Of a stretch of 64,000 bases of DNA, positions 1 through 64,000 are shown one piece after another; the first letter of the stretch is position 1, and every line of letters begins with the position of its first letter. The notes under the pieces were generated by a model, which saw only the letters and a program-made list of their open reading frames with translations, had not been told where the DNA came from and ran no database searches. The position numbers and the translations under genes were made by a program. The stretch is from the NCBI GenBank assembly GCA_001179505.1, contig CDMY01000220.1, positions 98,667 to 162,666 on the forward strand, given 5' to 3'. The stretch comes from Vitrella brassicaformis CCMP3155 (taxonomy: Eukaryota > Protista > Chromerida).

Positions 1-46
1 GCCCACAATTTCGTCCTGCGGGCTTCGCCGGGCCGAATGCAAAAGT

Positions 47-1906
47 ATGACTGCTAGCGGCCACGTGTGGCTGCTGCACACTCTCCTGCTGGGTGTGTCG
101 CGTGGGCTGGAGCTGCCCCGCTTCCCTGATGGCTCGCCATGGTTGGTTCAAGCCGTTGCCCCTCGTCAACCCCGCCCCCGTTTCTCTCCTTGATGTATTT
201 TCGACAGGAATGAGGACGTGACCAATGCAGCTGTGCACCCTGACAGCGCCAAAATCATCAGCTGGCTGTCAAGCGCAGGCGGCTGGGGGAACAACAACCT
301 CTTCCAAATCGGTCGATTGCAGCACATACGTCAAAGCGAATGTCGATTGCAGCAGTCACTATGTGTTCTGACCGACTTGCGTTCCGTTGGTGCAGATTGG
401 TCGATGACGTTGCTACAAGTGGGCTGCAACGATGTCACGGAAGTACCATTTGTGCCCAAGAAAGACTACTACGAGGAAGCATGCGACAATGTCGACGGAG
501 TGCCGCTGCCCGCTGACGGCTCAGGGGCGCTAGAGAGCGGCGAACGCACATGGAAGGAAGGCTGCAGTGGCGACTGCCATCTGCTGGTGTGCACACGTGT
601 GTCATACAGCGACGGGCGCAATGCATGGAAGAGGGAATGAAAAATCAGACACGCCTGTGTGTGTGTGTGTGTGTGTGTGTCTAGGTGCATGACACTTCGA
701 GGGATCTGCTGTACGAGAGCTGGGACACCGACGTGACGCTAGATGCATCCAAGAAAGTCACACAAGGTGAGAGAGACAGGCACATCGATACCATGCGCCC
801 AGCAATGTAACGTCTGTGTCTCTTCCCTCCCTCCCTCCCTCCCTCCCTCCCTCGTGTGTGGCAAGTAAGTGACCAGCACGTGTCTAGTGGTGTGGAATGT
901 GTCGCATCTCTATCCGCCCGACGGCCGTGGGGACGGATGCACCTCAGCCGACGCTGCGGGATTTCCCATCGCTCCACTGCTGTTCACTGCCGACGAGATC
1001 GAGAACGGTTCTATCGACCACGCCATCCGATTCATCCTGCCCAACAACAGAATGCGCGCTGGTGTGATGTCCTCTGACTGACCGACACACACGCATGGGT
1101 AGTTGGGGCGATGTATATGTGCACACAGGTACCTACATGCATCCAGCGAGCCACTATGGCGGCCCCCAGGCCACTGATGAGGACTCGGTCGTCTACGGCA
1201 GCAGATTTCGCCTCAAGGCCGAGTACGACATCAGCGGCTACAAGCAGGGCGCACAGGTGGTCCTCCGAGCACTCAAGAAGGTGGGTCTCACACCAATCAA
1301 CAGACATCGATGACAGAAGGATGGCTGGACATGCGTGTCTCTCTGCGTGTGTGTGCAGTATGGCATGCTGTTGTCTGACGGGGGGAATATTGCTCTCACT
1401 GCTCTCAATGATGACTACTCGGGCTACCAGGGCGCCAAGTACGCTGCTTCTGGCTTCGGCACACGAGACCTCCATGGCTTGCTGCCAGTGGTGAGTTCAC
1501 ACAGCACATCACACACGGACCCAGCTTGAGATGCGTGCCACGCATGTCACGACATGCTTCAGGACTTTGAGATGCTGGATGGCACACTTAAAGGGCCTTT
1601 CAACAGCCGGCCAGCTTGTGAGCGCAATGACATCCCACTCGACCTGCAGGCCCCGTGCTTACCAGACAATGGCCAGGGGGATGATGGGTCAACGCCCACA
1701 CCCACACCCAATGGAAATGACGGTGAGCAAACGAAAAAGGAAGAAAGACGCTTCTTTTCTCATTGTCTTTTCTGAATGGATTCATCGGTCCAGGCAGCAC
1801 CCAACCGCCGGAAAAGGACAGTAGTAGTGTCTCGTCGCGTGTGGGTAGCGCTGGGTGGGTAGCGACAATCGTCCTGGGATGGTGGGCTCTGCACTGCCTT
1901 CATTAG
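47..1906 (+). CDS. Secreted, probably GPI-anchored protein of an uncharacterised, mostly bacterial family (multi-exon)
   Basis: ATG at 47 with signal peptide MTASGHVWLLHTLLLGVSRG. GT-AG introns (142-207, 312-395 and others) join FPDGSPWNEDV...GGWGNNNLFQIDWS...GDCHLLV...CTSADAAGFPIAPLLFTADE...IDHAIRFILPN...YGSRFRLKA...ALKKYGMLLSDGGNIALT. The last exon ends in a Ser-rich then hydrophobic tail (SSSVSSRVGSAGWVATIVLGWWALHCLH*). Motifs recalled from myxobacterial/xanthomonad hypothetical lipoproteins; no search was run. Confidence 0.8.
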
Positions 1907-2185
1907 TTAGCTCCTGCAAATGGACGGTTCCCGGGTAGGGGAGGGGGGATTTATTTCTACATAGGGAGGTGGAACAACCTGAGACACTATTCACCCATGC
2001 TAGCCCACGACGCAGCAATCGACGCACGACAAACGCCATGCAGCTTGCCACCCCATAGATCCCGAGGAGGACTCTCGACCGAGGAAAGGGGAGGAGACAG
2101 ACTCGGAGACGCCGGGAAACCATGGTGGGGGCGCCCCGGGCCCGATCAAGAGCACGGGAATCAGACTCTGCTTCATCCTTTGACA

Positions 2186-3859
2186 ATGCCAGCCATTCCT
2201 TTTTCCCCTGCAGTGGCCCTGTTGGTTTCGACGGCCTCGTTGCTTTGCCTTTGCAATGGCAGCTTCGAGTTGAAGGATCATCGGGGTAAGGCACGTGGGC
2301 CAAAATACGGCGTTCCTTCTTCCAGGATCAATGAGTGATGCCTGCCTGCCTACAGGGCAAAATGACACGTGTCCCGTGATGTGGAGGTGAGGTAGCTGCG
2401 GCCGATCTAGTCGGGGCTACGCACTTTAATGGAAGGGCCTTCACTGCCTGTGTGTCTGTGTGAGGTATCTGGACTGCCCCATGAGGACTGCGAAATCATG
2501 TGGAGCCAAGGAATCCAAAATAACGCTTACTAAGTACGCATCCATGCAGACAGATGCGCTCATTGAAGGGAATCCGGTTTGCGTCTTGCAGGGACGGTGA
2601 AGAGAGGAGCATTCCTGAGTACAACTCCGAGCTCTGCCGATGCGGAACGAGCCGAAAGACAGGGCAGTACGGATGCCACGTAAGCAGCTGGCACTTGCAC
2701 AGGCCTCTATCTGTATATTCTTGTGTGTTCGCTGCGCAGCTGGAGAGCGACCTGACGTCCGCCTCTCCGCCTTCGCACGATACCTGCCCCTTCATGGATC
2801 ACGTGAACACATGCGCTGCTGGTGAGGTTGGCTGAGACACACACGCTGTGCAAAACATAGCTTTGCGCTGATGCATGTGTCCACACGGGCGTGGCGCTCA
2901 GATTCGAGCAGGAAAGCCCTCTGCGGCGCGGACCGATCTTACACGAAGGCCGGGTGAGTTCTTTGTGCCTGTCTCCAGGGAGACACGTGGATATCATGGT
3001 TTCATGTCTCTCTGACGTATGCAGCAAGGAGCTGCCCGACCACCTGTCCGGCGACCCGTGTCACTGCGGCACACACAAAGAAACTGGCGAGTACGGCTGC
3101 CATGTCAAGAATGATCTCGCCACACCAAGCCCCTGTGAGATGACCATCCCTGGCGAGTGCTCTTCCTCTGATACGCCTTGTAAAGACATCAAGGGAGAAG
3201 TGCCAGATGGTACGGGTGGATGAATGGATGGCTGCAAACGTGGATTCGCTCATGCGTGAATGTGGCTGTCTACGAATGCAGAGACGGTCGAGGTCGAGTG
3301 CGTGTGCGGCCGATACCCCCCTGTCTACGGCACTGTTGGATGCTGGGTGGGTGAATGGGTTGGTGGGTGCAGGAAGGGGGTCCGCATTCATCGTATGCAT
3401 GTGCACGCGGATGTATGTGCGTCGTGTGCGCAGCCCAAGACGTGGGTGAACAAGAGCTTTGCCCCGGGCGCTCGCAAATGGAGGCCCGTCAAGTTCCCTC
3501 GTATACGCAGTCACACACACACGCAAAGGATCGATAACACTGTGCTTTGTGTGCACATGTTGTGCTGGATGTGCTTGCAGACAGCCAAGGACGTCCTCTG
3601 GTGTCACCTCCTTGACTGTCCTTCCTGGACAGCAACGACAACCACAGTATGTACGTCCGTGAACATATCAATGATGCATTCGTTTGGGTATGTAAGTGTG
3701 CTACATGTGTGTGTATATTGCTGCAGACCCATTCGATCGGACAAGAAAGAGTGCGGACCTTTAGACAGACCCACGGGCCCGCCCAGAATGTCTTCGTTGT
3801 TTTTGCTCACATACGCCGTATATGAATGTGTGAGAGACACAAAGGAACACACCAGCTGA
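2186..3859 (+). CDS. Secreted Cys-rich protein with three internal repeats (multi-exon; 3' end uncertain)
   Basis: Signal peptide MPAIPFSPAVALLVSTASLLCLCNG. Spliced exons give repeated CRCGTSRKTGQYGCH / CHCGTHKETGEYGCH / CVCGRYPPVYGTVGCW. Final exons were not firmly resolved. Confidence 0.6.
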
Positions 3860-4652
3860 GACATGAACTTGGTTGACCTTTGAGAACATGCATTTCACAC
3901 ACATGAATTACGTCGAACCGTCCTACGCCATCCAACGGACATCCCCTCTCCCACGCCCCATCCCCACCCACCCCCACCACGACGACCTACTCCATCGGGG
4001 TGCCGGTGTCAGTCAGAGTGGGGGGAGGGCGACGATGGCTGGTTCGCCAGCAGTTTTATCAACTGGGACCTGGCGTATTGGGAGAGGAGAGGGAGCGGCA
4101 GTGCGGGGGGTGAGGAGCGCATTTGTCCACTGCCCCGCCCCCTCTTCCGTCTGAAGGGACGGAGGGAGGGAGGGAGGGATGGTTATCAGACACACACATA
4201 CACACTCTCTCTCTCTCTCGATCTCTCGATCTCTCGATCTCGATAGCACTGGGAGGGTTGAGGGTATCGGGCAACCGGCAGCAGAGTAGGATTGGCGCTT
4301 ATTGGTGGGCGGGTGAGGGGTGTGTGTGTGTGTTGAATCGATGTGTGTAGAGCTACATGATGGTCGTTTTGACTCCTTGTCTCGCCTGCCTAGTCTGGCT
4401 GATGGAGGGTGAGATGGGCGACGAAGGGCCATCCATCCATCCATCCATCTGTTTTGTGTGCGGATGGACGCATGTTTGTGCATATGAATGGGGCTGAGTG
4501 TGTGTGTGAGCGTGTGTCTGAGACTTCCCTCCTCTCGATTCACGCATCGATCAGATTGCACCAACCGCATGTCGTCCTTTTCTCATGTATCGCGATCGGT
4601 TGGTCAGTGCAGAAAGGATCTACACATACACACCATCAGCACGCCGACTCTA

Positions 4653-6008
4653 TCACAGCCTTGACTGCATACCCCCGGCCACCACAAGGCACTCCCCAGT
4701 GACATACGCCGCGTCACACGAACACAGGAATGCGGCCGGCCCTGAGCGCAGGAAGGAGACCAACAAACGACACCCATGACACACACGCCGACCGTCCACT
4801 CAGCTCACCGCATTGCCTACCAGCGATATCATCCGCTTCGGCGAGGCGCTTGAGGAACGTCCTCTGTATGGAAATGTCGGCCGTCGAGTCCTCCTCCCAC
4901 ACTGGTTGATTGCAACACACACACATGGACACGCCGAACAGTGTCTGCAGGCGATCTGAGTGATTGCATGTGTGAGTCCCTCACGTGCCGACGAGAATCG
5001 TGTCTTGACGACGCCAGGTGCGATGCAGTTGACGCGGATGCCCCGCTCACCAAGCTGCACACACACACGCCACACCAAGCCACGCCAACCATCGGTTGGG
5101 AAAGCAAAGACAGGCACACCTGATGGGCGAGTGCCTTGGTAAGGCCCAGCAGGGCCGTCTTGGTGACGCCGTAGATGGCTATCGGGTCGGCCGGCTGGAA
5201 GGCCAGATAGGACGACACAAACAAGATCGAGGCGCCATCCGCCAGATGAGGCACCGCATCCTGGATCAGGAAGAAACCTATCAGCAAAGCATACATACCG
5301 ACAGTCAGCTGGACGCGACTCGTGTCTGTCTGTCTATCAGGTTGTCTGCTCACTGCTTTTGAGGTTGGTTTCCATCATTTTGTCGTATGCCGTCTCGTCT
5401 GTATCCAACACGGAACCCATAGCGGTTGACGCTGCGGCGTTGGACACCAACACATCGATGCGACCCTTCCTGCACACACACATTCATTGGTTCATTCATT
5501 CGTTCATTTATGGAGAGATTCGCGAATCTGTGCATATATCCACCCACGCACCATTCGACAGCAGCTTGCACCAGGCGTTGCCTGTCCTCCCTCTTGGCCA
5601 CATGGCAGGCCACCCCCCTGACGCTCAGGCCCTCCCGCTGCAGAGCCACCACTGCCTCGTCAACGTTCTTGGCTTTGCGAGAACTGATGACCACGTCGGC
5701 ACCCTCCTGAGCCAGCCGCCTCGCAATGACGTAGCCGATGCCTGCGAGAACCAACAGCACAGCACAAACGAGGCCACGGCAATCGATGGGTCTGCCTCTG
5801 TCCGTGTTGCACGTGTGCATGTGTTGTCCTTACCAGCTGTGGATGCTGTGACGATTGCCAGCTTGCGCCTGCACCACACGAGGCGCAACACACGCTGTCC
5901 ATTTCTCACGCAGCACAGCCACGAGGAGGTGCACACACGAAAGCAGTTCTCAAACGTGATCTCATCTAACCTGAATCGGCTGCAGTTGCAAGCGCTGTTG
6001 GTCTGCAT
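4653..6008 (-). CDS. DHRS4: Peroxisomal short-chain dehydrogenase/reductase, DHRS4-like
   Basis: AIVTASTAGIG cofactor motif typical of DHRS4, DVLVSNAA, catalytic YGVTK, RVNCIAPG, and a C-terminal GGMQSRL* (PTS1) ending at 4653. Multiple GT-AG introns. Confidence 0.9.
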
Positions 6009-6342
6009 CCCCAACGAAGAGGAAAAGACTGCCAAGCTCGCAAGTGGTTGTGATCGAATTCATCACCCTTGATGAGGACGAGTGAAGCCGACATAATGGG
6101 ATGCACTCATGTTTCATTGAGTGTAGGACCGTCTGTATATGGACAAGTACTGCATGCATACAGCCGGATGCATGCGGACGCTCCCGCCCCTCTGCTATGC
6201 TGCGCTCACTCACGGATCGCAAGCTTGGTCAGATCCGAACTCGATCCGAAAGTGGAGTCAGGAGAGCAAAGTTGGCAAGAGAGCCGACCATTACAAGCAC
6301 ACCTAGCTATCCGATCGCACCGATAGTTCCCCAGCTGACCCA

Positions 6343-8077
6343 TCACGGCCTGCCTGCACCGAAGTATCCCCCCTGTGTGAGGACTGATGGGTCGGTGGTG
6401 AAGCCCAGCCCACCGCCAGGCCCACCCACCCCCCTGCTGCTGCCACTGAACGCACTGCTGGCCTGGCTGAGGACGTTGGCGTGCTCTTTGGTGGCCACTG
6501 TCATGCGCCACACGGCCGAGAGGGCCTCCGACTGCTTGGCCACCAGCTCCAGAAACGACGTCAGAGACGAGTACGATTCATCTGATGGAAGGCGAGAGAA
6601 GGGGAGAGAGGGAGATTGGAGGGGCGAGCGGCGGTTTCGTTGGTCGCTCACCTTCGTTCCTCTTGAGTTTTGTGCCCTGTTCGTTCTTCTGGCCCGTGAG
6701 CACCTGGACGCTCTTCCGCAGCACCATGACGTGGTTCTGTCCATCAGGAAACGAAACACAGAAACGAATGCGTTGCGTGTAGTGTAGTGTGTCGTGTGGT
6801 GTGGTCGGTGGTGGCTTGATCCTTACCGCTATGTCGGCCGGTTGCTGGACCTTGGTCTCGAGTTTGGCGTAGTCGTCAGCCAGCGATTGCTGCAGGCATA
6901 CAAGACACACACATTTCGGCTGCCGATGGATGGATGGCTTCATCGTCGCTTACTTACCTCAGCTTGCCGGTTGTGCAACACGTTGCCCTGCGATTCGGCG
7001 AAGGCTGCACGCAACACTCATACAAAGCAGCATCAGACGCGCACTGAGATGGGGCAAGTCCCTCCAGACGGATGGATGGATGGATTGATGGATGGATGGA
7101 TGGATGGCTGCGCCGCCCTGACCTTCTAGCTGTGTGTGGACTTTGGTGAGGAGGTTGGAGATGGCCATGTGCCGCTGGCGATTCTCCTCCAGCTGACGCA
7201 GAGCGGTACAGATACACAGGAACACAACACAACACAACACAGCACAGCACAGCACACGTGCATGTCTTGGCCCGTGGATGTGTGTGCACCTTTGACTGAC
7301 TGACTGACTGACCGACTGACCAGTCTGAGTGTCTTTGTGGTGAACCCCAGCTCCAAGTCCTGCAGACGCTTCTTCTGCTTCTGCATCCACACACGCAATA
7401 CCACCGAGATGCGTACATGTCCATGTGTGTCCCTCCCTGGCTGCCATGGGCTGGCTGCTCGCTCACCGCTTCCTCTTGCAGCACCTGCTCCGTCATGGAC
7501 TTGGCTTGGTTGAACTGACAAGACACGCACGGGTCGACACACACAAAGCAATGCAACCACATATAGCGCCCTTCCCTCGCCTCTCTGCCTGCCCATTACT
7601 GCCTGAATCTGACTCGTTCGTTACCCGCTGCTCGAGCTGTTCGAACCCATAGATGACGTCGGGGTGAATCCTGCACACACGCACACGAACGCGGGCGTCA
7701 TGATGCATGTGTTGCCGGTGTGTCATCGTGGCTCACTCGTTTGGGTTTGGGTTTCCCTGCACGGCTCTTGACCACTTGTCGGGCGCCAGCTGAATGGCGT
7801 CCGGCAGGCCCTGCAGCTTCTGCTGCAGCACCTGCTTGTTGGTCTGGTATGTGTAGCTGTAGGCGAGGAACCGGGGGTTGGGACGCTCAAGGGCGGTCTT
7901 CCTGGTCTCTATCTCCCTCATGTACTGCTGCTGCGCCTCGTTCTGCTGGCTGGTCATGCCCAGCTGCCATGGCTGCTGCTGACCCATGACTCCCATCTGC
8001 ATCTGGCCTCCAAAGAGGGATGGAGCCTGCTGCTGCTGCTGCTGCTGCTGCTGTTGTTGCTGGAAACCGCCAAACAT
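6343..8077 (-). CDS. NUP54: Nucleoporin Nup54/Nup57-like protein
   Basis: N-terminal FGG/polyQ low complexity, then WSRAVQGNPNP...PDVIYGFEQLEQRV matching the Nup54 W-x-x-A-x-x-x-NP...GF-x-x-L-x-x-R pattern, followed by coiled-coil exons. Assignment from recalled motif. Confidence 0.7.
8027..8062 (-). repeat. (CAG/CAA)12 polyglutamine tract in the Nup54-like gene
   Basis: Directly visible ctg/ttg run encoding 12 Gln after MFGGF. Confidence 0.95.
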
Positions 8078-8692
8078 CGCGCGAGTAAGTGGAAAGGGTG
8101 AAACCCGAACCCTATGGACCGAACCCTATGGATGGATGGATAGAGACACATACGCCACGCATTCAAGCAAATCGATCGATGCATCTGTCCATTGTAGAGA
8201 TACAAAAAGTCTGATTGGCTGAAAATAAGATCATACACAAGTCCGATTCTCGCCGACAGGGCGGCCAAATGAACAAACGATGACACATCAGAGGCAGAGG
8301 CACATACACACACACACACGCGCACAAGACCGAAAGCACACGATAGGGCTCTGATTTGCCCTTCTCATTTCCACTCGGCTACTCGTACGGAAACAAATAA
8401 CAACTGACTGCAGACAAATGAATAGGAGAAGTCTATCTGTCTGACAGAGATACTTCTTCTGTCTGCCCTCCACAACCGCACAAATACACCACAATATCTC
8501 ACTCAACGAACGCAGTGTGCGGGGCTCTCACCCCGCATACACACATACACAAGTACGCAACCACAGATATTCGACATGAAACTGAACTGAGCCAACTCGA
8601 CAGACAGACAGACAGGCACCACGAAGCACACCATTCCCCTCCCATGAATTATCAGCCAGAAGCTTGTTGAGTATGGACTGTGACCTCCGCAC

Positions 8693-10042
8693 CTACGGTG
8701 CCATGAGCCCCTCCATCGCTTTTTGGATGGCCTCGATCGGACCGTGCGATGCCTCCTGCTCGCCACTGGGACCGCCCTCAAGACGACCGACGCGCCCGAG
8801 CACACTCTCCATCGTCTTCATGAGGTCCTGGATGACCCCCATCTGCGTGTAGACCAGCTGCGTCAGGTCGATGGTCGCGATCTCCCCGGCCTCAGTCTCC
8901 GCCCCGAGCGCACCGGCTTCCAACGAGCTAACGGCCCGTGGGAAGAGCTCCTGGACCTCAGCGGCAACCAGGCCGAGGGTGTCGCCGTCGGTGCGCACAT
9001 TGAGCTGCCGGAAAGCCGCATAGGCCGCCGACCGGTTGTGATCGTCCCACTCGGCAATGGATGCAGAGGGCTGTTCGCTGTCGAGGCTGTGGACCTCTAA
9101 GGCACCAGCAGACACGCGCCTGCGTACATCCAAACCGTTGCACCAGCATTTAAGTTGAGCACGGAAGGAATAACCGTCAAAATTCGAACCAATATTCTCA
9201 TTGCCAAGCCCTATGCCTGCATGGTCGAACAAAGCACCAACGAAACAGACCGGGATGTGGAGTGACCTAGCCAGCTACATGACAGCCTTAGGGCTTACGA
9301 GTCGCACGCATGTCACCCGCCTCCGTTTGACCCAACCGCATGCCCACTTCTTCGCCAGGGACGCCAAGCGCGAGGCCTGCATGGTCGAACAAAACAACAG
9401 ACCGGGATGTGGAGCTCGAGTGAGCTAGCCAGCTATGTGACAACCTTAGGGCTTACGATTGGCTGTCACTCCATCACTGATGACGGCACTTGGGGCTCTC
9501 ACACTATTTTGTGCATGGACTTCACCGACGCCCACCACAGTAAGATTCACATTGCCTGCGATGACGGCCCAATCGGCTTTCACATTGTTGTCCGCAACCT
9601 GCATCCATCCATCCATACGTGCAGCGCAACACACACAGATGTACGCAGTGGTGGGGGTGGTTGGGTGCCCATTCACCCACCACATCGCCATTTGCCACAC
9701 TCCAATCAGGGTCTTTAGCAATGATTTCTAATCGACACACACAGACGAAACAGATGTGGATAGAGGTTGGCTGGCTGTAGATGGCTGCTGCTTCTTACTG
9801 TCACAGCTGTTCCGATTCTCAGGGTTGCAGGCGGCGCATCCGTACGGGACGGATCCGAGGGCGAGGCAGCGGCAAGGAGGAAAGAAAGACGAAGGGAGGC
9901 TGACGACATGGTGCGTGACTTCGAAATGGAGGAGGGCAGCAGGAGATACCAGCGGTAACGGACCCGTTACGGTCTGCCCTATGATAGGGCAAGAATTGAA
10001 ACCGATCTCTGAGCTCGCATGGACAAATCGGTCAAAAGGCAG
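8693..10042 (-). CDS. Beta-helix-like repeat protein with C-terminal Peptidase S74 / intramolecular chaperone-like domain (start uncertain; may be fused to the TTLL gene)
   Basis: Spliced translation VADNNVKADWAVIAGNVNL...ANRLALG...ATRIGLG...AFRQLNVRTDGDTLGLVAAEVQELFPRAV...IATIDLTQLVYTQMGVIQDLMKTMESVLGRVGRLE resembles the S74 consensus (G-x-IAQEV-x-x-x-FP-x-x-V ... terminal coiled coil). Confidence 0.65.
9217..9456 (-). repeat. Two near-identical introns (9377-9456, 80 nt; 9217-9298, 82 nt) separated by a 78-nt exon
   Basis: Both read gtaagccctaagg-(c/t)tgtca-..-tagctggctag...ctccacatcccggtctgtt...tttgttcgaccatgcag on the minus strand. Both are phase 1 inside an Arg codon. Confidence 0.9.
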
Positions 10043-10108
10043 CTGACGAATTATTCACCTATCCACTGAGTCATTCACGCACTCGTTCCCCATCCGTCCA
10101 TGTATCAG

Positions 10109-13100
10109 TCAGCGATTGTTGGTTGCGTCCCTTGCAGCCTCGATGGCTTCCCACAGCACCCCAACCATCCACCTCAGCCTGCCCTCCCGGGTCTGCCCCT
10201 CCTCCCTGTACACACGACCCTCCTCTATACACACCTCCTCACACACACCTTCTCCTGACGCACCAACACCAACGGCACACTCAACCGCATGCCGTCTCAC
10301 TCGCCGCTTGCTGCCCTTCCGTCTTCCGATTGTGCACATTGACCCATAGCCGTCATGCAGGCGACTCGGCGACCGGCCCTCCAGCGATGCCGACCGGCCC
10401 TCGCGCCGGGCGCCTGTGGATGTGTGTTGTGAGAGGGGGGAGGGGGGTGGTGGGGGGTGGGGCAGGCTGCTGACCTTGCCGAGGCTGGGGGACCGCACGG
10501 GCGACGTGCGGGACGGCGAACGGGTGTAGGGGAAGAAATCTGGTGGGCTGCGAGACCCCGGCTGGACCGGCGGAGACGGGCAGCGCACGCACCGGTCGGC
10601 CAGGTCATCCTGCATTGGATCGACGAATCCACACACAAGGAACACACTGGTCAGTCAAGGACACTGGTCGGCTGTGTTCCCAGACTGACTGACCAGTAGG
10701 TCCCAGAATCGCCATAGCGGGACTCCCCTGCCCTTGATGGGCATGGTGACCTCCGGCTGCGGGTGCGTTGCCGCCTCGTCCGTGTGGCGGTACCACAGCC
10801 CCTCCAGCTCATACCCCAGCCAACCTCTCTCCTCTAATCGACCCACGCGACACAGCCGGCGCCAGGCAGACCACGACAGCACGTCGGCGGGGGGCGGGGC
10901 CGCCCACATGAACAGCTGGCGGGCCTTGTCCAGCAGCAAGAGGGAGTCGAACATGGGGTCCGGCAGCAGCTGCTGCCACACGCCGTCGCTCATGTCCCGC
11001 TGAAGGGGGTCGAGTGCGGCCTGCGATGACGCGCCGCTGCTGCACGATGCTGCTGCTGCTGCTGCCGCTGTGTCCTTGCGCTTCTTCCGCTTGGCCCCTG
11101 TGGTGGGCGGCATGCTCTTGCCCCTGCTGACATCAATGACGGGCAGCGGCACCGTGGGCAGGTCACCGAAGGCACCCGATCCCGCTCGCCCGGCTGGTGG
11201 CTGTGGCTGAGAGTCCCGTCTGATTGCTGTAGGGTCGGGGTCGGCCCGCAGCCGCAGCACCGCATGTGGGGGGTTGCGCCGTCGCCTTGGTGGTTGCGTG
11301 GTGTGAGCGATGGACCTGGGCGAGACTGAGGAAGTGCCGCCCCCGAGGTGCGTGCTGGCGGTGGGTGAGGCCGAGGGGTCGCGGGAGAGGGGCGCAGCGA
11401 AGGTGGAAGTGGGCGAGGACTCTCCGTCTGTCTGGTCGGTGGTGCTGAGAGTGTCGCCGCGGGGGAGGGGGAGGGCGAGAGGGGGGGCGGGGGGCGTGGC
11501 AGCTGGGTCGCTGTCGTCATCCTGACGATCACGTTTGCCTGGGCTGTTTGGCAAGTCCATCAGGTCGGTGCAGGACCGCCGCCTGCGTGGGATTCATGCG
11601 GATGGACAGAAGCATGGGGGTGGGGGGGTTGCGGGGTGAATGTGGGGGGGTAAGTGGGTCGGTGGCTCACTTGACGGTCCGTTTGCCGCCCAAAAGCTGG
11701 TAGGAGAGCCTCAGTGCCTCGGTGACGAGGGGCTCCTTCACATAACGATCCAGCGCACTGCACGGACAGAGTGGAGGGGCATAGAAACAAACACGTGGTC
11801 TGTGTGTGTGTATGCGCCCACAGCCACCCCACCTGTCGACAGCCATGGTGTTGCCGTCTCCATCTCGCTTCTGGAAGTCGATGCGCAGCGATGGGTTCGA
11901 GTTGACCTCCAGCAGCCACGGCCGGCCGCCCTCGTCCATCAAGATGTCAATACCCAACACCTACGCCCACACACACACACACAGAACACACACAGCCCTG
12001 TAGACGTTCCATCGGCCTATATAGTGCATATACGCACCTGGAAGCACCTCCACGGCACATTGGCGTGTGACGAGCAGCCCCTTGTGTCGGTGCGGTGTGG
12101 CTCTATCAGCCTGGCGAATGTGGCGCCCGATGAGTGGGCGGCCAGCTGGGTGCTGGACTGCACACACGCCAGCTTGTGCGCTAGCAGCGGCTGCAGGCAT
12201 ATCAGCGTCTGTGCGTGGGGGTGGGGCGAAGGCACAAACAACAGGCGTCATCGGGAGGTGTTTCGCTTGGGTGCGCCCGTGTGTGTGTGTGGTGTGTGTG
12301 ACCTTTGCGGCGATGAGTTTGATCTCATGCCATAGGCGACGGACGTCCACACCCACTCCTGCACACCAGCGCGCACGAACATGGAGATGGCAGACGAGTT
12401 GACACACCGTATGGCGACGCCGCTCACCGTGTAGCTGTTTGAGCACGTCCTCGAGGAGCCGCTTGCTGCTGCTCGAATCGTGCAGGTCTGACACATTCAT
12501 GGTGGACAGGACAGGTGTGTGCATTTGTGTTGTGTATATGTCTATAGACCCACCAACACACTCACCACCCACCTGATGCATCTGGAAGGACGAAGGCGGC
12601 GTCATTGTCCTTGTTCAGGTTGAAGTTGGCTGCATCAACAACAAACAGCACGGTGCGGTGAGCTGCGCAATGCGGTGGGTGTGGTGTACATGTGTGTGTG
12701 TGTGTGTGAGTGTGGCTGACTGACTGAAGTGCATGTAGACAGAGCTGAAGTTCTTGCGCGTCGGCCGCTGGTAATCCTCCGTGCAAAACCTGCATATACG
12801 GCACACACCATTGCACACACCATGGACACACGAGTGCACTGCACCTGTCCGTGTGTCGTGTGTGTACCTTACCTTGCCAGGCCGTGTCTGGCGATGTACG
12901 CCCTGGGTGTGGGCAGCAGGCCGGTCACCAACACGAAGATGCGGAAGTCAAACTTGCGACTGAACAGCAACACAAGAGAGGGAGGGAGGGAAGGGCAATA
13001 AGCTACTAGTATATGTGTGTGTGTTTGTGTGCATGTACGCCACGGCTATCTGTCCCGCCCACTGACTGACTGACTTGTTGAGCAGGTAAGGGTCCTCCAG

Positions 13101-14657
13101 GTACCGCTGCACGATGTAGTGACCTGCACACACACAGCCGACCGCCCAGCGATGGATGGATGCAGTGATGACATGACATGCAACCCACACGAGCCGAGCC
13201 ACGGTGCTGGCAGTGTGCCTTCCTTCTGCCTACCTGATCCCGAGAGTATCGACGTGCCCAGGTCACTCGGCCTTTGATTTGATGCCATGGATGGATGGAC
13301 CACACACTTCAGTGCATGCAGCAAGACGTGTCCAGGTTGGGTTGTTCACCTGTTGATGAGTTTGAGTCCCTGCCCCTGGAAGCCCCCGTCAGGCTTGATG
13401 ATGAACGTCTGACGCCGCTCCGACGAACGCAGGCCGTCCAACACATCCTCTGCATGATGCATGTCCAAAACACACACATACATAGCGAGATCCCCGTCCT
13501 TGTGTGTGCGATGGACGCAAGGGACCTTTTTCCTCCGGCAGTATCCACGTCTGTGGGAGGAAGTCAAAGGCATCGGGGAAGTACTGAGCCTGCAGACGCA
13601 TCATCGCCGCCAAACACCTACCATCCATCCATCAACGAGGCACACGCATTCCAACACACTCACTCACGCACAAGTTGGCACGTGCGTGTGTGGTGTGTGT
13701 GCGTGTGTGGTGTATGCGCACCGTTTGCGTACGATCTCCTGCAGCCCTGGGAAGCGGTTGACGAGCACGGGCGGCTTGGTGGAGCTGCTGGCCAGGCTGC
13801 TGCTCCAATAGGGACTAAACATCGACGACGCGTCACGACCGAAGCGACGATATTCTACACCACATGCAGAGACCAGCATTAATGCATCCGATGGTGAGTG
13901 GGTGGCATATATATATATATATATATGTTGATGGCTCACTCACTGACTCACTCACCCTGGTCTCCCACAGCGAGGCCTAGCCAGAAGACGTCCCCCACGT
14001 TGTGCTGCAGAGTCTCCAGACCCCAACCCAACGTTGACGTGCACAACGACAGCAACTCATACTGAGGACAAACAGACACAAGAAAGAACACACAGCCGAG
14101 TTCTGCTCATCATCAATCATTGCTCTTCGTCCCTGTCTTGCCAGGCTTGTCTTGCCCACCTCAGTCCGGGCATGCCTCGTATTCAACGTGACGCTCACTC
14201 GACGCCTCCCACCCCTTCCCCTCCCTCCCCCTCTGCCGCCCGCATTCGTCGACCTCCCTGCCGCATTGCGATTGCCGCCCTCCTGCTCATCATATCGACC
14301 AGCATGGCGAGTCCTCCCAGGCCGTCCGCCCCCGTTGTCTGCCGGCAGTGCAGGTGCGGCGAGGCCAAGGGTGCTCTGCAGGCCCTGCCAGAGCTGCAGC
14401 GGGTCCGGGCTGCACACCCGATGAATGTCCTGGGAAGGCGGCCCCAGGGGCGGCAACACCAGGCCGCTTGGCTGCGATGCTGGAGGGCCTCCTGGCCGCC
14501 GGGGAGCCTGAACGGCCAAACGGGAAGACACAGAAGCACTCACTCACTGCAAATACATACGTGTTTGGTGTTTGTGCTGGTGTTTGCTTCTCTTTGTAGG
14601 CACCTTTTTGACAACTGGTCTTCGTAGTTGAGTCGTCCCGTCCCTGGGCTCCTGCAT
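10109..14657 (-). CDS. Tubulin-tyrosine-ligase-like polyglutamylase, TTLL11-like (multi-exon; 3' end uncertain)
   Basis: VNRFPGL, FDFLPQTWILP, FIIKPDGGFQGQG, YIVQRYLEDPYLL, KFDFRIFVLV, ARFCTEDY, YMHLTNFNLNK, CFQVLGIDILMD...PWLLEVNSNPSL. The exon ending TVK splices (gtgag...cacgcag) into ORF 10655-11560, whose helical region resembles the TTLL11 C-terminus. Start MQEPRDG at 14657. Confidence 0.85.
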
Positions 14658-14678
14658 TCCCTCTTTCCTCTCTTCGTC

Positions 14679-14694
14679 GCGAGCTTAAGCTCGC
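14679..14694. promoter_or_regulatory. Perfect 16-bp palindrome GCGAGCTTAAGCTCGC in the TTLL/EamA divergent intergenic region
   Basis: The palindrome is seen directly and a near-identical one recurs at 37317. Regulatory role is inferred. Confidence 0.5.
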
Positions 14695-14834
14695 AGGGCA
14701 GACCAGCTCGCAAGTGAACGATTTCGAAAACGCGGAGCTCTGACCTGCGCGTGCCTCACAAGGACAAGGACAGCGCTGATAGTGGTGGATCCATCCATTG
14801 AGTCATTGAGTGATCGATTCCAGCTAGCGTCGTC

Positions 14835-15682
14835 ATGTGGCGGCACGTCGACCCCAGATCCCTGGCATGGAGTTTCTTCGCCATGCTGTTCCTGGGCTTC
14901 TCGTACTTCATGCTCGGACTCACCAACGTGGCCGACGAGCTGGACATTGAGCACCTATTCACCATATCGCTCGTGTGGATGTGGACAGGTGAGGCAGAGG
15001 GGAGGGGAGGGGAGGGGAGAGCAGCCAATACTGCCACACCACACCGGGGTGACACAGCAAGTCAAAGCATTAATCCATCCATCTCTTCTGTGTGTCTGGT
15101 GTCTGGGTTGACCGCAGGCATCGTCGGCCTGCTGGCGGCCTTGTACTTCTGGATGACAGTGGGCACCATGTGGATAGCCAGCAGAGGTCTGGAGATCAAG
15201 TTCCCGCCCTCGGACGGGTCCCCCCAGCACGCACCCACAGACATCATCGTCGCCCCTCCCCCCTTCCAGCAACACGCATCCGTCAGCGCCTCTCCCGTCC
15301 CCCCCATCCACCACGCAGACACCATCGGCGGCACCATCGACGAAGAGAACGACCGCTACCTGCCCCAGCCGCCAGGCAACGGCTACGTCCCCTTATCAGG
15401 GGAGCCTCCCCCGTCACCGCCTCCCTCCATCGCGAGTGTGAGTGCATCTGTGAGCGGCTCCCGTGCAGGCGCTGACGAGAGGGAGGGGATGTCGGGCGGT
15501 GCCGGGTCGTCGACGCGTCCGCTGGCGCCGCCGCCTGACCTGAGCATGACTGGTGCGACGCCGACGCTGCAGGTGGCCTATCGGAGGAGAGGGCGGCTCA
15601 GACGGACATGCCGCAAGATCATGATCATTATCATGACGGGATTGGGAGGTGAGGGAGGGAGGGAGACGCAGACCAAGAGCTG

Positions 15683-15717
<35 letters not shown>

Positions 15718-17810
15718 GAGGAGCATTCGTCTGCTGTGCTGTGCTGTGCTGCGTGCAGGTGTGTTTTTGGGTTTTGCCCAGCTGTCGCTCAAGCTGGGGT
15801 TCGAGAAAGACCCGCCAGCCATGGGGCCGTTCAGCGCCGTAAGCAAAGCACCGAGCAACACGCGCCCCGTCCATCCATCCATCCATCCATCCATGTGTGT
15901 GTGTGTTCCATTCCTTCCTCACTCAGATAACGTCAGCGGATGTGGTGTTCGTGACGTGTTTCTTCCACTGCACGATTGGCGACCGGCTGACCAGGATAGA
16001 CCTGCCCGCCTTTGTGGCCGTCCTGGCGGGGCTCTGCACCATGGCCTTGGCTGACCCGAGACCCGAGCACCTGTATGGGCTGGCGTGGAGCTCCCTGGCG
16101 GCCCTGGGCATGGCCGTCAGCGTCATACTCATCCGATGGGGGGCCATGAACGGGGTATCGGCTTACTCGGGTGAGTCAGTCAATGGATGGGGCCTGGCCA
16201 GATTCAGATTCATTCATTGTCTGCGTGCGTGTGCACAGGGTTTGTGATCCGCATGTTGTCTGAGGGCATTATGGGCATCTTGACACTCATCGCCGTGGTG
16301 AGCGAGTCAACAAGAGAGAGAATGGACGACGCCACCACCACGCGGACAGTTTTGGTGTGTGTGCATATGCGTTGCTGCAGCTGTCGACAGGTTTCTCGGT
16401 GCCTGGTCATGGGTTTTTCGTGTGGACCCGGCTGGTCATATTTCCCAGCGCATGCGGCATCTTCCAGGCCATCGCCGTCTTCTGCGTCAACAAGGTCACA
16501 CACAAGACAACACACACACACACATATGTATGCATTCGGGCCAATCGCTGTCTGTCTGTCTGTCCAACAGGCCCTGATGTACCCCAAGCCCGGCATATCG
16601 ACAGCACTTGTGGGCGCCAATCCCCTGGTGGTATTCTTCTGCCAGCTGGGAGTGGGGCGTGAGTACCCCCGCACTGTCAACCTGGTCGGCATGCTCCTCG
16701 TGGTCGCGGGGTGCCTCGCACTCACACTATCTAGGTACATCTCTCTCACACACACCGAACAGTCACAATAGACACGACACCATGTTCGTTCTGCCTGTCT
16801 GTCTGTCTGTCTGTCGTCATGGCCCCAGGGCGTTTTCTGCGTCAGCTCGAGCGAGTGCGGGCAGCCCTGAGGGCCCTCACGGAGCCCGGCGGTCATCCAA
16901 TGACGAGAATAACAGTGCCATGCCATCGCTGCACCCCCACCCAGAGTCTGAGAGTGCGCGCGCCCCCCTCTTCCCCTTCAACAAGGCCAACGCGATGCGC
17001 AACCAAGTGGCGCTCGGCTTCGACAGCACTGGGCCGCATATGGACGACAGCCAGCGTGTGATTGCGGTGGGTCACGCGCAGAGCATTGCGTGGAGCAGCC
17101 GGGCGGGAAGTATCGACACGGTCACCACGATTGGGTATGGAAATCCTGCGGTGATGAATCCTCCTTCACATAGGTTGGTTAATGAGCAGCCAGGCAGACA
17201 GACGGGGGGCGGGTGGTGGCACCATGCATGGGGGAGGGACAAGGCAAGGCGACTGGCGTTTCGGCCCGACACGCTGCCCAGCATCATCAGCACGTCAGAG
17301 AGGCCCACTGCCAGCCAGGCCAGCGAGTCAGTGCGTGGCGACGGGGGGGACGACTCGACGACCCGACCTTTTGGCTCGCCTTGTCCGTGCCCCTTCCCCC
17401 CGTCTGCTGCCCTCGCCCCCCCTCCAAATTCCGATGATCACTCTTACATGTACTGGCATTTGTCGCCCTACCCCAGGCAGGCAGCGCAGATCAGAGAGGG
17501 GAGGAGCAGCAGCAAGGGGTGGCGGAGGTGGATAGGCAGGATGTTCAGCTGGCCGCCGTCGCACGAGGGAGAGGGGGAGGGGGAGGGCGAAAGCGGCACT
17601 GACGATGACGGGAGCTCGCTTGTGTACGGTGTGGTGTACTCGCTGAGGAGGAGAGGCCAGACAGACGCACTCCCCAGCATGCATGTGCAGACAGACAGGC
17701 AGAGGCAGAGAGGAGTGAGCCTCACGCCCATGTCGACTCAGCAGCTGGGGGGCCGGCTGCCTCTCCTGCACGGCACCATGGCTGAGTCGATCCTACTACC
17801 CTGGCAATGA
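14835..17810 (+). CDS. EamA/DMT-superfamily membrane transporter with a long Pro/Ser-rich insertion and long C-terminal tail
   Basis: About 10 hydrophobic segments over spliced exons, with ITSADVVFVTCFFHCTIGDRL and ISTALVGANPLVVFFCQLGVGREYP...VGMLLVVAG matching paired EamA repeats. Confidence 0.8.
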
Positions 17811-18899
17811 ATTGAATGAATGCACCACCCACCGATACATGTATCGACCTGCGCTCATATATACCTAAGCTGGCCGATTTTTATGGCAGTCTTTTCCTGG
17901 CTGGCCGGCCGGCTGACACAGAAGAGTATTTGTCTGTCGGGTGTATGATTTTGGTCAGTCAGCTGTGTGCCATCCATCCATCCATCCATCATGTGACATG
18001 TATGTGTGGGGGCATGTATGAGTGGGGCGGGCAGGGTGTGGTGTGCATCAGGGAGAAAGCTAGGAAGCCAGTGTGTATGTTCTCAGCCCAGCATACCCTC
18101 CCGTACGTCTGTCTGTCTGTTTTGCTGCTGTGTGTGTGGTTCGTGCAGACACAAGTGGACAGTGAGTGAGGTAGCACCAGCACAAGTGCCGTCAGCAGCA
18201 GCAGCGGCAGCAGCAGGAGGGAGCTTGGCAGCAGCACCCCCCATAGCCGTCCCCCAGAAGCAGAGCGAGCTGCCCGAAGACGTGCTACTCAACTGGCAGC
18301 TGCAGAGAGGCGTGTCGGCCGTGAGACGGTTGCCGTCCGTCGATGTGTGGGCATTCCAATAGCCAGTCAGTCAGGCCAGGCAGCTTTTTCCTCCCTCCCT
18401 CCCTGTATGCTTACTTGCTGACAAGGTAGGGCTATGCGTGTACAGATGGCCACCATCGATCGTGTGACTAGCTAGCTCAGCTGACTGAGTGGTGCGTGCG
18501 TGACTAAGTAAGCGCTGTCCCTTTTTCGACAGGGCTGCGTTGGTGGCTCAGATCGACTTACTTGCTTCGTTCCTTCATACCCAAATGGACATACATACCC
18601 CCGCAGACGGAGAGACCTACCTTTGTGTGTTGTGTATGCAGGAAGCAACCAACCAGTCAATCATCCGTCAATCCACCCATCCACTCATCCAGAGCGTCAC
18701 TGAATCATTCCGAACCCCAAGCAAGCAAACACCCTGGCATCAGTGATGAAGGACACGCTGTGACTTCATTGTCAGACCAGACAACAGGGTTAGTCTCTCT
18801 CTCAGGGTGTGGTGACAGCCCTCGTGTTGCCCCGCCTGACCCTCCTGCCCCCGCCCCCCCTTACTTACCCCTCACCCCTCACACCTCCACCCCCATCTC

Positions 18900-21800
18900 C
18901 CTCTGACGATACTCACAGGCAGCCCACACAGTCACAGCTGCACGGCACCTTAAGGGCCTTGTCTGTGGCTGTGGCTCCGAACTGGGGTGGGTCGGTCTTC
19001 AATTGTCTGTCTTTTGCGACGGTCGGCCTCTGCTGCGGCGGCTTGACGACGGTCGTGGTAGGCATGGCTGACGACACACGATAGTAGTATCTCGTTGGCG
19101 GCGCCACATAGGGCGTTGGATGGAACAAGGGCACAGGTGAGACATAGGCCGTTGGCTGCGGGGCGGGGAAGGGACGGGACAGCACCTGCACCGGCCGCAC
19201 GACTGAGGGCACGGCCGCAAGAGCCGGTAACGTAGGTGTGGTGGGTGTAGGTGTGGGTAGGTGCTGTCTTGTGTCTCCTGTCGTCTCTTTCTCTTGCTGC
19301 CCCACGGCAGGATGAGTCTCCAGGTCGACTTGGATCAAGGGATTTGCCTCAAGAACGACGCGGCCGACGGCCGGCCCCCTGTAGTCACCTCGCCGCAGCG
19401 GCCATGACGACACACGACGCAGACGGACATCGCTGCACAAGACACACCACACACCACACGCCACAACATTTGCCCCTGTGTGTGTGTGTGTGTGTGTGAG
19501 TGCAGGTGGATCACCTGATGTCGATTGTGACACATCCGATGCACTGCTCTCCCTCATGAAGAGCGTCCGACACGGCCCACAGGCAGCACACGAGCTGTGA
19601 GGGCACACCAGGCAGCGGCGCCCGCACGTTTGCCCGGAAAAAGGCCTCGTGCACCATCCCCAAACCCTGATACCCGCCGGGCTGCGCCACCTCCCGGCTG
19701 CTCGACCACCGGAACACCGCATTGGTGTCACCACACCCCTTGGCCTTGGCGAGGGCGCAGAGCAGCTCAAGAGTCACTTGGTAGACCGCCGACCGACCCA
19801 GGGGCGACATGACGTCTCGCACACTCTCCACATAGACATCCACGAAACGATCAGCCGTGGGGCCTGCTGCCGTGGCCGGCAGAGGTGAGAATGATGAAAG
19901 GGCATCCGGCAAGAGTGCCCCAGGCCAGTGGTGGGGCTGTGGTGTGAATGGGGAGCCGCCGTTGTGTGGGTCCGGAAAGATGAAGCACTGCGGTGGGCTG
20001 GCGTCGTCGAAGGAGAGGGCGAAGTGCTGGTCGACCAGCGACTTCACTGAGGGAGAGGCATCTCGCCTGCAAGGAAGCAGGGAAATGAGTGGTCACGGAA
20101 CAAGCTGGTCACCTCACCTACCTCAGTATTTGTGATATCTGGCCGGCTTTTGCAAAGACCTCCCACAGAGACGGCAGAGGCTGGGTCGTATGCGCAAGGG
20201 CCGCCATCAGACAGCACGTCAAAAAGCCTGTAAGACACACAACACACGACACATCCGACGCCTCAACTACACATGCGGGACTAGTGACGTGTACCAGTTT
20301 GTCTGTCGTCCATCTGCGCCTCGACGGGAGTCTCCCTCCCGGACGAGACGGCACTCACGCAGAAGATGGCGCCCCCGGCAGCTCTGTCCCGGGCCTCCTC
20401 ACGCTGCTCTGCGGCACCCCCGCAGCCCCACCCACCCCAGCTGTTGTATGGTGTCTTCGTGCGGCCGAATACCGACTGGAAGGCCACTTGACGGGGCCGC
20501 AGGCTGGTCGACACTGCAGGAGGGGGAGAGCCGTTGAGCGAACAATGTATTGCTGGTGGCGGTGGTGCCATGTGTGCGTACCGATGAGCTTGGTCGCTCT
20601 ATTACTGCCCTTTCGCATGCGGAAATCCCATGACAAGGGAACGCACGGGGCTGAATGGCATACAAGGGATAAAATGGAGGTTGACCTACTGATTTGATGT
20701 GCTGCTTACGCTTGCCGAATCTTCTCTGCATCTTGGCGTGTCTCTCGTCGCTGCCCTGTGTGCTGATGGTCACCTCAGCAGAAGAGAACGTGGCGGTGCA
20801 GCCACAGTCCAACACCGCCAACAGCTGGGCACCTGAGACATACATGCACCGAAACTGCGTGCGTCATGTTGTATGTATGTGTGGATGAGAGATGCCGCCT
20901 CACTCACTCATCGATGTGCTTAGGTACCTGGTGGTATGGATTTGTACGAGATGAGTTTGCGGATCTCGTGTGTGTAGATCAGCTGGGGGTAGCCGTGGAT
21001 GTCGCGCTCACAATAGTCACACGGCAGCAACGCAGACTCCTGCACACAAGACCCGAGCCCAGCATAACAGCAAAGCTTCACACACGCACTTCTGGTTTCT
21101 TGCAGACTTACCCCTTGCTCTGGTCGTTTTGCGTCAGGCACTTGGGTCGAGCAGCCTGAAAGAACAAACAACGGGCGACGTGATGCGGACCAACAGATGG
21201 AACACTTTGTTGCCTGCCAATCGACCAACCCGCGAAAAACAAGACGAGAAGCTGCATTAAAGCGTTGACAGGCACACCATAGATGATGATTAAGACCTGC
21301 ACAGGTCGTGTCTCCTGCTCTTGTGCTCACATCTCCGTGCAGACAGCCGTGCAGCAGCCACCGGATGCCCTCCTGCACCCATGTGTCATATCGCCCATCC
21401 ATCGGACACATGTGGGTGTGTCTCTTTGCTTGTTGCACCCGGTCACGCGCACCAGAATGTTAGCCTTTGTGGGCCGCCTGCCGGCTCTGACAACGAATCC
21501 ATCGTCGCTCTCGTCAGCCAGCACCCTGTGTACACACATGACGTAGGTGTGTGCAGGGAGGAATGGATGGGTGGATGGATGGATGGGTCGTGCCGTGCCA
21601 TGCCCACCGCACGTCAAAGTCGTATGTGATGCGCAGCACACGACTCCATCGCATGCAGTCGCTCACTGCACCCCCTGCAGCCATACACGTGCAACACACG
21701 ACACAGACGTCAATTTCCCTCTCCCTCCCTCCATCCCTCGCTTCCCATCTGCTTACCGAGCTGGAATGTGCTGCCGGCATAGTTGACGCCCACACACAGG

Positions 21801-22404
21801 GCCCTCCTTCTGTGCCACATCGGCTCCATCCACGGCCCCGGCACCCCACCCAAATCGCACCTCTCGCCGTATGGTGAGAAATTTCCACTCACGGCCGGCT
21901 GTGGGTATGCCCTGCCCCGATAAGACATCCCCTGTGCGTCATTACCAGGTGTGGTGTCCCGGAAGAGAGACTCCCACAAGCTGGTCAGCCAGCTCCCTTG
22001 CTGGGGCCCGCCGCGTTGGCGGGGCTGCTGCTGCTGTAAGGCTTGGGCTGGGGCAAAGGGGCTGTGCTTGCCAGTGAACATGTTGGTGAGAAGAGTGTCA
22101 AGGCGCCATGTGTCATCCTTTGACTGCAGACACAGCAAACACACCGACGGCTGACCCCAACTCGTGGGGAGGGGGGTGTCATACCTGTCCTGCAGCCTCC
22201 TCCAGGTGCTGTATCTCCACCTGCAAGCCGTCCACAACCCTCTCTTTATCCCGAATCATGCCCTGCAAACACAGGGGCCCCATATCACTCTCTGGCTCTC
22301 GAAATCTCAAACTCTCTGGTTGTCATTGAGTGATCACGACTCACCTGCAAGTTCCTGATGTGCTGCAGGTCGCCACGGTGGCCTTCCTGACGCGAAAAAT
22401 CCAT
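18900..22404 (-). CDS. Metacaspase-like protein, apparently catalytically inactive, followed by a C2-like domain and Pro-rich tail (3' end uncertain)
   Basis: RRALCVGVNY, PTKANIL, GIRWLLHGCLHGD|LLVLFFAG|CSTQVPD, ESALLPCDY, GAQLLAVLDCGCTAT align with the caspase-haemoglobinase fold of metacaspases. Start MDFSRQE at 22404. Confidence 0.75.
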
Positions 22405-22638
22405 CGCTTGGAAACCAAAGCTTAGCTCGCACAAAAAAACGGCCGATCGTCTTCGAGCTCGCGCGGATCCGGGACGGCTCTTTTCGGGTGCGAGGCCCTC
22501 GGGGTGTTCCGGGTGGACGGCTGTGGAGATGGGAAAATGATCAAGGAACGAAAGGGATACACCAACGCTCGTTTTGCCTGAGCTGACCCGGCAGCTTTCG
22601 TGTTTGCTTGATCCAGGGGCAGGGGGGAGGAGATCATC

Positions 22639-25600
22639 ATGCTCCACAGCAAGCGGAGTGCGTCCATCAAGGAGAACCTCAGCAACCTGTGAGAAAACAC
22701 CTCACTCACCGACACTGTCCCAAGTTGTGTGCTGTGTGTTGTGTGTCTGGCCATCAGGCAAGTGGCAGCTGACTCCACGCTCTATGTCGCCAATCAAGTC
22801 AAAGACATCTCACCGCTACTCACGGTGCGCATCAGGCAGATGTCACGTCACTCACTGGTCACCTGCCCACTTGTGTGTGTGCCTGCCTGTGCTGTGCCCC
22901 CGTCTGGCGTGTCTGCCTGCAGCAATATCCTGCCTTGGGTCCATGTTTGCTGTCCAACTGCATGGGCCTCAACCTGGATGACCTCTACTGCTTCAGCTAC
23001 CAGCCACAGGCAGGCACACCACACCCTCACACACACACACACACACACAAACAGGAGAGGGCGATTCTTCATTCTCGATGGCTGTCTGTCGACCTTTCCC
23101 TCTCTCGCGTCCCGTGCAGCATCGCATCGACCCGCTGCTGGATTCGCGTGGCCTCGTGAGTCCCCACCCCGACCACACCTTTGTAAACAGCCTCAACGCC
23201 GACAGCCACCAGCACCGCCCCTTCCACTCGCCCTCAGTGGTGCTCTCACGCATCAGCCACGCCAAGCCATCCATACTGCGTCGCAAGTCGTGGGCGCGTG
23301 GCGCCACACCGTGTGCCAGGGGTCTGCTGCCGACCATCCACGATGGGAGCAGCCATCACGACGATGACTCGAACAGTAGCAACAGCCCAGTGGCAGTGGT
23401 GTCACCACTGCAGCAGAAGGTGCTCGCCGCGGCCGAGAGGTTCGGCGCCGACGTCGTGGACAACACGTCCTCTGCGTCCCGTGGCCTGAGGCACGCAGCG
23501 ACCGACGACAATGTGGCGGCGGTGCCGCAGACGCCCATCTCGCTGGGGCTGCCCATCCGCGACAGGAGGTCATCTCTGCCGACGGGCCCGTCGTTCGGGT
23601 CGCTGCGTGACGACGACAGCGACGAGCCCAGGACAGATGACGCCAGGGCGCTGGAGAGGATCAGTGATTTGTCCAGCAACAACCCCATCAAGCGACCCAA
23701 CTTCAGGAGGTAGGTAGGGATGGATGGAGGAAGACCGAAACCGGCGGAAGCAGACGAGAAAGAAGCCTTTGTTTCGTTCATTGCTACTCACTCAGGTGCC
23801 CGGTGCCGCGTAGCGTGGCGGAGTTTCCTGGGCAGCTGCCTCTTGGGGCCGGGCCTGGCGGCTCCCTCCACACAGTGTCGTTCGTCCTGCCGACGGAGGA
23901 CCGGCGAGACCCCTCCGACAGGTCCACGTCGTCCCGCACGTCTGACGGCGACAGCGGCTCGTCGCCCACTGCCTCCACCAGCCCCACACAGCCATCAACG
24001 GCAGCCGATGCGCCATTCAAGACCTCCCACGCCCTGCATCAGTATGGGGGCGAGCAGGTGCCCAGCTCGCTGGACTTCAGCAGCGACCACTTCGTCGGTT
24101 TGTTCTCGCGAGAGGCGCGGCAGCTCAAGGGCCACGAGTGGCCGTCGATACCGGCGCTCAATGAGCAGATGGCGCATGTGATACTGCACAGCTGCCCGAC
24201 AGTGGCGTACCTGGGGAGCTGCAAGCACGAGCGGCTGACGGCCTGCTCCACCAGGAGGCGTGAGGATGAGGGGTGCAGCGGCGATGAGGACATGTGTGGG
24301 ATTGCGAGGGCCCCTTCTCCCTCACCTGAGTCGGATGCAGTGCAGCCACTGTGTCTGGACCAGGTATGTACGCAACCACCCACATGCCGAACAGCCCGAC
24401 AGATGCACACACAAACTTGTATGTGATGTGATGGTCAGCGATGGTTTTGCCGTTGGGTGCTGGTGCGCAAGCAGCGCATCAGTGACAGCGCCACCAACCC
24501 CACATACCTCTTCCGGTTCGCGTCGGTCCACGCCACTCGCTCCCTCCAGATAGCCGTCGGGCAGCACGTGTGTGTGCGGCTGTGGAGCCGCCACCAGCAC
24601 AAGTGGGTGGAGAGGTACTACACCCCCATCTTCTCGTGCTGCCCCACCCTGGCCTGCTCCACCAGCCCACTGGTCAGGCGACACGTGGGGGCCGCTGACG
24701 CCCCTCAGAGCCCACCCAGCCCTCCAGCAGAGCTGCCGGTACGGATGGACACAGACACGGACATATCGTATCGCACACACCCCATGGATGTCTGGATGCT
24801 GTGGCGGGGTGTGTGCAATGCAGCTGGGCGGTAGTGTGCCGGTCGGTTTGGAGATCGGGTCTTCGGACCAGTCGTCTGTGCGGCGTCCCCTGCTGTCGTC
24901 TGCGACGTGCGACGCCACTCCGGCGAGCACGAGCGGCAACACCACCTGGTCGCATTGCGACATCCACGGGTGCGAGAGCAACTCGAGCAGGGAGACCGGC
25001 GACATGGCCGAGGCACCTGCTGACGGAGGGGAGGGGGTGGAGGAGGAGCTGCAGCCGCCTGATGCCGATGCAGCGGCGGACCATCACAGCAAGATGCGCA
25101 GTCGGAGCCACAGCGCGCCCCTGGGTGTGACGGCCACCATGAGCCCTGGGCAGCTGGAGTTGATGGTCAAGATCTTCCCGGACGGCGAGATGACCAGCCA
25201 GCTGCAGCAGCTGGTCCCGGGCGACAGCGTCCAGATCAAAGGGCCGTTCGGCATAGACCTCATGGCCAACCCCCTGGAGCAGCCGTGGCGGCGTGTGCTG
25301 CTGGTGGGTGGGGGCGTGGGCATCACCCCACTCCTGCAGATTCTGCAGCACGCCTTCACTCACTGGCACCTGCCGACGCGCGACCCCTCCCAGCCCCCCT
25401 CCGCCCCGCCATCACTCCCGCGCGACTGCCCGGCCATTCTGTTCGTGCAGATCGAGGACACCGAGGGCGATGTGGCGCTGCAGGATGAGCTCGACCACTT
25501 GGCCAAGGTGCACCCCACCTTCATGGTGCAGCGGCACGTGCTCCAGCCGTCCGGTGACGGCGAGGGCAGCGGCCGGTCGGGCGGGTCGGGGTCGACGGAC

Positions 25601-25879
25601 GCCAAGAAGAACCCTTTGACCAAGGCGATCTTCGATGGCTACCTGCAGGTGGGTGCCTCAGTGTGAGGGAGGGGGGCGGGGGATGCGGCTTTGGTCATAC
25701 TAGGTCCATTATGTTGTGTGTTGTGTGTTGTGCAGCGTCTGTGGTCGGTGGTGGGTGGCGAGGGCATGCGTGGCGCCCGTGACAGGGCCTTTATCTGCGG
25801 CCCTTGCCCCTTCCAGAAGTACATCGTGTCGCTGATGGACCCGGACGTCATCTCGCCCAAGTGCATCTTCACCATCTGA
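22639..25879 (+). CDS. NADH-cytochrome b5 reductase-like flavoprotein with an N-terminal degenerate cytochrome b5-like domain and long low-complexity inserts
   Basis: LFRFA..SLQIAVGQHV..ERYYTPI, LELMVKIFPDGEMTSQL, VQIKGPFG, LLVGGGVGITPLLQIL, AFICGP...SPKCIFTI*. The N-terminus VANQVKDISPLLTQYPALGPCLLSNCMGLNL resembles the b5 core. Confidence 0.8.
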
Positions 25880-28017
25880 TGGATGGATGGGTGTATGTAT
25901 GTATCGTGATGAATTGATGTGTTGATGTTTCTCGTTCGTATATGGGCATGTGTAGGGGTATTTTGCGGTGTGCGCGATGGATGCGATGCGATGCGATGCG
26001 TATGTTAGCCAGCCAGCCAGCTAGCAATCGACCGGAGCGAGAGCCCACAAACACTCACTCATACTCACTCACACTCACTCGCTTGTTCACCTAACTACAT
26101 GTGTGTGTATAGTCAGTCGGCTCCCGAGTCTCTTGTGTGGTTGAATGTGTACATGTATGTCTGTGGGTGGGTGGGGGATATTTCTTCTCTGCGTACTTGC
26201 TGCCTGTTTCTTTGCTTGCTTGCTTGCTTGTGTGTCCGTTGTGTGTGGGGGGTATTTCCTTGTACCTTGTATCCTTGTATTCTTGTATTCTTGTCCAGCC
26301 AGCTACTGCGCGACAGCACAGAAATCCTTTCGCGACGCCACTCACCCATCCCATCCCCCGCTGTGCTACCTACCTACCTGTCTTGTTCGAGACGTGTCCA
26401 TCAGTGCAGTCAGTATTTTGTTTTGCTCTGATTATTTTACTGGGGCAAGGGTGGGTGGGTGGGTGGAACTCTATTCCTCCATTCTTTTCAATGTCTCGTT
26501 CGTTGTGTCTACCGACACGCGCTTCACGGGCTTGTTCCTTTCTTCTTTGCTGGCTGGTTTTCCTTTATGACGTGTGTGTGTGTGTGTTCCTCCTCGATGG
26601 GATGGCTGCCTTTAGTCAGTGAACATGACAGTGCGCTGCGCCCGCTCTCAGGGCTGGTGCCTTTGCATACACCATGACATGACACCTTACTTTCTTACAG
26701 GAAGAGCCACAGTATGGGCTCTTTTTCAATCGCACGCATGACTGTCAGGTCAGTGGGACACAAAATTACATTCATACCCACTGCTTCGTTTGTGTACGTA
26801 TCGGCGTACACCTGGGCCAGCCTGGCCCAGCAATCAATGCATGGGCCGAGCCAGGCTGGGCTGGGCTGGCCCCCATCCAATCCATACCGCCTCCCCCCCT
26901 CCTCTGTCACCCCGTACGTGTGTACGGGTTTTTGTTGCTGCCGTGTGCGTGTGTGACGGGCCGGCTGTCACAACTATTTTTGCTGCATGGCCACCTCCCC
27001 TCTGCTCTTGTACTCCCTCTCTGTCTGTCTTTCTGACTCGCTTTCTAGCTGGCTGCCTATGTATGTGTGTATGTACGTATGTATGTCGTGTGGTTGACGG
27101 AATGCATCGTTCGATGTGCTGCTGCTTGGTGCTTGGCGAACGGATGAGATACAGCGCACACCACACACACCACACCACAGACACGGGAACTTTTTGCCAG
27201 GAAGCCACCTGCCCCACTCCCGATTGTGTGTGCGTCGGTATGTATGTTCCGGCTGCTATTCACTCGCTCCTTCCTTCCCTCACTCTCTCACTCACTGACT
27301 GGCTCTCTCGCTGACCCACTCAGTCATTCCCTTGCTGCCCAAGCCGTCCGTGTCCTTGACATTGTGCGGCTCTACATGGACGGACATGTCCGTGAAGTCC
27401 TACACACGAATTTTGCGTACACTGGCTGCGTAAACAGTCACAACTGCGGGGTGTGTGTCCTATAACTATGCGCGCTGTGCAATCTCAAATTTTGCCCGGC
27501 TGGAAGTGTGTCACTTGATTACACACACTCACATATCGACACGCACACACATCACATGGACGTGGACGTTGGCTGGCCACATGACTGACATGAATGGGTG
27601 GATGTCGGGTGCCCACCACTTCCGGTAGTGCATATGGGTGGGTGGTGTGGTGTGTGGTGGCTGTGGGCACACCAGCAGCTGGCTGGTGCCTGTGCGTGTG
27701 TTGGTTGGTGTGCAGCTGACGTAGCGTGGCGTACTACTGCTGTACATATTTTTGGGTGTGGTGTGTCGACCTGGACGATTTGCCCCTATGTTGGTATCGT
27801 TTGTGATCAACTCGTGAGAAAGACAGAGTGGGTGACCGACCGACCGACCGACCGTCTGCCTGTCTGTTTTGCTGGCTGTTTGCGGACATGATCGCATGCC
27901 GCGATGCGTTCAAGGCACGGCACTCACTCTCCCACTGGCGCTCTCTCTCTCCAAGCAATGCAAGCCATCCATTCATCCATGGCCGGCACTGCCACACTTA
28001 CACTCTCGCAGAGACAC

Positions 28018-31000
28018 TCAGACATCAAACTCCTCCGGCAGTGTGTCGGTTGACTTGAGCGACGAGAGAGCCAGGTAGGCCACCCAGAAGGACACGAGAA
28101 TCGCTGCCCCTGTCAGTTTGGACACCTTGGGGCCGCCCAGCTCACCCCCCAGCTTCGACCGACGCACAGCTAGCAGCACGATGCACGCCAGGGCGAGAAT
28201 TGTGAACACCTGAATAAAACACAGGCACATCTGTGCTGCAATGCCACGCACCAGCTGCCTGCATCCCATACATACCATAACGCTGAACCCGAGAGACCCA
28301 GCTGGCACGGCGAAGGCGCCATCAGGATATTTCTCGGCAATGTCGGGATACTCCTCCTTCCACTTGGCAGTCGACCCACGAGCACTCCTGACAGGCAACC
28401 ACCAACAGGCATGGTTGTGCGTGTGTCTCAGGTCTGGTTTCGTCCACGCACCAAACGAAGGATGCGATCATCCAGGGCAGCCCCAGGCCCAGGAACACGT
28501 TGACGGAATTGCTGTGCGGGACGACACGTAACGTACAGACGATGTCTCCAGACACGACACGTGTCCATCCAAAAATCATTTTGTCTGCACCTCACCTGCC
28601 GGTGATGTTGCCAATGGATGCGTCTGCGTAGGGGTCCTTCTGGGCCGCAGCCTTGCTCGCAAATGTATCGGGCAAACTGGATTGCATTGCAGGCATCCAC
28701 ACACGGGCCATGCATGACATGACAACCAACACTCAGCGTGGCTCCCTGTCGGTTTGTTTTCACCTTGTGCCGAGGGCCACGATGGAGATGGCGGTGATCT
28801 GATTCAAGACACAGGGGCAATCAGCAGCGCACGTGTAGCTAGCTGGTCGGTCAGTAATGCGCTTCAGTGGAGTGGATGTCTCGCCCATTACTTTACCTCG
28901 TCGGGGACGCCAACCACACAGCCGAAGAAACCTTTACCAACCAACGCACAGAGCGTGAGCGACAGAAGAAATGTAAAGGAAACCAGATTCCTCACTGGAC
29001 AGATCTTGTACGATGGCCGTGACCAAGCCTATCATCCTACATGGGCAGCCATCCACATACACGCACACACGCCACTTAGACAGCATTGAAGACGGAGACA
29101 TCTATTGGCGTGTGTGTCTGTGTGTACGCGAGTGAAGTGACGAAGCAGAGGTATCCGTTTGCGATCGAAGTCGGCGGGCACGTCACGCTAAAAATCATCT
29201 TCCTGCAGGACAAATGGCAGCCGACCGGCAGGCAAGTGATTTCAGCCGTGGGGCTGGCCATTCTCACTCACCATGGAAATGCTCTGAGTAAGGGAGACAC
29301 ACAGAAGGATGGATATGGGGTGTGCACGACTGCAGCGCAGGGCGCCTCTGCGTTTCGACGCTTACATGATGTGCAGAATCCAGTCGACACAGCTCGCCTC
29401 AGCCTAGGAAAACACACACCGACGTGCTCGCACACAGACAGGTACCCCCACCTGTCTGTCCCCACCTGGTCTTCAGGGCTTCCGTTGCAGTAGAGGTTGG
29501 AGATGAATGACTCCTTCCATTCCCTCCTGGCGGACCTGAGTGCGTCTATGTTGCAGCCGACGTAGGTCAGCATGTCCACGGGCGACCACACGTGCATCCT
29601 GTCCTCACTCAATATGTGGCACACTGCTATGCAACTGAGGCAGGCAGGCAGGCAGGCAGAAGCCACGAAGGGAGAAAGAATGGTGAGACACGCCCGCCCA
29701 CCAGCCATACCGGTCAGAGAAGCCGTCTTGGGTTGGGTCGAATGTCGCGCCGCCTTCCGCGTCAGTAATGATTACTGATCAAAGGAGGACACAGCAATGC
29801 ATTACAAGTACTCGTGCATCCTTTGCTCACCCCTGAAGGTCTCTGCTAGCTAGAGGGAGGACAAGACAACAGGGCAGGGGAGGGGGGGAGGGAGGGAGGG
29901 AGGGAGGGGGCGACGGAGGGAAAATGCAAGGGGGGGAGGGAGGGAATGTATTAATGCAAGCATCATGTGGATCTGCTAGTGTGCGCGTGCTGTACCTCAT
30001 AACTGAACGGCGGACAGACACAACACTTTGTAAGTTCCTGCTCCGACGTCATTGGGATGGGGTGGGTGTCTTGTGCCTTACTTGGGGTCATCGATGATGG
30101 GCACAAAGAGATGTTTGATGCACTCGCCAGGCGCAAAACACAACTCGCCCTGTCAACACGAAATGCGAAACGAGCAACCAGGCTGGAATAGTCTCTACCT
30201 CGATTGGTTCGTAGTCCATTCCGCTCTTGGCCGTCCCATCCTCAGTGTGGTAGTGACACGACAAATAGCCCTCACAACCCTGCACACACGTCTCGACAAT
30301 TAGTGGATTTGCCAAGCCATGGACACACTGACCCCGAATCGATGCACAGCGAACGTTGCGATACCCGCATCTGGTGAGCGGTGAAGAGAATGGAACCAGG
30401 TCGGCATACACGGTTTGCGATTGCCCAGCTCACCTTCCCTGATATAGACGGTGTCCTGAAGAAAGGCAAATACACTCTCCGCCGACACCTCTGGCCGCTC
30501 GACCGTCACCGTACACCTGCACGGACACCATATGTCATTCACGGAAGTTCCTATACGCCATACATACGCGGCAGTTCTGTGTGCGCTGAGCCGGTGGTGA
30601 CCTGGTGTGTGAACCGGCCATGACCATTGAGCCCGGCGGCGCCTCACTCGCCTCGGCAAGCACCACCTGAAAGCTCGGCGCATGGTCCCCATCAGGACCC
30701 TGCAGGCATGAAACCACACACATGTGCGAGACGCACGAAGCACCGTGTAGGGCGGAGTGAGTGACAGAAAGACCATGATATAGTTGCTGCCAGCGGTGGG
30801 CCCCTCTGTCCTCTCCTGTGTCTTGGGTGCCGAGTGGAGGGGGCTACTGGGTGCATGGGTGGGAATGTGCACTTCAACTTCCACCAAGTCGTCCCCTGGA
30901 TTGAATGAGAGAGTGCCGCACGGAATCGGCACAAAGTCCCTGACCGTGCACAGAGACACGGGGACAAATGAGGCGGAGAGTCAGCTAGGTATGGGTTGGA

Positions 31001-34000
31001 GCCTTTGTACCTTCCTGGCTTCGCCGTCACTGAATACGCCAGACACATAAAGAGAGCAGGCAACAAGGGAGTACATGTCTAGATCTTGCCGGCCTTACGA
31101 GCTTTCGTGAAGAGGGAGCATCCCACCGTCTCACTGAGGTTCTTGCTGCGCCTCTTTACCTGCAGGAGAACACAGAAAAGTCTTCAACATATCTCATCAT
31201 ATATGTAGAGACACACACATACCTTGACTTTGGCTGTGGGCACGTCGGAGGACACCCGGAGGCTGGGCTGTGCGAAGTATATGCTGTGGACCTTCTTGGT
31301 ATTGAAGGCCTTCTTCGCATCTTCGTATGACGGGAATGGTTTGCCGTTGTCGGTGAAGCATGTGCGATAGAGAGACGCCGCGGTGGACGGACCAACCAGG
31401 CCCTGATGCACACATACATAAATGCACTTACTGACTCGTTTACGGGCACCGCTCTTGGTGTCTCCGCTTGCCTTGAAGGCTGTAACGGCATTCAGGTCAT
31501 TCCCCCCTTGTGCCATCACCTGTCACACCACACACCAAAGAGCAGGCAGTAAGAGGCCTCGACATCCACGTTGACGGTCACCCACATCGAAGAGTCCCTT
31601 CCATGAGTGTCCGGTGCACTTGGACATCAGTTGCCGCTCGCGCACCGTCTGCAGAAATGACCGCAGCGATACCATGCTGTCTGCAGGGCACAGAAAAGGA
31701 CAGCGGGTATGACAGTGCATGGTCTCCGTTCGTCTCTCCGCATTTCACCTTCTGCTTTGGCCCGGTCCGTCGCGCTGCTGCGGCTGAGCTGAAGGCAATC
31801 TGCATCCAGTAAGCAAGCACGACACAAACACCCTCTTTGTGGCCGCAAATTCGAAAAAAATGACACCACTGCACCGTTGGCGATGTCTTGTCCTTTCGGC
31901 ATCTCAAGCACGTGAGCAATGCGGCTTACGTCGCTCGCACTCGTAACTACATCAAAGCGGGCACACGTCACATTCACAAGGATGCACCTCAGCCATTCTG
32001 CTGTATTGGTACATTCTGATGATTCGTCTGTGGAGAAGAGTCCAAATGCCCACACACATTCGGCGACCTGATCCAGTGAGAGCACGGTCCTCTCTTTCGG
32101 GGCTTCCGGCGGCAACACAGCGTGCTTCTTGCCACCCGTCATGCGCCTGATACTCTCACGCTGCAGGACACATAAGGCACACACGCCCCATGCATGTGCG
32201 TATGTACGCACCTATGTATGTGTGTGCATTTATGTGCATGTGGCCAGCGCACCCACTCGGTATGAGAGGTAGTTGTGCGTGGCTGCGGCCCCGAGGTTCG
32301 CACCCTCATCGTGCAGGCTCGACGGAGGACGGCGGAGCGACTCGAAATGCGCAACAACTACATACATTCATATTGACACTTCAATTGCGACTCCGATCCA
32401 GGCCGATTGCCTGCCTTACTTGGTTCTTGTGTGGTGTCTTCTTCAATGATGGGCAGTAGGTCTTTGGTGTCTGTCGTTACCGCCCGCCGCGCAAACAGAT
32501 GCTCGATGTCTGCGGCAATCAAGAGAGGACAAAGCATGGACCATCTTTTGGTGCCACGGTCTATGTGTCAACCTGATGTGGATGCAAATGCGGCGGCCGA
32601 TGTGTGGTCGTCTGTCGTGTATTGGGTATTGACCGACCCAACGGAGCATTGATCCGAGTCGCGCTGCTGCGCGTTGCGACCCACAAAACCAACCTTCTTC
32701 TGCTCATCAAACCAAAGAAAAAGAGGGAATCAATCGAGGCAATACGCGCCTGTTGTGTCCAGATTGCCCGGCTCACCTTTTCTCTGATCAATGAGAACGG
32801 ATCGTCATCACAGTCAATCAGTCGATGAGTCAGAAGAATGGGTAGACTGCTCCCCTCCTACTACTTACTTAAATGAGACGGCCACCTCCGCCAGCACATC
32901 CGCGGCCGCCTCATCTGTTGGTTCGGCGACCGTCTCAGCGAGTGCCTTTTTGCCGGCATTCCGCCTTGTTGGCAGCCAGAGAGTGAAGTAACCTGGGCAG
33001 ATGAGTACGTGTGTACATTTCATGTACGTGTGTATCTGCAGAGACGTGACGTCATTTACTAAACGGTCGCCCCCCTACCTTTGTCTGCCATGAATGCCAG
33101 CGTCACCAGCATCGGAAAGAAAATGAAAGTCAAGACACCTGCAAGCAGACAGGACACAGTCACGTTGATTCATCTGTATGTCAATCGTGGGAGCTTTTAC
33201 CCTCCCACGGCTCAACAACATCTGGCGACGATCCCTTGAGAATGATCAGCAGCCTGCAATGGACGAACGTAGATACGTGTGAGACACAACAAAGACCAGT
33301 CGCTTACCAGAGGTATGCGAAGATGGAAGCAGACGCAGTCACTGCATAGACCCCCACGTCCTTGATCTTGCGGATCTGCACGCAAAGCAGTTGACCCACA
33401 GAGAGTACATATGTGTGAAACACAGCAGTAGGCTCTATTGTATTGTATTGTATGCACTCACCTCCCCTGCTGGGATTGACATGATACACACTGCAGATAT
33501 CACCTGCATGTACGCACCAACAGACACAGCACACGCACCACACGTCTCCACACGACTGCGCAGCTGCATGCTCATGCTCTCTGGCCGTCCAACGTATGTC
33601 ACCGGTACCAGTAGATTAAACCTGGCGGAGCAGTAGATAAATTCCACTAGCTGCCCATGACATTGATGCGTGTTCCCCTGCTTACGCGGCTGATCCAACG
33701 ATGGTCGACGGCCCCAGCTGTCCAGTGTAGAACTCCTGCAGGACCACAAACAATTCGGCAGGCTGGTCTCGGCGTGCAGCCGTGAGGCACTGACTCACTG
33801 CCTGACCCTCGAGTATATCTCGATGACGGACAGGAGTATCTCGGGGGCGGACGAGCCCAGGGCCATGAGGGTCAGGTTGGCCACCGTGTCGTTCCACACC
33901 TTGACGTGGAAGCGCCTCTTGTAGCCAGGCGCCACCTCCTTGACCACCGGACGAAGAGAGGACGTTATTACCTCTATCGAACCTGCGAACCCAAATTCAA

Positions 34001-34306
34001 AAGAACCACGCTGTTCTCGATGGCAGGGGTCCCTGCGGGGAGGGATTGTGCTCACCCATGAAGATGTCTGCCACTGAACAATCAGCCCGATAGAGAGAGA
34101 AGGAGACTTCCACGTGGTCGTTCCTTTGTTCTGCTTTGGGGCACGTGTTCGTGTGTGCCGTGCCTGTATGTACCGATGGCGATGCCGAGGAACATGTATA
34201 TGTTGCCCGCAAGGTAGAGCACGGCCCGGAGTGCGTTAGGCCACCTCTGTTCGGCATCTCCGAACACCGGGAGGAAAATGCCCTCTGGACACTCTGTGCT
34301 ATCCAT
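28018..34306 (-). CDS. NCX: Na+/Ca2+ exchanger (NCX-type CaCA family) with two Calx-beta domains
   Basis: Alpha-1 repeat [27 protein letters not shown] and [14 protein letters not shown]; alpha-2 repeat [13 protein letters not shown] and [25 protein letters not shown]; Calx-beta signature [12 protein letters not shown]; C-terminal ELGGPKVSK...[14 protein letters not shown]. Confidence 0.93.
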
Positions 34307-34630
34307 GATCACAGCCGCGCAATCGCCGAGTCGGTTGGCGGAGCTACAACGCTCGGGTAACGGTCACGATCGACCCCATGTTCGTTCGTTCGTTCGTTCG
34401 TTCGTTCGTTCACACCCCCATCCCTCCAGTCTTTGCAATTCCATGAACGTTCATACTCATACACAGCTTGACTCTCTCTCTCTCTGCATAGATCCGTACT
34501 CATCACACTCAGACTTCTTCTTCTCTTTTCACATCGGCTTCCTGTCCATCTTGGCAGACGTGGCACTTGGACAATCACACTGTGACGGGACTAAAAATCG
34601 ACTAACACTTTCGTTTGCTCTCTGCCTGCC

Positions 34631-37189
34631 TTGTCAGGGCTGCTTGAGAGGGGCGGTTTCACTGTCGTCTCCCTCGCGCGTGAGTTCGTCGGCGATGTCT
34701 TCGTCTGTGTCGAGGTGCGGGTTGTAGTCCGGCACAACCAGAGAGCTCCGCCGGGGGTCCGTCTTGACCGTGGCTATCTTGGGGCGCTTCTCAAAGAAGG
34801 CCAGAATGATGCCGAACACCACAGGGATACAGCCAATGGCTGCCCCAAACACTGTCCAGGTGGAGTTGCACTGGATTATTTCGGGAGACATAGGCAGAGA
34901 AATTATGACTGGCAAACAGTCCCTTTGTCTTCCTTCCCACCCACAAATTCCTATCTACCTTGTGGCCGCGGCAGAAGTCAGCACCGGGCTTCTTGTTCTT
35001 GTCGAGGAAATGCGCCACGAAACGCTGATAGAGACACAAGAGCCATTTCGTCCAATAAACAGACACAAACAGACACATATTGTCCTCAGGAGTATGCACC
35101 GTAAAGAACATATTGGAGGGTATTCTGATAGGCAGATGAAGCACACAGGAGGGACAGAGGGCGTCATTCCCTACATTGCCCGTGTGCAACAAGCCAGCCT
35201 GTCTTTTGATTCACTGTGTGGAGTAGGCGATGGAGCTGATGAAGCCGAACTGTCGGACGTCGAAGTTGTTGCGGACGTAGGCAGGTGTTGCGGCGTTGCT
35301 GCAGGGGGAGAGACGCACACACATACGCACATGACACAGTGAGAGGGAGAGAGAGAGAGACGCACATAGGCAGAGATGCACACACAGAGAGGGGAAGGGG
35401 TGTCTGTAGTGTGGGGGGGTGAAGTACTACCATGCCGCGTAGGCTATTCCCATGCATACGACCATAGGCCACACGAATGCCTCCGCCAGCAGCGCCAGGC
35501 CCAGCTGACCGATGACAAAGAACGACAGGGCGATGGAAATGAAGAGACATCGACCCATGAAGGGCTCCAGGACGTCGGAAAGGATGCCGCCGCCTAGGCG
35601 ACCAACCACCTACCAGAACACACAATGCCATACCACACAACCAACATCAACGAAATGCCAGCCAATGAGTCGGTTGGCTGACCTCCGAGATGATGTAGAT
35701 TTGCTGAGCCATGTCGGGGCTATAGGCAATTTCCCCATGTCCCGTATTGTAGGTCGCCACCACCGTCTTGAGAGCCGCGCCGAAGGCCATGCCTATGGAG
35801 GTGGATGCATCCATCGAGCAACAGGAAGGACAGAGGCCATCCAGGCTCGCTCTCTTCCTCCTCTCTCTGTCTGTCTGTCTGTCTATGTGTCTGTGTGTGT
35901 GTGTGTGTGTGTGTGCGTGCGTGTGTCTGCATACCTGTCCTATGCCGAGAAGGTAAACGGCGAGGGGGAAGTATGCTTTGAGCTGTCCGAATGTCTGCCA
36001 CAGCGGCTCGGGCGGGGCCGTTGCCAAAGTGGTCTTGCGGCGCTGACCCGCCTCACGCTCCAGCTGAGCGGGACTTTCAGCCTTCTTGGCCTGCGCGTAC
36101 CGATTGCTGCATTCACACATATACACGTAACACGTGTCGAGTACGAGGATTCTTTCTATGCCACTACTAGAGGATGGGCAGGAGGATGGTGAAGATTGTT
36201 GAGCCGACGGCGACGGCAATTGTCCACATCCATACATAGCCCGCCACATGCTTAGCCAATTCATTTCGCTTTGCGAGGATCGCGTCGGCACCCGCACCCT
36301 GGTCCTTGAGGTCCGCGATCTCGTCTGCGATAGTATGGGCCTTGCCGCCGTAGAAGACTTGCCAAAGGGTCGTCATCCTGAGAGACACAGGACAGACAGG
36401 CCCAAGGGCAAAGATTACAGCCGCATGCACAAACATTGATACATACGTGATGGCGCCGATGGAGTAGGTGGCCAGCAAAACGCCGCAGACGACGCCAGCG
36501 AGGTTTGCAGGGCACGCCTTGCTGATGCACATACATATACACATATGAGGGGTGTGTGGGTGAATGTTCGCATGTGGATGTCCCTCTCTCTCACCTGATG
36601 GTCCATACGGCTCCGAAGATGAGCCCTAGGCCGCCGTTGATGTCAAGGAGTTCAAAGAAGCCGTGGACCCACGGGGAGACGCCGGTGGGGATGAATATGG
36701 CCTTGAGTAGGAACCCCGACACACACACCACCGTGCCAAACAGCAGTATGCCAAATGTGCCCAACTTGTCGTATATGAGTCCTGTTCACAGGCAATTGGA
36801 TACATGTCACGGCAGGCGACACACACACGCACAAAGAGAGAGAGACACACAAAGAGAGAAATCTTTTGCACATCGCAAAGTCTTCTTTGCCATAAATCGT
36901 GCAGAGAGACCGTGGTGAACGATCAGAAGGCCCAGTCCGCCCACCAGCCACACGTTTCCGCTCTCACCGTCCGACCAGTCCTTGGCCCGCTTCCAGTGAT
37001 TCTTGATGTTCGAGTATATCTTTGGAGACTGCATGGCATTGCCATGCCAGACACACACACCTGTCATTGCAAAGCGACTTTATATGGGTCTGACATGCGT
37101 ACGTTGGCGATGAGGGCTGAGACCATGCCTGTTGCCATCATGGCGAACAGCAGCCCGCGGCCGCCGGACGAGGCAGATGCTGTCGCCAT
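34631..37189 (-). CDS. Major facilitator superfamily transporter (nodulin-like/Mch1-like)
   Basis: About 12 hydrophobic segments with motif-A-like GLIYDKLG and GRLGGGILSD, a Cys-containing loop before the last TM, and an acidic cytosolic tail ending ETAPLKQP*. Confidence 0.75.
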
Positions 37190-37316
37190 CGTGCGACGGG
37201 ATTGAACAGCAAAGCAAGAACAGAGGACAGCGGCTGGCCTTTAGCACTTCTCAGAACAACAGAGGCAAGTCGTTTGCAGTGAATTTCGGCTTCTGCAGCA
37301 GCAGCGGTTTCCGTTT

Positions 37317-37332
37317 GCGAGCTATAGCTCGC
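37317..37332. promoter_or_regulatory. Perfect 16-bp palindrome GCGAGCTATAGCTCGC in the MFS/RETSAT divergent intergenic region
   Basis: Seen directly; differs from the 14679 palindrome only in the central two bases. Role is inferred. Confidence 0.5.
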
Positions 37333-37448
37333 GACGAGGGGGAAAGGTGAGCACAAAGGGCGTACAGTGGGTAGGTAGCGAATGCTTTGATTGTTGCTTA
37401 CCCTTAACCACCACCACCGATGATACAAGCGAGCACGTACGCGTGACG

Positions 37449-38616
37449 ATGAAGATGAAGAACGAGATCTGCCGGTTGCTGCCGCTTTTCATCTATCTCG
37501 CCAACGTTCCACGTGACGATGCCAGATCCAACAGCTTTGTCCGCCCAGCCGCCCCTGACCATCTCAATCAACGCTCTGCTGCGCAACGGAGACTGCGTCG
37601 GCTGCTGCCGCCGGTCACATCAATGGTTGTTGCCCCGCCGCCTCCAATGCCGCCTAGAGAGACCACCCGGAAGGAGGCGGCAGATTCCAGTGGAACAATA
37701 ACGCATCCCGAGTACATCAAGGCCAGCCAAGACCCTGCACGCAACGTGTATGACAGGTCAAAGATACCCGCTGATGTGGACTTCATTATTGTGGGCTCGG
37801 GTGTGGGCGGGCTGTGGCTGGCTGCCGCCTTGTCCAAGCTGAAGGGCTACAAGTGTGTGGTGCTGGAGCAACACTACATGGCCGGTGGCCTTTGTCACGT
37901 GGTGAGTACATACCAGCGGCATAGGGACACACACACACACACACACTTTTGCCGCCCATCCCTCTTGTCTGGCTGTGTGCTCACGGCTACGTACGTAGTT
38001 CACTCACAAGGGCTACGAGTTCATACCAGGTACAACCCTACACACGATCAATTCCTGCGTGCGCGCCCTGCCGTGTGTCGTTCCTGCGTCATTTCTCACT
38101 TATGCGTGGTTCAGGTGTGCATTACATTGCCAATAAGGAGGTGTGTGGTGGTCTTCTTGAGCTCGTGTCGGACCCATCTACCCCAGTGGAGTGGCAGCTG
38201 CAGGGCGACGCCACCACGGCCGACAGGCGTGACGAGGAGGCATACCGCGCACACCACGGCGATGTGCTCGCCATGGATGTCGCCGGGGGCCATGCCGGCA
38301 CCGGGGCTGCATGCTCACACGAGGTCGTCATCGGGGACCTTCCCAAAATGAGGTGGGGCCCATCCCACACAAAGAAACGGCACACGCGGAGGACTGATAT
38401 TTATTCAGTGTGTTCGTCTGTGTGTGTGTGTGTACGCATGTGTGTGCAGCATCCGTGGGGGCAAGAGTGCTGTCATCGATGAGCTGGTACGTGTGTTCCC
38501 CAATGAGCGCGAGGCCATCACGAAGTGGATTGACCTCGTCGACAGGGTCAAGTGGCTGGTACGGCACTCAACAAAGCACACAAATGCCGTCACACATAAC
38601 GTAATGTCTGTTCGCG

Positions 38617-38648
<32 letters not shown>

Positions 38649-40776
38649 CATTCTGCTTGGTCAGCCTGGCATATTCATGCAGTCGAAAGGCATGCCAAGG
38701 TGGTTCCAGGTCAACAACACACACGACAAAGAAGCCTCCTACTCACCCTGGTCGTCGTCATGCGGGCTGTTCCGTTCATGCGTGTGCAGCCGATATGGGT
38801 GGCGCTGCTGTGCGGCCAATACCTCAAGTACGCCGGAGCGACAGCAGACAAGGTGAGCGTTCAGCCTCATGCACGAATCAGTGTGGTTGAAGATCTCCGT
38901 ATGTGCAGGTATTCAACGACATCACAGACAACCCGCAGCTGGCCACCGTGCTGTCGGCCTTTGCCGGCGACCTGGGAGAGGTCCGACACACGCGTCACGT
39001 CTTTCTCCTCTGTGAGGCGCTTGTGTCCCCGGCATGTTTCAGAACTTGCGTGAGGGTTCGTTCATCATGCAGTCGGCTGTCATCGGACACATCATGGAGG
39101 GCTGCTGGTAAGTGAAGAGGCCACATAGCCACACGCGTATGTCGTATCTATGACACTTGTGGTAGGTATCCGCGTGGCGGTCCCCCCCAGCTGACGCGCA
39201 CAGTCATCCCCACCATCACCAAGGCAGGCGGAGGCGTTTTTGTCAGCGCCAAAGTCGACGAGATCCTAGTCGAACACGGTGCGGTGCGCACGGCCGCACA
39301 CCGAGAAAAACATACGTACCAAACGAATATACTGCCGCGGCTCTACGCCTCGTTTCCATGCAGGTGTGGCCACGGGGGTCAGGTTAGCCAATGGGGATGT
39401 CCTCAAGGCGTCCAAAGGTGTGGTGAGCGCTGTGGGCCTGCGGCCGACCTTCGACAAGCTCTTGAGCCGTGATGTGGTGAGGCGGTATCTGAAGAAGGAG
39501 GCGGCTCGAGTGGACCGGTACTCTGAGGGCGCCATCAGTCACGTGTACGCCTTTGTGGCCCTGAAGGGGTCGGCTGAGGAGCTGGGGCTCAAGAGCTCAT
39601 CACTCTACTATATACCTTGGAACACATCCCAGGTGGGCAGCCGGGCTGGGCAGTCCCATCTGCCGGTGCACGTGTGTCTGTCTGTCTGTCTGTATGTCTT
39701 TCTGTGTGCAGCCGATGGAAGCATCAAGCATTCAGGACCACTACCGATCCACCCTGCTCGACCCTTCAGTGGAGGACGTGTCCGCAGGAATGCGTGAGCA
39801 CTGCACACACACCGACCACAAGAGGCCAAGCCAGCCAGTCAGTCATCTTCTCTCCCTTATTGTCCGCCTGCCTTGTGTGGGCACAGTCTTTCCCACCGCG
39901 AAGGACCCCGACTACTCTGAGAAGAAGCACCCGGGCCGCAGTGTGTGCATCATGTTCTCGGAGGCCATACCAGAGGAGTTCGAACACCTGAAAGACGGTA
40001 CGAAGCACGAGGGTGGTGTGTGCGAAGCACGCTGTGTGTGCAGATGTTCTATGTTGTGTCGTGGTGTGTGTCAGACGTGGGCGGTGTGGAGAGCAAGCTG
40101 CTGAGCGAAGAGTACAGCGGTGTGAAGAAGGTGATAGAGCGGAAACTCATCAACGCACTGCTGCACAACTTCCCACACCTCAAAGGTACCTACCACACGA
40201 CACCTGCCAACACTCCATCGCATGGCCGAGCTCAGGCGTGTTCGTTCATTTCCGTGTGTGTGTGCAGATCACATCGAGTTTGTTGAGGTGGGAACACCCA
40301 TGACGGCCTATCGTTTCCTGAGGAGATTCGACTCGCTCGGTCGGCGTGCATTCCTGCGGCACACACACATGCCGCCTGTTTGTATCGCTGTGTTGGTTGA
40401 CCGGTGCGCGTGTGTCTGTAGGTTTGCGCCACACCCCCGCCCGCATGACCGACATGGATTTGCGGCCCGACTGTTCCGTCCGCAACCTCTACTTCTCAGG
40501 ACAAGACATCGCTTTCGCCGGATGGGCTGGTGCGTCTCACCACACCATACCAGAAATACACACACACACACACAGGCATCTCATCTGCACGTTCCTCCCT
40601 CTGTCTTGCCTGTGTGGTTACACACAGGTGCGTTGACAGGGGCCATGATAGCGGCCACGCGCATCCTGGGCTACACCCCCTTGGACCTCATTCGCGGCAA
40701 GGACCTCGTGACCGATTTGGGAGGGGCGGAGCTCATGAAGGTCATGGCCAAGAAGGCCGGCATCAAAACCGTCTGA
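37449..40776 (+). CDS. RETSAT: All-trans-retinol 13,14-reductase (RETSAT)/carotenoid desaturase-isomerase family FAD oxidoreductase
   Basis: DFIIVGSGVGGL, VVLEQHYMAGGLCH, GVHYI, YPRGG, AKVDEILVE, VFPTAKDP, EVGTPMT, NLYFSGQDI...GALTGAMIAA. N-terminal extension resembles a bipartite plastid leader. Confidence 0.85.
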
Positions 40777-42168
40777 GATGCAGAATGGAGTCAAGTGCGT
40801 GAGTGCGGGAAAAAACAAGAGGCGAAGACAAGAGAAGCTGCGAGTGGAGAAGTAGAGCGGCTTTTTTCAGTGTGAGAGCGATGCTCGTTTATTGGTCGGT
40901 GCCCGTGTGAGCGTGTGTGAGGTTTCTCGGTGTGGTGCTGGGATTCGGATCTGTTGGGTCGCGAGAGGCCGTCGGTGCTTCATTTAGCGTTGAGGTATAT
41001 ATATGGACATACACATGAAAGTAGTATAGGTCTCTTGAGTGCGATGTGATGTCATGGTTTGCGATGGATGGATGGATGCCGTTTGCGTGAACTTGTCAGC
41101 TGACACGGAGCCCACAACGGCGTCATCTCGCCGGTCAGCTGGGCAGCGTCTCAGCCTTCAATTTCACGCCCTGACGGCATGCATCACCACACCAGCACAT
41201 GATGACCGGGCAGACAGACATGGATGTGATGTATGCGTTCTGTACAAAGCTGGAGCCTCTCACTCACACACATATGCTCCCTCCCCAGCATACCATACCC
41301 ACACCGCAGTCTACACACCAACGGACAGACAGACAGACTGACGAGGGGGGCGAAGAATGAAAGACCCAAGGGATATCTAGGCAGCTAGGCAGGTATGTAC
41401 CTCCAGACAGGCAGGCTGGTAGGCAGGCTGGTAGGCAGCAGTATACACATAGCTAGCGGCGGGGATGCATGGCACCCACCATGAAGCTCCATCGCTCAAA
41501 ACGTCCTAACACCTAGGTGCGTAAGTCAGCTGTGTGGAAGCAACGTCACATTGCTAGATGGATGGATGGATGCAGTGACCAGGTCGTCGCAGCCCACCCC
41601 GGCCAGCAACATCACCACCATCGTCAGGCAATGGATGGATTCCATGTAGCCCGCTCACGTGATGGTTGCATTCACGTGTGGGCCACAGTGAATCCCCATT
41701 ACCGAACGATGAAGATGTATGCTGTTGCCAGGGCAAGAAAGGAAAAGTCTCTCCCTCCCTCCCTCGCTCAACCAACCAACCGCCCACGCCCACACCACAC
41801 TCAGCATACATATGGCTATGACAGAAAAAGGGAGGCGGGGAGACGGCACCACACAGATTGTAGCTATGCAGCTAGGCAGCTAGGAAGACAGGCAGGAGTA
41901 TACACAAGAGGTGGGGCGGCGAGTGGGGGGGCATACACGGCACCCGTCCGCCATATCAAGGCCGATCGATCGAAACGTCTTAAAGGCTAAAGGCAGCACT
42001 TAGTAAGTCCTCTCGAAGGTATCTCAACCGTACCGTACCCTCTCAACCGTGGCCACATGCAAGTATATACAACACACAGATGTGCATAAAGACAGACAGA
42101 CAGACAGACACGTTTGTATACACACCACAACCACCCCTCTCTCTCTCTCTCTCTCTCTCTCCAATCTC

Positions 42169-43719
42169 TCACGTCCTCCCCTTTGCATATGTCTGAATAA
42201 TCGACTGGTATGGCGGCACGCTCCCACCGCCCCTCCCGTGCACACACGACACACCCACACGATGGCCAGCAGGGGGCCGCCCGGCTGGTGGAGGTGGGGG
42301 CGGGGGAGGTGGGGGCGGAGCCGCCGACGGGTGGTGCACGTGGTCCACCTGTACGAGTGGTGGCTGTGGTTGGCTGCTGCTCTTGAAGAGGGCGTCCAGC
42401 CGCATGTGCACTTCCTTGGCAGGCCGCTTGGGGGCGATGTGGTAGTCCCTCATGAGCTGCGCCAGGGGGCTCACGTACTGCCCGCCCGCCACGCCAGCAG
42501 CCCTGGCGAAGTGCGCCGCCTCCAGGGGTGCCTGGTTGTGCCACTTCCACACAGAGTCGCTCCAGTCAGCAGTGGTCAGAGGATGGCCCATGTGGGTGTG
42601 GCCACAGTCGTCCAGGCCAGCGGTCTTGAGTGTGTGTGAGGTTGGGGCGGGGGTGCTGGTGGTGGTGGTGGTGGGGAATGCGGGTGGGGGTATGAATGTT
42701 GCGGTGGGGTGGTGGTGTGTGAGGACGGCCCAGAGCATCAGCAGCTTGGTCGGGCAATGCGCCAACACGTAGGCGGCATGCTCCGCAGACACCTGACCAG
42801 GATCTGATCACACACAGGGTTGTCATTCTGTTGTCTTTTTCTCTGTTTTTCTCACCGGGTGTGTGTCCATGATTGGTCCAGATGTCGCTCCACAGCTTCT
42901 CTATCTTGTCGATGGTCTCACGCCCAACACTCTCCTGCAGCCAGACCAGACCAGAGACATCCATTTCACACATGTATTCACTTGTCTGATTGAGTTTTTC
43001 CCCCACACACAGGTACCTACCTGCGTGGCGTCGAGTATAAGCTGTCCGCATCCCTTGAGGAACCGCACGGTGTCGCTCAGTGTCCACAGCGACGGATGAC
43101 GGGCAGCCTGATCGTGCACGACACACCAACAGCCATACACGCCTGGTCTGCGTGTGTTGGGTGCTATCTATCTGGTGCAGACCTGCGCACCTCTGTGGCT
43201 GTGGGTCGGCATGTGGGGTCGGGATTGGTGAGCATACAGAAGAAGTCCTTCAGCAGCGGACGGTCGTCAAACTGACACACACACAAGCCACAAGACAGAC
43301 AAGACAAGGCACCACACGCAATGTCGGAACACACAGACATCGGTCTCTCTCCCTCTCTGTCTGTGTGTGTGTGTGTGACCTCTTTCATCGCGGGTTTTGT
43401 GCCGCTAGCGATGCGATCTGCGAGCATCTGTTGGCCCGAGTCCGAGTGCGACGGGCCGTAGGGATGCACCGCAGCCATGAGGTAGTACAGACTCACACCT
43501 AAGGAGAACACACACACCAATGTCCGGCTATACGCACACCTGCCCCCTTCACCCCGCCCGCCGACCCACCAGTGCTCCATATGTCGGATGTGCGCAGCAG
43601 TGAGAGGACGTACCCCGTCCAGGTGCCGCCCGCACACCCACCGCACGCCTCACTGCAGTGCGGCCCGTTGCCGCCACGACCATTGCTGTCGTGCCACCCG
43701 CTAGACTTGAGGTGACCCT

Positions 43720-43755
<36 letters not shown>

Positions 43756-45494
43756 GTCCACTCACATGTGGGGGGCCGTTGTCTGTCTCTCCCTCCCTCG
43801 TGGACGTACGGCGGGGTTGTTGAGGTAGTGGTGCACTTCGGGTGAGTAGAAGATCTGCATGCCCAGAGGGGGCAGCTCCACACCCACACCCTTGCCGTGG
43901 CTGCTCTTGTTGCTGCTGCTGTTGTTGTTGTTCCTGTTGATGGCGTGCCCCATCAGCTGCTGGAATGACGACGGTGACGACGATGGTGCAGCCCCGGTAG
44001 AAGTCGGTGGCGGTGGCGGGTGGGGCGGGGGGGAGGGAACGGGCGTGGGGGCTGGAGACACGAGGAGGGAACAGAGAAATAGAGAAGTAGAGAAATAGAG
44101 ATGTTGGTGTGTTGTTGACTGCGCATTGTGGCTGCGTACCAGTAGCAGATGAGAGTGGCGGGTACTGTGTGTGTGAGGGAGGGGTGGAGGGACGCGTCTT
44201 GGTGTAGCTGTAGGGCTCCTGGTTGGGGGTGGCGGTGACTCCCTGCTGCTGCTGCCGCTGCTGCTGCTGCTGCTGGTGTTGCTGTTGTTTGACTGTGCGG
44301 TTCCTGGCCTTCTTGTGTTTGTTGGTGCACTTGTGGAGGGTGCTGCCCCGCTGCTGGCCGGTGCTGGTCAGCAACTCGGCCGGGCGGAGGGCGATGCGAG
44401 AAATGAAATCACCCAGCTGCACCACACACACACACACACGGACAGAGAGAGAGAGGCATGGCCCCATACATCCAAGGTGAGATGCGGCTGTGTTGGGCGA
44501 TTGCCGACTGACCATGACGTGCACGCGTCTGTGGCTCTTGGTGGTGGCGGTGCTCTTGTTGTTGTATTTGTTGGTGTCTTGTATCTTGACGAATATGTTG
44601 TCGGGCCGTACGGCGAGGTGCGTGACCTGCCGCTGGTGCAGCTCCGCCAACGCATGCAGCACACCACCCACCAACTCACGACCTACACAACACACACCAA
44701 CACAACACAACACAACACAGCACCCATGACATGAACCACCAGCAGAAGAAAAGCACCAAGCGTCTCCCGCCCTGATCTGGTCACTCACCTTCGGCAGAGA
44801 ACTGTCCGTGTTTGTCGAACCACTGCGGCAGTGGGAACGCGTAGAAGAGCAGCTGCTGGAACGACATCCACTCACGGCAGTCGAGCTCCACCCCGCCACA
44901 CCCAAGCCCCATATGCGTCAGGGGTGTCAGCTTGCCCTGCGGCGGAGGGACGAGAGCCTCACTGGCGGCCGCCTGGGCGAATACGGCCTGCAGACCCCAC
45001 CGGCCGTTGCGACGGAGGGACGCCGCAGCGTCCTCCTGCACACCACACCGTAGCCATGTCTGTCTGTGGGGGTGAGTGCAGCGGGGGCGTGTGTGGATGG
45101 TCTTGTCTTACGGCGATGGGTACGGTGGAGCAGGGCGAGCAGACGAGTGGCATGGGGTCACTCTGTAGCTTCCAGAGGTCGTTGGCGAGGCACTGCACAT
45201 CCTCCTCACGGTACGCATAAAGGAGGGTCTGCAAACACACACGCCCATGCATTCTTATGGTGCATATGTGTGTGTGTGTGTGTGTGTGTACTGCGTCTCT
45301 CTGAGGTGTGTGTTTCTTGTCACCTTGAGCACTCCAGCGACGTCCTTGCCGTTCACCTTCAGCACAACCTGACGCACCTGCACACACACACGAAAGATGG
45401 ATACACATACATCGCAGCATCAGATCTCGCCACATAGATCTCGCCACATGCACGATTCTCTCGCTTGTGCCTTGCTCCCTGTGTGTGCGTGGCC

Positions 45495-45525
<31 letters not shown>

Positions 45526-45775
45526 GCGCACCTCAGCAATAGCATCGCCGTCGGGCTCACACGGCTCACACACACGGTGCACAATGTGCGGAAGGCGCGG
45601 CATAGTGAACAGGGCAATGCCAGCAATGAACACAAAGGCGCTGCCTTTGCCCGCCTGTCCTGTCTGCGAGCCGCGGGGCGAAGTGGGAAAGAAGCGCGCA
45701 CGAAGAGGAGGAGGGAAAGGGCCTGATTTCCAGTGTCACTCTGCTCATCTTAGCTGCCTCTCCCTCCTCGCTCAT
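42169..45775 (-). CDS. Protein-kinase-fold protein, probably a pseudokinase, with an IRE1/RNase L-like C-terminal extension
   Basis: LAELHQRQVTHLAVRPDNIFV (HRD replaced by HLA), LGDFI (DFG variant), FYSPE, VFSLGVSLYYLM..HPYG, DPTCRPTA, then HPSLWTLSDTVRFL. PolyQ inserts lie between subdomains. Start at 45775 or 45748. Confidence 0.6.
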
Positions 45776-45817
45776 CGATCTGCCATTTATCGCATAGATC
45801 TGATCTGATCTGTGGCC

Positions 45818-46805
45818 ATGGCGTGGAGGTTGGTTGTGGCGGCGGTGTTGGCCTCGTTGGGATGGGTGTGCGGGTCAGCTGGTGGCTCTGCTTTCGTGCC
45901 CTCATGGTCCTTGAGGCAACCCATGCGCTCACTCAGACAGGTACAGTACCAATGGTTCGTTTATTGCACTGATACGACCACGATGGCAGGCAGATCAGGG
46001 AGATCAGCTGCTTGACGGTTTGTTGTGCATCATCTGCTGTGTGCCTGTGTGGCCATCAGTCGCGGCCGGTGCACACCGAGCAGTACCTGTTTGGCGGTGC
46101 CGGCACACCAGCTCCCCCACCAAGTGGGCAACACAGACGAGAGTGTGTCGATGCCTATTGGTTGCTGTGCGTGTCTGTTCCGTCCACTCAGCTCCTGCTG
46201 GCGGTGCGGGCGGCGGCCTCATGCAGAACTTCGAGGCCATCAAGAAGACACAGGAGCTCTTCCAAAAGATGAAGGTCAGCACGGAGCGGAACAACAGACT
46301 CATAGGTCGACAGCTGGCATTCATTGGTGTGTCGTCAGGATTTGAACGAGGAGATGCTCAAGACGGAGATAGAGGGCCGTTCGGACGACGTCGACAAGGA
46401 GGTCAAGATCGTCTACAACGGCAACGGCACACCGCTGCGCGCAGAGGTCAGCGAGGGCGCCGCATCGCTCGACAAAGACCAGCTCGAAGAGGTACGCCAC
46501 CGGACCAAATCACACACACGGATATACACAGGTACTGAATGCCGTGTGTGTGTGTGTGTGTGTGTGTGATTTGGTCAGGCCTTGACAACGGCTCTGAAGG
46601 ACGGTTTTCAGAAGGCCGGAGAGACCAGGCTGCAACGGATAGCCAAGCTATACGAAGGTGCGTATGGGTGGACGGACAGACAGATGAGGCGGGCAGCCTG
46701 TGTGGACGTGTGTATCCTGTCCTGCTGTGTGTGTGTGTGTGTGCAGAGATGGGATTGCCGGCAGAGGCCATGCAGAAGATGATGGGTCAAGGGATGGGCC
46801 TCTAG
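45818..46805 (+). CDS. Plastid-targeted YbaB/EbfC family protein (STIC2-like)
   Basis: Signal peptide MAWRLVVAAVLASLGWVCG, then GSAFVPS transit start. Mature part GGLMQNFEAIKKTQELFQKMKDLNEEMLKTEIEGRS..VKIVYNGNGTPLRAEV..LEEALTTALKD fits YbaB/EbfC. Confidence 0.8.
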
Positions 46806-47314
46806 TGTGCGTGCATGCATCAGACTGACAGGGTGTGACTTTGCCGCCATTAGGGAAGGGACTGACGATACAGTAATGCTCCTGTGAGGACGCATTGGAG
46901 GTGTGCTGCCGTGTTGTGTGTATTTATACATGTGGAAGTGGCGTGTGCATGGGAGTTTTCAACGTGCCTGGGTTGATGTGTGAATGTGTGGCCAGACGGA
47001 CCATGTTGCTGTCAATGAAGCGAGAGCATCTCTGAAGACGTTGGTGCATCGATGTGGACATTTCAAAAGACACAGAGATGGAAGACAGTAACAGCTGGAC
47101 GGATGCACAACACGCAATGCAGCAGAGTAGCCCGAGATTCGTATGAACACATGTAGCAGGCCCCATATGACGTGGATTATGTGTATATACATGTAGCATA
47201 CAGATGCGATGCGATGCACCATGCATGTATATATACATGTACACTGTATATATATACGCAAGCAGTGTGGGCGGCTGCTGTGGCACACCACACCACACCG
47301 ACCGATACACACAG

Positions 47315-50300
47315 ACGGCATCCTGAAGGCCAGGGTCAGGACAGCAGCAGTGAGGAAGACCTCGACAAGGGTGGACGTGGCACGCAGCGAGCCGGAGCCT
47401 GTGTTCGTGGAGGCTTATGTCCTCGAGCCGCACAAACTGGCCTTCTTGTCCGAGGCCGGCAAGCCGCTGCCCGATCCTGAAAACGACAGTGATCTGGTGC
47501 AGACGCCCACCGTCGACAAGGGGCCTGTCACACGATTCCCAGCGGCAGAATGCAGTCTAGAGCTCCCATTTAAGAGGAAGGTGAGAAGGGACAGCGCATG
47601 AGCGAGAAAGAGCCTGAAAGGTATGTTTGTTGTGAATGCGCATACAGGAGGACATGATTCTGCTAAGAGTTGTCGACAGCAGCCTGACCGATTACCCTGC
47701 GCGTCTGGCTGAAGCGGTGCTGAGTCTGTCATCTCGTCGCCAGCCAACAAGTGAGCCACTACGCATTCCGTTGTCCCTTAATGCAGCCATCCTGCCAACC
47801 GCGACTATGCAATTGAATTACCATGTTGAGGATGATGAGAGCGGCGGGAGGACGGCCACAATCCAGATTCAGTCGGCTCAGAATATCCCAGTCACAGCCA
47901 ATAAGGCAATGAATGTCTATGTTGAGGCCTACCTCACCGAGCAGCTCTCTGGCAGCCAAGCTCAGCCATTCCCTCAGGAGGAAGAAGCACAAGTGCAAAA
48001 AAGGGTTGTTGCCGACCTCTTTGGACGAGTCAAGAAGGCTTTCTTCGGCATGTTTTCTCGCGAGACGGGGCCACAGGCTCCACCAGGACCACCGCTCGAC
48101 CGCCACGTCCCGTCCTACGCAATCACGGCAGCAGCGGATGTGGTCGAGGTGTCACCGGTGGATGAGCTGTCTTTCCAGTTCACCCAGACGGACATCGGCA
48201 AGAACGTCATCAAAGTCTCAGGTCCGAGGGATTTCGGTGCCCTTGTGTTGAGGGTCGGCTGGCTGCCCAAAGATGGGAGGAGAAGTGAAGGGTCGTTGCT
48301 GGGAGAGGTGGCACTGCCGATCAAGGACGCCCTCAGCAAACCTGAGTTCCGCAACGCGCAGGGCTACCGCTTGAAGAAATACGGCAGGGCTACGCAAAAA
48401 CCAATGTTTGTCCAATTCTTCGGCGAAACAAGCTACGTCTACCCACCGGAAGTGCAGGAGGCCCTGGACGGAGCCGGCGACGATGCCAAAGAGATCTTGA
48501 TAGTCCTCGCAGAGGAGGCGAGCAGACGCAGTGGGACGTATTTTGAAGAAACCAGGGCCGAGCCCAAACCGGCCGAGCGTGAGCAGGTCTTGGTTATGGA
48601 GAGACAGCAGGGGCGCTCTGTGCGGAAAGACGCGCTAGCACAGGCCATCCAGGGGGTCATGCTCTCTGAACATGCGGAGCCTGGCGAGGTGGAGCCGTTG
48701 CCGGAGGCGAGGGACCAGATGATGCAGGATATCATCAGACAAATCCGTGAGGAGGAGGAAGAGCTGTCCACAGAATCGATCAGCTTCACCCTGGACAAGG
48801 CTCTGGTCATGCTGCTCGACGAAGAAGAGTCAATGAAACAGTAAGACATCCCGGAAAAGTTGTTTGCTTACAATTGTATGTTTTTGCACATGCCTGTCTC
48901 AGGGACGCAGCCTTAGAGGCCTTGTTCTTGGATGCAAAAACGTCACGTGAGGGCGTGCGTGGAGTTTTTGTGGCGATTGATGTGACTGACTTTGGCTTAG
49001 TCTTGCGGAGAGGGTCGAATCAGGTCCAAATCGACTGCGTCCGCATTTGTGGAGTTGAATGGGCAGATGAGCCAATTGGCGAAGGTGAAGAGTCGGCTGA
49101 AAGCAGAAAATCTCAGAGATGGTATGGAAGACTCGCCAGGGGGTTCGAGACCGAGCATTTGTCTGGTGAGTCTGAAGCTGCCGTCAACTTGGTCGTTCGC
49201 GTCGACATCAGCCTGACGGTCCATTCGTCAACGAAGCTTCTCAAGGAAGCCATAGAGCAACGAGCGGCCCAGATGGAAGCCCCTGATCTTGAGGACCGGC
49301 TGAACGAGGTCCAAGTCCACCTTTTCTTGCCGAGAGAGGTCGCTGAGAGGTTCACTGAGACCATCAGGAGGGGCAGGCGTGCCTGGCAGATACGCCTATG
49401 GCACGTCGGTGAGGAGGAAAGCCGCCATGAGGAGGCAGAGGGTGACGAGACGCGACAAGCACAAGCAGCGGTGGACGAAGCAGCGGTCGAACTGGAAGAA
49501 ATCGAGGAGGTGAGAACACCACACCAACAAGACATGTGTATATTACAAGCTCGTGCAGGAAGAGGAGCCGTCTCACATATCTGTCGCTGCGGAATCGGCC
49601 ATTCACGGTCCTTCCGAAACCTCGAAGGCCGAGGCCGTTACATTTGAGAACGAAATCTATTCCTTCAGCAGCCTCGGAGCATCCTTTACGGCCTCAGTGA
49701 TTGATGTGGACTCTTCGGGACTGACGGTGTTGAAGAGGGCTCAAGTCGACGAAGAAATGGGAACCACTGACGAAGGGGGGCCTGCAAGCATCGGCATTCT
49801 TTTCGATGGTCTGGTGCAAGCACAGCTGCTCTCCTTCACAAGCGATGAGCACTTTCAGGAGACACTTGTACAAGAGAAGGTCCCCATCTCAATTGCACGC
49901 ACCTTGCAGCCCCCGTCTCCCTACCTGCTGACCCTGGCCCGCTGTGCGACAGCCACTGAGCCCTCAGTCTACATCATTGTCTCCACGTCGACTGCGGCAG
50001 TGGCGGAGGAGATTCTCCAAACAATAGAAGCATTCAGACGGTGATCAAGTATAGATGCACTTCGACGACCCTTTTCTCAGTGTCTTCCTGTCTGATATGC
50101 CCAGAAGTCACTTTCAAGCGCGACAAAAGCCGGAGAGTGCACCACCGGCCCCTTTGGAGCAGCCAGCGCCGGTCGCACCCGATTCGGCTGCAGAGAAGAA
50201 GTTCGAGAGACAGGACACAAGTGCACTCCCACAGGAGGAGCAGCAGATCCTCAGGCAAGTGGAGTTCCTTTCCTGGCCAAACACAAAGGTCGCGTCCAGT

Positions 50301-52015
50301 GTCTTCATGAGGAACCACCCGCTCGCAAAAGTGCTGCAGCCAAACGCAATGCTCACATCCATGCAGAGGTCAGCAGTGACAGCGGCCAGAACAGATGACG
50401 GCTTTGAGAACCTTTCTTTGCGTCGTGCCTCTCAGGTTTCTATTACTTGCATGTGCCACGTTGGGCACCGCATTTGTCGGCGCTCTGTTCTTCACGAGCA
50501 CGGCCACCGCTCTGCAGTGCGTACCTGTCGCTGCAAGCAACGTGACGGACAGCATAGCCGCCAACGACACGGACGTGCCCTCTCCGGCACCCAGCCTTCC
50601 AAAGGCGTCGTTCAGCATCCCGACTGATTTGCTCTACACGACGGATGACCAGTGGATAAAGGTCTTTGGGGACCTTGAAAGTGACCCAGAGGTGCTGCCT
50701 TTTATGTTTTCACACGGATGTCTGATCCGCTTCACCTGAACGATTGCTCTAGGTTTCGGCTACGGTGGGGCTGACCGACTACAGGCAATCAGTACTGGGA
50801 GACGTCATCTTTGTCGGCCAGCCCGTCGTCGGCATCGAGTTCAAACCGGTCGGTACACTTGTGTCTCATTTGCCGAAGGAAAGTGCTTTTTGTTCTTGCA
50901 ATCAGGGTGGTCTGGCCAGTGAGATCGAGACAATGACTCGGCTGATTCAGCTCAAGGCGCCCATTGGCGGAACAGTGTCTGAAACTAATAGGCGACTGGA
51001 CGACGCCGCATATATGATCAATGACAGTAAGAGTCCCGATCCGATGCACCAGGGCAGAGACACAAATCTCCTCCTTTGACAAAAATGACAGGCCCTTACA
51101 CTGAGGGATGGCTGTACAATGTCTCTGTCTGGTCGCTGAGCGAGCGGCAAAGGCTGCGATCGTCCTTCATGAGTACAGCCACTTAGCGGTCTCTCTCCCA
51201 CCAGTTGCTCACCAGGTGTCTGTCTCCCCTTCAGATGCGATATCGTACAATGCCTCGCTGCAGCAAAAGATCCTGGAGCAGCCTGCTGAAGAGGAGGAGG
51301 AAGCAGCGGTGCCCTGCGTCTATGAGGACCCCAACGAGGCAACATTTCAGATAAACTGGCGGCAGGTCTCGCCTGAAAGAAGAAAGAAAGAGGAGAATTC
51401 CCACAAGGAATGTCATTTTGTGGCTGCCGTCAGGTTTGGGTGGCGATATTCTCAATCGTCTTCTCTGTCCCCGTCCCCATGCTGCTCAAACAGCTGTTTG
51501 CCATGCGTGTGGTGCATCAGCCGATGCATCTGCAAGACAAAAAGAAACTCATCCGCCAATGGCGCAGAAAAGAGAAAGTTGGCGTAGTTCTCGGCTTCTG
51601 CTACCTATTCTGGTGCCTTTTCTTCCTCTTGATGTTCTGCGTAAGCCACATAAGAACAAGCCATAGGCACACTGCATTCTGCGACTGATTGTGCTCTGCT
51701 CGATTGCAGGTCACGACATCGAAGCTGCAAGACGTCTATGACTACATTATTACGACGACGCTGAGCTTTGCGCAGAAGATGATAGTCCGCCCGTTCTTCT
51801 TCGTCCTTGGCTTCTTCGGCCTAATCAAGATATCGACAATCGTCGACCACTTCGATGGGCTGCTGTCTGCCTGCCCCTCTTTCCTGGACTGGACCTTCCT
51901 GTTTGCAAATTCTCCTGAGGAGCTGATTGAGTCGTCGAAGGCCCTAGGGAGGCGGCTGGACGTCGACGAATTATCGGAGATAGGCGGCATACAAGACTTA
52001 GACATGTTCACGTAG
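47315..52015 (+). CDS. Large membrane protein: C2-like N-terminal domains, polycystin-1-like TM block, and an embedded glycine-cleavage H-protein-like domain (5' end upstream, unresolved)
   Basis: Long ORFs 47636-48844, 48874-49647 and 49553-50044 joined by GT-AG introns. HPLAKVLQPNAMLTSMQR|FLLLACATLGTAFVGALFF resembles the polycystin H..T..QR-TM motif. A GcvH-like segment lies at about 50605-51250, followed by three further TM segments to 52015. Confidence 0.7.
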
Positions 52016-52613
52016 CCAAGGCGACAGTCACTTGGCTCGTTGTGACTTTCCCCTTCATATTGTACTTAGACTTGATCTGTGTCTCTTTGCATTTATGCGG
52101 CCCCGCATGAGGACACGCGAGTGCACAAAAAGAGTGTCTCCAGACAGACATGAATGTGGTCATTGCAGTCCTTACAGACTCACCGCCATGCCATCACGAA
52201 TATCATCACACGCGTACACCACACGACCCACCCATCCTGCCTCACAATTAAAATATGTGGTGTGTAACCTCCAAGTCTCTTTCTCAGCAACATCTGCACG
52301 CCATCGCATCATTGACTCGACAACCACCGTACGCGCATGCGGCAGTCAATTGGCCAGCAAAACAAGCACATAGCTAATTAGCCTCACTGCTTGCTTCGTC
52401 GCTTGAGAGTGAGAGCATACCTGTTGACGCCTGACAGGACTATTCCCCCGTCATTCACACAGATACACACGCATCCGGCCCGCCATGTGGCTCTCGTCTC
52501 AGCCCCCCCAGCATGGACAAACGAACAACAGGCCAGTTGTGGACAGACTATGAAGGCAAGAAAGTTGTGTACGAACCGAAAAAATACAGCGAATGCGAGG
52601 GCGTCGGTCGCAG

Positions 52614-53708
52614 TCATGTGTCGAACCGCACGGTCATGTCCACCTGCCGCGTAGTGGCGCCAGTGCAGATGCGGCGTCTGCCGTTGCTCAGTTCACAGCC
52701 AGCGTCGCAGCCAGTGTCGATGCGGATATAGTTGCCGGACACCAGGGAGATTTCCGTCTTGGTCCTGATGCGCTCGCCAGGCTCGACGGGGACAGCCCCT
52801 TCGATACGCAGCTGGTAGTGATGTTTCTCAGGGCTGATCGTGATGACTGTCCCGGCCTCTGAAGGGAAAGCGCTGCTCGTGTTGGAGGTGAGACTGGTGA
52901 GAATCAGTCGGGCACGCGTCACGGTAGGTTGGGCGACGGTGTTGTCGATGGTCAGCCCGACGTGTGAGGTGGCAGTCATCTCGGAGCGGCCCTCGGGTGT
53001 CTTGACGGTGCGCCTCAGTATGGACACGGGCGACGTGTCGGCGTTGACTGTGCCATACCCTGCGGCCCAGCGGCAGTCCTCGAGAAACTGAATGGCCGCA
53101 TCGGCTTCCCACACGCGGATGTAGCTGTTGGCGTTGCCGGTGTTGATGGCCAAGTGACACGATGTGCTGCTCGGCTGTCCCGGGCCGGGGCACCGTGGTC
53201 GAGCCTCAGGACAAGAGCTGTCAAGCTCATCGATGTCGGAGGCGGTTGTCTGGGCGCGGGACTCCATGAAGAAAGGTACCTTCGCGGTTTACTTTGCCGT
53301 GTAGACCCAGTAGCCGCGGAGCGTGAGAGTGTCCTCGCATGGTCCGGGATCACCCCTAACTTCGCACCGCCCCACATGATTCGCCGCTGCCACGAGTCCC
53401 CCGCCGGACGCCGGGTACTCCCTGCGATTCGTACCGGGGATGATCGCGTACAGCCGGAAACCGGCCAGCACATTCGTGGTGGTGCTCAACCGGGTGCGCA
53501 GCTGCGCCTCAATCAGAACCTGCCTTCCAGCCTCGAGGAAAAGTGTCGAAGAGAATGTCTCGAAGTACTTCGACCTCTGTGGTGCACAGAGCCGCCCGCA
53601 GCGAAGCTCTTCGCTTAGCGCAAATGACTCGGCGAGGACCTCCGCGCAGTTCCCGAGGGCGAGGAACGAGACAGAGAGGAACGAGATAGAGAGGAAAGAC
53701 AGGGCCAT
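52614..53708 (-). CDS. Intron-poor secreted protein with two predicted beta-sandwich domains, interrupted by an in-frame TAA at 53289-53291 (pseudogene, readthrough or unrecognised intron)
   Basis: Signal peptide MALSFLSISFLSVSFLALGNCA. ORFs 53289-53708 and 52614-53267 are in the same frame, separated by TAA plus 7 sense codons. Confidence 0.6.
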
Positions 53709-54499
53709 TCACAAAGCGGGGGGACGAATGGCGCCTTCGGGTGGTTGCTATCGGTAGCGGGATCGGCGTAGCTTGGCGTCTAGCTGGTAGCTAGGCTAGC
53801 TGGTCGGCAGGAGGGGCCGCTTCAGCTGGGCCTGCGGGAGCGCCCGACGAGCTTCGGAGCTACGACGTCAGGCGCCTTTTTGGGAGGAGAGAGATGCTTG
53901 GCATTTTGTTTTCGTTTATTTTTATGATAATTGTTTTTTGTAATTGCTCCCGTGTGAATGATTGCCAACATGAACGACACACTCCCAGAGACAGACAGAC
54001 AGACAGACAGACCGGCTAATCGGGTAGACTGACAGGGTTGGCGCCCCAAGGGAGAGACAGAGCGGAAGATGGGCTCTGCGGTAACCACTTGCCCGACACC
54101 TGTGTTTTTCGCATGAGCGTCGGATCATCTCCACGGCCACTGATATGGGTAGGCCTCGATGTGATCGGTCGACGCCCATTTGCGATCAAGCGATAGATTA
54201 ATGTGCCATGTCGATGAGAGCCACACTGATTTAACCTAGAGTCGCGAAAAGCTACAAGTCGAAATGTCACGCGGACTCACAGCTGGACAGATCACTTTGA
54301 AAAGGGAAAAAGAAAACCACCTACTCCGGACACGTACACACCGACATGCACCTCTTTCGGCACACACGGGACAGTAAACAGCATCCCTGTGTGCGGATGT
54401 ATGTCACGCACACGTACAGCAAGATAACAGATCTAAGCGAATGGACGAGAGCAGTCAGTACTCCCGTAAGCAACAACACGGAAGCGCACGGGTATCTCT

Positions 54500-55330
54500 C
54501 TATGTCCCCCCACACCTTCGAGACCGTCGCAGCGAAAGCCTCCGAAACCACCCCCAGCGCTTTCTTCGCCTGCCCGCGTCCTCAAGGAACTGGCATGCTG
54601 TGCGTTCGAACCGGGAAAGGTCCGTGCGACAGAATGGGCAGAGCGAGGACGTCTCGCGACATTTTGCCGAGCAGTCACCGCACACGTTGGTGAGGCAGCA
54701 CGGGTACGGTGTGCGGACCAGCTGGGAGCGCGGCGACACGTCACTGAAAGCGTTCGAGCATATCGCACCTGTTATAAGAAACGATAAACATGCAGCTTGT
54801 GCAGTGNNNNNNNNNNNNNNNNNNNNNNNNNNNNNNNNNNNNNNNNNNNNNNNNNNNNNNNNNNNNNNNNNNNNNNNNNNNNNNNNNNNNNNNNNNNNNN
54901 NNNNNNNNNNNNNNNNNNNNNNNNNNNNNNNNNNNNNNNNNNNNNNNNNNNNNNNNNNNNNNNNNNNNNNNNNNNNNNNNNNNNNNNNNNNNNNNNNNNN
55001 NNNNNNNNNNNNNNNNNNNNNNNNNNNNNNNNNNNNNNNNNNNNNNNNNNNNNNNNNNNNNNNNNNNNNNNNNNNNNNNNNNNNNNNNNNNNNNNNNNNN
55101 NNNNNNATGATTAGGCCCTTCCGCAGTGCCCAGCCCGATGGCCACGACGAGGGTCCGAGAGGAGACCAGTTGATTATCACCATCAGGGCCAGCTGTCACA
55201 TAAACACACACCACACGGTGTCATCTGCGTGTCGGTCAGAGGCAAGGGAAGCGTACACACGCACCTGAATGGCCAGACGAGCAAATGCTCCCACGAGGTA
55301 GAACACGAGCAGCAGGAATGACATCACCAT
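54500..55330 (-). CDS. Small protein with N-terminal hydrophobic segment and C-terminal RING-like zinc finger (spans assembly gap)
   Basis: MVMSFLLLVFYLVGAFARLAIQ|LALMVIINW...[gap]...(C)AIC-x17-PCCLTNVCGDC-x10-CPFCR. The first Cys depends on a phase-1 splice from sequence hidden in the gap. Confidence 0.55.
54807..55106. other. Assembly gap (300 N)
   Basis: Run of N. Confidence 1.
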
Positions 55331-55619
55331 GCTAGAGGAGCGAGGTAGACTGAAGGCACAGACGCGGTTAGACGCAAGAGAGGTAGACTGAAGGCGCTAG
55401 ACGCGGTAGTTGTGTTCGGAAGACAGTGAGGAAGACAGACTGAAACATTATTGCCCTAAAACCTCGAATGGGGTAGGGATTCATGAAACCACTAATGGGG
55501 AGTGCCGAGATACAAGAGAGAGCTTGTCTTCTGCCTGTCTCCTCCCCTCACGACAGATCACGAAGCACACGATCAGATCTTTGCGTGGTGTCACACAGCG
55601 AGTCCCAAATCAAGGCAGG

Positions 55620-56810
55620 ATGACACCGGTGCGGCTTTATGCGGTCTTTCTCTTTTGCTGCGCAGCGAGCACAGCGGCCGCCGGAAGTGGTGACGTCAAG
55701 CAGGTCAGTCAGCCGCACTCAAGGCAGCCAGTCACTCACGCATCGTCTGCGTGTTCTGTGTTCTGTCTGTCTGCTTGGACCAGCGCCGTCGTCTCCGCGC
55801 AGTGCAGAAGGAGCGATTGACCGATGGCGGCCGAGGTGCCGTGATGAATCAACGAGACGGGGATCAGCGGCGAAAGCTGCAGTCCGTGCTGACGGAAGAG
55901 GAAATGGATCGGTTGACTGGCATATTCAACGGCACCGACAGTTCAAGCTCAGCCTCGACTCCAGCCTACTCGACGGGCTTGGGTTACAGTCGATGGGACT
56001 CGGGTGAGCAAAATGACAAGAGAAAGATAGCATGCCTCTCCGAAGCGGTCGTGTGTTTCTTTCAGCAGCTAGCACCAGCACAACTGGCAGCACATCCGGC
56101 AGCACCACCGGCAGCACCACCGGCAGCTCTGGGAACCCAAACGGCAACAGCGAAGTGGTACCACCGTCTAATGGGGACCTGTAAGCGTTCACTTCCTACT
56201 TAGCTAATGACTAGCTGACGACCCAGCCATGGTGTGACTGATGTCTCTCGTGGTTTCAGGAGTGTCCCTGAGAACAGCGGTGTCCTTGTGGACCCCAGGA
56301 GTGTCCCTGAGAACAGCGATGTCCTTGTGGACCCCAACGACCAGTAAGCATACGCTTCCTTCTGACGACGCACGCATCGTGTGAACGTTGATGTGACCTC
56401 GGTGGTCTCAGGGATGTCGAGGACCCTCCTGAGGCAGATGACCCGTAAGTGCATGCACCCAATCACAGAGTGTGCTCGTCGATCATCTTTTGCAGTCAAC
56501 AATTGGCAGGCCAGATGAGAACACGTGGCAAGGTGTGTTGCCTCCAACACAGGACAGCGAGAGTGGAAGAGGCTCCGGCCTGAGAGACAACGACCGTGGA
56601 GGTTCCAGCTTGAGAGACAACGACCGTGGAGGTTCCAGCGTAGGGAACGATGACAGAGGGCGGGATGACAGCCGGGGAGGTGGCGGTGGTGGTGTCGGCG
56701 GCCGAGATGACGGAGGAGGTGGTGGTTTCGGGAGCGACAGTGGGCCAGCTGGTGAGGATAATGGGGATGGGGGCAGTGACGGGGGGGATGGCGGTGATGG
56801 TGATGAATGA
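55620..56810 (+). CDS. Secreted low-complexity Ser/Thr/Gly/Asp-rich protein (multi-exon)
   Basis: Signal peptide MTPVRLYAVFLFCCAASTAAA, basic motifs RRRL and RRKLQ, a TTGS repeat exon, and a Gly/Asp-rich last exon ending GDGDE* at 56810. Confidence 0.65.
56237..56336 (+). repeat. 39-nt tandem duplication spanning a 3' splice site (SVPENS[G/D]VLVDP x2)
   Basis: caggagtgtccctgagaacagcg(g/a)tgtccttgtggaccc occurs twice in tandem. Confidence 0.9.
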
Positions 56811-57927
56811 AGGCATATATATAAGTCATTGCTCGTCACTGCAATGCCATGGCTGCCTCCAAAATTCTGGAGGGAAGGCCAAGAGGGAGTGCGTGCAGGG
56901 AGGGATATACATGCACATATGTGTGGCGGTGTACCTGCCAGTCTTCGTACGGTTCATACCTGCCTGTCTGTCTGTCTATCTATCTGTCTTGGCCGCTCAA
57001 TCTATGATCAATTAGTCAGTTAGTACGGTGTATTAGTCAGTTGTACGGTCATGCCGTGATTTTGATGTCGAGCAAGTGTATTTTTTCTTGTACTCACGCT
57101 CCTTCCCTCTCTATATGTGTGTGTTGTCACACGGGGGTGGGGGTGCAGCGGAAGAAGCGCGCGAGAGGCTGGCTGGCTTGCTGGTTCGCATGTGTGTGCA
57201 GCATCTATTATTTTGCATGGTTCTGGCCCCGGTCCAGTCTGCACTGTGATACGTTCGTGTATCCTGGTGCATGTGCGTTGCGACGAGTCAAGCTGATGGT
57301 CCAACACCTGTGCGCACTTTCTGCATTTTCCTGTATGCGTTGGTAGGACAGGGTTGACATTCATACAGCTGCAATAAGGTGGCTTATGAGTTTTTTGCCG
57401 GCAACTTGGGGCTGGGCGCGTGCATGCATGCGAGCAGAGCGAAACATGAATGTCACGTTGCATGTATCACGCTTGTTTGCAGTGTGCGACATCTTCTCGC
57501 AGTCAACGAACGTTGTCCATTGTTTCTGCATGTATTGTTTCCCTTCGCTTGCTTTACGAACTGATGCTGAAACGAATTTCGTCGCCCGTTTTATTTAAAA
57601 AAACAAAAACACACACACACACATGGTATGCCCTATTCGGCGATGGAAGTTAACAGCCCGAGGCATCCGTGCCCACATGCATTCGTCCCTGGGTTGAGAG
57701 TCACAATTAGTCCATCATGGGAAAATACCCGTGGATGGACACAACTTGATAACAACGAGCTACAGACACTCAAATGGACAAAGTCAACCCAGGCAAGTTC
57801 CTCACCCAAGATGGCTCACTCTGCTGGGATATGCAGAGCATCGCTTGGTGTATGCTGTGAAACGGTTTGGTCACGCGGAACGTCATATGCACATCCCTGG
57901 TGCCGATCTAATAGGTGATGAGGCTCC

Positions 57928-60900
57928 ATGAAGGCTGCTGGCTCCATGTCCTGCCTGATGAGTAATCACCTCCGGCTTCGTCATCTGTTGGTGCTTGCCG
58001 CCTTCTATGCGGCTGCTGCAGATCCAACTCTCAACACGACGAACAGCAGCATCCCTGCAACATGGCACACGACCGAAAAGTGGGAGCTACTGTCACGCAG
58101 GCCCGAGTTTCAATCACAGCACACCGTAAGCAGTTACAGTGCATGCTGCCTGTCTGCCTGACATTCATGGGTAAGAGGTGCGTCATTTGTACGTGTGGCG
58201 TACGTTCTTCGCAGATCACTCCCAGTGGCGCTCTCGAGTACGCCTTTCGTATTGTGCCACTGGAGAACCTGACAGAGCTGAGCGAGTGCGCTTCGTGCCA
58301 ACAAGACGCCGGGGCGCTGAGGGAGTTTGTGGATGAGTCGGGGCTTCTCTCTGTGCTACCCAACGACACGGACAGCACTCTCGAAGCAAACGTCTGTGCC
58401 ACATCCTTCATCGTCTGTGTCCGAGACGAGGCGACAGATGAGGAAGGCTATGTCCTGGCGCTGGTCGGGGCGATGAGCTNNNNNNNNNNNNNNNNNNNNN
58501 NNNNNNNNNNNNNNNNNNNNNNNNNNNNNNNNNNNNNNNNNNNNNNNNNNNNNNNNNNNNNNNNNNNNNNNNNNNNNNNNNNNNNNNNNNNNNNNNNNNN
58601 NNNNNNNNNNNNNNNNNNNNNNNNNNNNNNNNNNNNNNNNNNNNNNNNNNNNNNNNNNNNNNNNNNNNNNNNNNNNNNNNNNNNNNNNNNNNNNNNNNNN
58701 NNNNNNNNNNNNNNNNNNNNNNNNNNNNNNNNNNNNNNNNNNNNNNNNNNNNNNNNNNNNNNNNNNNNNNNNNNNNNNNTCCACCGTCACTCGGCAACTG
58801 CACCAAACTGAATACTCTCAACCTGTTCAATAACAACTTCTCAGGCCCCTTGCCTGAGTCCTGGTCTCAGCTCACGGCGCTCGAGTACTTCAGAATCGAC
58901 AGCAATAATCTAAGCGGTACACTGCGGCCGCTGGCATCGATGAAGCGGCTGCAGACACTGATGTTCGGATACAACCAGGTGAGTTTGACCTGCCGCAGAT
59001 GTAGCAGTCGAACTTTCAATACATCTTTCAACCGTTGCCTGTTGCCCAGTTGGAAGGCCCACTGCCCGCCGAGCTCGGCGGCTTCACTGAGCTGCAGGAA
59101 ATGCGTGGGGCGGTCAACAGGTCGGCTTAGCCAGGCATCAGGTGGACACGTGCTCTGTACACTTGGTGTGTATCTATGCCTTCAGATTGACAGCTCTGCC
59201 GCCCTCTATCGACGGCTGGAAGAAAGTCTCTTTCATCGATTTACGCAGCAACGCCATTCAGGACCGCCTCCCTCCGTTTGGCCAGGCATCAGCCCTCCGA
59301 GAGCTGTATCTGGCCGACAACCAGATCGAAGGCTTCACCGACAACGGAACCATGCCAGAAGGGTATGCAGACGGGCAGAGAATGACACGGACAGTGCATG
59401 TTGTCGCAACTTCACGCTCTCACCTGCAGGCTGGTCACGTTGAACATGGAGTTCAATCGGCTGACGTCAGTCCCGGAAGGTTGGAACAGCATGCCTGCGT
59501 TGGAGGAGATATTTCTCAAGGGCAATCAGCTCACCGGATGGCCGACGTGGGGGAGGACTCCAGCGCGATTTTGTCAGGCGAATGCTCGCAGTACGTGTGT
59601 TTGTGCTTCTCATTTTCCTTCGGGCTGCATCGCTTGTCACTTGCTTTGCATTTGTTGGGCAGTCACGCCGCACATCACCCTGTACCTGCTGGCACTGCCG
59701 GCGCCTCCCTACTGGCCGGTCATCCAACGGGTGAGTGTGCACCGCACCGAAGGGCACTCAGCAACGTCACTGTCACTATGTGAGCTGCTGACATATGTCG
59801 ATCTTGCAGGCTGACTTCTCGGGCAATCCTTTGGGCGTTGAAGTGAGAGACTTCATGCAGACGTTTCGCGAGCTCAACACGTGAGAAGAAGAGACACTCA
59901 CCGTCGGGTCTCATGTGGAGATGTGCTTCTTGTCTGTGTAGGTTGATGACTTTGAGCTGCGCTGGCTGTGGTCTCACGGGGCGGCTGGACTGGTAAAGGG
60001 GGTTGAGGCACACACACATATCGACCCGTCCACTATTGCCCTTTTCCCCTCAGCGACTCGGTGACCTTCTACGACCACAGTAGTCTGTCAAGATATGGCA
60101 ACACAGAGTTCACCGAAAGATCCGTTGTAAGGAAATATGCACACACACAGACTCTGCTCAGCCCTACATCACCCTCTCCTTGTGTTAATGTGTGCAGGCC
60201 GCCTACCCGACTCTGCGCCCGGGGTTCGTTTCTCTGACGCGGCTCTTCCTCAGCCACAACTCGATTGTCGCCCTGGATGAGTTGCGGCTGAGGAACCTGG
60301 CGCGTGCTGACCTCTCGTCAAACGCTCTCGAGAGCGTCCGCGGTGATTGGCTTGCCGGCCTGGACGTCAGAATCGATGGCAACCCAAATCTCAGAATCGA
60401 CCGTATCGATGACAGCCTGGACATACAGGTGGGTCAGGCGGACCAGGCCGGTCGAAGGCCCATGACATGAGGTCCCACCGTGTCTGGGTGTCTACTCTGT
60501 TTTGCCTGCAGAGCTGTGAGGACGTGTTGAGCCTCAAGAACGTCTCCGCTGACACACTGGTGCCAAACCCTGCTGGTGAGGGAACACATTCACGGAGAGC
60601 CTAATGTGTCTGTCTTTGTGTGCAGCGTATGTTCCCCAGAGAGACCCGAAAGGCCTGTCGAACTCAACTTACGAGTGCACCACCCTCTGCAACACTTGGA
60701 TAATGGTCGACTTCAGCGTGGCTGAGGAGAAGCTCTGCCGCTGTCTGCCTGGCTACAGCGGCACGGGCAAGGCCTGCACCATGTGCCCAGCGGGCACCCA
60801 CAGCAACAGACAGGTCGGCACACAATCGTGCCAGCGATGCCCCGATGACGCAGGTGAGCGCCAACACGAACAGACTCCCAATCTGCGTTCTGTTGGTCTA

Positions 60901-63900
60901 CGCGTATGTTTGACAGGTTCTGAGGAGGGCTCGGCCGCCTGTTTCTGTCGTCTTGGCTACGAGAAGAGGGGCAACGAGCCCTGCGAGCCGTGCACGGCGG
61001 GATCTGTCGGCGTGCGCAACGCCGGCAGTGACGGAAGTCGCAGCAGGTGGATCTGCCAGGACTGTCAGGAGGGATTGGACTGCTCCGTCCCCATCAACTA
61101 CAATGCGAGTGTGCTGCCAAGGTTCTTCCAACTCACTGCCCGCCTGCAGTCGGCCGGCGCATCCCCCAGTGCCACACGAGAAGTGACGACGTAAGAAGCA
61201 GGACTGAGGGGCAAGTAGGCATTTGCCATGGTGCCGTCTGCGCTTTCAGGTATAGCGCCGGTTTGACCGAGCTGCCCATAGTCATACCGTGCCCATTGCC
61301 GGCGTCGTGCAGAGGCACTGACAAGGCATCTGGACTCAACATATGCTCGGTGAGAGCCAACAGCTGTCCTTTCTCCCAGGCCGTCACCACTGTGACATGT
61401 CTGTGCATCGTCTTTGTGTCAGGAGGGCCATGAGGGCTTTGTGTGCAATCGGTGCAAAAGGGGCTTCTCGCGGCAGACGCCCCAGCAACCGTGCGCCCCA
61501 TGTGCCGCCCTTTGGCAGATCGTCGTGGTCAATGTGTTGCTTGTCGTCGCCACTCTGCTGGCCATCTTCATTCTGACGGCACTCGCTGAACGGTGGGCTG
61601 GTGTGATGCGCATAATCATCTGCCAACTCGTCTGTCTGCATGTCTGTGTTATAATCGTTTGTGCATGGCGTGCCACACATTCAGCGCCGCGGCCACACAA
61701 AGGGCCGAGGTCCCCTCCCAACTCACCAAAATCGGACTGTCGCACATCACCGCCGTACGCAATGCACTCACATCGCTCGCAGGACGTCCCCCACCGGTGT
61801 GCGCATGTGTGTGTGCAGGTATGTGGGCTGGCCTTTCTCGTGTTCGACGAGTCCCTCTGGGGCGATCAGATATCCTCGCTGGTCAGATCCTTTTTCGGAT
61901 GGAGTGGCGGTGTTCCGCAAAGCTATCAGGTGGACATGTGCAAGAAAACACTCAAACATGTCCGCCATGCCATCCGCCGTCCGTCCGTCATCGACCACCC
62001 TTTCCTTACAGGTCTGGGAGTGTCTGTTGAGGCCATACGTGGGCGACAAATGCGTGCTCTATCGCCATTCTGTGTGGTTGGGGCTACCACTGATCTGGCT
62101 CACTGCCGTGCCCCTCGTTGGTAGCGACAAATGCCCTCAACCTAAGAAGCGATCCACTGTGGTCATTTCTCCTTCCTGTCGTGTCATCGAGTGCAGCGAG
62201 TGGGTTTGACAAAGTGCGCGAGGCGCTCAAGTCGAAGCGGCGCATCGGCACCGACGATTCATTCGCCACCGACACCTACCTCCGGGCCCTCTCAGCGCCG
62301 CCATCGGTCACCAACGAAAAGGCACACAAGGCCGCCGCAGAGGGTCCTTACCAACGAGCAGTCACATTCCAGGAGTCGGCAACCGAGCCAGAGACGCCCG
62401 CCTCGTGCCAACACTCCCTGGCGGAGCCCCGCAAGAGCGGCCGATGGCGGCAGTGGCTCGACGACCGCGGCACCATGATGGTCGTGATTCTCACGTTCAT
62501 TCACCCCACCGTCACCAAGAGTATGCTAGCCCTCCTGCGCTGCCGATGGTATCCCTATGTGCCCGATGTGATCCCTATCGCGACCGGCGAGGGTGTCAGT
62601 CGGCTGCCTCTTGACCCGAGGGACCAACCAAGGCCCCGGATGGACCTCGATCCACACGTCATCTGCCGGTCGGCCGAACATGCGCCGTTCCTCTGGATCG
62701 CTGTGGCTGGTCTGCTGCTGTGGACCTTCGCGCCCGTCATATGTGGCGTGGCGTTTCTGTGCCGGCATCGAGACAGTCTACAGGACCACCACACGCGCAG
62801 GCGAGTGGGCTTCCTGTACACGGGCTACCGCAAACACTTTTTCTACTGGGACGCTGTGCTGGCGATGAGGCGGGTCTTGGTGCTGCTTATTGCACAGCAA
62901 GCGACTTCGGAGAACAGACAGCTGCTCGGCTGGACAGTCATCGCCGCGGCGTGTCTGGCGCTGCAGTTCGCCGTGTGGCCCTTCGACCGAGGCAGTATGG
63001 ACATTCTCAATTTGACAGAGCTGAGAGGGCTGCTGGTGTGGCTCATGTCGCTGTTTATCATGCAATTCGTTGTCATACTGCCCGAGGGGACCTCCCTGGC
63101 GATCGCCCTCGTGCTGGTGGTCATTGCGGTCAACCTGGTTCATTATGTCATGGTGGCCATTCAGATATGCCGATTTGGCCTGCTGCAAGTGGGCTACAGA
63201 TACACGGCCCTCACGGACCGCAAACAGGCCATCGGTGGGCAAAGGAAGAGCACAGAGTCTCTCTCTCCTTCGTGTAGCGTATAATCTTTTTTTTTTTGTT
63301 ATTGTTCAGCTCGTTTGATGACCGGTTGCCTTACGGGCCCGATTGTGTCGTGGCTGATCCACAGAGAGGAGCAAAGACGAGAGGTGGCACCCAAAGTCTT
63401 CTATGACTGGTCCAGCGCGGCCCTCTCTGTGGACGGCCCCCCTGCTGCTGCCTCTGCTGCGTCGGGCAAGTGCCACCCCTCCTTCGGCCGGCCGGTGCAC
63501 CGTGTGGTGACGGCCATGCAGCTGACGTCAGCCGCCATGCAGGACGTCATCGAGACCCTCAAACTCACACATGTCCCCAGCGACTTGTAAGCCCACGACT
63601 CCCTAGCACAGCTCGCCTGTGCGCCTCTTTTGTGTGTCGTCGTTCAGCCATGAGTTTCTGTGGAGCCACGCCTTCCTGGTGCAGAGCTTACGGCAGAAGA
63701 CAGTGGAGATGCGCAGCCGACGACGAGGGCAGGTGGTCGTCCACCTGCCGAGACCCGACGAGACCAGCGCCACGGTGAGGCATTCCTGTGGCGGTGTGAT
63801 GGGTAGACACGTACTACGTGTGTGTTGGCAGGGTTTGCGGCACATGGGGACGAGCGACCTCTCCCACGCATTCGCAAACCAGCGCTCCCTAAGACATGCC

Positions 63901-63918
63901 GGTCATCTTGCTGCTTGA
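57928..63918 (+). CDS. Receptor-like membrane protein: signal peptide, leucine-rich repeats, Cys-rich (GCC2/ephrin-receptor-like) repeats and a multi-pass (about 7 TM) C-terminal domain
   Basis: LNLFNNNFSGPLPESW, IDSNNLSGTL, LYLADNQIEG, LFLSHNSI LRRs; CRCLPGYSG..CTMCPAGTHS..CQRCP; CQEGHEGFVCNRCKRGF; TM block with GFLYTGYRKHFFYWDAVLAMRRVL and WPF..LNLTE. Spans the 58480-58779 gap; 3' end approximate. Confidence 0.85.
58480..58779. other. Assembly gap (300 N)
   Basis: Run of N. Confidence 1.
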
Positions 63919-64000
63919 TGCACTGAACCGACCTGCCTGGAGGGTCCGACTCCACCGAAGGTCGGTGACAGTGACACGCCCATGCATACGTGCAAACCGA

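What the first reader, a model, noticed from the sequence alone, without database searches (positions are those of the whole stretch)
9217..9456. Twin introns far more similar to each other than their flanking exons: possible intron copying (Introner-like) event
Two consecutive introns (80 and 82 nt) share long identical blocks (gtaagccctaagg, tagctggctag, ctccacatcccggtctgtt, tttgttcgaccatgcag). Both interrupt the Arg codon of an A-x-R-[LI]-[AG]-L-G repeat in phase 1. The neighbouring exons match for only about 14 nt (gcctcgcgcttggc vs gcatagggcttggc) and then diverge. Both introns also lack the microsatellites typical of other introns here. After simple tandem duplication introns should decay faster than exons, so this suggests recent intron transposition, homing into a similar proto-splice site, or intron-restricted gene conversion.
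Basis: partly seen in the sequence, partly recalled or inferred. Interest (0 to 1): 0.75.

Follow-up and report, generated by a model that had tools for sequence, protein, structure and literature searches.

The report
One intron copied next door
In a repeat-protein gene of the alga Vitrella brassicaformis, an old 80-base intron was recently copied once into a look-alike spot 78 bases downstream; this is a clean single case of intron birth by local copying, not a spreading "introner" family.

Summary
On the minus strand, introns A (9456-9377, 80 nt) and B (9298-9217, 82 nt) are GTAAG...CAG and phase 1 in a CGC codon. They match at 69 of 74 aligned bases. The exons around them are no more alike than shuffled sequence beyond 7 nt upstream and 14 nt downstream.

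The window is Vitrella brassicaformis CCMP3155. A transcript-derived protein carries the exon 3-4 junction, and the public gene model splices both introns.

The "Introner-like" reading fails:
- The 72.7 Mb genome holds only these two copies.
- There are no terminal repeats, no target duplication and no stable fold.

Intron-specific copying is supported:
- A sits at the gene family's usual phase-1 position before a module motif.
- B's position is intron-free in all 13 paralogues, where exon 3 plus the start of exon 4 align to one uninterrupted module of similar length.
- B is therefore a seamless, lineage-specific copy of A.
- B sits at the one exonic site of 818 that best matches A's junction (16/21; next best 12).

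I favour DNA-level templated repair between these look-alike junctions. Reverse splicing comes second. The scan's earlier, unchecked notes report other one-off local intron copies elsewhere in this genome.

The parts
9377..9456 (-). Intron A, 80 nt, GTAAG..CAG, phase 1. This is the ancestral intron and the presumed template of the copy.
   Evidence: The same phase-1 position directly before the module motif is occupied by an intron in paralogues L004, L006, L007 and L011.
9217..9298 (-). Intron B, 82 nt, GTAAG..CAG, phase 1. This is the recent, lineage-specific copy of A.
   Evidence: 69/74 aligned bases identical to A. The splice junction is present in transcript-derived protein P0001. The homologous site is uninterrupted in 13 of 13 paralogues.
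9299..9376 (-). Exon 3, 78 nt, symmetric phase 1-1, encoding (R)LALGVPGEEVGMRLGQTEAGDMRAT.
   Evidence: It is not similar to the neighbouring exons. Together with the start of exon 4 it aligns to a single module in the paralogues.
9457..9598 (-). Exon 2, 142 nt, encoding VADNNVKADW...SDGVTAN.
8693..9216 (-). Last exon including the stop codon: the rest of the last module plus the family's conserved C-terminal domain.
9363..9463 (-). Donor junction: 7 nt of exon (GCCAATC), intron A, then 14 nt of exon (GCCTCGCGCTTGGC).
9203..9305 (-). Target junction: 7 nt of exon (GCGACTC), intron B, then 14 nt of exon (GCATAGGGCTTGGC). Of 818 exonic sites in the gene, this is the best match to the donor junction.
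   Evidence: 16/21 against a next best of 12/21. The upstream flank is ancestral: own GGTGACATGCGTGCGACT against L004 GGTGACATCGGCGCGACA.
9681..9727 (-). Small 47-nt exon (K)IIAKDPDWSVANGDV, used in the public model.
9799..9908 (-). First-exon region. It has a signal-peptide-like ATG frame and a Cys-motif frame offset by one base.

Best explanation
Intron B is a recently gained intron made by copying its neighbour, intron A.

Shown:
- Only two copies exist in the genome.
- The two introns are about 93% identical, while the exons between and around them are unrelated at the DNA level.
- A occupies the family's canonical phase-1 position before the [ILVM]-x-[AVL]-G module motif.
- B's site is intron-free in all 13 other family members. 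There, exon 3 plus the start of exon 4 correspond to one continuous module of similar length (own 48 codons; 49-50 in L006/L008, 27-44 in L004/L007/L014). The insertion was therefore seamless.
- B lies at the one exonic site that most resembles A's exon junction.

Inferred mechanism: a break or stalled fork at site B was repaired by short-homology templated synthesis (SDSA, microhomology-mediated or gene-conversion-like). The template was the look-alike junction 158 nt upstream. Because the flanks are quasi-repeats of the protein's coil motif, the only segment present in the template and absent at the target is the intron. A homology-guided copy is then automatically intron-precise and in the same phase.

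My odds:
- Gain by copying A: about 0.75.
- Within that, DNA-level templated repair about 0.55, spliceosomal reverse splicing in cis followed by reverse transcription and recombination about 0.25-0.3, the rest unknown.
For: - Copy number: the whole-genome DNA search and three block searches with up to 2 mismatches find only A and B. No paralogue locus carries the sequence.
- Intron against exon similarity.
- Canonical position: 17 curated phase-1 introns before the module motif in 10 paralogue loci.
- B site uninterrupted in the paralogues, module length conserved, upstream flank ancestral.
- The family is about 14 loci and all were examined.
- Tree: the own gene lies inside an 8-gene clade that is separate from L010+L011, so loss of B elsewhere would need at least 2 events.
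- Look-alike target: 16/21 against a next best of 12 among 818 sites. At least 16/21 occurs twice in 525,252 background positions.
- Splicing.
- Rarity: no other clean twin intron in a 263 kb sample.
Against: - No sister species, other strain or population data were reachable, so gain and loss polarity rests on paralogues and parsimony.
- The tree inside the 8-gene clade is unresolved, and the own gene has a long branch.
- The homology available to guide a DNA-level copy is short and imperfect (5/7 and 11/14).
- None of the five flank mismatches (-5, -3, +3, +5, +7) was co-converted. A splice-site-defined RNA mechanism would explain that more simply.
- Flank identity of 16/21 is only in the top 12% of pairs of canonical junctions in the family. 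Part of the target similarity is therefore motif conservation.
- Splicing of A was not confirmed by a transcript that I could read.
Confidence: 0.7

Rival explanations
1. RNA-level intron transposition in cis. The excised intron A was reverse-spliced by the spliceosome into the same transcript at a TC|GC site 78 nt downstream. The RNA was then reverse transcribed, and the cDNA recombined with the gene between A and the 3' end.
For: The insertion is seamless and in the same orientation. Similarity ends at the splice sites, with mismatches already at -3 and +3. Donor and target share TC|GC, and only 5 such sites exist in the exons. The target lies 3' of the donor. This is the classical model and its indirect evidence is reviewed in PMC3443670.
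Against: Reverse splicing has no known need for 21 nt of exon similarity, yet the target is the single best look-alike of 818 sites. The review reports no in vivo demonstration (PMC3443670). The scan's earlier, unchecked notes on this genome describe other one-off local intron copies with co-copied exon letters or target duplications, which points to DNA-level copying.
Confidence: 0.22
2. Both introns are old, and their sequences were recently homogenised by an intron-limited gene conversion or template switch. No new intron position was created.
For: Both sites carry the family's junction motif. Intron presence at module boundaries varies among paralogues. In one subfamily (L010/L011/L015/L016) intron 5' parts stay similar between modules and genes.
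Against: None of the 13 paralogues has an intron at the B-homologous site. This reading needs two events (an earlier gain at B or losses elsewhere, then a conversion) where copying needs one. A 78-nt module exon would be the shortest in the family, where modules are at least 129 nt.
Confidence: 0.13
3. Ordinary tandem duplication of an exon-plus-intron unit of about 158 nt, followed by rapid divergence of the exon copies.
For: The copies are spaced 152-160 nt apart. The family does grow by module duplication: in L014 two introns are 72% identical and their modules are also homologous.
Against: Exon similarity is at shuffle level while the introns differ by about 7%. No selection regime erases synonymous sites that fast. 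Exon 3 and the start of exon 4 align to consecutive parts of one paralogue module, not to each other, and total length is conserved.
Confidence: 0.03
4. An Introner or Introner-like mobile element: a self-propagating intron family, either transposon-borne or structured RNA.
For: The sequence is spliced, lies co-linear with transcription and is duplicated.
Against: There are two copies only in 72.7 Mb. There are no inverted repeats and no target-site duplication. Fold z-scores are -0.01 and +0.89. There is no Rfam match. The length is ordinary for this family's introns (55-93 nt).
Confidence: 0.02
5. The intron sequence is conserved because it carries a functional element, such as a small RNA or a splicing regulator needed on both sides of exon 3.
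For: Long identical blocks (19, 17 and 13 nt). Because both introns are phase 1, skipping exon 3 would stay in frame.
Against: No Rfam hit and no fold signal. The sequence is absent from every paralogue and from the rest of the genome. Constraint cannot create similarity between two unrelated introns; a copying event is needed anyway.
Confidence: 0.03

Closest known systems
Intron transposition / intron duplication events (Oikopleura dioica, Mycosphaerella/Zymoseptoria), as tabulated in PMC3443670 and PMC3488318
   Same: A new intron is homologous to another intron of the same genome. [quoted passage not shown]
   Different: Here donor and recipient lie 78 nt apart in the same gene. The recipient site is a look-alike of the donor's exon junction. 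There is one event only, and the RNA intermediate is unproven.
Intron transfer by recombination between paralogues (Chironomus globin type; PMC3443670)
   Same: Homology-guided DNA transfer of an intron into an intron-less homologous site. Precision comes from the flanking homology.
   Different: The 'paralogues' here are two quasi-repeats (coil boundaries) inside one gene, with only 7+14 nt of imperfect flank similarity. No paralogous gene has an intron at that site.
[quoted passage not shown]
   Same: A one-off gain, with local origin of the inserted DNA and short homologies at the junctions.
   Different: No flanking short direct repeats or filler DNA are seen. The inserted DNA is an entire pre-existing intron.
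Introner elements (Micromonas, Aureococcus, Amoebophrya) and fungal Introner-like elements (PMC7789003; PMC3609843)
   Same: Near-identical introns that are spliced and lie co-linear with the host gene.
   Different: Those families have tens to thousands of dispersed copies, and often direct or inverted repeats or stable hairpins. Here there are two copies and none of these features.
Sister introns and stwintrons of Hypoxylaceae (PMC8469720)
   Same: Seamless integration. That paper reports genes with a second, newer sister copy 71 or 582 nt from an older one, so second copies near a first are seen there too.
   Different: Those belong to a family of dozens with terminal inverted repeats, and their integration sites show no exon similarity.

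Membership tests
Introner / Introner-like elements | Many near-identical copies dispersed in unrelated genes | tested here: not met
   Own-genome DNA search and three 19-nt block searches with up to 2 mismatches find only the two adjacent copies.
Introner / Introner-like elements | Terminal inverted repeats and/or target-site duplication (transposon-type), or a stable predicted hairpin and above-average length (fungal type) | tested here: not met
   0 inverted repeats. Junctions TC|GT...AG|GC show no duplicated target. Fold z = -0.01 and +0.89. Lengths of 80 and 82 nt lie within the family range of 55-93 nt.
Introner / Introner-like elements | Spliced as a canonical intron, co-linear with transcription | tested here: met
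   GT-AG boundaries. The B junction is in transcript-derived P0001, and both junctions are in public model P0002.
Intron transposition (copy of an existing intron at a new position) | The new intron is homologous to another intron of the genome | tested here: met
   69/74 identical, z = 15.
Intron transposition (copy of an existing intron at a new position) | Seamless insertion at a position that was previously intron-less | tested here: met
   13/13 paralogues are uninterrupted at the homologous site. Module length is 48 codons here against 49-50 in L006/L008 (27-44 in L004/L007/L014). The upstream flank is ancestral. Polarity rests on paralogues, not on orthologues.
Intron transposition (copy of an existing intron at a new position) | RNA intermediate (reverse splicing plus reverse transcription) | not testable with these tools
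   No sequence feature separates it from a DNA-level copy. The look-alike target argues mildly against it.
Tandem genomic duplication (AGGT) intron gain | The new intron is made of duplicated exon sequence bounded by duplicated AGGT | tested here: not met
   The intron copies another intron, the exons are not duplicated, and the junctions are TC|GT and AG|GC.
Intron transfer / gene conversion between homologous sites | Donor and recipient sites are homologous, and the intron is the only heterology transferred | tested here: inconclusive
   The sites are quasi-repeats (16/21; best of 818 sites) and the transfer is intron-precise. However, the homology is very short and no flank mismatch was co-converted.
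[quoted passage not shown] | Short direct repeats or filler at the new intron's borders | tested here: not met
   No direct repeat flanks B beyond the TC and GC shared with the donor junction.
Peptidase S74 intramolecular chaperone domain (gene context only) | Match to the Pfam model or to solved S74 structures | tested here: not met
   No Pfam family at E <= 1 for the exon products or for 10 aligned family members, apart from unrelated weak hits. The profile found no PDB chain at E <= 1. The AlphaFold model was too poor for a fold search (pLDDT 51.8).

The most novel reading that the evidence does not exclude
Vitrella gains introns repeatedly by short-range copying of existing introns into nearby DNA. 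In this case a spliceosomal intron 'homed' into a look-alike of its own exon junction. If the process is splice-site-defined (reverse splicing in cis), this would be one of the cleanest natural donor-recipient pairs for spliceosomal intron transposition, with target choice guided by exon context.
Probability: 0.22. Interest if true: 0.7.

Novelty: new member of a known kind. Interest (0 to 1): 0.45.

Why it matters
How new spliceosomal introns arise is still argued mostly from old, eroded cases. Here the template and the copy are both intact and differ by only about 7%. They sit 78 nt apart, and 13 intron-less paralogues at the target site give the before state. That makes the event a usable natural example: the insertion was seamless, kept the phase, and landed on the best look-alike of the donor junction in the gene.

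It also shows that a repeat protein whose coils share a junction motif offers ready-made landing sites for intron spread within a gene. The scan's earlier, unchecked notes describe other one-off local intron copies in the same genome. If those hold, local copying may be a recurrent, low-rate route of intron gain in chromerids, which are intron-rich relatives of the intron-poor apicomplexans. That could be tested by population sequencing.

Tried and rejected
- Introner family: rejected by the copy-number searches and by blastn-short against all paralogue loci.
- Structured or known RNA in the intron: no fold signal and no Rfam hit.
- Tandem exon-plus-intron duplication: rejected by exon statistics and the paralogue alignment.
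- Flank co-duplication (a 101-nt segment adding 7 codons): rejected. The Ala codon and the preceding GGTGACAT... of B's upstream flank are shared with paralogues, and module length is conserved.
- Other strains or environmental copies: a protein-guided scan of metagenome contigs found nothing. The 19-mer scan hit only an unrelated bacterial gene.
- Gene identity: Pfam, a PDB profile search and AlphaFold2 gave nothing usable. No fold search was run on the low-confidence model.
- All database searches used single exons by reference or the public protein P0002.
- In the scripts, exons 3 and 4 were concatenated in memory to score junction 21-mers. One search also built the exon-intron-exon read-throughs and printed their translations. 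Nothing joined was saved or sent to a search tool.

Full report
**What is there**

The gene lies on the minus strand.
- Intron A is 9456..9377 (80 nt) and intron B is 9298..9217 (82 nt).
- Both start GTAAGC and end CATGCAG, and both split a CGC Arg codon after its first base.
- Both contain an in-frame TAA if retained.
- Between them lies a 78-nt exon encoding LALGVPGEEVGMRLGQTEAGDMRAT.
- The two introns share 69 of 74 aligned bases and differ by two indels of 6 and 8 nt. The alignment z-score is 15 against shuffles and the Jukes-Cantor distance is 0.071.
- Exon 3 is no more similar to the 78 nt before A or after B than shuffled sequence (z = 2.1 and 1.7).
- Outside the 7 nt upstream and 14 nt downstream flanks, identity is 22/71 and 9/64.

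**Source and splicing**

- The last exon matches a Vitrella brassicaformis MMETSP transcript ORF at 100% (P0001).
- It also matches the public protein CEL94505.1 (P0002), which is encoded on a contig of 162,666 nt.
- The genome handle has 72,700,666 bases in 1064 contigs. These are the published figures for strain CCMP3155 (PMC4501334).
- P0001 reads ...GDMRAT-R-IGLGNEN..., which proves removal of intron B.
- P0002 removes A and B exactly as predicted. That model was built by Augustus with RNA-seq intron hints.
- I could not read a transcript across the A junction.
- All database searches were done exon by exon by reference.

**Not an introner**

- An 80-nt DNA search of the whole genome returns only A and B.
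- Three 19-nt conserved blocks, searched with up to 2 mismatches, return only A and B plus control-level noise.
- No paralogue locus carries the sequence.
- There are no inverted repeats and no duplicated target.
- There is no fold signal (z = -0.01 and +0.89) and no Rfam match.
- In a 263-kb sample (the whole contig plus 100 kb of another), this is the only clean pair of look-alike introns.

**Family context**

- The gene belongs to a family of about 14 loci.
- The products have a signal-peptide-like start, a Cys motif, modules beginning [ILVM]-x-[AVL]-G-(D/N)-P and containing G-D-[IV]-x-A, and a conserved C-terminal domain (...AEWxxxNRSAAYEAFRQL...TIDLTQLLYTQ...).
- Across 10 paralogue loci, 17 curated introns lie in phase 1 directly before the module motif. 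This is the family's canonical intron position.
- Intron A sits exactly there. L004, L006, L007 and L011 have a phase-1 intron at the aligned column.

**B is new**

- In a MAFFT alignment, the own sequence from A onward is LALGVPGEEVGMRLGQTEAGDMRAT-R-IGLGNENIGSNFDGYSFRAQLK-CWC.
- This aligns to one uninterrupted module in every paralogue. Examples are L008 IVAGSVPTGMALEYGDIIASKDLASGKDVHSHRD...CSC and L006 VQAGDPQEYVVNEGDVVAKRDVQSDDD...CEC.
- The length is similar: 48 codons here against 49-50 in L006 and L008 (27-44 in L004, L007 and L014).
- B falls just after the family's G-D-x-x-A-x motif.
- The codons before B are shared with L004: own GGT GAC ATG CGT GCG ACT against GGT GAC ATC GGC GCG ACA. 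The upstream flank is therefore ancestral, not imported.
- The three remaining, partly decayed family members are also continuous at this site. That makes 13 of 13 paralogues without intron B.
- The tree separates L010+L011 (support 100/99) from an unresolved 8-gene clade that contains the own gene on a long branch. Loss of B everywhere else would need at least two events plus a later conversion. Copying needs one event.

**Target choice**

- The 21 exonic bases around A were scored against all 818 exonic positions of the gene.
- The B site scores 16/21 and the next best scores 12.
- In 525,252 background positions, a score of at least 16 occurs twice.
- Part of this similarity is motif conservation. 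Pairs of canonical junctions in the family average 11.4 +- 2.7, and 12% reach 16.
- Even so, landing on a coil boundary, at the same codon position and phase, is very unlikely for a random insertion.

**Mechanism (inferred)**

Three facts need explaining:
- The copy is intron-precise.
- The target is a look-alike of the donor junction.
- None of the five flank mismatches was converted. Mismatch density is 5/14 in the +-7 nt flanks against 5/74 in the intron (p = 0.008).

I first leaned towards reverse splicing because of the sharp borders. That precision, however, comes for free in a homology-guided DNA copy. If the flanks are quasi-repeats, the only heterology to transfer is the intron. The invading end keeps its own bases, and mismatch repair can restore the other flank. 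A DNA-level process also predicts the look-alike target, which reverse splicing does not.

Earlier notes of this scan are unchecked leads, not evidence. They describe other one-off local intron copies in this genome, some with co-copied exon letters or target duplications. These prompted the re-weighing.

I now put DNA-level short-homology templated repair first, reverse splicing in cis second, and conversion of a pre-existing B intron third. The sequence alone cannot settle the question.

**Comparison with known cases**

- The event fits the class of intron duplication or transposition events known from a handful of cases in Oikopleura and Mycosphaerella (PMC3443670).
- Mechanistically it may be an intragenic version of intron transfer.
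- It fails the defining tests for introner families.
- In Hypoxylaceae, second sister copies have been seen 71 and 582 nt from an older copy in the same gene (PMC8469720). That is a parallel for short-range spread.

**Verdict**

This is a real, clean, single intron gain by local copying. It is a new member of a known kind and of moderate interest. The interest would rise if the other local copies noted in this genome are confirmed as a recurrent process.

Noticed in passing
window 9799-9908 (minus strand): The paralogue-like signal peptide (MSSASLRLSFLLAA...) and the paralogue-like Cys motif (...CLALGSVPYGCAACNPENRNSCDK) lie in frames offset by one base, as if one base were missing near GCCGC|TGCCTC. 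Skipping the 47-nt exon 9727-9681 would restore the frame. The gene may be decaying or the assembly may have an error. The gene also has the longest branch in the family tree.
   Followed up: partly
window about 9800-16000 (minus strand); protein P0002: The public model CEL94505.1 (1154 aa, named tubulin-tyrosine ligase-like 9) fuses this small secreted-type gene to the upstream TTLL gene through a cryptic acceptor before AATCGGAAC. This is probably an annotation artefact.
   Followed up: partly
window 8693-9216; loci L004-L016: The family comprises about 14 modular repeat proteins with a conserved C-terminal domain. That domain has no Pfam or PDB sequence match, including Peptidase_S74. The AlphaFold2 model is poor (pLDDT 51.8). 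Its predicted secondary structure, with a long C-terminal helix, neither supports nor excludes the tail-fibre chaperone reading made by other first readers.
   Followed up: partly
L015 665-721, 851-929, 1131-1223; L010 1123-1177; L016 1236-1312; L011 about 2142-2220 (minus): In one subfamily the first 35 nt or so of the module-boundary introns (GTAAGCARCA..GC.GCAGGTCCYGTCG) and the last 35 nt or so of the preceding exon are conserved. This holds between modules and between genes on different contigs, while the intron 3' parts are microsatellite-rich and differ.
   Followed up: partly
L014 about 2329-2403 and about 1863-1938 (minus strand): Two non-adjacent introns of one paralogue are 72% identical, and their modules are also recognisably homologous. 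This is an ordinary old module (exon plus intron) duplication and a useful contrast to the A/B pair.
   Followed up: yes
L005, L012, L014, L015: Several family members carry in-frame stops or frameshifts in the conserved C-terminal region and so may be pseudogenes. L012 shares the own gene's C-terminal tail (...EAMQKMAEGLMAP).
   Followed up: no
L049 287-454 and 3724-3895 (G000:C347:70287-70454 and 73724-73895): A duplicated 61-nt exon (GENKGDMAINWAQDILFKELG) is 100% identical between the two copies, and the intron upstream of it is about 90% identical. The copies lie 3.4 kb apart. Here the exon is at least as similar as the intron, the opposite pattern to the A/B pair. This may be mutually exclusive exons or a recent segmental duplication.
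   Followed up: no
L033 4599-4997 (G000:C220:14599-14997): A non-coding tandem repeat of two units of about 219 nt, 83% identical.
   Followed up: no
window 46500-46579: An 80-nt imperfect palindrome that matches its own reverse complement at 75%.
   Followed up: no
protein P0001 (MMETSP Transcript_45065): The ORF, labelled 'complete', starts at the Met inside exon 3. If intron A were retained, its in-frame TAA would give exactly this ORF. The older intron A may therefore be retained in that transcript while the new intron B is spliced.
   Followed up: no

Follow-up and report, generated by a model that had tools for sequence, protein, structure and literature searches.

Introduction

Of the small carrier proteins, the H-protein of glycine cleavage is one of the most conserved, and almost without exception it is free-standing, whether in an organelle or in the cytosol; the conserved residues of canonical H-proteins also serve partner recognition. 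Relatives of the fold that work outside glycine cleavage are known, namely the bacterial GcvH-L and Abitram/Simiate; both are small and soluble, are found in the cytosol or nucleus, and do not sit in a membrane protein. In GcvH-L the lipoyl lysine is retained. Simiate is traced back to the H protein in PMC3859600. A more distant precedent is given by the lipoyl-like domains of the bacterial periplasmic adaptors HlyD, EmrA and CusB, in which a lysine-less β-sandwich built on the hybrid motif (lipoyl or biotinyl type) acts as a structural module outside the cytoplasm. Polycystins and TRPML channels carry a TOP or luminal domain between their first two helices.

The gene described here, found in a 64,000-nucleotide stretch of DNA (the window), shares features with these systems. 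Its GcvH-like domain shares the complete fold and the sequence family (PF01597, TIGR00527) of GcvH/GCSH, as well as a similarly acidic pI; however, whereas GcvH is a soluble protein of 130 residues, the Vitrella domain forms part of the loop between two helices of a much larger protein, and prediction places it outside the cytosol, with N-linked glycans. Like Abitram/Simiate and GcvH-L it would be an H-protein derivative with no part in glycine cleavage, but one that is embedded in a membrane protein. Non-carrier relatives of the fold were known before; what is new is a complete, lysine-less H-protein fold in the loop of a membrane protein. We read the case as a genuine reuse of a fold already known, confined to one lineage.

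Results

Gene structure and expression

Logan contigs from four public runs were aligned to positions 46800-52300 of the window; two of the runs contain spliced RNA (X1 and X2) and two contain unspliced DNA (X3 and X6). Spliced contigs from X1 set 12 exons on the + strand between 47374 and 52015 (Table 1), separated by 11 introns of 49-69 nt each, all of them GT..AG, with every splice site checked in the sequence. The joined exons yield a single frame that runs for 1316 codons or more and is still open at its 5' end, and correctly spliced mRNA is seen in both RNA runs. The gene is real and expressed, and its predicted product crosses the membrane several times and has no fewer than 1316 residues.

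A single 1626-nt contig of X1 covers 49385-51503, seven introns having been spliced out, and carries the first transmembrane segment (TM1), the GcvH-like domain and TM2 together, and the spliced frame has no start or stop codon separating the membrane segments from the domain. Because TM1, domain and TM2 share this one RNA contig, the domain does not belong to a gene of its own, and the continuity from membrane segment through domain to membrane segment proposed in a first-pass annotation of this DNA, which had named RNA-seq as its check, is borne out. A further X1 record (record 4) spans 51710-52300, including the region of the C-terminal tail. The splice junctions of that annotation stand with one exception: the donor after QWIKV lies at 50691, not at 50661, and the corrected donor adds FGDLESDPE to a hairpin of the domain, where the protein reads QWIKVFGDLESDPEVSATVG. 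The 57-nt in-frame intron at 50849-50905 was considered as coding sequence and rejected, since the RNA removes it and its removal gives a gap-free alignment to H-proteins.

The window is eukaryotic DNA, closest among public sequences to Vitrella brassicaformis; its GC content is 50-60%, and the introns of the GcvH-bearing gene are very short.

Table 1. Features of the GcvH-bearing gene, in window coordinates (aa, residues of the spliced window protein).
Feature	Position	Strand	Basis
Exon 1	47374-47580	+	X1 RNA contigs
Exon 2	47648-48840	+	X1 RNA contigs
Exon 3	48903-49509	+	X1 RNA contigs
Exon 4	49559-50040	+	X1 RNA contigs
Exon 5	50105-50368	+	X1 RNA contigs
Exon 6	50436-50691	+	X1 RNA contigs
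Exon 7	50753-50848	+	X1 RNA contigs
Exon 8	50906-51026	+	X1 RNA contigs
Exon 9	51092-51172	+	X1 RNA contigs
Exon 10	51235-51365	+	X1 RNA contigs
Exon 11	51434-51640	+	X1 RNA contigs
Exon 12	51710-52015	+	X1 RNA contigs; stop TAG at 52013-52015
N-terminal 918 residues, no hydrophobic segment, presumed cytosolic	47374-50436	+	hydropathy scan
TM1, aa 919-940	50437-50502	+	Kyte-Doolittle peak 2.21; helix in AlphaFold model
TM1-domain linker: Cys946, sequons NVT and NDT	50503-50616	+	spliced sequence
GcvH-like domain, aa 979-1107	50617-51248	+	exons 6-10; Pfam GCV_H, PDB matches, profile, AlphaFold, Foldseek, VIA-align
Introns inside the GcvH-like domain	50692-50752, 50849-50905, 51027-51091, 51173-51234	+	X1 RNA
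Thr codon ACT at the lipoyl-lysine position	50936-50938	+	alignments, ESVK to ETMT
Domain-TM2 linker: sequon NAS, acidic run, Cys1130; intron 51366-51433	51249-51433	+	spliced sequence
TM2, aa 1147-1168	51434-51499	+	hydropathy; AlphaFold model
Basic TM2-TM3 loop, predicted cytosolic	51500-51583	+	9 Lys/Arg in 28 residues
TM3, aa 1197-1216	51584-51712	+	hydropathy; intron 51641-51709 inside
TM4, aa 1239-1258	51779-51838	+	hydropathy
Acidic C-terminal tail and stop codon	51839-52015	+	sequence
Left limit of the match to CCMP3155 contig L001	47299-47325	.	blastn; inside an exon of the CCMP3155 gene

An H-protein fold without the lipoyl lysine

The protein of the window corresponds to the deposited allele CEM11189.1 (A0A0G4FE04; P0001), a 1281-aa product of Vitrella brassicaformis CCMP3155 that is entered as an uncharacterised "unnamed protein product" with an automatic PF01597 match on record. 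A piece of the window (50753-51025) consisting of exons 7 and 8 plus the in-frame 57-nt intron matches Pfam GCV_H (E=4e-8; 33.6 bits, cut-off 22.2), the NCBIfam GcvH models (E about 1e-9) and 13 distinct solved H-protein chain sequences, best among them a mycobacterial H-protein (E=7e-9); its 37 bits against the NCBIfam equivalog, below the cut-off of about 116 bits, come from a 91-residue fragment alone. For CEM11189.1 the Pfam score rises to 71.5 bits (E=7.6e-20; same cut-off, 22.2) and covers profile positions 2-116 of 122. The spliced protein of the window reaches 95.8 bits over aa 977-1112 against our own profile of 22 canonical H-proteins, a score that is somewhat circular as these 22 were chosen as matches to the domain.

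Pfam and AlphaFold were run on the deposited allele, which differs from the window in 1.9% of exon bases and skips some segments. In the AlphaFold model of its residues 881-1281, pLDDT is 91-98 across the GcvH-like domain, and Foldseek searches with this model return solved H-proteins as the top 21 matches (TM-score by target 0.84-0.92), followed by GcvH-L as match 22 (range over all 22, 0.80-0.92). VIA-align places the model on the pea H-protein 1dxm with a Z of 22.6 and an rmsd of 1.1 Å over 131/131 residues; the corresponding Z is 15.8 for GcvH-L (PDB 5a35) and just 5.0-6.6, as partial matches, for HlyD, EmrA and CusB, which share only the hybrid motif of about 75 residues and differ in organism, architecture and ancestry. 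The end-to-end GcvH fold of the first-pass annotation is thereby recovered by the PF01597 search and the structure prediction that it had put forward as checks, and by Foldseek and VIA-align alike.

The absence of the lipoyl lysine likewise holds up: every alignment, for the window as for CEM11189.1, has Thr in its place (ETMT for ESVK), in a column where Lys fills at least 90% of the rows of a 23-row alignment, and the sole nearby Lys stands six positions after this Thr, off the hairpin tip. The substitution means that the domain cannot carry lipoate nor work in glycine cleavage. Twelve of the 15 invariant or nearly invariant H-protein columns are nonetheless kept, the three losses being the lipoyl Lys itself, the Ser two residues before it (also now Thr) and the Ala of TDYAQ. 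The signatures G(I/L)TDY.Q, LGD..FV..P, AP..G.V.E.N and N..PY..GW all persist, and the pI of 4.3 compares with a median of 4.2 for canonical H-proteins, to which the domain is 26-38% identical. Compared with canonical members, the residues added by the corrected donor make up a 7-residue insertion in an early hairpin. Judged on sequence and model, the H-protein fold, with its hybrid-motif sandwich and C-terminal helix, is intact and the cofactor site is gone.

Membrane segments and orientation of the loop

Hydropathy gives four membrane segments, and the GcvH-like domain lies within the loop of about 205 residues between TM1 and TM2, flanked by two hydrophobic stretches in one open frame, as had been proposed. 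The first-pass annotation counted four N-glycosylation sequons around or in the domain (NVT, NDT, NVS and NAS); all four are present, but the loop holds five, NDS being the addition. Five compares with 1.33 expected when the loop's own residues are shuffled (P=0.004), and just one sequon occurs in the other 1110 residues, i.e., 5/6 of the protein's sequons are in this loop. The loop-facing flanks of TM1 and TM2 carry 0 and 1 Lys/Arg, respectively. Sequon enrichment and the positive-inside pattern, both simple sequence rules, suggest that the domain faces outward, making the luminal or extracellular position suggested earlier a plausible one. The loop contains just two cysteines, 946 and 1130, one on either side of the domain.

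Upstream of TM1, the N-terminal 918 residues, encoded by exons 1-5 and the first base of exon 6, match nothing in Pfam or NCBIfam. Their sequence patterns resemble a pair of C2-type β-sandwiches, and their language-model look-alikes are C2 domains (score 0.89, below 0.9, a lead only); a single-sequence AlphaFold model of the putative C2 module had a pLDDT of 38 and was unusable. The same look-alike search with residues 881-1281 gave nothing usable.

Allelic variation and the left join

The window and the CCMP3155 contig L001 are homologous over 47325-52247 only, at 97.4% identity, with blastn aligning 47325-52219, and both flanks differ. The right flank of the window is backed by X1 RNA. The left join, at about 47299-47325, is backed by none of the aligned contigs, and each of the four runs has loose contig ends at 47219 and 47298; the join reflects either an assembly error or a rearrangement particular to the strain.

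Relative to the window, L001 has four frameshifting indels in exons: -5 at 48282, +5 at 49806, -1 at 49942 and +4 at 50560, the last being a CCAA insertion after 50560 in the linker between TM1 and the domain. The DNA runs X3 and X6 confirm the -1 and the +4, and X6 also the +5; the -5 is in neither. With the splice sites of the window, alleles bearing these indels would have no open frame across TM1, and the public gene model CEM11189.1 stays open by skipping 22, about 70 and 34 residues.

Distribution and canonical relatives

With a 91-residue query, an exhaustive search through 1.84 billion representatives found one long protein, CEM11189.1, which is this same gene; the other matches were canonical H-proteins of 87-268 aa, apart from a repeat protein (P0020) that was rejected as spurious. 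Word-index searches with the whole of CEM11189.1, its TM2-TM4 region and the isolated domain returned CEM11189.1 or nothing. No relative appeared in a scan of JGI metagenomes, and a shape search of the ESM Atlas gave ordinary H-proteins alone, with no membrane-embedded version. Among the databases searched, the predicted architecture was therefore found in Vitrella alone. The first-pass annotation had called such reuse of the fold undescribed; in the literature searched, no paper was found to describe a membrane protein that contains the full H-protein fold, but the protein itself was already deposited with its PF01597 match.

The ten nearest and ten further canonical matches come variously from bacteria, metagenomes and eukaryotes (the last including Hemimastix, Monosiga and Meloidogyne), so a donor lineage cannot be named. 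No Vitrella canonical GcvH was among these nearest and further matches. A putatively separate Vitrella gcvH is listed under the identifier Vbra_5481.t1 alongside the P, T and L proteins in a supplementary table of PMC6668581, where it served, together with its Chromera orthologue, as a mitochondrial reference (PMC6668581).

Discussion

A probably repurposed carrier fold and the alternatives

We favour, at a probability of roughly 0.7 for the reading as a whole, a non-catalytic, outer-face module of GcvH fold in a Vitrella membrane protein, copied from a canonical gcvH. The protein would begin with a long, probably cytosolic N-terminal part, continue through TM1 and the loop of about 205 residues, and end with three further helices. 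The domain most likely goes back to an old copy of a canonical gcvH gene, and would since have lost the lipoyl lysine, come to hold its present four spliceosomal introns and diverged to its present level of identity with canonical H-proteins. It was probably kept as an acidic binding or scaffolding module on the luminal or extracellular face, where it probably bears N-linked glycans and may be stapled by the cysteine on either side. The protein as a whole could form the membrane half of a Vitrella channel-less, polycystin-1-like REJ-GPS receptor, in which case the domain would sit where contact with the ectodomain is possible. Gene structure, expression, the H-protein fold and the loss of its lysine are observed at this locus; the orientation of the loop, its glycosylation, its role in binding and the kinship with receptors are inferred.

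The gene could instead be decaying or dispensable, a lineage-specific accident in the course of being lost, whose domain has no maintained role. The frameshifting indels of the CCMP3155 assembly (-5, +5, -1 and +4, two of them confirmed in both X3 and X6) speak for this, as do the three stretches (22, about 70 and 34 residues) that the public model must skip to keep its frame, the orphan status of the protein, for which no relative was found elsewhere, and a dN/dS of about 1 within the domain, although this last value comes from only four substitutions between the alleles, three of them non-synonymous, and has no power on constraint in the domain. Against these points, the frame of the window is open for 1316 codons across 11 introns, and its spliced mRNA appears in two RNA runs; dN/dS against the CCMP3155 allele is 0.32 for the whole alignment and falls to 0.20-0.27 in just those segments where that allele is frameshifted; exons have diverged by 1.9% and introns by 4.2%; and the fold-determining residues are intact despite divergence to about 30% identity with canonical H-proteins. 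We thus regard decay as unlikely.

Slightly less likely again is a membrane-anchored H-protein mimic in the mitochondrion or plastid, i.e., a decoy or regulator that docks the enzymes of lipoylation or glycine cleavage. Such a role would fit the acidic surface (pI 4.3) and the retention of most conserved H-protein residues, and non-carrier or moonlighting relatives of the H-protein are on record in Simiate/Abitram (PMC3859600) and in Mycoplasma GcvH (PMC11156438). It fits poorly with the 918 residues ahead of TM1, which resemble cytosolic C2-type modules (a lead only), with an enrichment of sequons that is specific to the TM1-TM2 loop, and with the neighbour of the gene in CCMP3155, part of a surface-type REJ-GPS receptor. 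An artefact, in which wrong assembly or transcription running through two genes has joined on a GcvH segment that belongs to a separate soluble protein, is very improbable: the junction at about 47300 does want a supporting contig and the window and L001 diverge on both flanks, but TM1, domain and TM2 are spanned in one frame by the 1626-nt RNA contig, with no start or stop codon between membrane segments and domain, and the same colinear 4.9 kb is present in assembly GCA_001179505.1 and in two DNA runs.

As a reused module on the outer face, the Vitrella domain would be a metabolic carrier fold turned to structural or binding ends, with only its cofactor site lost. The case is limited to one genus and has a putative function only, which makes it an instructive curiosity and not a new system.

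Possible relation to polycystin-type receptors

The first-pass annotation had described the host protein as polycystin-like, a label that the GcvH-bearing protein itself does not sustain: it has no polycystin-family match, and its four helices match no membrane fold. Pfam PKD_channel, PLAT and REJ were without a match in pieces of the window protein and in CEM11189.1, and in place of a PKD_channel-type six-helix region there are four hydrophobic segments with no pore helices. Structure searches with the membrane part, where model pLDDT is just 55-80, give generic helical matches only. With no PKD_channel, PLAT or REJ signal and no pore helices, the protein appears to differ from polycystin-1 and PKDREJ; in language-model features alone, its β-rich N-terminal modules resemble C2 domains. 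Its loop domain has the H-protein fold and not that of a TOP domain. The likeness lies in a sequon-rich domain within a predicted outward loop between the first two of four helices, and in what stands upstream in CCMP3155.

On the CCMP3155 contig L001, a REJ-bearing gene model lies directly upstream of CEM11189.1 on the same strand. REJ is on record for its product and weak on single open reading frames; a GPS motif (CSCSHLTSFA) followed by a TM helix is found at L001:5452-5751. The window lacks the REJ, the GPS and the first 150 residues of CEM11189.1. In L001 a stop closes the upstream REJ-GPS-TM frame some 250 nt ahead of the annotated start of CEM11189.1, the first exon of which is a 7-residue stub within an open frame that is longer. 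Removal of a 147-nt GT..AG intron could link the GPS-TM frame to CEM11189.1, as one among 19 single-intron paths; enumeration of the paths from the GPS-TM exon to the second exon of CEM11189.1 was set aside as evidence, 19 solutions being too many.

That these pieces form one single receptor running from REJ and GPS through to the GcvH-like domain is possible, though we consider it somewhat less likely than not. More speculative, and in our view rather doubtful, is the fuller proposal that a REJ-GPS receptor of five helices, polycystin-1-like but without a channel, took up the H-protein fold on its outer face, where the fold would dock the cleaved ectodomain or its stalk, or an external ligand. 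If that were true, this would be the first lipoyl-carrier H-protein fold to work as an extracellular receptor domain, and a natural case of a carrier protein turned pseudo-carrier sensor; if the REJ-GPS link holds, the locus would also offer a handle on the evolutionary swapping of loop domains in polycystin-type receptors. With REJ, GPS and one TM helix upstream in CCMP3155, the likeness to polycystin-1/PKDREJ would extend to five helices in all: the GPS-linked helix plus the four of the GcvH-bearing protein would make five, and parity would then put the GcvH loop outside.

Genomic context of the GcvH-bearing gene

The 4.9-kb block containing the GcvH-bearing gene is the only part common to the window and the CCMP3155 contig L001, which carries its deposited allele (block at L001:6578-11518), with the sequences on either side of this block being unrelated between the two. 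The right flank in the window is supported by RNA from the window's own strain; no supporting contig was found for the left join among the run contigs aligned there. Given that only this block is shared, that its flanks are unrelated, and that its left join is unsupported, the gene segment may have been transposed or duplicated; a mis-join is the alternative.

Features of the window surrounding and within the GcvH-bearing gene
Feature	Window position	Strand	Basis or remark
FAD/NAD-binding oxidoreductase gene, multi-exon	37347-40776	+	Pfam NAD_binding_8
ORF with kinase-like motif HLAVRPDNIFV	43718-44905	-	Sequence motif
Small intron-containing gene, YbaB/EbfC nucleoid-associated protein-like	46220-46802	+	Just upstream of GcvH-bearing gene
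Edges of shared block	47299-47325 (left), 52247 (right)		Window versus L001 comparison
Exonic frameshifting indels, CCMP3155	48282 (-5), 49806 (+5), 49942 (-1), 50560 (+4)		Allele/strain differences

Within the gene, the -1 and +4 indels were also found in the DNA runs X3 and X6. Variant patterns across X3, X6, and L001 are mosaic, thus suggesting recombining haplotypes.

Neighbouring genes and repeats

The predicted product of the small upstream gene resembles a YbaB/EbfC nucleoid-associated protein, with one exon piece matching Pfam YbaB_DNA_bd under the cut-off (E=0.005); its RNA contig depth is ~194, versus ~13 for the GcvH-bearing gene. The oxidoreductase assignment comes from the first ORF of that gene (NAD_binding_8, E=2e-7). 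The raw kinase-motif ORF, which is broken up by long glutamine runs encoded by CAG repeats, returned nothing significant from Pfam.

In L001, the annotated end of the REJ gene model directly upstream (L001:5330-5751) looks incorrect; a clear GPS region (…YWDEE / SWSTAGC… / LQCSCSHLTSFA) and a membrane helix are readable therein only when a 52-nt phase-0 intron and a 1-nt frameshift near L001:5355 are allowed.

A run of N at window ~54800-55110 marks an assembly gap; the source assembly is therefore scaffolded. Numerous CA/GT microsatellites are scattered over window 35700-47300, occurring in introns and intergenic stretches as well as in ORFs, where they translate as CVCVCV or HTHTHT.
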